The notes: generated by a model not told the origin, from the letters alone. Shown: positions 1 through 32,000, counted from the stretch's first letter. The stretch: 32,000 nt of DNA from Candidatus Saccharimonadota bacterium (GCA_027925225.1 AP027131.1:390001-422000); one strand, 5' to 3'. Numbers and translations are program-made.

Positions 1-375
1 AGTGTGGGAGATATATATAATGCAAACTTTATTTCAAAAAATGGTAATTATTATACATATGAAATAAATAATTTAAATAAAAAAACTAATTATCAAATCT
101 ATTCAATTATAGATCCGCCTTTTGTTGCATTAACTCCAGATGCTGATCCAACAGATGAAATTTTGATTTCAAGTATAGATAATAACCAGGAAGATTTTAT
201 GTTTGCTACAGAAAAAGGAAATATACTAATTTATACACTTTTATTTTTTATAATATTAATAGTTTTATTATTATTTATTATTTCAATGAACATTTATACA
301 AAATATAAAAAAAAATTAGAAATTAAGAAATTAAATAAAATTGAAAAAGATTTTAGTGAAGAATCTAATTTTTAA
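1..375 (+). CDS. 3' end (C-terminal ~124 aa) of a repeat-family surface protein. The gene starts upstream of the window.
   Basis: Frame 1 is open from base 1 to TAA at 373-375. The tail architecture matches the genes at 27513 and 29829: motif YTYEINNLNKKTNYQIYS (compare YTYEVTNLNDNTDYTFYS), a short stalk, a hydrophobic TM helix (ILIYTLLFFIILIVLLLFIISM), then a Lys-rich tail. Confidence 0.7.
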   Translation, partial: SVGDIYNANFISKNGNYYTYEINNLNKKTNYQIYSIIDPPFVALTPDADPTDEILISSIDNNQEDFMFATEKGNILIYTLLFFIILIVLLLFIISMNIYTKYKKKLEIKKLNKIEKDFSEESNF

Positions 376-415
376 TTTTATTATTATTATTTTCTAAATA
401 AAATAAAAAAAATCT

Positions 416-444
416 TTTACATACATAATGCATTTATATATAAT
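416..444 (+). promoter_or_regulatory. Sigma-70-type promoter for the 5S rRNA gene
   Basis: TTTACA (416-421), a 17-nt spacer, then TATAAT (439-444). The 5S sequence begins at 451, 7 nt after the -10 box. Confidence 0.5.
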
Positions 445-450
445 AATTAT

Positions 451-556
451 GTTGGTGAAGATAACACTAAGGTAACACCTGATTCCATACCGAACTCAGA
501 AGTGAAGATTAGTCGTGCCGAAGGTAGTATAATGCAAGAATAGGTAATTGCCAACT
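451..556 (+). rRNA. rrf: 5S ribosomal RNA
   Basis: The only GC-enriched non-coding island in the window. It contains the universal 5S core CCATACCGAACTCAGAAGTGAAG. The 5' GTTGGTGA pairs with the 3' AATTGCCAAC to form helix I. Length is about 105 nt, typical of mollicute 5S. Confidence 0.9.
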
Positions 557-582
557 AAATATCATTGTTTTACATTGACCAG

Positions 583-612
583 ACCTACATATTTTAGTAT
601 GTAGGTTTTTTT
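583..612 (+). terminator. Rho-independent terminator downstream of 5S rRNA
   Basis: A 9-bp stem (ACCTACATA 583-591 pairs with TATGTAGGT 598-606) with a 6-nt loop, followed by a T run through 612. Confidence 0.7.
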
Positions 613-677
613 ATATCTATTAATTTTTTCTATTCTTCTTAAAAACATATAATTTTAGAAATACACAAAGAATAACT

Positions 678-1211
678 ATGTCTGAAATTGGTATTATAGC
701 AACAGTTTTTGCTTCAATTTTTTTAGCAATTGTAATTATTGAATCATTCTACTTAATAAGAGTATTTGTTTTTAATTATTATCCTTATAAAGTCCCTAAA
801 GAAGAACTTCCCATATTAGAAAAAAAAGAAAAAGAAAAATTAAATCAATATTCAGCAAATCAATATGAAATTTCATACGAAATGGCTGATGTTATTAAAA
901 AATTAAGAAGAAAACATAATCAACTAGAAAACATATCAAATGATCTTAAATTTACAAATAGTTTTGAAATAATAAATAAAAAATTAATAAAAGATTTAAA
1001 AAAAGAGATTGAATTAGAAATAGAAGCAATGAATTCTAAGCGTGAAAATATTTACAAAAATTCTAAAAATAATTTTATGGATAAAAATAAACATTCGCTT
1101 TTTAAAAAAAATAACAAGATATTAGATATTTATAAAGATTTTGAAGAAGACTTAAATAAATATTTAGTAAATATTTATAAAATGGAAGAAGAATTTAAAG
1201 ATATTATTTAA
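678..1211 (+). CDS. Hypothetical membrane-anchored coiled-coil protein (177 aa)
   Basis: ATG-to-TAA ORF. The N-terminus has one hydrophobic helix (IGIIATVFASIFLAIVIIESFYLI); the rest is a K/E-rich predicted coiled coil. I recognise no family. Confidence 0.55.
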   Translation: MSEIGIIATVFASIFLAIVIIESFYLIRVFVFNYYPYKVPKEELPILEKKEKEKLNQYSANQYEISYEMADVIKKLRRKHNQLENISNDLKFTNSFEIINKKLIKDLKKEIELEIEAMNSKRENIYKNSKNNFMDKNKHSLFKKNNKILDIYKDFEEDLNKYLVNIYKMEEEFKDII

Positions 1212-1245
1212 ATATAAACATTGCAATTACTTATATAATTTAATT

Positions 1246-1545
1246 GTGGAAAGAGAAATTCTAAAAAAAATAGAAATTTTAGAAAAAAATGCTCGTCTAA
1301 AATTAAATAAAAAGGAAAAAGAAATTTTTTTAATTGATTATAAATCATTTTTAAATTCTTTAAATGAATTTGAAAAAATAAAACTTGATAACATAGAAGA
1401 AATTGATTTTCCTTTTAAAATTACATCTTCATATTTAAGAGAAGATAAAATATATAAAAATGAAGATACATCTTCATTATTAAATAATTCAAAAAACATA
1501 AAAAATAATTATTTTATTTTAAAAAGAAAAAAAGATGAAAAATAA
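1246..1545 (+). CDS. gatC: Asp/Glu-tRNA amidotransferase subunit C
   Basis: GTG start, 99 aa, immediately upstream of gatA and overlapping it by 11 nt. GatC-like pattern: ARLKLNKKEKE ... L..LNEFEKIKLDNIEE ... YLREDK. Confidence 0.75.
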   Translation: MEREILKKIEILEKNARLKLNKKEKEIFLIDYKSFLNSLNEFEKIKLDNIEEIDFPFKITSSYLREDKIYKNEDTSSLLNNSKNIKNNYFILKRKKDEK

Positions 1546-2827
1546 TCCAAGATTATCCCCACTTAATATTGATAATAAAATAAAAAAAAATAAGGTTCAA
1601 CCTTTAAAAAATATGACTTTTGCTTTAAAAGATAATTTTGCAGTAAGAAATATTCCGACAACAGGTGGTACAAAATTATTAGAAAATTTTAAAATAACAT
1701 ACAATTCTACAGTTTATGAAAAATTAATAAAGGCAGGAGCAAAACCAATAACAAAAGCAAATTTAGATGAATTAGCAATGGGTTTTTCGGGACTCACTTC
1801 TGGTTTTGGAGTTGTTTTAAATCCATATGATGGAAGCAAAATTATAGGGGGTTCATCTTCGGGATCTGCTTATCTAATTGCAAATAAAGAGGTAGATTTT
1901 TCAATAGGTTCTGATACAGGAGATTCTGTAAGAAAACCTGCTTGATATGTTGGAATTACTGCATTTAAACCAACATGAGGAATAGTATCTAGATATGGTT
2001 TATTTGACTTTTCTCCTTCTTGAGATACTGTTGGTTGATTTAGTAAGAATGTAGATGATTCTGCATTATTGCTTGATGTTCTTCAAGGAAAAGATGAAAA
2101 AGATTTTACATCATTAAATTCTAGGGAAAAAGATTTTTTAAAGGATATTAATAATATAAAAAAAGAAGATGTAAAACTAGGTTATATTAAATCTTTTTTA
2201 GATGACATAAAGGATAAAGATATATTAAATAAATTTAATGATTTAATATTAAAATTAAAAAAAGATGGATTTAATATAGTAGAAATTGATTTAGATTTAA
2301 AACTTTTTAAAACAATACTTACTGTTTATCGTATTATTTCTTCTGTAAATGGATTTTCTTCTAATTCAAATTTAACAAGTTTTTTATTTGGAAATTTTGA
2401 ATTAGAAAATGATGAATTTAAAAATGAAATTACAAGAATAAGAAGTAATTTTGTTTATGAAGTGAAAAAAAGATTTTTACTTTCAAGTGAGGTTTTTTTA
2501 AATAAAAAAAATCTTTATAATAAAGCAAGAAAAATTAGACATCTTTATATAAATGCTTTAAGTGATCTTTTTGCAAAAATAGACGCAATAATAATGCCTC
2601 CTGCAGGAAATTACGCCCCATCCATAAAAGATGCTTTTAATGCAGTAAAATATAATTCTATAATGGATGAATATCTTGGAATATTTAATGCCAATGGTTC
2701 TCCCTCTTTAAATATTCCAATTTTAAAAAATATAGAAAAACCTTTTTCAGTAAACATTGCAACAGCACCTTTTAATGATAAAAAATGCTTACAGATAGGA
2801 AAATTATTAGAAAAATATGAGAGATAA
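1535..2827 (+). CDS. gatA: Asp/Glu-tRNA amidotransferase subunit A (amidase family)
   Basis: ORFs 1535..1945 and 2069..2827 are in the same frame and are joined by four in-frame TGA (Trp) codons. Amidase signature GGSSSGSA, KDNF and GSDTGDSVRKPA are present. The gene overlaps gatB by 11 nt. Confidence 0.9.
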
Positions 2828-4340
2828 AAACATATCAGAAAAATATGAGTTTTTTGTAGGCCTTGAAATACATATGGCTTTAAAAACAAAAACAAAAGCT
2901 TTTTCTCCCACAGCAAATACTTTTAATGAAAAAGCAAACACTATTATTAATGAAATAGATTTAGGTTATCCCGGAACAAAACCTTTAGTAAATAAAGAAA
3001 TGGTAAGACTTGCATATTATGCATGTAAATTGTTAAATATGAAAATTGCAAAAACAATTATTTTTGATAGAAAAAATTATTTTTATCCAGATCTTTCAAA
3101 AGGTTATCAAATTACACAATTTTATTATCCCTTAGGAGAAAATGGTTATTTTGAAATTCTAAAAAAAGATAATGATTTCAAAAAAATAAAAATAAATAGA
3201 ATTCATATGGAAGAAGATACTGCGAAACAAATAATAAAGGACAATTTAATTGAATTTGATTTTAATCGTTCAGGTATTCCGCTAATTGAATTAGTTACTG
3301 ACTTTACTTCTTTTTCTTCTCTCGATGAGGTAATATTATTTTTAGAGCAGCTAAGAGAAGAAATGCTTATAAATGAAATTTGTTCGGGTGATTTATATAA
3401 AGGCGATTTTAGAATTGATTTAAATGTTTCAATTAAAAAAATAGAGGAAAAAAAATATAATAATAAAGTAGAAATAAAAAATCTTAATTCTTTTAAAAAT
3501 GTAAAAATAGCAATAGTTAAAGAAATAAAGGAGCAAATAATGGCTTTAGAAAAAAATCAATTAATAGAAGAAGTTACTAAAAATTTTGATGAAAAAACTC
3601 AAAATAATTTAATTATGAGAGAAAAGGATCAAGAGTATCACTATAACTTTATTACCGAAACAAACATTTTACCAATAACTATTGGAAGTGATTTTTTAAA
3701 AGAAATAGAATCTCATAAATTATTTGTTTTAAAAGAAATAAAGAAAAATTTTATAAAAAATGAAATTCCAAAAACACAATCTAAGGTAATACTTTCATCA
3801 ACTATACTTTTTCAGTTATATTCTTATTATGTTGATAAATATACTAAAAAAGAAGATTTAAAAAAAATAATATCTTTTCTTGCAACAAGATTTCAGGAAG
3901 CATTAAAAAGTAATCTTTCTTTAAAAAATTTAGCATCAGATTCTATAACAATAAGAATTCAAGAAACATTAAAAAGCAATGATATAACTTATAAAAATAT
4001 TAATAAAGAATTATTACTTTATATTATTAAACTATTTTATTCGGGAAAAATAAATGGAATTGAAATAAAAGATGTTCTTAATAAATTATTAAGTAATGAT
4101 AAAAATATTAAAAAAATAATTTCTAATTTTGAAAAAAAAGAAGTAATTTCTAAAGAAGAAATAAAAAGTGCACTTATTCAATTCATAAATGAAAATTTAA
4201 ATGAATATAATAAATATGCAACAAACAAAACAAAATTAGAAGGTTTTTTAATTGGAAGAATAATAAATATGCTTAAAAACCAAGCCGATCCAAGAACAAT
4301 AAAAGAGGTTGTAGAAAAATATATTAAAAACTTAGATTAA
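2817..4340 (+). CDS. gatB: Asp/Glu-tRNA amidotransferase subunit B
   Basis: 507-aa ORF. The N-terminus YEFFVGLEIHMALKTKTKAFSP, plus DLGYPGTKP, YFYPDLSKGYQITQ and HMEEDTAK, are classic GatB motifs. Confidence 0.93.
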   Translation: MRDKNISEKYEFFVGLEIHMALKTKTKAFSPTANTFNEKANTIINEIDLGYPGTKPLVNKEMVRLAYYACKLLNMKIAKTIIFDRKNYFYPDLSKGYQITQFYYPLGENGYFEILKKDNDFKKIKINRIHMEEDTAKQIIKDNLIEFDFNRSGIPLIELVTDFTSFSSLDEVILFLEQLREEMLINEICSGDLYKGDFRIDLNVSIKKIEEKKYNNKVEIKNLNSFKNVKIAIVKEIKEQIMALEKNQLIEEVTKNFDEKTQNNLIMREKDQEYHYNFITETNILPITIGSDFLKEIESHKLFVLKEIKKNFIKNEIPKTQSKVILSSTILFQLYSYYVDKYTKKEDLKKIISFLATRFQEALKSNLSLKNLASDSITIRIQETLKSNDITYKNINKELLLYIIKLFYSGKINGIEIKDVLNKLLSNDKNIKKIISNFEKKEVISKEEIKSALIQFINENLNEYNKYATNKTKLEGFLIGRIINMLKNQADPRTIKEVVEKYIKNLD

Positions 4341-4572
4341 ATATTTATGCATTTTTTTAATATAATTTATAATAAAAAGCTTAAAAATGAAAAAGTGAAA
4401 AATAATTTTTTTAGCATTTTTGTTATTTTTTAGTTATCTTTTCTTATTTTTTTATGATTGAGGGATTTATTTAAGTTTAATTTTACTAATTATTTTTCTT
4501 ATTTTTCCTTTTATTAAAATAGGAGGAAAAATTAATTTAAATTATTTAAATAATTTTAAAGAAAAACAAAAA

Positions 4573-5715
4573 ATGAAAAAATATAAAAATTTTGTTCCAG
4601 AAAAAGATGCAACAATTGCAATCTGTTTATCAGGAGGAGTAGATTCCTCTGTTTCAGCTTATCTTTTAAAAAAACAAGGATATAAATTAAAAGCATTTTT
4701 TATGAGAAATTGAGATTCAACTTTAAATAATGAAGAAAATCTTAATTTAAATGAAAATGAAATTTGCGAACAAGAAAAAGATTATAATGATGCAAAAAAA
4801 GTAGCAGATCAACTTGGAATAGAATTAATAAAATTAAATTTTGTTAATGAATATTGAGATTTTGTTTTTAAAAGATTTTTAAATGAATTAGAAGAAGGGC
4901 TTACCCCAAATCCAGATATTTTTTGTAATAAATATATAAAGTTTGATCACTTTGTAAAATATATATCAAAAAATTTTCCAGAAATTGATTATATAGCAAC
5001 AGGACATTATGCAAAAATAAAAATAAAAGAAGGGAAAGCATATCTTTTTAAGGCAAAAGATGAAATAAAAGATCAAACCTATTTTCTTTCTGAAATTAAT
5101 AAAGATGTTTTAAATAAGCTTTTTTTTCCACTTGCAAATAAAATGAAATCTGAAGTTAGAAGTATTGCAAAAGAAGCAAATCTTTATACAAAAGATAAAA
5201 AAGATTCTACAGGAATTTGTTTCATTGGCAAAAGAAATTTTTCTTCATTTATAGAAAATTATTTTAAAAAAGAGGAAGGAAATATAATTGATGAAAAGTC
5301 AAATAAAATTATTGGAAAACATCAAGGAGTAAAATTTTATACCATAGGACAAAGAAGAGGATTAGGACTCTCTGGTTTTAATGAACCATATTTTGTTTCA
5401 AATAAAAATATTAAAAATAATATTTTATATGTTTCTTATGATACTGAAAAATATTTATATAAAAATAAATTAAAAACAAATAATTTTAAATTTTTAACAG
5501 AAGAAGATATTCTAAGCAAAAATAAGCAAGTTAGAATAAAAACAAGACATTCAGAAATAATTTATAATGGAATTATTAAATCCATTGAAAAGAAAGACGA
5601 TCTTTTTATGATTAATTTAGAAACCAAAGAAAAAATAAAAGCAATAACTCCAGGACAAGAAGTTGTAATTTATGATCATGAATTATGTGTCGGTGGTGGT
5701 CAGATTGCAAATTAA
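4573..5715 (+). CDS. mnmA: tRNA-specific 2-thiouridylase MnmA. An in-frame upstream extension back to ATG 4387 is possible.
   Basis: Read with TGA=Trp: PP-loop SGGVDSSV, NPDIFCNKYIKF, ATGHYA, KDQTYFL and DSTGICFIGKRNF. From ATG 4573 the product is 380 aa, a typical size. The frame has no stop back to ATG 4387. Confidence 0.88.
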
Positions 5716-6649
5716 TTACAAATGAAAAAATATATTATTAACATCACTATTTTTACTTTTTTTTATCACTTTCTTTTTAGTTGCTGGATTTAACTTAGCA
5801 GGAAAAGATATTTTAAAAACAAAACACAATATTGCTGCTGTATATTTTATATTTGTAGGATTTTATTTTTTGGTATCAGAAATACTTTTTCTTTGAGAAA
5901 AAAGAGATTATAAAATTGTTTTTCTAAAATCTTCTCTTATTTTTTTTATAATCTCTCTTTTATATTCAATTTTATCTATTCCTATTTATTTAATAATTAA
6001 TGAAATAAAATTAAATGCATCTTTAACAACAAATGATTATATTTTTTCTTCTATTGAATTAATTTTATTATTAATTTTAACTATTTATTTAACAATAAAA
6101 TATAGCTATCTAATTTATGCTATTTCAATGAAAGAAGATTTAAGAGATGAATTTATTAACAGATATGCATGAACATTATTTTTATATAATTTAAAAATTA
6201 AAAAAGAAAATAATTTTTTAATTATAAAAAAAAATAAAAAACTTTTTATTTTAGAATTTTTTTCAAATCAAGAAGATAATCTATTAATTCAATTTGAAGA
6301 TGAAAGAATTGTAGTTAAAAATAAAGAGGAAATAAAAAATAATGAAAAAACTTTAAAATTAAAGGAAGAAGACAGTTTGAAGAAAGAAGACAGTTTGAAG
6401 AAAGAAGACAGTTTGAAGAAAGAAGAAAAAGAAGAAATAAAAAAAGAAGAAATATTGCCAAATAAATTCGCAAAGAAAATATTAAAATTTTTTGATGAAA
6501 ATAAAAATAAAGAAAAAAATGTTTATATTTTAAATGTTTTTAATGAATTTTCAAATATAACTGTTAGAGGAAATATTCCGGAATGATATTATTGAAATGA
6601 AAAAAAAATTATAATTAAATATATAAAGAAATTAGTGAAGGTTAAATAA
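5672..6649 (+). CDS. Hypothetical multi-pass membrane protein with a soluble K/E-rich C-terminal part. The start is uncertain.
   Basis: Frame 2 is open from 5669 to TAA 6647-6649 with TGA=Trp. The first in-frame ATG is 5672, which overlaps the mnmA 3' end. About four hydrophobic helices are followed by an (EDSLKK)x3 repeat. An alternative ATG at 5722 lies in another frame (see findings). Confidence 0.5.
6367..6420 (+). repeat. Perfect 18-bp tandem repeat x3 (GAAGACAGTTTGAAGAAA) inside a CDS
   Basis: Three identical head-to-tail units at 6367-6384, 6385-6402 and 6403-6420, encoding EDSLKK x3. Confidence 0.95.
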
Positions 6650-6650
6650 A

Positions 6651-7481
6651 ATGAAATTTGATAATAAAAAAGAAATTAAAATAGTTTTTCTTGATATCGA
6701 TAATACATTAACAACAGAAAAAAATAAATTTGTTGTTTCTCTTGAAAATAAACTTGCTATTAAAGATATTCAAAGAAAAAAAATTTATGTTATTTTAGCA
6801 AGCGGTAGAAACAGAGATGATGTAAAAATAATTTGAAATCAAATTCATTTAAATGAATTCTCAAAATACATCATTTATGCAAATGGTGCCGGAATCGAAG
6901 ATTTGATTGAAAATAAAAAAATTTCTTCAAATAGAATAGATAATGGAACATATGATAAATTAATTGACTATTGTTTAAAAAATAATTTTTTATTTATTCT
7001 TTCTGGAAATGAAATTATATGAGGAAAACGTTCTTTAAGTTCTTTAGAAAAATTATTTTTTAAATTTTTTAATAGAAAATATAAAAAATTTGATAAAGAT
7101 TTTAAAATTGAATATACAACTGATAAATTTGGTATTTTTATGTCTTTAAACAAAAAGAAAACAATAGAAGAAATGGAAAAAATGAGAGAAAAATTTCCAA
7201 ACTTAGAAATAACAACTTCAACAAAAGGTCTTTATGTTGAAATAACAAATGAAAATGTAAATAAAGCAGAGGCTGCAAAAGTTGTTTTAGATATTTTAAA
7301 AATAAAAAAAGAATCTGCAATGGCAATTGGAGATTCAATGAATGATTATAAATTATTAAAACTTGTTGGTACATCTATTGTTGTAAAAAACGGAGAAAAA
7401 GAATTAAAAGAAATTGCAGATTATGAAACACTAGCAGCAAAAGATAATGGAGTAATGAGAATTTTAAAAGAAATTAATTAA
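6651..7481 (+). CDS. HAD-superfamily hydrolase, Cof-type (subfamily IIB) phosphatase
   Basis: ORFs 6651..6836 and 7140..7481 are in one frame and are joined through two TGA codons. Motif I is FLDIDNTL, motif II is ASGR, motif IV is GDSMND, and a cap domain lies between them. Confidence 0.8.
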
Positions 7482-8227
7482 TCAATTATTGGATTTGTTT
7501 TTTCATTAAACTCATCACCATTAACAACATCTTCTTTTATATCTTCTTTTTTATTTACAGAACTTCAAATTCATTCACCATAATTTGGATGCCCAGGTAA
7601 TAAACCTGATCATCTTGCCCTTTCTCTCTTTAAATCAAAATTTCAAATAAAAGGTCTTTTTTGAATAATATTTGTTTTTTCATCCATAAGTTTTGCACTT
7701 ATTGTTAATCTTTTGCTATCTAAATTAACAATTATAAAATCAATTATAAAATCATATTTAAAGTGATTTCCTTTTTCATTTTGAAGCTCAACAGAAACTC
7801 AAAGATCTGAAAATATAGAAAACCTCTTTTTTCATCTTATTTGAATATTTTCATTTTGAATATAACTATCTACCTCTACAATTCTTCCAAATATTTGATT
7901 TTCATCTATTTTAAATGTTTTTGGACGCATTAATTTTGTTTCTATTAAATGATCTCCTCAAAATTTACCAAATATTTTTTTTATAAAATGTCTTTTAATT
8001 ATAGGTTCTGCTATTATAATAGCTAAAATTAAAACAATAATTACAAATGTTATACTTTCAATTATTATTTCAATTAAATCTTGAAATTTAAAAACAACCC
8101 CTATCAAAACAAGAATTGTAAAAACAGCAAGCAAAAAATGTAAAAATACAAGAAGTCTTTGCATAAATTTATAAATTGGTGAATATTTTACTATAATGTC
8201 TTGTTTTCCTAATTTTTTATATTTCAT
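7478..8227 (-). CDS. Hypothetical membrane protein (249 aa): two N-terminal TM helices plus a ~160-aa Trp-rich C-terminal domain
   Basis: ORF 7958..8227(-) continues through seven in-frame TGA codons to TAA at 7478-7480. I translated this by hand and found no TAA or TAG. It overlaps the convergent HAD gene stop by 4 nt. Confidence 0.6.
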
Positions 8228-8231
8228 TTTT

Positions 8232-8678
8232 TTAAATTAATAAAACCAGCAACAATGCAATTAATATTAATAAAATAAATCCAAAAATAATAGAAAAAAT
8301 TCAAATATTTTTTAAAATTCTTTTTTCTTTAAAAATAAATTTTTCACTTGGGTATTTTTCTTTTAAATCCGCAAGAACCATATCAATTGATTCTCAATCT
8401 CAAGATGATTTATTAATCTTTAAAGGCGTTCATTTTATAACACCGTCATCTCCAATTTTTAATCAATCAGCTTTATCCTTTTTTTGCACTAAAAACTTTG
8501 TATTTAAAAATAAATTTTTTCTTCTATTGTAAAAATCAATAATTTCATTTTTTGTTTCGAAGGGTTTTCCATCAACTACATAAAAATTAATAGACAGTTC
8601 ATTTAACATGTCATTTATATTTTCAATAGTTATTTCATTTTCATTTTCATGAAAATAATTTAAATTATTATCATCCAT
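8232..8678 (-). CDS. Hypothetical protein (148 aa) with a C-terminal TM anchor
   Basis: ORF 8463..8678(-) continues through TGA codons to TAA at 8232-8234. An AGGA Shine-Dalgarno-like sequence lies 8 nt before the ATG. The C-terminal hydrophobic segment is IWIFSIIFGFILLILIALLLVLLI. The next gene starts 4 nt downstream, which suggests an operon. Confidence 0.55.
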
Positions 8679-8749
8679 ATATTTCCTATCTTAAAGTATG
8701 TGCCTTTATAAAAAGTATATAAACTTTTAAAATAAGATAAAAATTAATC

Positions 8750-8758
8750 ATTATAACA
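8750..8758 (-). promoter_or_regulatory. Candidate extended -10 promoter (TGTTATAAT) for the minus-strand two-gene operon
   Basis: The reverse complement of 8750-8758 reads TGTTATAAT (TGnTATAAT consensus). It lies about 70 nt upstream of ATG 8678, in the region divergent from alaS. Chance TATAAT matches are common in such AT-rich DNA. Confidence 0.3.
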
Positions 8759-8792
8759 AAATGAGAAAATTATAAATTATAATTCATTTAGT

Positions 8793-11459
8793 GTGGAAAA
8801 TAATTCAAAAATAATAAGAGAGAAATGAGTTAATTTTTTTAAAGAGAAAAAGCACCTTATTTTAAAAAGATCAAGCTTAATACCAATTGATGATGAGTCT
8901 ATTCTTTTTATTAATTCTGGAATTGCAACTTTAAAAAAATATTTTACAGAAGAAGAGATTCCTCCAAGTAAAAGAATGGCAAACATTCAACCAGTAATAA
9001 GAACTGGTGATATTGATAATGTAGGAAAAACATCAAGACATCATACCTTTTTTGAAATGATGGGAAATTTTTCAATAAATGATTATTTTAAAAAAGATGC
9101 AATTAAATTTGCATATGAATTTTTAACATCTGAAAAATATTTAAATATTGATAAAAAAATACTTTATATTACTGTTTTTAAAAATGATATGGAAGCAGAA
9201 AGAATTTGAAGAGAATTAGGAATTAAATTAGATCATATTTTTAGAATGGAAGAAAAAACAAATTTTTGAGATTTGGGTTTTGGTCCATGTGGTCCTTCTA
9301 CTGAAATTTTTTACGATAAAGGAGAAGAATATTCCTCAAAAAATGCAGAAGAACTTATAAAAAATGATATTGAAAATGATAGATTTATTGAAATTTGAAA
9401 TATTGTTTTTTCAGAATTTAATAACGATGGAAAAGGAAACTACATTTCTCTTCCACAAAAAAATATTGATACTGGGGCCGGACTTGAAAGAATTTGCTCT
9501 TGTTTAGAAAAAACTCCAACAAATTTTGAAACAGAAATTTTTAGATCAATTATAGAAAAAATTGAAAAATTATCAACTTATAAATACTTGTATGATTATA
9601 TTCCGCAAAAATTAATGAAAGAAAATAATGAACAATTTAAAATAAATTCATATTTTAAAGCAATTTCAGATTTTATTCGTACTGTTACATTTGCAATAAA
9701 TGATGGAGCAATTCCGGGTCCAAATGGAAGAGGTTATGTAATTAGAAGACTTATAAGAAAGTCTGTTTTATATGCAAGAAAATTAAAAATTAAAAATTTA
9801 TTTTTTGCAGATCTTTCTCAAGAAGTAATTAATTTAATGAAAAAATATTATCCAGAGCTTGAAAAGAATGCTTTAGAAATTAAAAACACAATTAAAAATG
9901 AAGAAGATAAGTTTGCTAAAAATTTAAAACGTGCATTATCACTTTTTAAAAAAGAGGATTGGAAAAACATTACTGAAAAAAAAGCCTTTATGTACTATGA
10001 AACATATGGTTTACCTATTGAATTTATTTATGAATTATTGGAAGAATCAAATATAAATTTAAATAAAGAAAAAATTGAAAAATATTATAAAGAATTTCAA
10101 GAAAAATCAAAAAAAGGAATGAAAGAAACTAATGCTTTTTCAAATAATAATGATTTATTCTCAAAAGAGAAAGCAACAAATTTTGTTGGCTATGAAACAT
10201 TAAAAACAATTGGTAAAATAATAAATATTAAAAATGAATATGTTATTTTTGATAAAACACCATTTTATGCAACAAGCGGTGGTCAAATATATGATATTGG
10301 CAAAGCAAATGATTTTAATGTAATTGAAGTTCAAAAAAATAAAAACAAAACTTTTATTCACAAAATCCCTGGACATAATTTTAAAATAGGTGAAAAAGTT
10401 GTTCTTCAAGTTAACGAAAAAAGAAGAAAACAAATAACAATGCATCACTCCTCTGCTCATCTTATTTTTTCAGCACTTGAATTAGTTTTAGATACACAAA
10501 TTAATCAAGTTGGTTCAAAAGTAACAGATAAAGAACTAAGATTTGATTTTTATTATAATGGAAAAATAACAGATGAAGATTTGAAAAAAGCCGAAAATAA
10601 AGTAAATGAATGAATAAAAACAAAAGAAGAAACAATTACTACTGTTATGTCTATTGATGAAGCAAAAAAGATAGGAGCAACATTTTTAGAAAATACAAAA
10701 TATGATAAAAATGTTAGAGTTGTTAAATTAAATGAACAAACTATAGATCTTTGTGGCGGAACTCATGTTTCAAATTTAATAGAAATTGAGGAAATTAAAA
10801 TAATAAAATTTGAAAAAAAAGGTACAAATGTTTATAGAATAAGTGCAGTTGCTGGTTTTGATTTAATAAAAGAATACTTAATAAAAGAAAGAGAAAAAAT
10901 ATTAAAAGAGAACTTAGAACAAGCAGAAAAAATTGAAGAAGATTTAAGATCAAAACTTGATTTTTATGATCCTAAATTTTTAATAAAAGTTAGTTTAATG
11001 ATTATGTATATTAAAAGATCAGATATTTATGATGAAAACTGAAATGATAATATTAAAAAATGAATAAAGGAATTAGAAAATGTTAAAAACTATGTTTTAA
11101 AAGAAATTGAATTAAATTTTAAAAATACTTTAATAAATTTTTTAAGCGAAGAGAAAATTAATCAAATTTTAAGAACAAAAAATTTCTCTGTAAAAGAAAT
11201 TTCAAATCTTGCATTAAAAATAATTGATGATTATGAAAATAAAATTTTAAGGATTTTAGTAATTAATAATGACAAAATTAGCTTAATTTTTGTCATAACA
11301 AAAGATTTAATAAATTCAGAAAAAATAAAAAATGAAATTGAAAATATTAAGAAAATTGGATTAAAAGGCTCTGGGAAAGATCAGTTATATATTTTTGGAA
11401 GCAAAATAGATTTATTAGATGAAATTAAAAAAGTATATAAGATTTGAAAAAATTTTTAA
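8793..11459 (+). CDS. alaS: Alanyl-tRNA synthetase
   Basis: One frame runs from GTG 8793 to TAA 11457-11459 with TGA=Trp (888 aa). Motifs: IREKWVNFFKEKKH, RHHTFFEMMGNFS, FWDLGFGPCGPSTEIFYD, RFIEIWNIVFSEFN, DTGAGLERI, the editing-domain HHSSAHL and CGGTHV, and a C-terminal GSGKDQ. The GTG start was chosen by N-terminal alignment logic; ATT 8769 or ATA 8772 are also possible. Confidence 0.93.
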
Positions 11460-11491
11460 TAAAAATTATATAATATTGTTTGTTAAGAAAA

Positions 11492-11923
11492 ATGTCTCGT
11501 ATTATTAGTTTGGATTTAGGAGAAAAATCTATTGGTATTTGTATATCTGATAAAACAAATACTATTCCTATTCCACTCGAAAATTATTTTTTTGAGAGAA
11601 AAAATTATGAACAAGCATTCAAAATTTTAAAAAATATATTAAAAAAATTTAATGATGTAAATTTAATATTATTAGGTTATCCACTAAGATTAAATGGTGA
11701 AAAATCCACATTTGCACTTGAAGTAAAAAAATTTTACAATATGTTAAAAAATAATTTAGATAAAAACATAAAAATAAAATTATATGATGAAAGATTCACA
11801 ACAAAAATTGCATTAAATGAATTATTAAAAAATTATGAAAATCCTAAAAAATTAAAAGATGTAGCTTCTGCTTATATTATATTGTATGATTATCTTTCAA
11901 ATAAAGAGAAAGAGGAAGGATAA
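11492..11923 (+). CDS. ruvX: YqgF/RuvX-family putative pre-16S rRNA nuclease (Holliday-junction-resolvase-like)
   Basis: IISLDLGEKSIGICISD and YDERFTT motifs, about 143 aa. It lies directly downstream of alaS, as in Firmicutes. The ATG at 11492 is preferred over the TTG at 11480 used in the ORF track. Confidence 0.85.
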   Translation: MSRIISLDLGEKSIGICISDKTNTIPIPLENYFFERKNYEQAFKILKNILKKFNDVNLILLGYPLRLNGEKSTFALEVKKFYNMLKNNLDKNIKIKLYDERFTTKIALNELLKNYENPKKLKDVASAYIILYDYLSNKEKEEG

Positions 11924-11928
11924 GTAAA

Positions 11929-12687
11929 ATGAGTGAAGAAGACTATTTATTTTGATCAATAATTGTTGTAGCAATAATTGCTTTAATTGCAATAATAATT
12001 ATTCAATTAAAAGTTAGAAAATTAAGAAAAATTTTAAAAAAGAAAGAATCAAGTAATATCAAATTAATTTTAATAGGTGGCGGTTCTGGTTCTGGGAAAA
12101 GTTTTATCTCTAATAAATTAGCAGAAGAAATTAAAAAAAATAAAAGAAAAGTAACTATTATAAGAATGGATCACTATTATAAAAGTATTGAAAATTTTTC
12201 AAAAAATTTTGAAAAAATAAATTTTGATTCTCCAAAAGTCATTGATTGAAAAACATTAATAAAAGATATTGATTCTTTAAGAAGTGGAATTGCTATAAAT
12301 CAAAAAATCTATAATTTTGCAACAGGAGAATATTATAAAGATAAAAATATAAAAATTGAACCTGGAGATTTCATTATTTTAGAAGGTATTTTTGTCTTTT
12401 ACAACAAAGAAATAAATCTTTTAGCAAATGAAAAAATATTCATAGAAGCAAATGAAAAAACAAGATGAAGAAGAAGACTTGAAAGAGATAAAAAAGAGAG
12501 ATATACTAAAAAAAATGAAGAAGAATTAAAAAAAATATGAGAAAACAGAGTTTTACCAATGCATAAAAAATATATTGAAAAAACCAAAAAGCATGTAAAT
12601 GACATAATAGAAAACAATAATGATAAAAATCAAAAATATATTAATGAAAAAATAAATGAAGTTTATGAAAAAATTACAAAATTATAA
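11929..12687 (+). CDS. udk: Uridine kinase family protein with an extra N-terminal TM helix
   Basis: Read with TGA=Trp (252 aa). The N-terminus has WSIIVVAIIALIAIIIIQL. This is followed by P-loop GGGSGSGKS, MDHYYK, NFDSPKVIDW, FIILEGIF and RWRRRLERDKKERY, which are collinear with Udk motifs. Confidence 0.7.
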
Positions 12688-13291
12688 TACAAAAATAATT
12701 TTAATTTCAGGAGGCAGTTGTTCAGGAAAAACAAGCCTTTCTTTGCTTATAAAAAAAGAACTTGGAAAAAATAAAGTAAATCTTATTTCAATGGATGATT
12801 ATTATTTTCCTAAATCTCATTTTAAAGACAAATTAAATATAAATTGAGATGTTCCAGAAGCATATGATTTAACTAAATTCAAAAAAGATATTAATATGCT
12901 TTTAAATGGAAAAGAAGTTAAAAAAAATATTTTTATTTATGGAAAGGATGTTTATAAAAAAGAAAAAGAGAATCTTTATCCAAAAGAATTTTTAATAATA
13001 GAAGGAATATTTTCTCCTTATTTTGAAGATATCCAAAAAAAAGCATATAAAAATATTTTTTTATACTCCTCAAAGAAAATAAGATACAACAGAAGAAGAG
13101 AAAAAGATTCAAAAAGTATTTCAAATTTTTCAGAAGAAAATTTAAAAAAGTATTGAAAAAAAGAAATAAAAGAATTTGAAAAAAAATATCTCAAAAAATT
13201 TAAAAAAGGGGGTAAACTAATAAAGACCAATAATTTAGAAAATAATCAAGAAAAAATTTTGCAAAAAATAATTAAATATATAAATAAATAA
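12656..13291 (+). CDS. Second, more diverged uridine-kinase-like P-loop protein
   Basis: ORFs 12656..12847 and 12896..13156 are in the same frame and joined via TGA (211 aa). Motifs: SGGSCSGKTS, MDDYYF, NWDVPEAYD, FLIIEGIF and RYNRRREKD. It overlaps the upstream paralogue by 32 nt. Confidence 0.65.
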
Positions 13292-13391
13292 ATAAATTTT
13301 TTATTTAAAATTAAATAAAAAAGTATTAAAATTATTGAGTTAGAATTTTTTAGAAATATTTATAATAAACATTAAGGATAAGTGAGAGATT

Positions 13392-13904
13392 ATGGATTTT
13401 ACAAAAAATATGAATATTGGAAAAACAATGAATGATGAAAAAATAGAAATCACAAAAGAAGGTATTCTTAAAAGAAAACAACGTCTTTATGAACTTATAA
13501 ACACTATAAGACCACAAATTTTGCATGAACTTTCAGAAGCGAGAAAACAAGGAGATCTTTCTGAAAATGCTGATTATGATGCCGCAAAAAATAAACAATC
13601 TCAAATAGAAGCCGAGATTTATGAATTAGAAATTCTTCTTACAAGAGCAGCTATTATTAAAAAAGGTAAAAAAAATGAAATATCAATTGGCGATATTATA
13701 GAATATGAGGATCTTGAAAAAAAAATTAAAAAAACAATAAAAATTGTTAGTTCTATTGAAGCAGATCCAACAGAAAATCCTCCATTAATATCAATTGATT
13801 CTCCCCTTGCATCATCAATAATAGGAAAAAAAACAAATGATAAAATAGAAATTTTTACACCAAAAAGAAAATATGAAATTAAAATTTTAAAAATTTCTGA
13901 ATAA
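13392..13904 (+). CDS. greA: Transcription elongation factor GreA
   Basis: Contains RKQGDLSENADYDAAKNKQSQIEAEI, the acidic-tip motif of the GreA coiled coil, and a C-terminal SIDSPLASSIIGKK. The true start may be one of the downstream ATGs (13416 or 13431). Confidence 0.9.
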   Translation: MDFTKNMNIGKTMNDEKIEITKEGILKRKQRLYELINTIRPQILHELSEARKQGDLSENADYDAAKNKQSQIEAEIYELEILLTRAAIIKKGKKNEISIGDIIEYEDLEKKIKKTIKIVSSIEADPTENPPLISIDSPLASSIIGKKTNDKIEIFTPKRKYEIKILKISE

Positions 13905-13932
13905 ATATTTAATTAAAAAAGATTTAAATGAT

Positions 13933-14592
13933 ATGACTAATAATCAATGGAATAATATAATAATAAAAATATTTAATGATAAAAAAAATTTACAAAATGA
14001 ATTTTTAAATTTTACAAAAATTAAAAAATATAATAAATATACAAAATTTATAGAAATTAAAATAGAAAAAGATTACTTAAGTCGAATTATTATTTCAAGA
14101 ATTGATGAATTTAAACTTTATTTAGAGAAAGAATTAAATGATACTGTTTTTTATATAAAAATAAATAATAGAAAATTTGAATTTTTTTCTTCTCTACAAA
14201 AAGATAAAATCTCTGATGTAAAAAAAGAAGATATTAAAAATATTCCAATTTCTTACAAAACTTCAGAAAGAATTATAAATGGAAATTTTTTCTTAAATGA
14301 AAAAATAAAAAAAGAAAATTTAAATAGAGTGGTTGATTTATTTTTTTATAATAAATTGTTTTATTCAACAAAAAAAATTACAGTGAATTATAAAATTTTA
14401 CATAATAAAAAAAATGTAAAATATAGTATTTATTTTTGTTGAACAATATTTATTCCTTTAGTTTTTTCTTTTAAAATTTTAAATAATAAAATTAAATATT
14501 CTAAAATAAAAAAAGAAATAAATGATCTAATAAATTTAAAATATATTCCACTAAATCAAGAAACAGAGAAATTTGTAAAACTTTACCTTTAA
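13933..14592 (+). CDS. Hypothetical protein (219 aa)
   Basis: ORF 13933..14442 continues through one TGA to TAA at 14590-14592. I recognise no family confidently. The N-terminal W..II.KI....L..EF..F...K pattern only faintly recalls DnaA-domain-I-like folds. Confidence 0.45.
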
Positions 14593-14703
14593 TTTTTTTA
14601 AAGTAAAAAGTTAATTATTTTGTTAAAATAATATAGAGTTATTATTATATGCTTAGTTTTTTGTATTTAATAAAATATCTCAATTGAAATTAAAGAGGAA
14701 AAA

Positions 14704-15279
14704 ATGAAATATGCTGTTATAAAAAATGGTTCTCAACAAATAAGGGTTCAAAGTGGAAAATCAATCTGAATTGATAAAATTGATACAAAGATTGGTGAAG
14801 TTTATAATTTTGAACATGTTATTGCATTAAATGATGGAGGAAAATTACATATTGGACACCCTAAATTAAATGCAAGCGTTAAAGGAATTGTTCAAAAACA
14901 TGGTAAAGGTCCTAAACTTATAATCTTTAGAACAAAAGCAAAATCAAATTGAAAAAGAAAACAAGGCCACCGTCAAGACTATACAAGAATTTTAATTACA
15001 GATATTATTTTAAATGATGAAAAAATTGATACAATAAAATCTTTAAATGTAGATCTTGAGGCAATTGATGGAATTGAAAAAGAAAAAATTTCAAAAAATA
15101 ATATCAATTCTGAAAAACAAAATAAACAAGAGATTTTAAAAAATAATATTTTTTCTGAAAAAGATGAAGAAGATGAAGATATTATAAAAAATATTATTAC
15201 TTCTAAAGAAGAAGATGAAGAAATAGAAGAATCATTAACAGTTGAAAATAAAGATAAAATTGAAATTGATGAGAAATAA
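14704..15279 (+). CDS. rplU: Ribosomal protein L21 with a ~90-aa acidic C-terminal extension
   Basis: MKYAVIKNGSQQIRVQ ... KGPKLIIFRTKAKSNWKRKQGHRQDYTRI is canonical L21 (two TGA=Trp codons). The frame then stays open for about 90 more residues rich in E/D/K before TAA at 15277-15279. This gene is absent from the ORF track because of the TGA codons. Confidence 0.9.
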
Positions 15280-15290
15280 TTTTATTAAAA

Positions 15291-15605
15291 ATGATAAATG
15301 CTAATTTTTTAAAAAAAAATAAATCAATAATAGAATTTAGTATAAGTGGTCATGCATTTTCTGTTTTAAATGAAAACGGAAATGACTTAGTGTGTGCTGC
15401 TGCTTCTGGAATTGTTTTTGGAATACTAAATTCATTAAATGATAAAACAAATGAAATTTTCGTAAAAAAAAATTTTATTTCAATAAAAACAAAAAACATA
15501 AATGATAAAAATAATCAACTAATTCTAAATGTTTTAGAAACTTCATTAAAAACTTTAGAAGAAAAAAATAAGAAAAATATTAAAATATTAGTTAAAAGAG
15601 GTTAA
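15291..15605 (+). CDS. prp: Ribosomal-processing cysteine protease Prp (YsxB/DUF464)
   Basis: SGHAF ... DLVCAAASG motifs (the catalytic His/Cys pair of Prp). It sits between rplU and rpmA. Confidence 0.85.
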
Positions 15606-15606
15606 A

Positions 15607-15882
15607 ATGAAATATTCTTTAGAATTGCAATTCTTTGCTCATAAAAAAGGTGGAGGTTCATCAAAAAATGGAAGAGATTCTCATTCAAAAAGATTGGGAG
15701 TTAAATTAACTGATGGACAATTTGCAAATGCTGGTTCAATAATTTTTAGACAAAGAGGAACAAAAATTCACCCAGGAATAAATGTAGGTTGCGGAAAAGA
15801 TTTTACACTTTATGCTTTAAAAGAAGGTTATGTTTCTTATACAAATAAAAATGGAAAAAAGATTGTTAATATAAAACAATAG
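15607..15882 (+). CDS. rpmA: Ribosomal protein L27 with an N-terminal Prp-cleaved propeptide
   Basis: [25 protein letters not shown] is the Firmicute-type L27 pro-sequence and cleavage motif, followed by the conserved L27 core. Confidence 0.95.
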
Positions 15883-15919
15883 GATTTTTTCTTTTGAAAT
15901 TTTAAAAATAAATATAATA

Positions 15920-17947
15920 ATGTCAAAAATTGAGAATAAAGAAGAGATACCTAACCAGGGAAAAAATAAAAACTTGCAAATAAAAACAATTGAAAAAATT
16001 GATTATAATGATTTGTACAAAGTTAAATTTAAAAAAATTGAAGCTTTTTTAAAAGAAAAAAAAATTATTATTCCCAAAGATATAGATGATAAAGATAAAT
16101 TAATTGATTTTATAAAAAAAGAAAAAATAAATCAAAAAGAATTAAATAATTTTTTAAACAGTTTATTTAAAAATAAAATTAAAAATAAAATTTTAATTCC
16201 TCTTCTTAAACCTTTTAAAAAAATAAAAAGAAAAGTAAAAAAATATTTTGAAAAGTTTCTTTTTTCTCTTCTTAAACCTTTTAAAAAAATAAAAAGAAAA
16301 GAAAAGAAAAAATCTAAAAAAAAAGAAAGTAAATTTCAGGAAAGTAATCAATCTTCAAAAAAATTTTTAGATAAAAAAAATAAAAAGAAGAAAAAAATTA
16401 ATTTCCCTAATTCCCTTGTAATAATTGTTTCTGTTCTTTTTATTTTTGTTATTATTACTTGAATTCCTCACGATCCTTATAATCCTGGGGTCGATTATCA
16501 AACAGGAGAGGATTTATATTGAGATGCAATAGTTTCAAGAAATAGTCAAGTAGCGACAACTGGAGTATTTGGTCTTTTTGATTCTTTTTATGCTATCCTT
16601 TTAGGTTTTTTTCAAGCCTTACCTCTTTTTTTATATTTATTTGCACTTGGTGCTTTAATTCAAATTATTCTAGAAACAGGTTCCTTTGAAAGAGGAATTG
16701 GTTCAACGCTTAAAAAACTAGAAAACAAAAAAATATATTCAGTTCCAATAATTTTCTTTATATTTTCATTGTTTGGAACAGCTTGAGGTATGCAAGAAGA
16801 ATCAATCGCATATTACTCTATAATAATCCCTTTTATGATTATGAGCGGATTTACTCCAATTACTGCATTAATGATTTTAATGTTAGCAAACACAACAGGT
16901 ATGATGGCTTCAATTACAAATCCATTTTCTACTGGTGTAGCTATTGATTCTCTTCCTTCTAATTGAAATGGTGAAATAACTTTGGGAAACGGAATTGCAA
17001 GTAGATTTGTTATTTGAATAATTTTAACAACCTCAGGTGCAATATTTGTTACATGGTTTACATTAAAACATTCAAAAAAAGAAGATCCAAAAAATTACAA
17101 AGATTTAAAAGATAAATACACAAATAAACTTAAAGAAAATGATGAAACAGAACAATTAAGAATGATTGAAGATGAATTTCAATTCAATACCATGAAAAAG
17201 AGAGATGAATTATCTTTAATTGCTTTTGGTATTACTATTGCACTTATTGTTATTGGTGTTTTTCCTTGGCAAACTTGATTTCCTAATTTTGGAGTAGACG
17301 CAAATGGGAATAATAATTTTGGTTTTATTGATCCTCATATTGGTAATTTCTTTGCGGCACCAGGTTTATGAGGATTTATTGATTTAACTGTTATTCTTTT
17401 TCTTGGAATAATTGTTCAAATTTTTATTTTTGGTCCAAGGAAAAAACCTTGATCAAAAATAATTATTAAAGGTGCCGAAGGGATGCTTAGTGTTTCAATA
17501 ATAATTGGTATTGCAAGGGCTGCATCAATTGTTTTAACATATTCTGGTATGTCTGCCGTGTTTGTTACTGGACTGTCTCACCTTCCTGGACAAAATACAG
17601 ATTATGGATTTTTAATGTTTATGTTTGTTACATCGATTATTATGGGAACCTTAATACCTTCTACCTCTGGGGCAGCAGGAATTTTATTTCCTCTTGTTGC
17701 TGATTTAATTACACAAGCAGGTCAAGTACCAACATCTGCTGATGTAAATTTAATGAGTTCATCAATTATTGTGTTTTCTATGGCTCTTGGACTAGTAAAT
17801 ATGTTTTCTCCAGCTCAAGCTGTTGTGCTTGCTTCTGTAGAAAAAACCGGAATAAGTTATGGTGAATATATTAAGTCAGTATGAAGATTTATTTTAATGC
17901 AATTCTTAATTGTTTTCATTTTCATAATACCAATTATTTCAATATAA
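15920..17947 (+). CDS. YfcC/DcuC-like (C4-dicarboxylate anaerobic carrier family) membrane transporter with a ~170-aa Lys-rich N-terminal extension
   Basis: One frame runs from ATG 15920 to TAA 17945-17947 with about 10 TGA=Trp codons (675 aa). The part from about 16400 onward is polytopic with YfcC-like segments (GSFERGIG, GMQEESIAYYSIIIPFM, ITNPFSTGVA, TSGAAGILFPL). No SD or usable promoter precedes 15920, so the start is uncertain. Confidence 0.75.
16200..16301 (+). repeat. 36-bp direct repeat, two copies 66 bp apart, inside the transporter N-terminal extension
   Basis: CTCTTCTTAAACCTTTTAAAAAAATAAAAAGAAAAG occurs at 16200-16235 and again at 16266-16301. It encodes LLKPFKKIKRK twice, spaced 22 aa apart. 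Confidence 0.9.
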
Positions 17948-18084
17948 AAAAATAATGTATAATTTAAATGTGAATAAAAAGAATTAAGAAATATCCATTT
18001 TAAACGTATTACAAAAAGTTTTATTATGTGTTTAATTTTGTTATCATTTTCTTAATTATTTAAAAAAAATGAGAGGTTTACCAA

Positions 18085-19137
18085 ATGGCAGGTAGAATTT
18101 TACTTAAAAAAGTAAGAATAGGTATTATTGGAGCTGGTGGTGGTGGCACAAATGCTGTTGCAAATAATGCTCATAAATTTGCTCCTTTTAATATTGATTT
18201 TTTGGCTATCAATACAGATGAACAAGCTTTACAAAAATCAGGGAAAAGTAACTATAAATATTTTGAAAGAAAATTAATTGGTAAAAAAATTACTAATGGT
18301 TTAGGAGCTGGTTCAAATCCTGAAATTGGTTGAAAAGCTGCAGCTGAAGAAAAAGAATGAATAAAGTCTTGATTAAGAGAAAAAAAATTAATTTTTATTG
18401 TTACTGGTCTTGGTGGAGGAACTGGTAGTGGTGCTGCTCCTTATGTTACTAAACTTGCAAAAGAATTAGGAATTACTACAATATGTATTTCAACTATTCC
18501 TTTTGCTTTCGAAGGAAAAGAAAGAACAGAAAATGCTCTTAGTGGTTTAAAAACTATAGAAAAATATGCTGATCTTTCTATAGTTATAAATAATAATGAT
18601 TTATTTAAACAACATTCAGAAAATACTGTAGAATCAACATTTCTTACTGCTGACAAATTACTGGGTGATGCAATAATTACAATTTTAAATTTAATGTTAG
18701 AAGATTCTTACATTAATGTTGACTTTGCAGATATTGAAAAAGTTATTAAAGGTGCAAAAGGTGGATTTATATCAATAACTTTTGCAAAAGATGTAAATGA
18801 CAAAGGTTTAAAGGAAAATTCAAGTAAATTTGATAAAGCAATAAAACAATTACTTGATCATACAATTGTGCCAACAGAAATGAAAACAGCAAAAAGAGCA
18901 GTTTTAAGTATTTCTGGACCAAACAAAATTTTAAAAATGGATTATGTAAGATACATAATTAATTCTATTTTAGAAAATGTAAATGCAAATTTAGATATTA
19001 TTTTTGGTCTTACAAATAATAATGAGTTAGGAAACAATTTAAAGATATCATTAATTCTTACAGGAATGAAAGAATTGATTGTAACAGACAATATTGTAGG
19101 AATTGAGGAGAAGTTTTTGCATAAAAAAACAAAGTAA
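18085..19137 (+). CDS. ftsZ: Cell-division GTPase FtsZ (short, 350 aa)
   Basis: ORFs 18085..18333 and 18694..19137 are in the same frame and joined via TGA. Motifs: GGGGTNAV, tubulin signature GLGAGSNPEIG, GLGGGTGSGAAP, and T7 loop NVDFADIEKV. A GAGAGG Shine-Dalgarno sequence lies upstream. Confidence 0.93.
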
Positions 19138-19149
19138 ATTGAATAAAAT

Positions 19150-20736
19150 ATGAACACACACATGAATAAAAATTTTAATAATTTAACAAATTTTAATGAT
19201 TTAGATAAAAGTACACAAATAGCAATCTATGTTTTAGTTTTTCTTTTAGCAATTTTTTTATTATTACTATTGTTTGTCATTATTTCTAAAATAAGAAAAA
19301 ATAAAAAAACAAAAGAATATCAAGAAGTAAACCAAGAAATACAACAAAAAACTGTTGAAAGCGAAAATTTTACTGTAGGATCAAACGTTAGTGAAAATGC
19401 CGAAAAAAATAGACGCAGAGAAGAAGAAATTGCCAAGGAAAAACTAATACCAACAGCAGATGCATTGGGAATTGAAAATCCAATGCAATATTCTTTTTCA
19501 AGATTAGAACAATTAATAATGATGGCTGAACTTAAAGGAAAAAGAAAACCTCAAGAACAAAGCCCTTCAGAAACAAAGGAAGTTTTACAAGAACAAAAAC
19601 CAATTCCTGAACCTGAGCAAAAAATTCAACAAGAACAAAAACCAATTCCTGAACCTGAGCAAAAAAAAGAACAAGAGCAACCTTTAAAAACAAAAAAACA
19701 AGATTCAACACATCACCAAGTTTTTGATGACAAAGAATTGCAAAAAATATTAGACATACAATTAAAAAATCAAGTATTAATAACTAATTATGAAAAAAGT
19801 ATAAAAGGAATTTTAAAAGAAATAAATGATAGCACTAATAAAAAAGAAGAAGGAGAAGGAGAAGAAAAAGAATCTCCAGAACGTAACGAACGCTTCTCTG
19901 AATTTGCTAAATTATTTATAGAAGACAGAAAAATCAAAGAAAACAATAATAGTAATCACAATAATCATGGAATAAATGAAAAAGAAAACAAATCTCTTGA
20001 AAAATTAATTAAAAAAAATGAAATGCTTGAGGAAGAAATTTCAAAAATAAAAAGAGAAAGTTTTGATAATGAAAAAAGAAGATTTCAAGATGACTTTGAA
20101 AGAAAACAAGCGCAATTACAAAATGAAAGAAAAATGTTAGAAAATGAACGTATTAATATACAACAAAGACGTTTTGCTGATGAAATAGAAAGTAAAATAA
20201 TGAATAAAATTGCTTTTCAAACTTCCGAAATAAGACAAATGGCAAATATGATGAAAAGTAATAATAATAAAAATGAATACACAGATAATTCAAATGCAAA
20301 TGTAAATAATGAAAACATTTTAAAAACAATAGAGATAGAACTTGACAAATTATCAAGAAAAATGGATTATTATGATAAAAAAAGTGAAATAGAAAATAAT
20401 TATGCAATAGAAGGAAAATTTGAAAAAAAATCAAGTAAAAATTTAAATGAAAATTCAAGAACAAATTCAAAACAAAAAGAAAATCATTTAGTTTCAAAAA
20501 AATCTAATTTTGATGATAGTGAATTTAATTATGATCTTGATAATAAAAATTTTTACGAAAACATAGACTCTGAAAATTCAAATAATATTAATAAAAAAAC
20601 AACTCAAAAAAATAACAAATCACATCAAAAAAAGGATAATAATGATGAATTAAATCAAGAAAATGATAAATTACTTGAAACGATTGAAATAGAATTAGAT
20701 TTATTAAATAAAATTCTGAAAGAAAATAAAAAATAG
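19150..20736 (+). CDS. Hypothetical membrane-anchored coiled-coil, low-complexity protein (528 aa) immediately downstream of ftsZ
   Basis: Uninterrupted ORF. It has one TM helix near the N-terminus (IAIYVLVFLLAIFLLLLLFVIIS), a P/E/Q-rich repeat, long K/E/R/Q coiled-coil stretches, and a duplicated TIEIELD.L motif. Confidence 0.6.
   Translation: MNTHMNKNFNNLTNFNDLDKSTQIAIYVLVFLLAIFLLLLLFVIISKIRKNKKTKEYQEVNQEIQQKTVESENFTVGSNVSENAEKNRRREEEIAKEKLIPTADALGIENPMQYSFSRLEQLIMMAELKGKRKPQEQSPSETKEVLQEQKPIPEPEQKIQQEQKPIPEPEQKKEQEQPLKTKKQDSTHHQVFDDKELQKILDIQLKNQVLITNYEKSIKGILKEINDSTNKKEEGEGEEKESPERNERFSEFAKLFIEDRKIKENNNSNHNNHGINEKENKSLEKLIKKNEMLEEEISKIKRESFDNEKRRFQDDFERKQAQLQNERKMLENERINIQQRRFADEIESKIMNKIAFQTSEIRQMANMMKSNNNKNEYTDNSNANVNNENILKTIEIELDKLSRKMDYYDKKSEIENNYAIEGKFEKKSSKNLNENSRTNSKQKENHLVSKKSNFDDSEFNYDLDNKNFYENIDSENSNNINKKTTQKNNKSHQKKDNNDELNQENDKLLETIEIELDLLNKILKENKK
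19588..19666 (+). repeat. Two copies of a 37-bp unit with a 42-bp period inside the CDS
   Basis: CAAGAACAAAAACCAATTCCTGAACCTGAGCAAAAAA occurs at 19588-19624 and 19630-19666. It encodes QEQKPIPEPEQK twice. Confidence 0.9.
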
Positions 20737-20745
20737 TATTTGTGT

Positions 20746-21168
20746 ATGTCGATAGAAAAAATTATTCAACAAATTAAAGAGTTGAATAATAAAATAGAGA
20801 AAAAAATAAATAACAAAAAAGAAGAAGAAGAATATTTACTCAATTCATTAAAAGAGAGAAATATCTTTTTAAATGATTTAAGAGAAAAAAATAAAATACT
20901 TATTTCTAAAATACAGAGCAATAAATATGAACTAACTAATCTAAAAAATCAATTAAAATACAAAAATAAAATTGAAGAAAAGAAAATTTTTAAGTATTAT
21001 AAAAAATTAAATGAAATAATAGAAAATATAAAACAAACAAAAGAAAAGGAAAAAAAATTTGAAAGAGAATTTCATATTTTAGAACAATTATCTAGCATAA
21101 AAAAAGAAGAAGATTATAAGAAAATAAGCAATGATTTAGATGAAATGCTTGGAAAAATTGGTTTATAA
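20746..21168 (+). CDS. Hypothetical small coiled-coil protein (~140 aa)
   Basis: ORF from ATG 20746 (the ORF track uses TTG 20740). It is entirely K/E/N-rich with heptad-like character and has no TM segment. It is packed tightly between the 528-aa protein (9-nt gap) and nadE (2-nt gap). Confidence 0.5.
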   Translation: MSIEKIIQQIKELNNKIEKKINNKKEEEEYLLNSLKERNIFLNDLREKNKILISKIQSNKYELTNLKNQLKYKNKIEEKKIFKYYKKLNEIIENIKQTKEKEKKFEREFHILEQLSSIKKEEDYKKISNDLDEMLGKIGL

Positions 21169-21170
21169 AA

Positions 21171-21881
21171 ATGAATAATGAAATAAATAAGATAATTGTT
21201 TGAATAAAAGAGGAAGTAAAAAAAGCAAATGCAAAGGGTGTTATTGTGGCAACATCAGGAGGCATAGATTCAACGGTTTTACTTTCACTTGCAAAAAAAG
21301 CTTTTCCCAATAATACTTTTGCTCTTTGAATAGATATTTATTCTTCCTTAAATTTTAAAAAATTAGCAAGAGAACAAATTAAAAAAAATAATGTCAATTT
21401 TAAGGAGATTAATTTAGGAAAGTTTTTTGATAATTTTTTAAAAGAAATAAAAATAGATGAATTAGATAATACTTCTAAAGCAAATTTAAAGGCCAGAATA
21501 AGAATGATTACAATTTATACTTATGCTAGTAAATTAAATTATTTAGTGCTTGGAAGCACAAATGCAATTGAATATTATTTAGGATATTTTACAAAATGAG
21601 GGGATGGATGCGCTGATCTTTATCCTCTTTTAAAATATAAAAAATCAGAAGTAAGAGAGTTAGCAAAAGAATTAAACATTGAAGAAAAAATAATAAATTT
21701 ATCCCCTTCAGCAGATTTATATCCAAATCAAACAGATGAAAAAGAACTTGGTTTTTCTTACAAAGAAGTAGAAGATTTTTTATCTGGGAAAGAAATTGAA
21801 GAAAAAATTGAAGAAAAAATAATAAAAATGCATAAAAATACTGAACATAAAAGAAAAAATTTAATTAATTATTTTAAATAA
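21171..21881 (+). CDS. nadE: NH3-dependent NAD+ synthetase
   Basis: Read with TGA=Trp (236 aa). Motifs: PP-loop ATSGGIDS, KANLKARIRM, LVLGSTNAIEYYLGYFTKWGDGCADLYPL and SADLYPNQTDEKELG. It is absent from the ORF track because of TGA codons. Confidence 0.9.
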
Positions 21882-21892
21882 ATTACTAAAAT

Positions 21893-22717
21893 TTATTTTC
21901 TTTTTTTAGATTTAATAATTTTTGCTTTTTTATATTTATTTTTATAAACTTTGCTTTTTTTAGGTTCAATAATTTCAATTTTTTCATTTTTATTTTTGTG
22001 ATTTTTTATTTTTTTTAGTTCAGTGATTTCTATTATTTCATTTTTATTTTCATGATTTAAAAAAGACTTAATGTTTTTATAATGTCTTAAAGTAACAAGA
22101 GCAGATATTGAAAATCCTAAAAATATTAAGTCTCAATTTTCTGTTCAATCAAATGTAATCGCATCAAAAGTATCAATATAAATTTGCATTACTAATAAAC
22201 ATGCTACAAAAAATGTACTTAAAATTGAAGCAATAAAAACTTTTTTATTTGTTAAATAGAAAGCTAAAAGAAAAAATAAGCCTCCAAGTGCTGAAAAAAA
22301 GAAATTTAAAACCGTAAATATACCAAATGCAGTTGCAACTCCTTTTCCACCCTTAAACTTAAAATAAACGGGTCAACAATGACCAATTAAAACAAACAAT
22401 AAAGCTATACATATTGAAGCATCAGTAAAAATCCTTACGCCATATTGTGTACCTATAAATTCTGCTAAAAAAGTAAAAAGAAGAGCAGCAAAAATTCCTT
22501 TTAAAAAATCAAAGGAGAAAACTAAAATAAAACCTGTTCTTCCAAAGATCCTACCAGCATTTGTTGCTCCATAATTTTTTGAGCCCCTTTTTCCTAAATC
22601 ATAATTTTTTTGCCTTGATAAAATCTGTCCCATATTAAAAGAACCAATTAAATATCCTATTATAATAAAAATTAGAGTTCCTACAACTGATTGTCAAGAA
22701 CTTAGAACAGAATCCAT
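21893..22717 (-). CDS. plsY: Glycerol-3-phosphate acyltransferase PlsY with a ~70-aa Lys-rich C-terminal tail
   Basis: ATG at 22715-22717 (minus strand), in frame with ORF 22373..22633(-). I translated it fully by hand through TGA codons to TAA at 21893-21895. Motifs: GSKNYGATNAGR, FDFLKG and GHCWPVYFKFKGGKGVAT. Confidence 0.9.
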
Positions 22718-22793
22718 AAATAATAAATATAAAATAAACTAACTATATTTTATCATTTACTTCTTTTAATATTTTTTAAATATACTTTTAATA

Positions 22794-24110
22794 ATGATTA
22801 CAATTAAAAAAATAATTTTTACAATAGATTTTGATGCATTCTTTGCTCAAGCAGAAGAAAAAAGAAATCTTAATTATTTAAATAAACCAATTGGAATTGG
22901 TTATTTTTTAAATGGAAAGGGAGTTTTATTAACTTGTAATTACCCCGCAAGAAATAAAGGAATAAAAGGGGGAGAACCGATTTATAAAGCTCTAAAATTA
23001 GAATCAAATTTAATTATTGTTGAACCAGATTATGATTATTATTCAGATCTTTCAGAAAAAATATTTTCTATTATAAGTAAATATTCTTCTAAAATAGAAA
23101 TTGCTTCAATTGATGAATGTTATATTGATGTAACAAATAAAATTAAGCAATATGAAAATCCAATTTTTTATGCAAAGAAAATTCAACAGGAAATTTTTAA
23201 TAAAATGCATATTACAGTTTCCATAGGAATAAGTGAAAATAAAATTCTTTCAAAAATAGCTTCTTCATTTAACAAGCCTTTTGGAATTACAACTTTATTT
23301 CAACACGAAATAAAAGAAAAACTTTGAAATTTAGATTTAGAAAAAATGTACGGAATTGGATTTAGAACTGCAATTAAATTTAAAAAACTAAAAATAAATA
23401 AAATAGGAGAAATAGCCAACTTAAAAGAAGATTCAATAGAATATCAAAAACTTAGAAAAGAAATTGGAATTAATTTAACCGAATTAATAAAAAGAGCAAA
23501 TGGAATTGACAATAGAGAAATAAAGAGTGGTTATCATTTTGTAAAATCTCTTTCTCATGTTAAAACATTTGAACATTCAATAGAAGATTATAATGTTTTA
23601 AAAAATGAAGTTTTTCAAATTTGTGAAAAATTAGTAAAAAGTTTGGAATATAGAAATTTATATTGTAAAGTTGTAGCAATTCAAATGAAAAATAATTACA
23701 CAACTCGATATATTAATTTTAAAGAGGAAAAATTTAGATTAAAAGATTATCAAACTAAACAAAAAACCTTAAAAAATCCAACAAATAATATTGAAATAAT
23801 TTTTTCGGAAATAATTTCTATTTTAGATCAATGATACAAAGATAGTATCAATGTGACTTACATTGGTGTAAAAGTTACTAATTTTGTTGAAAAATTTTAT
23901 TATGGGAAAAAGCAATTTATAGATGAAAAAATTGAAGAATTAAAAAATCCAACTTTGAAAAATAGCGAAACAACAACAATAATAAATTATTTAAATCAAA
24001 AAATAGGAAAAGAAGTTTTTTTTACTGCATATAGTTATAAAAAAATTAAAAGATTTCATGATAAATCTTTTTCAAAAAAAGACTCAATAAAATTCAAAAG
24101 ATGAGAATAA
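22794..24110 (+). CDS. dinB: Y-family DNA polymerase IV
   Basis: Three same-frame ORFs (22794, 23346, 23853) are joined by TGA codons, ending at TAA 24108-24110 (438 aa). Motifs: IDFDAFFAQAE, SIDECYIDVT, SIGISENKILSKIASSFNKPFG and MYGIGFRT. Confidence 0.9.
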
Positions 24111-24173
24111 TTTTAAAATAGATTTATCATTATCTTTTTAAATTGATAAAATTATTAAAAGTTTAATTTTAAA

Positions 24174-25535
24174 ATGGCAGAAAAATCAAAAGCAAGAAAA
24201 AAGATTACTAGCAAATCTTCAGAAAAAAATTTTTGACAAAATCAAAAGTTTTGATTAATATTTTATATATTTTTATTTGTATTTGGTGTTTTCTTTTTTA
24301 CATCACTTGGTTCATATACAAAAAGAGATGTTGGTCCAAATAATATATTTCAAGCAAGCGCAATGGGAGAAACATTTTTTGCAGCAGGATCAACCGATTG
24401 ATTTTTAATAGCAAATAATAGTTTTATTGTTTTAATGCTAATTACACCAATTGTAAGTTTTGTATGAATAAAATTAAAACAAAAAAGAGAACTTAATATT
24501 GAAAACCTAAAAATATTAAGGAATGGGTATTTTTTAATATTTGCTTTTACAATTGTTATTTTTGCATTTGAATCAATTTCATTAATTGCTTTTGCAAATA
24601 ATTATTTATCTATTGAAGTAAATTTACAAAATCAAACTATTTCTCTATTAAATAGAAAAACTGCCGATACTATATTTGCTGGTATATATTTTTTAGGAGT
24701 TATTTTATTATTTGTAGGAACAATTTTTTGCATATTTAAATATAAAAAAATTAAAAAATTTGATGCTTATGAAAGTGTTTTTAGATTTACGGCAGTTATT
24801 CTATTGGGAATAACAATGCTACAACTAATGCTTGCTGCATTTGGTGCTGGCGCTTTAGGACTTAATTCTGCCTTTTATAATATTAATGTAATTGATGTTC
24901 AAGGAAATTCTAGTAATTTTATGGATTGATACAATCAAGTGCCCCCTGTATTTATACCAAATGGTTTAGAGAATCTTATTTCACAATTACAAGATATGGT
25001 AGGTAACAAAGGTAGCTTTTGAGGGGTAAATAATAATTGAGCAGGTTATATAATTTTTTCACTATTAATAATTGGAATACTTTATGCAATTTACTTTTTA
25101 TTTAAAAATATAATAAAAATTAAAAAAAATACTTATAAAGAAGATAAAAATTTATTTGAAGCCTTTGTAGTGCTTACTGTAATTGTTTTTGCATTTTATT
25201 TTATAGATAGATATATTGTTGTATTTATTGATCATGGAAATTGAAATCCAAATTTATTTAATGGATTAATAATTAAAACTTTTGCAAATGATTATTACGG
25301 TACTGTTTACTTTTGAATTATGTTTGTTTTACTTCCGCTTATTTCAATTGGGGCAGCACTTCTTGTTTATAAACCTTCAAGAGAATTAATAGAAGATAAA
25401 TTTGAATTTTTAGAAGAAGAAATAAAAGAAGGTTACCAAGAAAATTTTCCTCATCCTTTTCACCACCAAAATAAATCCTTAAATTCAAAAAACAAAGAAA
25501 AATCTCCCGATAAAACCAAAGAAAAAAATAGTTAG
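24174..25535 (+). CDS. Hypothetical polytopic membrane protein (453 aa)
   Basis: One frame runs from ATG 24174 to TAG at 25533-25535 with about 10 TGA=Trp codons. It has at least 8 hydrophobic segments and a charged C-terminal tail. I recognise no family. Confidence 0.55.
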
Positions 25536-25606
25536 AAAAATAAGAATAAAAATAAATAAAAGAATAATTTAAACACATGTATTGATTATTCTTTTATTTA
25601 TTTTTA

Positions 25607-26837
25607 ATGACAATTATTTTAATTTATGGACTTTTCTTAAATTCAATAATATTTTTAATATTTTTCTTATTATTTTTTTTATATTTATTATTTATAAATC
25701 TTAAATATTTAATTTTATTGTTTTTTATTTTTCCAATTATTATTAATTTAAATTCTGTTATAAATCAAAATATAAATAATAATTATTATCATCAAGGAGT
25801 TATAACAAAAACATATAATAACTCTTTTATCGTAAAAGAAAACAATAATTTCTATTATATTTATTCAACAGAAAATATTTATGTTGGGGATATTATTTTT
25901 TTTCAAGGAAATTATGTAAAAATAAATGAAATAGATGATTTTTCTTTGTTTTTAATAAGCAATAAGGTTTTATACACCGGTAAAGAAATAAGTAATATAA
26001 AAATATTAAAAGAAAAAAAATCAATAAGAAATAACAAAATAAAAAACTTAAAAGAAAGCTCTTCAAAATATGCAGACTATACCCTTTTGCTTATTTTTAA
26101 AAAAGAAAATGAAAATAATAAATATCTTTTAAATAATTTTAATAAATTAGGAATAGAGCATTTATTTGTAATTTCTGGATTTCATATAGGAATTATTTAT
26201 TTATTTACTTTTTATATTTCTAAACCATTTATTAAAAAGAAAATTATTTTACAAATAATCGCTTCTACAATTTCTTTTTATTTTCTTTATCTTACATTTT
26301 TCCCAGTATCGGGAATTAGAGCATGAATTTATAGAAATATAGAATCATCAAAAAATAATGAGTAAAAATAATTCTCTTACTTTTACAGCATTAATAATGC
26401 TTTTATTAAATCCATTTTTTGCTTTTTCAATTTCCTTAATACTTTCATTTTCAATAACTTTTTTAATAATTAATATTAATCAAACAATATGAAGTAAAAA
26501 GAAAAAAACAATTTATACTTCTTTGTTTTCTTTTTTATTAGCTTCTTCTTTAATTACAATTTGAAATCAAACAATTAATCTTTTTGCACCATTTTTAACA
26601 ATAATTTGTTCACCATTTATTATTATTCTTTATACATTTATATTGATTTTTTTGCCATTTAAATTTTTGTGAATTTATTTAAACTTTTTCTTTTTGTTAT
26701 TTGATTTATTTTTTTATTTATTATCCTTTATTTATTTACCACTTTTAATTCCAATTTTTCCACTTATATTGCATTTTATTATTTTTATATTACTTTTTTA
26801 TTTTTTAATTAAAATAATAAAAAAGAAAAAAAATTAA
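25607..26837 (+). pseudogene. comEC: ComEC/Rec2-family DNA-internalisation membrane protein, interrupted by a +1 frame change (two ORFs: 25607..26365 and 26358..26837)
   Basis: The N-terminal part has TM helices, an OB-like segment (YVGDIIFFQGNYVKI) and the ComEC core LGIEHLFVISGFHIG ... FPVSGIRA. The frame stops at TAA 26363-26365. The +1 frame continues with the expected downstream ComEC segment LTFTALIMLLLNPFFAFSISLILSF. The junction lies at an A6 run (26350-26355). Confidence 0.7.
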
Positions 26838-27334
26838 ATAATTATATTTTAATTGCATAAAAAAATTATTTTTATACATAGGGCAGCAAAAAATTAATAT
26901 GATGCTGATTTAAAAATAAAATTTAAATAAAATAAAAATTAATCTTAAAAAAAATAATAAAAATTTATTAAATAATTTCTTAATCTATATTAATATATTT
27001 GTAAAAGAAATTTTAAATTTAGATCCCATGTATAAATATATTTTTAAATCAAATCTATAAAACCAATCTAAATTAAATAAAAATTATAATTAACCAATTT
27101 TATTTATATCAAATATTAAATTTTTCTTTTGTGATAGATAAATCAAAATAAAAATATAATCTTATATATTTTAAAAAAAGCAAAGAAAAATTAAAAATAT
27201 TTATAAAACAAATATTTTTAATTTTTATATTATAAGAAAAGATAAATTTAAATTTTTAAAAATAATTTAAATAAAATTTTAATAAGTAGTGATTTAAAAA
27301 AGTTATTTTTGTAACATTAAATAATAATCATTAC

Positions 27335-27368
27335 ATTTCAAAACTGTTAATAATAACAGTTTTGAAAT
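27335..27368. repeat. Perfect palindrome/hairpin with 15-bp arms and a 4-nt loop
   Basis: ATTTCAAAACTGTTA (27335-27349), loop ATAA, then TAACAGTTTTGAAAT (27354-27368). It lies 145 nt upstream of the surface-protein gene start. Confidence 0.9.
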
Positions 27369-27389
27369 TCTAAATTACATAAATATAAT
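27362..27389 (+). promoter_or_regulatory. Candidate promoter for surface-protein gene A; the -35 box lies inside the palindrome arm
   Basis: TTGAAA (27362-27367), a 16-nt spacer, then TATAAT (27384-27389). Chance matches are frequent in DNA this AT-rich. Confidence 0.35.
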
Positions 27390-27512
27390 TATCACTATAA
27401 AATTAATTATTTATAGTTTTTTTTAAAATAAAAAAGTTTATTTTTTTATTTTTAATTTAAATTGTATAATAAATGTTTTTATTTATTTTAAAAATAATAT
27501 AATTTATATATT

Positions 27513-29438
27513 ATGAAAAAAAATTTACTTGTAATTATTTTTTTACCAATAATATTTTTTTTACAAAATTTTATTTTTTTAAATAAAAATGTAGAATGTA
27601 ATTATTTATCAAAAAATAATTCTATTTTAGTTACAGAAGAACAAAATCCTTATATAGAGAGCGGACCAATAATTTGGTATCCAAATGAAGAAGAAGATAG
27701 CATAAATTTTGAACTTTCAATACATGACAATGATAGTCATGATTTTTTTACAAAAGTAAAAAATGAAGATGGTATTAGCATGTATATAATTGATTACTAC
27801 GTAGATGAAATAACTGCAGTTTCTGCTTATTCTACTTTTGAATGTATTAATATGCCAGTGAATCCAGTTGATAATTATAAATATATTTTTGAGATAGATA
27901 TGGGTGATTTTGCATTAGAAAACTATGATAGTCCTTATACAAATTGAGAATATGATAGTACATATTCTTTAAATTATATAAAATCTAATATTCTTGCAGT
28001 AGATAGTTATTACAATGTACCTACTGAAGAACTTTATTTTTCAGATTTTGGGGTAATTAATAGAGATTTCCAAACAACAATTTTTAATCCTTATATTGTA
28101 GGAAAAAGTGGATTTGAAATTTTAAATACGAATGTAAATTCAGTTCAATTTCAAATTAAAGCAATAAATGATTATGAAGAAAATTATGATTTTGAAAACA
28201 GCACTTTTAATATAAAATTAAATAATATTGATAGTGGCGAAGAAATAAATACAACCGCCATTTATGTAGGAACTGGAGAAGAAAAAAATACATATATTTA
28301 TGAAATAAATGGTTTAACTCCTAATACAAATTATGAAATTCTTTCTTTAGATAATACAAATCTTTCTGCACTTAGTCCATATTATGAGAATGACTCTTCA
28401 ATTTCAATTAGTGATTCTTTTGAAAATGGAGGTTTAAATTCAAATGGTTCTTTTTATACAATTAATGAAAATAATCCTTACATTGAAGAAAGAGGATTTG
28501 ATATTTTAACTACAACAGAAAATTCAGTAGAATTTCAAATAGCTGTAATTGAAAATAAAGATATTAGTTTTGATCCAAAAAATTCATTAAATGTAACAAT
28601 AAATGATTCTCTAGGGAATTCAATAAATAAAACAGCAAATTATATCGAAGAAGAAAGCTCTGGAAATAATTATGTTTATGAAATAACAGGCCTTGAAGAA
28701 GGAACAAGTTATGAAATTATTTCTTTAAATAATACTGGACTTGCTGTTGGAAACAATTTAAATGAAATTGATAATGAAATTTTAATAAAAGATGATTTGG
28801 GAGCAGAAGGAAATTTTATAACATTGAATAATAATCCATATATTGAGACCGGTACTAATAGTGGCTTTGAAATTATAAGTTATACAGAAACAACTGTAAC
28901 TTATACAATTACTGTTTATAATAAAAAACCAAATGAAAATATTGATGTTACATTAACATTAAATGAAAATAATTTAATATCCCCTAAAATTAACAATAAT
29001 TTAACAGAAACAAAAACATACTCATCACATCTTATAGATTCTGATGAGGAAAATAATAAATATACATATGAAGTTACAAATTTAAATGATAATACTGATT
29101 ATACTTTTTATTCTTTAGATAACAGTGGACTTGCAATTGGAAGTAGTTCTGAAGAAATTGATGATCAAATAATACTTACTGATGAATTATTCGTTAATCC
29201 AAATTTATTATTTTTTAAAACATATGAAAGCAAAATTCCAAATTATGTTTGAATAATTTTAATAATTTTTCTAATTATAATTATTTTTATAGGTATTTTA
29301 TTACTTCTAAGAACAATAAATAAAAATAAAGAAAAAAAAATAGATAGAGAAATTAATAATTTAGCAGGAGAAAGAATTAACAAAAAAGTAATTAAAAATA
29401 AAAAAAATAAAAAAAATAAAAAAAATTATTTTGGGTAG
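27513..29438 (+). CDS. Modular repeat surface protein A (641 aa): signal peptide, N-terminal domain, three ~120-130-aa repeat modules, C-terminal TM anchor and Lys-rich tail
   Basis: ORFs 27513..27947 and 28797..29252 are in one frame, and the frame stays open between them and after them via TGA=Trp, ending at TAG 29436-29438. Modules start at NPYI motifs (28086, 28473, 28833). The TM anchor is WIILIIFLIIIIFIGILLLL. Confidence 0.8.
28801..29378 (+). repeat. 578-nt block, near-identical copy of 31423..32000 (3' parts of genes A and B)
   Basis: In my hand alignment at a constant offset of 2622 nt I counted 21 mismatches and no indels over 578 nt. Twelve of those fall in the last 500 nt. The block covers module 3, the stalk, the TM anchor and the start of the tail. 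Confidence 0.9.
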
Positions 29439-29443
29439 GTAAT

Positions 29444-29471
29444 TCTGAAAATAATTATGTTTATGAAATAA
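29444..29471 (+). repeat. 28-nt relic of the module-2 core in non-coding DNA just after the gene A stop
   Basis: TCTGAAAATAATTATGTTTATGAAATAA matches the coding segment TCTGGAAATAATTATGTTTATGAAATAA (SGNNYVYEIT; present in A at about 28660 and twice in B) at 27 of 28 positions. Confidence 0.8.
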
Positions 29472-29583
29472 AAAAACTCAAAAAAATAATTATAAATTTT
29501 TTAAAATAAATATTATTTATTAAATTGAAGCTTATACTAAACTTAATTTAGAAAATTATAAGTTATAAAAATATAATTTTTCA

Positions 29584-29673
29584 TTATAAATTTACATCTT
29601 ATAATGAAAATAATTTGAAATAAAAAAACACATTTATTAAATATAATAATTTTTATAAGATGTAAATTAATAA
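29584..29673. repeat. Inverted repeat with a 16-bp perfect core (20 of 21 when extended) flanking a 48-bp spacer, between genes A and B
   Basis: AATTTACATCTTATAA (29589-29604) pairs with TTATAAGATGTAAATT (29653-29668). The flanks extend the match to 29584 and 29673 with one mismatch. Confidence 0.85.
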
Positions 29674-29828
29674 ATATAAATATAAAATTGCAAATTTAAA
29701 TAATAAAAATTATTATGATATTTATTTAATTAATAATAGAAAAATATCATTTAGTAGCAATGTTTAAATATTAATTTTGATTCTATTAAATAATTTTATT
29801 TTTTAAAAAAAGTTATAATTATTATAAT

Positions 29829-32000
29829 TTGAAGAGAATTTTTTTTATTTTAATAATTTTACCTAATATTTTTTTTACACAAATATTTTTTTCGTTAAAT
29901 AATAATAAATTAATGACAAATGAATATTCTTATATAGAAAGTGGAATACCAATAAATTGATATCCAAATCAAAAAGAAAATAGTATAAATTTTGGACTTA
30001 TAATACATGAAAATGAAAATCATGATTTTTATGAAAATTTAATAAGTAATGATAGTTTTATTAAAATTGGAATAGGCGATAGACCAAATGGTTCAAATAA
30101 TATTGGAGTTGCTGATTATGAATTTCCATGTATCAATATGCCAACAGAAGAAGAATTAGATTTAAATTCTATTTATGAATATATTTTTGAAATAAATATA
30201 GAATTTTTCAAAGATGACCAATATTGATTATATAAAATTGAAGACAATATTCTTTCAATAGATAATTATTATGATGAACCACTTAATAATATTAGATTTT
30301 ATGATGATTTAAAAATAACTAATAATGATTTTAAACAAAATACTTTTAATCCTTATATTGTTGGAAAAAATGGATTTAAAATTATAAAAACAACAGAAAA
30401 TTCAGTTCAATTTCAAATTAAAGCAATAAATGATTATGAAGAAAGTTATGATTTCGAAAACAGTTCTTTTAACGTGACTTTAAATAATATTGATAATGAT
30501 TTTATAATTAATACTAAAGCTAATTATATAGGTATTGGAGAAGAAGATAATACATATGTTTATGAAATAAATGGTTTAACTTCTGATACAAATTATGAAA
30601 TTCTTTCTTTAGATAACACAAATCTCTCTGTTCTTAATCCTTGCTATGAAAATGATTCTTCAATTTCAATTAATGATACATATGAAAACGGTGGTTTAAA
30701 TTCAGATGGTCATTTTAAAACAATTCGAGAAGAGAAATCTTACATAGAAGAAAAGGGATTTGAAATTTTAGATACAACATCAAATTCTGTAAAATTTCAA
30801 ATAACTGTAATAGAGGATGAAGAAAATAGTTTTGATCCTTCTATTTCTTTAAATGTAACAATAAATGATTCCTTAGGAAATTCAATAAATAAAACAGCAA
30901 ATTATATCGAAGAAGAAAGCTCTGGAAATAATTATGTTTATGAAATAACAGGCCTTGAAGAAGGAACAAATTACGAAATTATTTCTCTAAATGATACAGG
31001 ACTTGCTGTTGGAAGCGGTTTAAATGAAATTGATAATGAAATTTTAATAAGCGATGATTTGGGCGCTGATGGAAGTTTTAATACTTTAAATGATGATCCT
31101 TACATTGAAGAAAAAGGATTTGAAATTTTAGATACAACATCAAATTCTGTAAAATTTCAAATAACTGTAATAGAGGATGAAGAAAATAGTTTTGATCCTT
31201 CTATTTCTTTAAATGTAACAATAAATGATTCCTTAGGAAATTCAATAAATAAAACAGCAAATTATATCGAAGAAGAAAGCTCTGGAAATAATTATGTTTA
31301 TGAAATAACAGACCTTGAAGAGGGAACAAGTTATGAAATTATTTCTCTAAATGATACAGGACTTGCTGTTGGAAGCGGTTTAAATGAAATTGATAATGAA
31401 ATTTTAATAAATGATGATCTGGAAGCAGAAGGAAATTTTGTAACATCGAATACTAACCCGTATATTGAAACTGGTGCTAATAGTGGCTTTGAAATTATAA
31501 ATTATACAGAAACAACTGTAACTTATACAATTAATGTTTATAATAAAAAACCAAATGAAAATATTGATGTTACATTAACATTAAATGAAAATAATTTAGC
31601 ATCCCCTAAAATTAACAATAATTTAACAGAAACAAAAACATATTCATCACATCTTGTAGATTCTGATGAGGAAAATAATAAATATACATATAAAGTTACA
31701 AATTTAAATGATAATACTGATTATACTTTTTATTCTTTAGATAACAGCGGACTTGCAATTGGAAGTAGTTCTGAAGAAATTGATGATCAAATAATACTTA
31801 CTGATGAATTATTCGTTAATCCAAATTTATTATTTTTTAAAACATATGAAAGCAAAATTCCAAATTATGTTTGAATAATTTTAATAATTTTTCTAATTAT
31901 AATTATTTTTATAGGTATTTTATTAGTTCTAAAAATAATAAACAAAAATAAAGAAAAAAAAATAGATAGAGAAATTAATAATTTAGCAGGAGAAAGAATT
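29829..32000 (+). CDS. Modular repeat surface protein B (paralogue of A with four repeat modules); 3' end runs off the window
   Basis: TTG start at 29829. The product LKRIFFILIILPNIFF aligns with A's MKKNLLVIIFLPIIFF, and the frame is closed upstream at 29787-29789. The frame stays open to 32000 through TGA codons, including the one at 31872-31874 before the TM anchor. Modules start at 30348, 30735, 31095 and 31455. Confidence 0.8.
30735..31454 (+). repeat. Tandem in-frame duplication, 2 x 360 bp (one 120-aa module each)
   Basis: Copies at 30735-31094 and 31095-31454. A 195-nt stretch (30756-30950 versus 31116-31310) is identical, and a further ~76-nt identical stretch follows after a few substitutions. 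Confidence 0.92.

What the first reader, a model, noticed from the sequence alone, without database searches (positions are those of the whole stretch)
18085..21168. ftsZ outside a dcw/ftsA context, followed by two uncharacterised coiled-coil proteins: a possible non-canonical divisome module
In mollicutes, ftsZ normally follows mraZ-rsmH-ftsA. Here it follows a transporter gene after a 137-nt gap, with no ftsA.

It is tightly followed (gaps of 12, 9 and 2 nt) by three genes:
- a 528-aa protein with one N-terminal TM helix and a long coiled-coil or low-complexity body
- a ~140-aa soluble coiled-coil protein
- nadE

The topology and size of the 528-aa protein resemble EzrA-like FtsZ regulators, but I see no sequence similarity. 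It also carries a duplicated TIEIELD.L helix motif (20326-20346 and 20680-20700).

FtsZ itself is short at 350 aa. It has almost no linker but ends with EEKFLHKKTK, which resembles the partner-binding C-terminal peptide (P.FLR+). A membrane tether is therefore expected, and the downstream TM protein is the obvious candidate.
Basis: partly seen in the sequence, partly recalled or inferred. Interest (0 to 1): 0.65.

Follow-up and report, generated by a model that had tools for sequence, protein, structure and literature searches.

The report
FtsZ operon with orphan membrane partner
In a small group of uncultured crustacean-gut mycoplasma relatives, the cell-division gene ftsZ sits outside its usual cluster and is always followed by an uncharacterised membrane-anchored protein, which is a reasonable but untested candidate for holding FtsZ at the membrane.

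Summary
Read with genetic code 4, the window encodes a genuine but divergent FtsZ (350 aa, about 10-residue linker, conserved IEEKF/YL tail) that is not next to mraZ, rsmH or ftsA. It is followed by a 528-aa bitopic membrane protein (X), a 140-aa all-helical protein (Y) and nadE.

The lineage is related to Candidatus Hepatoplasma. In the ten loci examined, ftsZ-X is conserved in every locus that reaches past ftsZ. The whole ftsZ-X-Y-nadE block is conserved in all eight that reach that far, while both flanks vary.

X is a real orphan family. It has an N-terminal TM helix, a conserved NPxQYSxxRLEQLI motif, variable disordered and coiled-coil spacers, and two copies of a C-terminal LIKTIExEL helix. 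It has no detectable relation to EzrA, ZipA, SepF, ZapA, DivIVA or FtsA.

Y is conserved in position only. Its four subgroups share no detectable similarity.

Nothing here tests an FtsZ-X interaction. The absence of ftsA or sepF elsewhere in the genome could not be checked. One Hepatoplasma annotation ("ftsZ_1") suggests a second ftsZ. One relative's X lacks the TM helix. Mycoplasmas with FtsZ but no FtsA are already known.

Verdict: a plausible, moderately interesting lead for a lineage-specific FtsZ membrane partner. It is not yet evidence of a new divisome.

The parts
15920..17947 (+). DcuC/YfcC-family transporter with a Lys-rich N-terminal extension of about 160 aa. Context only: it is a lineage-specific insertion between rpmA and ftsZ.
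   Evidence: Pfam PF03606, 4.2e-49. Present between rpmA and ftsZ in W, L007, L008, L010, L011 and L012; absent there in L001, L003, L005 and L009.
18071..18076 (+). Shine-Dalgarno-like GAGAGG, 8 nt upstream of the ftsZ ATG, inside the 137-nt intergenic region.
   Evidence: Read directly from the sequence. X, Y and nadE have no comparable element.
18085..19137 (+). ftsZ, 350 aa with code 4. Divergent, with a very short linker.
   Evidence: Pfam Tubulin 3.3e-37 plus FtsZ_C 6.2e-9. TIGR00065 scores 246.8 bits, below the 295.2 cutoff. Only 8 relatives at 62-91% identity, then a drop to about 37%.
19102..19119 (+). FtsZ C-terminal motif IEEKFL (residues 340-345). A conserved, proline-less variant of the partner-binding C-terminal peptide.
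   Evidence: E341 and E342 are invariant, with F/Y plus L/F/I at the next positions in most members; L001 differs, with IEEMHSF. The canonical consensus D/E-I/V-P-x-F/Y-L-R/K is taken from bioRxiv 10.1101/2023.08.29.555414.
19150..20736 (+). X: 528-aa bitopic membrane protein (N-out, C-in), member of an orphan family.
   Evidence: No Pfam, NCBIfam or PDB match. Homologues lie immediately downstream of ftsZ in all 9 related loci. BLASTP links them through the N-terminal region and the C-terminal motif. Annotated as a hypothetical protein in Ca. H. scabrum (BDV03545.1).
19219..19287 (+). X transmembrane helix (residues 24-46), followed by the basic stretch KIRKNKKTK.
   Evidence: AF2 models a helix over residues 20-68. 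The same arrangement is seen in 8 of the 9 homologues; L009 is the exception.
19435..19539 (+). X conserved membrane-proximal motif, LIxxAxxLGIxNPxQYSxxRLEQLIMMxEMKG (residues 96-130).
   Evidence: A, I, P, S, R, L, Q, L and I are invariant in 10 sequences. It lies 64-122 residues after the TM helix.
19587..19680 (+). 42-nt tandem repeat (2.2 copies) encoding the Pro/Gln/Glu/Lys-rich unit QEQKPIPEPEQK, inside a linker predicted to be disordered.
   Evidence: TRF score 160, 92% matches. AF2 pLDDT is below 50 over residues 126-192.
19978..20271 (+). X long uninterrupted helix (residues 277-374), probably coiled coil.
   Evidence: AF2 pLDDT about 85-94 over this stretch.
20317..20364 (+). X C-terminal helix motif, copy 1: ILKTIEIELDKLSRKM (residues 390-405).
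20671..20718 (+). X C-terminal helix motif, copy 2: LLETIEIELDLLNKIL (residues 508-523).
   Evidence: Two copies in every full-length homologue. The stricter regex hit only X in 112,719 aa of six-frame ORFs from 10 loci, twice per protein except in L001, whose first copy (SQIEAEM) needs the looser pattern.
20746..21168 (+). Y: 140-aa soluble, highly charged, all-helical protein (an alternative TTG start at 20740 gives 142 aa).
   Evidence: AF2 single-sequence pLDDT 91, with one helix over residues 3-116 and a short helix over 121-137. No Pfam or NCBIfam hit. Only L007 has a detectable homologue (58% identity). Proteins at the same position in other lineages are not detectably similar.
21171..21881 (+). 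nadE (NAD synthetase), the last gene of the conserved co-directional block.
   Evidence: Pfam NAD_synthase 1.4e-60. It follows Y in every relative whose contig reaches that far.

Best explanation
ftsZ-X-Y(-nadE) is a co-directional gene block, probably co-transcribed, that is specific to Hepatoplasma-related mollicutes. In this lineage ftsZ has left the mraZ-rsmH(-ftsA) cluster.

FtsZ looks like an active GTPase. It has almost no flexible linker, but keeps a conserved acidic-then-hydrophobic C-terminal peptide (D/G-I-E-E-K-F/Y-L). That conservation implies a conserved binding partner.

X is inserted in the membrane by one N-terminal helix, with its whole body in the cytoplasm. It offers a conserved membrane-proximal motif, long disordered and coiled-coil spacers, and two conserved C-terminal amphipathic helices.

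The most likely role for X is a membrane-proximal FtsZ partner, either anchor or regulator. It would then work like ZipA or EzrA without being related to them, and its long spacers would supply the reach that the linker-less FtsZ lacks. Y would be a fast-evolving coiled-coil accessory, for example a bundler or spacer like ZapB.

Shown here: gene identities, topology, motifs, synteny, and lack of homology to known partners. Inferred: co-transcription, any FtsZ-X or X-Y contact, and which motif binds what.
For: - ftsZ identity and intact catalytic motifs.
- Conserved tail motif across about 6 lineages whose FtsZ is only 60-91% identical.
- The tail is acidic with only 2-3 hydrophobic residues, and no conserved N-terminal extension exists. 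A built-in membrane-targeting helix is therefore unlikely.
- X lies immediately downstream of ftsZ on the same strand in all 9 related loci. X-Y-nadE follows in all 7 of those that reach that far.
- The flanks differ. The DcuC gene is inserted upstream in 6 of 10 loci, and there are four different gene sets downstream of nadE.
- X is only 21-26% identical overall between lineages, yet keeps the TM helix, the NPxQYSxxRLEQLI motif and two LIKTIExEL helices.
- The basic stretch follows the TM helix in every homologue that has the helix.
- Gaps in the window are 12, 9 and 2 nt, with no terminator-like site inside the block.
- No FtsA, SepF, MraZ or RsmH domain within 32 kb here or within +/-10 kb in relatives.
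- A gene table for five Hepatoplasmataceae genome bins (MAGs) lists only ftsZ and mraZ under cell division (PMC9636832 supplement).
- Unknown membrane proteins are required alongside FtsZ in minimal mycoplasma cells (bioRxiv 10.1101/2020.10.07.326892).
Against: - No interaction was tested, and no multimer prediction was possible.
- Synteny is weak evidence here. The whole alaS-ruvX-udk-greA-rplU-prp-rpmA-ftsZ region is collinear in this narrow clade, and nadE, which is unrelated to division, is conserved in the block just as well.
- X has no globular domain of the kind that binds the FtsZ tail in FtsA, ZipA or SepF (AF2 pTM 0.21).
- The L009 homologue of X has no TM helix.
- Y is not a conserved family.
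- Intergenic gaps in relatives reach 139 nt, so co-transcription is not assured.
- FtsA in mycoplasmas is often unannotated, and genome-wide absence was not checked.
- H. crinochetorum Ps labels this gene ftsZ_1, implying a second copy, possibly in a canonical context.
Confidence: 0.4

Rival explanations
1. The adjacency has no functional meaning. X and Y are lineage-specific, fast-evolving, low-complexity membrane and coiled-coil proteins with an unrelated role, or only a weakly constrained one. They sit next to ftsZ only because gene order is still conserved in this narrow clade.
For: - Collinearity extends about 8 kb upstream, from alaS to rpmA, in all relatives.
- nadE is conserved in the block equally well.
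- X is 21-26% and Y 17-21% identical between lineages, against 60-70% for FtsZ.
- Y subgroups are not detectably homologous.
- X is mostly disordered or a single long helix.
- The exhaustive HMMER search found no relatives beyond the nearest one.
Against: - The ftsZ-X-Y-nadE block stays intact while both flanks were rearranged.
- X keeps three short motifs and its topology under clear purifying selection, despite overall divergence.
- A 528-codon open frame in 21% GC DNA, conserved in 10 loci, is not a spurious ORF.
Confidence: 0.3
2. FtsZ is anchored by a conventional partner encoded elsewhere: a divergent, unannotated FtsA next to mraZ-rsmH, or a SepF. Alternatively a second FtsZ paralogue does the canonical job. 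X would then be at most a modulator, such as an EzrA-like negative regulator or spacer, and not the tether.
For: - In most mycoplasmas ftsA is present but unannotated between mraW and ftsZ (bioRxiv 10.1101/2023.08.29.555414).
- mraZ is present in all five Hepatoplasmataceae MAGs.
- The gene is named ftsZ_1 in H. crinochetorum Ps, and two ftsZ copies are listed in 2 of 5 MAGs.
- The retained tail resembles the proline-less C-terminal peptide groups of mycoplasmas that still have FtsA.
- X in L009 lacks a TM helix.
Against: - No FtsA or SepF domain lies near ftsZ in any of 10 loci.
- The MAG table lists no ftsA.
- Ten of 113 mycoplasma species really do have FtsZ without FtsA.
- The two-copy MAGs also duplicate several other single-copy genes, so they may be mixed bins.
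Confidence: 0.2
3. FtsZ binds the membrane directly through its own terminus, as shown for the C-terminal amphipathic helix of M. genitalium FtsZ, and needs no protein tether.
For: There is precedent in mycoplasmas (bioRxiv 10.1101/2023.08.29.555414). The short tail ends with F-L followed by basic residues in the window protein (FLHKKTK).
Against: - The conserved part of the tail is acidic (IEEK) with only two hydrophobic residues.
- The basic end is not conserved (…YFAN, …FLTRPE, …YFSQGSSN).
- N-terminal extensions are short and not conserved.
- Hydrophobic-moment values do not stand out from ordinary C-terminal peptides.
Confidence: 0.07

Closest known systems
ZipA (gammaproteobacterial FtsZ membrane anchor)
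   Same: Bitopic N-out/C-in topology, a basic juxtamembrane stretch, and a long flexible charged or Pro/Gln-rich linker. In the window this is the QEQKPIPEPEQK repeat; other lineages have P/T/E- or G/P/Q-rich stretches. It is also encoded apart from ftsA.
   Different: X has no ZipA_C globular FtsZ-binding domain and no sequence or fold match. Instead it has coiled-coil segments and short conserved helices.
EzrA (Firmicutes FtsZ regulator)
   Same: A single N-terminal TM helix, a cytoplasmic and largely helical body of similar size (about 500-560 aa), and a short conserved C-terminal element.
   Different: No PF06160 match. No spectrin-like repeat arch was predicted or found by Foldseek. Length varies from 352 to 676 aa, with disordered low-complexity inserts.
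SepF / FtsA (conventional FtsZ tethers of Firmicutes and mollicutes)
   Same: The inferred function is the same: linking the FtsZ C-terminal peptide to the membrane. sepF also lies just downstream of ftsZ in the mycoplasmas that have it.
   Different: Neither X nor Y has a SepF or actin-like domain. Y is a single long helix, not an alpha/beta fold. X is anchored by a TM helix, not an amphipathic helix.
ZapB / ZapA-type coiled-coil Z-ring accessories
   Same: Y is small, soluble, highly charged and predicted to be one long helix, like ZapB (this comparison rests on my own knowledge).
   Different: No sequence or Foldseek match. Y is not even conserved as a family within the clade.
Mycoplasma FtsZ groups of Dutta et al. 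(bioRxiv 10.1101/2023.08.29.555414)
   Same: A wall-less bacterium with a reduced division gene set. The FtsZ tail keeps the charge pattern and aromatic residue but lacks the conserved proline, as in their group 1B. The FtsZ-only situation resembles their group 2 (10 of 113 species).
   Different: Here ftsZ is not next to mraZ-mraW at all. It follows rplU-prp-rpmA and is coupled to a conserved TM protein. Hepatoplasma-type genomes are not mentioned in that paper's main text.

Membership tests
FtsZ | Tubulin/FtsZ GTPase domain plus FtsZ C-terminal domain | tested here: met
   PF00091 3.3e-37 and PF12327 6.2e-9.
FtsZ | GTP-binding motif GGGTG(S/T)G and T7 loop NxDxxD | tested here: met
   GGGTGSG and NVDFAD are present and invariant across the clade.
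FtsZ | Score above the NCBIfam equivalog cutoff (TIGR00065) | tested here: not met
   246.8 bits against a cutoff of 295.2. This is a divergent member. The nearest FtsZ outside the clade is about 37% identical.
FtsZ | Canonical C-terminal peptide D/E-I/V-P-x-F/Y-L-R/K | tested here: not met
   The tail is G/D-I-E-E-K-F/Y-L, with no proline and one extra residue. It is nevertheless conserved in the clade.
FtsZ | Location in a dcw cluster (mraZ-rsmH-ftsA-ftsZ) | tested here: not met
   It is preceded by rpmA or a DcuC-family gene in all 10 loci.
EzrA | Sequence match to the EzrA family (PF06160) | tested here: not met
   No hit for X or any of 7 homologues at E<=1.
EzrA | N-terminal TM helix with a cytoplasmic helical body | tested here: met
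   TM at residues 24-46 followed by a basic stretch. The AF2 model is largely helical.
EzrA | Arch of spectrin-like three-helix repeats | tested here: inconclusive
   The AF2 model has low confidence (pLDDT 57, pTM 0.21, 2-sequence alignment). It shows single long helices and disorder, not repeats. Foldseek against the PDB found nothing.
ZipA | C-terminal globular FtsZ-binding domain (ZipA_C) | tested here: not met
   No Pfam or PDB match, and no globular domain in the model.
ZipA | N-terminal TM helix, then a charged region, then a Pro/Gln-rich linker | tested here: met
   TM helix, KIRKNKKTK, then the QEQKPIPEPEQK repeat in a disordered stretch.
SepF | SepF domain (PF04472), an alpha/beta fold with an N-terminal amphipathic helix | tested here: not met
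   No hit for X or Y. Y is predicted to be all-helical.
FtsA | Actin-like ATPase fold (FtsA/SHS2 domains) encoded next to ftsZ | tested here: not met
   No such domain in X, Y, the window ORFs scanned, or genes within +/-10 kb of ftsZ in the relatives with gene calls. The rest of the genome could not be searched.
ZapA / ZapB / DivIVA / GpsB | Family domain match or structural match | tested here: not met
   No Pfam or NCBIfam hit for Y or for three positional counterparts. The best Foldseek E-value against the PDB was 2.2.
Self-anchoring FtsZ (M. genitalium type) | Terminal amphipathic, membrane-binding helix | tested here: inconclusive
   Hydrophobic-moment values are unremarkable. The conserved tail is acidic, and the terminal basic residues are not conserved. 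Membrane binding itself cannot be tested with these tools.
FtsZ membrane tether (functional class) | Physical binding to FtsZ and recruitment of it to the membrane | not testable with these tools
   No multimer prediction or experiment was available.

The most novel reading that the evidence does not exclude
X founds a new family of bitopic FtsZ membrane anchors that replaced FtsA and SepF in Hepatoplasma-related mollicutes. FtsZ has shed its own flexible linker, and the anchor supplies the reach through its disordered and coiled-coil spacers. The conserved IEEKF/YL tail of FtsZ docks onto one of X's short conserved helices rather than onto a globular domain. This would be a minimal two-protein Z-ring attachment system outside the dcw cluster.
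Probability: 0.22. Interest if true: 0.65.

Novelty: new variant of a known kind. Interest (0 to 1): 0.4.

Why it matters
How FtsZ is attached to the membrane, and what it does, in wall-less bacteria that lack FtsA is unresolved. A conserved, unrelated membrane protein encoded with a linker-less FtsZ would be a concrete candidate. It could be tested in vitro or in E. coli or JCVI-syn3 surrogates, and would add an independently evolved tether to the ZipA, SepF and FtsA set.

The value is limited for three reasons. The organisms are uncultured gut symbionts. The family is confined to one small clade. The present evidence is synteny plus protein architecture only.

Tried and rejected
1. Homology of X or Y to known FtsZ partners. 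Pfam, NCBIfam, PDB-sequence profile search and Foldseek against the PDB all found nothing. A weak FtsL_broad hit (16.5 bits against a cutoff of 42.45) covers only the TM helix and the helix after it, and was dismissed.

2. Wider distribution of X.
   - The single-sequence search found only the nearest relative, because low-complexity words saturated the candidate list.
   - The exhaustive HMMER search with a 2-sequence profile found only that relative plus a spurious TolC-like repeat protein. It did not recover even the Hepatoplasma X proteins, so its sensitivity is poor.
   - A 10-sequence profile of the conserved motif found nothing in the protein database or in the JGI metagenome contigs.

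3. More FtsZ relatives in JGI metagenomes. All hits were 40% identical or less, so the clade is absent there.

4. The idea that X's membrane-proximal motif is a HeH/Rho_N-like DNA-binding motif. hhalign against the clade's own HeH motifs gave no support (probability about 1%), and Pfam gave no hit. Rejected as untested resemblance.

5. Homology among the Y proteins. BLASTP and hhalign were negative between the four subgroups.

6. The nearest short FtsZ outside the clade (P0011) as a possible second paralogue. It lies in a walled bacterium's dcw cluster.

7. Promoter and terminator scans were uninformative in 21% GC DNA.

8. Finding the window's own contig.

9. Literature and supplements for ftsA or ftsZ in Hepatoplasma genome papers. 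Nothing was found beyond the MAG table.

10. Genome-wide search for ftsA, sepF, mraZ or a second ftsZ.


Full report
**What is there.** The window has about 21% GC and uses genetic code 4. With table 11, ftsZ and several neighbouring genes fall apart at TGA codons. With table 4 the region reads as follows:
- rplU, 14704-15279
- prp, 15291-15605
- rpmA, 15607-15882
- a 675-aa DcuC/YfcC-family transporter, 15920-17947
- a 137-nt gap
- ftsZ, 18085-19137 (350 aa)
- a 12-nt gap, then X, 19150-20736 (528 aa)
- a 9-nt gap, then Y, 20746-21168 (140 aa; 142 aa if the TTG at 20740 is used)
- a 2-nt gap, then nadE, 21171-21881
- convergent plsY

Pfam confirms the Tubulin/FtsZ GTPase domain (3.3e-37), FtsZ_C (6.2e-9), DcuC (4.2e-49) and NAD_synthase (1.4e-60). 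It finds nothing significant for X or Y. No ftsA, sepF, mraZ or rsmH domain was found in any window ORF scanned.

An exact repeated 7-mer appears in only 0.4% of composition-preserving shuffles. The two copies share only 32 of 54 nucleotides. The match is therefore maintained at the protein level.

**Whose genome.** The FtsZ has only eight close relatives among 5.8 billion proteins, at 62-91% identity. Identity then drops to about 37%. A scan of species-representative genomes places the nearest named relatives in Candidatus Hepatoplasma scabrum and Ca. H. crinochetorum, at 63% identity. These belong to Hepatoplasmataceae, gut and hepatopancreas symbionts of isopods and other crustaceans, and the sister family of Metamycoplasmataceae (PMC10928387). 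The clade is absent from the JGI metagenome contigs.

**Conservation of the module.** Nine related loci were read. In all nine, ftsZ is followed on the same strand by a homologue of X. In all seven whose contig extends far enough, a 140-264-aa ORF with no Pfam match and then nadE follow.

The flanks are not fixed:
- The DcuC-family gene lies between rpmA and ftsZ in six of the ten loci (window included) and is absent there in four. The ancestral upstream neighbour is therefore rpmA, not a transporter.
- Downstream of nadE there are four different gene sets: plsY/dinB, rpsT/DUF2779, rpmF/nusB and dinB/holA.

The block has thus survived rearrangement on both sides. However, the region upstream (alaS-ruvX-udk-greA-...-rpmA) is also collinear throughout the clade. 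nadE, which has no link to division, is conserved in the block just as well. Synteny alone is therefore modest evidence. Gaps in relatives range from an overlap to 139 nt.

**FtsZ.** The catalytic motifs (GGGTGSG, NVDFAD) are invariant. The protein scores below NCBI's FtsZ equivalog cutoff (246.8 against 295.2 bits), so it is a divergent FtsZ. Only 21 residues follow the FtsZ_C domain.

Within that tail, I/V/L-E-E-K-F/Y-L/F/I is conserved, with E341 and E342 invariant. The residues after it are not conserved. The canonical peptide is D/E-I/V-P-x-F/Y-L-R/K (bioRxiv 10.1101/2023.08.29.555414). Compared with that, this tail lacks the proline and has one extra residue, much like that paper's proline-less groups.

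The tail is acidic with only two hydrophobic positions, and the N-terminal extension is short and not conserved. A built-in membrane-targeting helix of the M. genitalium kind therefore seems unlikely, although the hydrophobic-moment calculation was not discriminating. A conserved tail implies a conserved partner.

**Protein X.** X is annotated as a hypothetical protein in Hepatoplasma (BDV03545.1). It matches nothing in Pfam, NCBIfam, PDB sequences or PDB folds. Homologues are only 21-26% identical overall between lineages, against 60-70% for FtsZ. Even so, BLASTP links them through two regions, and they share a fixed architecture:
- an N-terminal TM helix followed by a strongly basic stretch, which puts the body in the cytoplasm
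- 64-122 residues further on, an invariant-rich motif LIxKAKxLGIENPEQYSxxRLEQLIMxxEMKG
- spacers of very variable length, giving totals of 352-676 aa
- two copies of an acidic amphipathic helix, (L/I)(L/I)x(T/S)(I/V)(E/Q)xE(I/L/M)xx(L/I), the last copy at the very C-terminus

A stricter form of that last pattern hit only X in 112,719 residues of six-frame ORFs from the ten loci. It hit twice per protein except in L001, whose first copy needs the looser pattern.

AlphaFold2 could use only a 2-sequence alignment (pLDDT 57, pTM 0.21). It shows the TM helix, disordered stretches at 126-192 and 415-495, one confident long helix at 277-374, and helices over both C-terminal motifs. It shows no globular domain. 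The first disordered stretch contains a 42-nt tandem repeat encoding QEQKPIPEPEQK.

In architecture X resembles ZipA (TM helix, charged region, Pro/Gln-rich linker) and EzrA (TM helix plus a helical body). It fails the defining sequence and domain tests for both. One partial homologue (L009) begins without any TM helix, and no upstream frame restores one. This could be a real loss or an assembly problem, and it counts against a universal anchoring role.

**Protein Y.** The window's Y is predicted with high confidence (pLDDT 91) as a single helix over residues 3-116, plus a short C-terminal helix. It has no family or fold match.

Its only detectable homologue is in the nearest relative, at 58% identity. 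The proteins occupying the same position in the other lineages fall into three further subgroups. BLASTP and profile-profile comparison show no similarity between any of the four.

Y is therefore conserved in position and general character (charged, helical) but not as a sequence family. Most Y proteins end in an acidic amphipathic helix (DLDEMLGKIGL, LDALELEMNLINNLLFKK, DLEEISRLILK), but the Hepatoplasma ones do not.

**What could not be settled.**
- Genome-wide absence of ftsA or sepF was not tested.
- Literature gives only indirect hints. A gene table for five Hepatoplasmataceae MAGs lists ftsZ and mraZ but no ftsA under cell division (PMC9636832 supplement). Mycoplasma FtsA is frequently unannotated.
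- That table lists two ftsZ copies in two MAGs. Those bins also duplicate other single-copy genes, so they may be mixed.
- The H. crinochetorum Ps annotation calls this gene ftsZ_1. A second ftsZ-like gene, possibly beside mraZ, is therefore a live possibility.
- No multimer prediction or interaction test was available.

**Interpretation.** The best-supported reading (confidence about 0.4) is a lineage-specific FtsZ operon. In it a bitopic, largely unstructured or coiled-coil membrane protein serves as the membrane-proximal partner of a linker-less FtsZ, as anchor or regulator. It would work like ZipA or EzrA without belonging to either family. A rapidly evolving coiled-coil accessory sits downstream.

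The rivals are:
- adjacency without function (about 0.3)
- a conventional FtsA or SepF, or a second FtsZ, encoded elsewhere, with X at most a modulator (about 0.2)
- self-anchoring FtsZ (below 0.1)

**Novelty and interest.** FtsZ without FtsA is already documented in 10 of 113 mycoplasma species. Non-canonical FtsZ tails and alternative anchoring modes are also described there (bioRxiv 10.1101/2023.08.29.555414). Unknown membrane proteins are known to be needed with FtsZ in minimal mycoplasma cells (bioRxiv 10.1101/2020.10.07.326892).

What is new here is the relocation of ftsZ next to the rplU operon and its strict coupling to an orphan TM protein family with three conserved short motifs. If X proves to be the tether, it would be a new, independently evolved variant of a known kind of system. 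The reasons are that the second protein is not a conserved family, the EzrA likeness is only topological, and the key premises (no FtsA or SepF, an FtsZ-X contact) remain untested.

Noticed in passing
window 25577-26837: A comEC-like competence gene is split into two overlapping ORFs (25577-26365 and 26358-26837) at an A-run. The nearest relative (L007 10885-12150) has one intact 421-aa gene. This is a frameshift, a pseudogene or a sequencing error.
   Followed up: partly
window 15920-16400: The DcuC/YfcC-family transporter carries an N-terminal extension of about 160 aa that is extremely Lys-rich and contains a duplicated LLKPFKKIKRK motif. In Rimicaris Hepatoplasmataceae MAGs, YfcC is grouped with the arginine deiminase pathway (PMC9636832 supplement).
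   Followed up: no
window 11929-12687; L003 5887-6273, L001 6567-6923, L005 6258-6746, L010 4361-4756: The first of two uridine kinase genes begins with a TM helix. In several relatives a separate small protein sits at that position between ruvX and udk. It consists of a TM helix, an acidic linker and a C-terminal HeH motif. The sigma factor of these relatives also starts with a HeH motif.
   Followed up: partly
window 27513-29438 and 29829-32000: Two paralogous large surface-type proteins. Each has an N-terminal signal or anchor, repeated modules (weak fn3-like hits), a C-terminal TM helix and near-identical cytoplasmic tails. They probably correspond to the repetitive beta-sandwich adhesin-like ORFs described for Hepatoplasmataceae (PMC10928387).
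   Followed up: no
L009 11081-11778: The X homologue in this relative starts without any TM helix. Its FtsZ has a longer tail (…EEKYIFGETKESKVFDS). The contig ends soon after, so an assembly artefact cannot be excluded.
   Followed up: partly
Ca. H. crinochetorum Ps, CRX36852.1 (locus L012 9920-10978): The FtsZ orthologue is annotated ftsZ_1, which implies a second ftsZ-like gene elsewhere in that 614-kb genome. Two of five Rimicaris Hepatoplasmataceae MAGs also list two ftsZ copies.
   Followed up: partly
window 18071-18076: Only ftsZ has a Shine-Dalgarno-like GAGAGG. X, Y and nadE have none. This is consistent with, but does not prove, coupled translation within one transcript.
   Followed up: no
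window 13933-14592: A conserved 216-229-aa protein with no Pfam match lies between greA and rplU in the window and in every relative whose locus covers that interval except L010. Its function is unknown.
   Followed up: no

What the first reader, a model, noticed from the sequence alone, without database searches (positions are those of the whole stretch)
27513..32000. Tandem pair of a modular, TM-anchored repeat surface-protein family, with a third member at 1..375; candidate undescribed adhesin or variable-surface system
This is the only clearly accessory locus in an otherwise minimal, housekeeping window.

Two adjacent large genes encode the same architecture:
- an N-terminal signal-like hydrophobic segment with no convincing lipobox
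- a ~190-aa N-terminal domain
- three (A) or four (B) ~120-130-aa modules, each opening with N-P-Y-I-E/V
- a C-terminal TM helix and a Lys-rich cytoplasmic tail

Each module carries the pattern GFEIL.T..NSV.FQI.VI ... LNVT.N ... (G)NNY.YEI.GL...T.YEI.SL.N.GLA. The Y.YEI.GL...T.YEI.S part resembles the F-G strand signature of FN3/Ig-like beta-sandwich domains. That resemblance is my inference from pattern only.

A type-I-like anchored, non-lipoprotein repeat family is unusual for mollicutes, whose variable antigens are mostly lipoproteins. A diverged third copy 27 kb away shows the family is dispersed.
Basis: partly seen in the sequence, partly recalled or inferred. Interest (0 to 1): 0.8.

Follow-up and report, generated by a model that had tools for sequence, protein, structure and literature searches.

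The report
FN3-like membrane-anchored surface protein family
Two neighbouring genes of the woodlouse gut symbiont 'Candidatus Hepatoplasma vulgare' encode cell-surface proteins built as chains of fibronectin-III-like modules held in the membrane by a C-terminal helix; they are plausible but untested candidates for attaching the bacterium to its host, and are a new family of a well-known kind of protein.

Summary
The window comes from 'Ca. Hepatoplasma vulgare' Av-JP (code 4, 21% GC).

- **Gene A** (27513-29438) is HPAVJP_3550.
- **Gene B** (29829 to beyond 32000) is HPAVJP_3560.
- **Bases 1-375** are the 3' end of HPAVJP_3270.

All three belong to a family with at least 8 paralogues in this genome. 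Further members occur in two undescribed Hepatoplasma-like genomes.

Each protein has a basic/hydrophobic leader with no lipobox. It then has 2-9 modules of about 120-130 aa, a C-terminal TM helix and a basic tail. The "N-terminal domain" is a diverged module.

AlphaFold2 models one module with pLDDT 94.9. Its best PDB matches are FN3 domains. No Pfam, NCBIfam or PDB sequence family is matched significantly.

A and B are mosaic paralogues: 43% identity in the distal module rises to 95% in the proximal module and TM. B carries a recent 360-bp module duplication, and the spacer holds a decayed module.

Ectodomains are very acidic and Lys/Arg-poor. No phase-variation machinery was found.

The most likely role is adhesin or spacer on the wall-less cell surface, analogous to phytoplasma Vmp and Spiroplasma ScARP. 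That role is inferred, not shown. Verdict: new member of a known kind, of moderate interest.

The parts
27513..29438 (+). Gene A = HPAVJP_3550, 641 aa, with 3 in-frame TGA=Trp codons. Layout: leader, 4 modules, TM helix, Lys-rich tail.
   Evidence: ORF under table 4. 100% identical to P0001. Architecture.
27513..27644 (+). Leader of A (aa 1-44). MKK is followed by a 20-aa hydrophobic core (aa 3-25), then a polar stretch up to NPYIE. Cys29 is not in a lipobox (the context is NVEC).
   Evidence: Kyte-Doolittle scan; sequence. Whether the leader is cleaved is not testable here.
27645..28085 (+). A module 1 (aa 45-191): a diverged, membrane-distal module with insertions.
   Evidence: Profile hit E 5e-4 and alignment with N-terminal modules of relatives. 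AF2 gives pLDDT 66.5 and an all-beta model. Foldseek finds no match.
28086..28472 (+). A module 2 (aa 192-320).
   Evidence: Module HMM E 3e-33; 74% aa identity to B module 2.
28473..28832 (+). A module 3 (aa 321-440), the module that was modelled.
   Evidence: HMM E 5e-48. AF2 gives pLDDT 94.9 and pTM 0.87. Top Foldseek hits are FN3 domains.
28833..29225 (+). A module 4 (aa 441-571), membrane-proximal.
   Evidence: HMM E 4e-32; 95% aa identity to B module 5, dS 0.08.
29226..29327 (+). C-terminal hydrophobic TM segment of A (aa 572-605; core VWIILIIFLIIIIFIGILLLL).
   Evidence: Kyte-Doolittle peak 3.84.
29328..29435 (+). Cytoplasmic tail of A (36 aa; 14 K+R against 4 D+E; pI 10.4).
   Evidence: The charge pattern follows the positive-inside rule (inference).
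29439..29828 (+). A-B spacer holding decayed module relics. Relics: 29444-29471 (GNSENNYVYEI), 29549-29610 (KIISYKNIIFHYKFTSYNENN) and 29660-29730 (KYKYKIANLNNKNYYDIYLINN). The last ~60 nt are a promoter/5' region homologous to that upstream of A.
   Evidence: blastn to the A coding sequence gives 96%, 74% and 81% identity for these pieces, colinear with module 4. HMM hit E 0.003. Upstream alignment.
29829..32000 (+). Gene B = HPAVJP_3560. It starts at TTG 29829 and runs off the window; it would be 751 aa with the leader, against 723 aa as deposited. Layout: leader, 5 modules, TM (31848-31952), then the start of the tail.
30735..31454 (+). B modules 3 and 4: a recent tandem 360-bp duplication, which is the extra module relative to A.
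   Evidence: TRF finds period 360, 1.9 copies, 97% matches over 30739-31422; the repeat finder family D1.
1..375 (+). 3' end of HPAVJP_3270 (1011 aa, 7 modules). It covers the last part of module 7 (13-207), the TM (about 223-297), the basic tail and the stop codon at 373-375.
   Evidence: Identical to the C-terminus of P0004; HMM hit E 2e-17.

Best explanation
A and B are two paralogues of a Hepatoplasma-lineage family of type-I-like membrane-anchored surface proteins.

**Proposed mechanism.**
1. An N-terminal leader takes the chain across the single membrane of this wall-less bacterium.
2. A string of 4 (A) or 5 (B) FN3-like beta-sandwich modules forms an acidic, Lys/Arg-poor rod projecting from the cell. 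At the usual ~3.5-4 nm per FN3 domain this would be roughly 15-20 nm (inferred).
3. A C-terminal TM helix and a basic cytoplasmic tail hold it in the membrane.

**Proposed role.** The most likely role is adhesin or spacer mediating contact of the extracellular symbiont with the isopod midgut-gland surface. The membrane-distal module would be the specificity-bearing part.

**Evolution.** The family evolves by module duplication and loss and by recombination or gene conversion between paralogues.

**Shown versus inferred.**
- Shown: the sequence architecture, the fold prediction, the paralogue mosaic and the lineage distribution.
- Inferred: topology, surface exposure, rod length and adhesion.
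For: - **Organism and family.** A is HPAVJP_3550 of 'Ca. H. vulgare'. Seven further paralogues lie in the same 662-kb genome.
- **Uniform architecture.** All 22 members examined share the plan: basic/hydrophobic leader, 2-9 modules, C-terminal TM, tail beginning with K/R.
- **Module fold.** The AF2 model has pLDDT 94.9 and pTM 0.87, with 7 main strands. The best PDB matches are FN3 domains (Tencon, titin Fn3, NCAM Fn3; probability about 1). Sub-threshold Pfam fn3 and Pur_ac_phosph_N hits agree.
- **Charge asymmetry fits the topology.** The ectodomain has pI about 4, with K+R 3.8% against 13-17% in housekeeping proteins of the window. The tail has pI above 10.
- **The genes are functional.** dN/dS is 0.28-0.52 in modules 2-4. 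Positional orthologues are conserved in a related species at 66% identity, with flanking genes at 70-90%.
- **Module turnover.**
  - B carries a 360-bp tandem duplication.
  - The spacer holds a decayed module.
  - At the fmt locus, positional orthologues have 9 modules in one genome and 3 in another.
- **3' homogenisation.** A/B identity runs 43%, 74%, 82%, 95% from distal to proximal, with dS falling from 0.44 to 0.03.
- **Known analogues.** The same signal-repeats-TM plan is found in adhesins of other arthropod-associated mollicutes (PMC4392738).
- **Open question addressed.** How Hepatoplasma adheres to B-cell microvilli is stated to be unresolved (PMC13264560). Beta-sandwich repeat ORFs were already proposed as adhesins in this bacterial family (PMC10928387).
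Against: - There is no experimental or expression evidence.
- No ligand-binding domain was recognised. The distal module model is only pLDDT 66.5 and has no structural match.
- FN3 similarity is moderate: Foldseek E is at best 3.6e-3 and TM at most 0.61, and no module reaches the Pfam gathering score.
- Between species, orthologues show no faster change in the distal module; identity is 61-75% in all modules. The distal divergence between A and B may therefore reflect only 3' gene conversion, not selection on a binding tip.
- Leader cleavage is unknown. If the leader is not cleaved, the protein would be tethered at both ends.
- dN/dS of about 1.1 in module 1 comes from a simple Nei-Gojobori estimate in a 21% GC genome and is imprecise.
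Confidence: 0.55

Rival explanations
1. The proteins form a protective surface coat or spacer rather than an adhesin. A dense layer of acidic, protease-resistant FN3-like rods would shield the wall-less membrane from digestive enzymes, surfactants and host antimicrobial factors in the midgut gland. It would also keep cells apart.
For: - Ectodomains are strongly depleted in Lys/Arg (3.8% against 13-17% in neighbouring housekeeping proteins) and have pI about 4. This removes trypsin-type cleavage sites; the link to protease resistance is an inference.
- There are many paralogues of different lengths.
- No distinct ligand-binding head domain was recognised.
- The genome paper raises 'physical barriers' as a possible symbiont role (PMC10928387).
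Against: - No lattice-forming or self-association evidence exists.
- Abundance is unknown.
- The coat and adhesin roles are not mutually exclusive.
- Comparable proteins in phytoplasma and Spiroplasma were shown to be adhesins (PMC4392738).
Confidence: 0.2
2. The locus is a variable-surface-antigen system. Paralogues would be switched on and off, or recombined at high frequency, to evade host immunity. This would be like the Vsp, Vlp, Vsa or MgPa systems of mycoplasmas.
For: - It is a multigene family with tandem and dispersed copies.
- A and B are mosaic, consistent with gene conversion.
- There is a decayed module in the spacer and one truncated paralogue, HPAVJP_3710, which lacks a TM.
- Module number varies.
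Against: - There is no lipobox.
- No recombinase or invertible element lies in the 32-kb window; the neighbours are dinB, a membrane protein and comEC.
- Promoter-like and short-repeat signals do not exceed AT-rich background: 76 sites found against 60 ± 8 expected. TRF finds only weak A/T-rich repeats.
- Each full-length gene has its own leader and a conserved upstream region, so these are not silent cassettes.
- Positional orthologues persist between species.
Confidence: 0.1
3. The proteins are receptors or signalling and tethering proteins whose conserved basic cytoplasmic tail couples an extracellular signal, or the cytoskeleton, to the surface.
For: - The TM and tail are the most conserved part between A and B (91-95% aa, dS 0.03).
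- The plan resembles eukaryotic type I FN3 receptors (Foldseek hits to gp130, Tie2 and PTPRF FN3 domains).
Against: - Tails are short (3-43 aa in most members), differ between paralogue groups and carry no recognisable domain.
- Between orthologues the TM and tail are the least conserved part, at 34-36%.
- The A/B conservation is better explained by recent gene conversion.
Confidence: 0.05
4. The ORFs are not real genes. They would be repetitive low-complexity ORFs, pseudogenes, or artefacts of nanopore-based MAG assembly.
For: - The genome is an ONT-based MAG (PMC10928387).
- The nearby comEC is split into two ORFs.
- One paralogue is truncated.
Against: - The ORFs are 641 and more than 724 codons long and uninterrupted under code 4, in a 21% GC genome where stop codons are frequent.
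- dN/dS is below 0.5 in modules 2-4.
- Orthologues occur in independent assemblies.
- The fold prediction is high-confidence.
Confidence: 0.03

Closest known systems
Phytoplasma variable membrane proteins (VmpA, VmpB, Vmp1) and Spiroplasma citri ScARP/SARP1 adhesins
   Same: - Non-lipoprotein surface proteins of arthropod-associated mollicutes.
- Same plan: an N-terminal signal sequence, a stretch of tandem repeats and a C-terminal TM anchor (PMC4392738).
- Multigene families with variable repeat number.
- Act, or are proposed to act, at the insect gut epithelium.
   Different: - No detectable sequence similarity. There are no Pfam or NCBIfam hits, and tblastn against 72,556 plasmids found nothing. 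From my own knowledge, ScARP genes are plasmid-borne; I did not check that those plasmids are in the collection.
- The repeats here are 120-130-aa FN3-like domains filling the whole ectodomain, not short repeats next to a non-repeated region.
- Adhesion is demonstrated for VmpA and ScARP3d but not for these proteins.
Large repetitive beta-sandwich ORFs of Hepatoplasmataceae (Kawato et al. 2024, PMC10928387), e.g. TYPL_3890/3910, HCTKY_2320, HPPSJP_2240
   Same: - Same bacterial family.
- Tandemly arranged genes made of beta-sandwich repeats.
- Proposed adhesins.
- TYPL_3890 has the same plan of leader, about 21 repeats, C-terminal TM and short basic tail.
- TYPL_3890 is weakly related to the module profile: hmmsearch E 1e-7 and hhalign 74%, E 3e-5.
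   Different: - The proteins here are mid-sized (441-1011 aa in H. vulgare), not 'giant'.
- They are not mentioned by locus tag in the paper's main text or in the one supplementary file held as text.
- The paper could not model the repeat units of the H. vulgare giant ORFs, whereas this module models at pLDDT 94.9.
- Homology to the Tyloplasma repeats is only marginal.
Fibronectin type III domain (Pfam PF00041, clan E-set/FN3) in bacterial surface proteins and eukaryotic type I receptors
   Same: - A seven-strand beta-sandwich.
- The E-strand, 'L..(P).T.Y' and F-strand signature (YEItgLeegtsYEIisL).
- Top structural matches are FN3 domains.
- Distant profile hits include annotated FN3 proteins.
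   Different: - Below the Pfam gathering score. The best whole-protein score is 23 bits against a 25-bit cut-off, and only 3 of 29 single modules hit at E <= 0.1.
- Each module has an extra ~30-aa C-terminal strand-helix-strand extension (EIDNEILI..DLG..G.F.T).
- Each module has a conserved N-P-Y-I-E junction.
Tandem Ig-like/FN3-like rod adhesins of walled bacteria (LPXTG-anchored proteins such as SasG or Rib; RTX adhesins with BIg extender domains, PMC7493085, PMC5550230)
   Same: - A chain of beta-sandwich domains that projects a distal part away from the cell.
- Acidic inter-domain junctions.
- Length varies through repeat number.
   Different: - Anchoring is by a TM helix, not by sortase/LPXTG or an outer-membrane plug. 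No LPXTG motif precedes the TM (sequence).
- No separate ligand-binding head domain was identified.
- Ca2+ binding in the linkers was not tested.

Membership tests
Pfam fn3 (PF00041), by sequence | Score at or above the Pfam gathering threshold (25 bits) | tested here: not met
   A scores 16.8 bits and B 23.0 bits. Only 3 of 29 single modules hit at E <= 0.1, best 0.0015. A PDB sequence profile search found nothing significant.
FN3-like beta-sandwich, by fold | A seven-strand sandwich that superposes on solved FN3 domains | tested here: met
   The AF2 model has pLDDT 94.9 and pTM 0.87. The Foldseek top 5 and most of the top 50 are FN3 domains, with probability 0.97-1.0, E 3.6e-3 to 5e-2 and TM (target-normalised) up to 0.61. 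Support is moderate, not strong.
Mollicute variable surface lipoproteins (Vsp, Vlp, Vsa, Vmm types) | Lipobox with an invariant Cys at the end of the signal peptide | tested here: not met
   None of the 22 leaders has [LVI][ASTVI][GAS]C. The only nearby Cys in A sits in NVEC.
Mollicute variable surface lipoproteins (Vsp, Vlp, Vsa, Vmm types) | A switching device: promoter homopolymer or short tandem repeat, or a site-specific recombinase with an invertible element | tested here: inconclusive
   No recombinase lies in the window. A/T runs and promoter-like sites are at background for 16-21% GC DNA. Population data would be needed to settle this.
Phytoplasma Vmp / Spiroplasma ScARP adhesins | Architecture of signal sequence, tandem repeats and C-terminal TM | tested here: met
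   for the architecture here; PMC4392738 for the reference architecture.
Phytoplasma Vmp / Spiroplasma ScARP adhesins | Sequence homology to the Vmp or ScARP repeats | tested here: not met
   No Pfam or NCBIfam family is hit at E <= 1 apart from chance-level hits. tblastn of A against the plasmid collection found no match. None of the 41 profile hits among 1.84 billion representative proteins carried a phytoplasma or Spiroplasma name; source names were looked up for 19 of them, most from unnamed assemblies.
Phytoplasma Vmp / Spiroplasma ScARP adhesins | Demonstrated binding to host or vector cells | not testable with these tools
   Requires recombinant protein and isopod tissue.
Hepatoplasmataceae giant repetitive beta-sandwich ORFs (PMC10928387) | Tandemly clustered ORFs made of beta-sandwich repeats in a Hepatoplasmataceae genome | tested here: met
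   A and B are adjacent, and there are other tandem pairs in L002 and L006. Beta-sandwich fold.
Hepatoplasmataceae giant repetitive beta-sandwich ORFs (PMC10928387) | Sequence relationship of the repeat unit to the published giant ORFs | tested here: inconclusive
   TYPL_3890 gives hmmsearch E 1.1e-7 over 21 stretches and hhalign 74% probability, E 2.9e-5. The H. vulgare giant ORFs themselves could not be retrieved.
Sortase-anchored (LPXTG) Gram-positive surface proteins | LPXTG motif immediately before the C-terminal hydrophobic segment | tested here: not met
   The sequence before the TM is ...LFFKTYESKIPNYVW.... The organism is a wall-less mollicute.

The most novel reading that the evidence does not exclude
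Most novel reading not excluded by the evidence:

- The mid-sized proteins here, the 2781-aa, 23-repeat protein in an unnamed code-4 mollicute contig (GCA_040777445.1), and the Tyloplasma giant ORFs may form one superfamily of TM-anchored FN3-like rods.
- This superfamily would be the long-sought attachment apparatus of Hepatoplasmataceae to crustacean midgut-gland microvilli.
- Rod length (2-23 modules) would be tuned by unequal recombination.
- The Lys/Arg-depleted ectodomains would be an adaptation that lets an exposed protein survive in digestive fluid.
Probability: 0.2. Interest if true: 0.55.

Novelty: new member of a known kind. Interest (0 to 1): 0.3.

Why it matters
Hepatoplasma are widespread extracellular symbionts of isopod and other crustacean digestive glands. 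How they hold on to the brush border is explicitly described as unresolved (PMC13264560).

This family gives concrete, clonable candidates:
- defined module boundaries;
- a high-confidence module model;
- a corrected start codon for HPAVJP_3560, so the gene can be expressed with its leader.

It also shows that FN3-like repeats joined to a TM anchor recur across Hepatoplasmataceae, from 2 to more than 20 modules. This links the mid-sized proteins, at least weakly, to the 'giant ORFs' already noted in these genomes.

It does not reveal a new principle. Chains of beta-sandwich domains on bacterial surfaces, and signal-repeat-TM adhesins in mollicutes, are both well known.

Tried and rejected
1. 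**Homologue searches.** The search for homologous proteins with the module alignment returned only one fragment, and with P0012 only the query itself. The word index is swamped by Asn-rich low-complexity words. These two searches add nothing and say nothing about absence.
2. **Genome and metagenome scans.** Two scans of GTDB representative genomes and one of JGI metagenomes used back-translated motifs (NNYVYEIT, YEIISLNN, I[YI]SL[NE][ND]TGL). None found a confirmed relative. H. vulgare itself is evidently not in the genome collection. So this only shows that close relatives are rare in public data.
3. **Presence in H. crinochetorum and H. scabrum** could not be settled. The exhaustive search lists only one representative per 50% cluster. 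DnaK and GAPDH of the two Logan organisms have no named relative at 90% identity or more.
4. **Distal-module fold.** AF2 reached only pLDDT 66.5 and Foldseek gave no meaningful match. I rely on the sequence profile to call it a diverged module.
5. **Idea rejected: the distal module is generally fast-evolving.** Orthologue pairs show even divergence along the protein.
6. **Idea rejected: phase variation.** No supporting element was found.
7. **Idea rejected: ScARP homology.** tblastn against plasmids found no match.
8. **Host species** of samples ERR14127475 and SRR24015491 could not be determined. The 2026 Tylos paper uses other accessions.
9. **Rfam and tRNA scans** of the window found nothing in the locus.

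Full report
**Origin and reading frames**

The window is 21% G+C. Its housekeeping genes (gatA, gatB, alaS and others) are intact only under translation table 4. Under that code, two long adjacent + strand ORFs occupy 27498-29435 and 29790-32000, the second running off the window. A truncated ORF ends at 372.

A protein search identified gene A as HPAVJP_3550 of 'Candidatus Hepatoplasma vulgare', 100% identical over 641 aa. The genome is a 662,108-bp MAG from the woodlouse Armadillidium vulgare. Gene B is HPAVJP_3560. The fragment at 1-375 is the last 124 residues of HPAVJP_3270, which is 1011 aa long.

Five more paralogues lie in the same genome: HPAVJP_3250, 3650, 3680, 3690 and the truncated 3710. 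All are deposited as 'hypothetical protein' with no precomputed Pfam domain.

**Anatomy**

An HMM built from the A and B repeats finds 39 modules (E < 1e-5) in the 11 proteins first recovered. A refined 29-module profile (A1) shows that every one of 22 family members has the same plan:
- a basic then hydrophobic leader;
- 2 to 9 modules of about 115-135 aa, most opening with N-P-Y-I-E;
- one strongly hydrophobic C-terminal segment;
- a tail that begins with Lys/Arg.

No leader has a lipobox Cys.

It aligns with the N-terminal modules of relatives through shared motifs (F.L.V.DN.N.DFY ... EY.F.I..L ... SLNN..LA). It is therefore a diverged module with insertions. A has 4 modules and B has 5.

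The start of B is most likely TTG 29829. The ATG of A at 27513 aligns base-for-base with it, the upstream TATAAT is conserved, and the encoded MKRIFFILIILPNIFF... parallels MKKNLLVIIFLPIIFF... in A. The public CDS starts at ATG 29913 and so lacks the leader.

**Fold**

AlphaFold2 was run on A module 3 with the 29-module alignment. It gave pLDDT 94.9 and pTM 0.87, with seven main strands followed by a short strand-helix-strand.

Foldseek against the PDB put FN3 domains on top: Tencon variants, titin Fn3 and NCAM Fn3. Probabilities were about 1, E-values 3.6e-3 to 5e-2, and target-normalised TM-scores up to 0.61.

By sequence the modules are only sub-threshold relatives of Pfam fn3 and Pur_ac_phosph_N. 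They have no significant PDB sequence match.

The conserved Y.YEI.GL...T.YEI.SL motif lies on strands E and F of the model (residues 66-72 and 79-86). The mapping to the FN3 motif rests on my knowledge of the FN3 consensus.

The distal module modelled poorly (pLDDT 66.5, all-beta) and had no structural match.

**Topology and composition**

| Region | Measure | Value |
|---|---|---|
| A ectodomain | D+E | 17.3% |
| A ectodomain | K+R | 3.8% |
| A ectodomain | pI | about 4 |
| gatA, gatB, alaS, ftsZ-like (same window) | K+R | 13-17% |
| A and B tails | pI | above 10 |

This charge asymmetry fits an outside-ectodomain, inside-tail orientation by the positive-inside rule (inference).

The Lys/Arg depletion stands out in a genome whose composition favours AAA codons. 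It suggests selection on the exposed part. Resistance to trypsin-type digestive proteases is one possible reason, but that is speculation. Whether the leader is cleaved cannot be decided with the tools available.

**Evolution of the locus**

A and B are mosaic paralogues.

| Region (A vs B) | aa identity | dS |
|---|---|---|
| Module 1 | 41-43% | 0.44 |
| Module 2 | 74% | 0.38 |
| Module 3 | 81-82% | 0.19-0.30 |
| Last module | 95% | 0.08 |
| TM + tail (aligned 51 codons) | 94% | 0.03 |

- At the DNA level, the last 908 bp shared within the window are 93.8% identical.
- dN/dS is 0.28-0.52 in modules 2-4, which indicates purifying selection.
- dN/dS is about 1.1 in module 1. This is a rough Nei-Gojobori estimate.
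- B carries a 360-bp tandem duplication at 97% identity, which accounts for its extra module.
- The 390-bp A-B spacer contains decayed pieces colinear with a last module: GNSENNYVYEI, KIISYKNIIFHYKFTSYNENN and KYKYKIANLNNKNYYDIYLINN. This is evidence of past rearrangement.

Between species the picture is calmer. A Logan contig (ERR14127475, 21% GC) is syntenic with the left end of the window. The family genes there are 66% identical to their H. vulgare orthologues, against 70-90% for the flanking genes. Divergence is even along the protein, at 61-75% per module.

So the steep gradient between A and B is best read as 3'-polar gene conversion or partial duplication. It is not a general hypervariable tip.

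Module number does change at orthologous loci. Between DUF2779-fmt and the next gene, one genome has a 9-module protein (P0013) and another a 3-module protein (P0010).

**Distribution**

An exhaustive profile search of 1.84 billion representative proteins found only 41 hits at E <= 1e-3 and 13 at E <= 1e-30.

- The strong hits are H. vulgare proteins and proteins from two sequencing runs, ERR14127475 and SRR24015491. Contigs from these runs are 21-24% GC and encode mollicute-type housekeeping genes.
- DnaK and GAPDH from these organisms have no named relative at 90% identity or more.
- More distant is a 2781-aa, 23-repeat protein with the same leader/TM plan. It lies on a 33% GC, TGA=Trp contig of GCA_040777445.1 (hhalign 96%, E 2e-9).
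- Also distant is TYPL_3890, one of the Tyloplasma 'giant ORFs' (hmmsearch E 1e-7; hhalign 74%).
- Weaker hits are ordinary FN3 proteins.
- Pattern scans of GTDB representative genomes and JGI metagenomes found no relatives.

**What is already known**

[quoted passage not shown] It suggests they are adhesins. It notes that the repeat units of the H. vulgare ORFs could not be modelled. It does not mention the genes studied here in its main text or in the one supplementary file held as text.

[quoted passage not shown] A non-lipoprotein, TM-anchored repeat protein is therefore not unusual for arthropod-associated mollicutes. There is no sequence similarity to those families.

A 2026 paper states that how Hepatoplasma adheres to B-cell microvilli remains unresolved (PMC13264560).

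**Interpretation**

The best-supported reading is a lineage-specific family of membrane-anchored rods of FN3-like domains on the surface of a wall-less gut symbiont. The rods most likely act in host contact as adhesins or spacers. The family diversifies by module duplication and loss and by gene conversion.

- **Protective coat:** a serious rival, and compatible with the adhesin reading.
- **Switching variable-antigen system:** no positive support.
- **Artefact or pseudogene:** excluded for A and B by ORF length, purifying selection, orthologues in independent assemblies and the confident fold.

Function remains inferred.

**Verdict**

The finding is a new sequence family of a known kind of protein. 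Interest is moderate (0.3).

Noticed in passing
window 451-556 (+): A lone 5S rRNA gene (Rfam RF00001, 73.6 bits) lies directly downstream of HPAVJP_3270. No 16S or 23S gene is nearby in the window.
   Followed up: no
window 25568-26362 and 26343-26834 (+): A comEC-like competence gene is split into two overlapping ORFs. The Pfam Competence profile is hit at positions 6-83 and 102-267. This could be a frameshift, a pseudogene or a nanopore indel. It lies immediately upstream of the 680-bp spacer before gene A.
   Followed up: partly
window 29829-29912: The public annotation of HPAVJP_3560 starts at ATG 29913 and omits a 28-aa leader that begins at TTG 29829. The TTG aligns exactly with the ATG of gene A, and the upstream TATAAT is conserved.
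   Followed up: yes
window 27335-27368: A perfect 15-nt inverted repeat (ATTTCAAAACTGTTA / TAACAGTTTTGAAAT, 4-nt loop) lies about 145 nt upstream of gene A. It overlaps the best promoter-like site, 27362-27389, which matches 11 of 12 positions. It could be an operator or a terminator.
   Followed up: no
window 27630-29225 and 29919-31847 (ectodomains): Ectodomains are strikingly Lys/Arg-poor (3.8% against 13-17% in neighbouring housekeeping proteins) and acidic (pI about 4). The tails have pI above 10. This may be an adaptation of an exposed protein to digestive fluid.
   Followed up: partly
L005 10001-13444 and L007 4026-5351: Positional orthologues sit between DUF2779-fmt and the next gene in two undescribed Hepatoplasma-like genomes. 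One has 9 modules (1147 aa) and the other 3 modules (441 aa).
   Followed up: partly
L003 6001-14346 (GCA_040777445.1, contig JBEVUG010557107.1): A 2781-aa protein has about 23 related repeats, a leader and a C-terminal TM. It lies on a 120-kb, 33% GC, TGA=Trp contig inside what looks like a very large assembly. This is probably an unrecognised mollicute symbiont in a host genome project.
   Followed up: partly
P0005, P0006, P0007, P0009 (HPAVJP_3680, 3690, 3650, 3710; outside the window): This is a sub-cluster of four near-identical paralogues. They carry a ~120-aa middle segment that barely matches the module profile (E 0.1-7). One copy, 3710, is truncated before the TM and is probably a pseudogene.
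   Followed up: no
window 19147-20733 (+): A 528-aa protein has an N-terminal TM and a long Lys/Glu/Gln-rich repetitive region (PIPEPEQK repeats). It has no Pfam match and lies next to the ftsZ-like gene.
   Followed up: no
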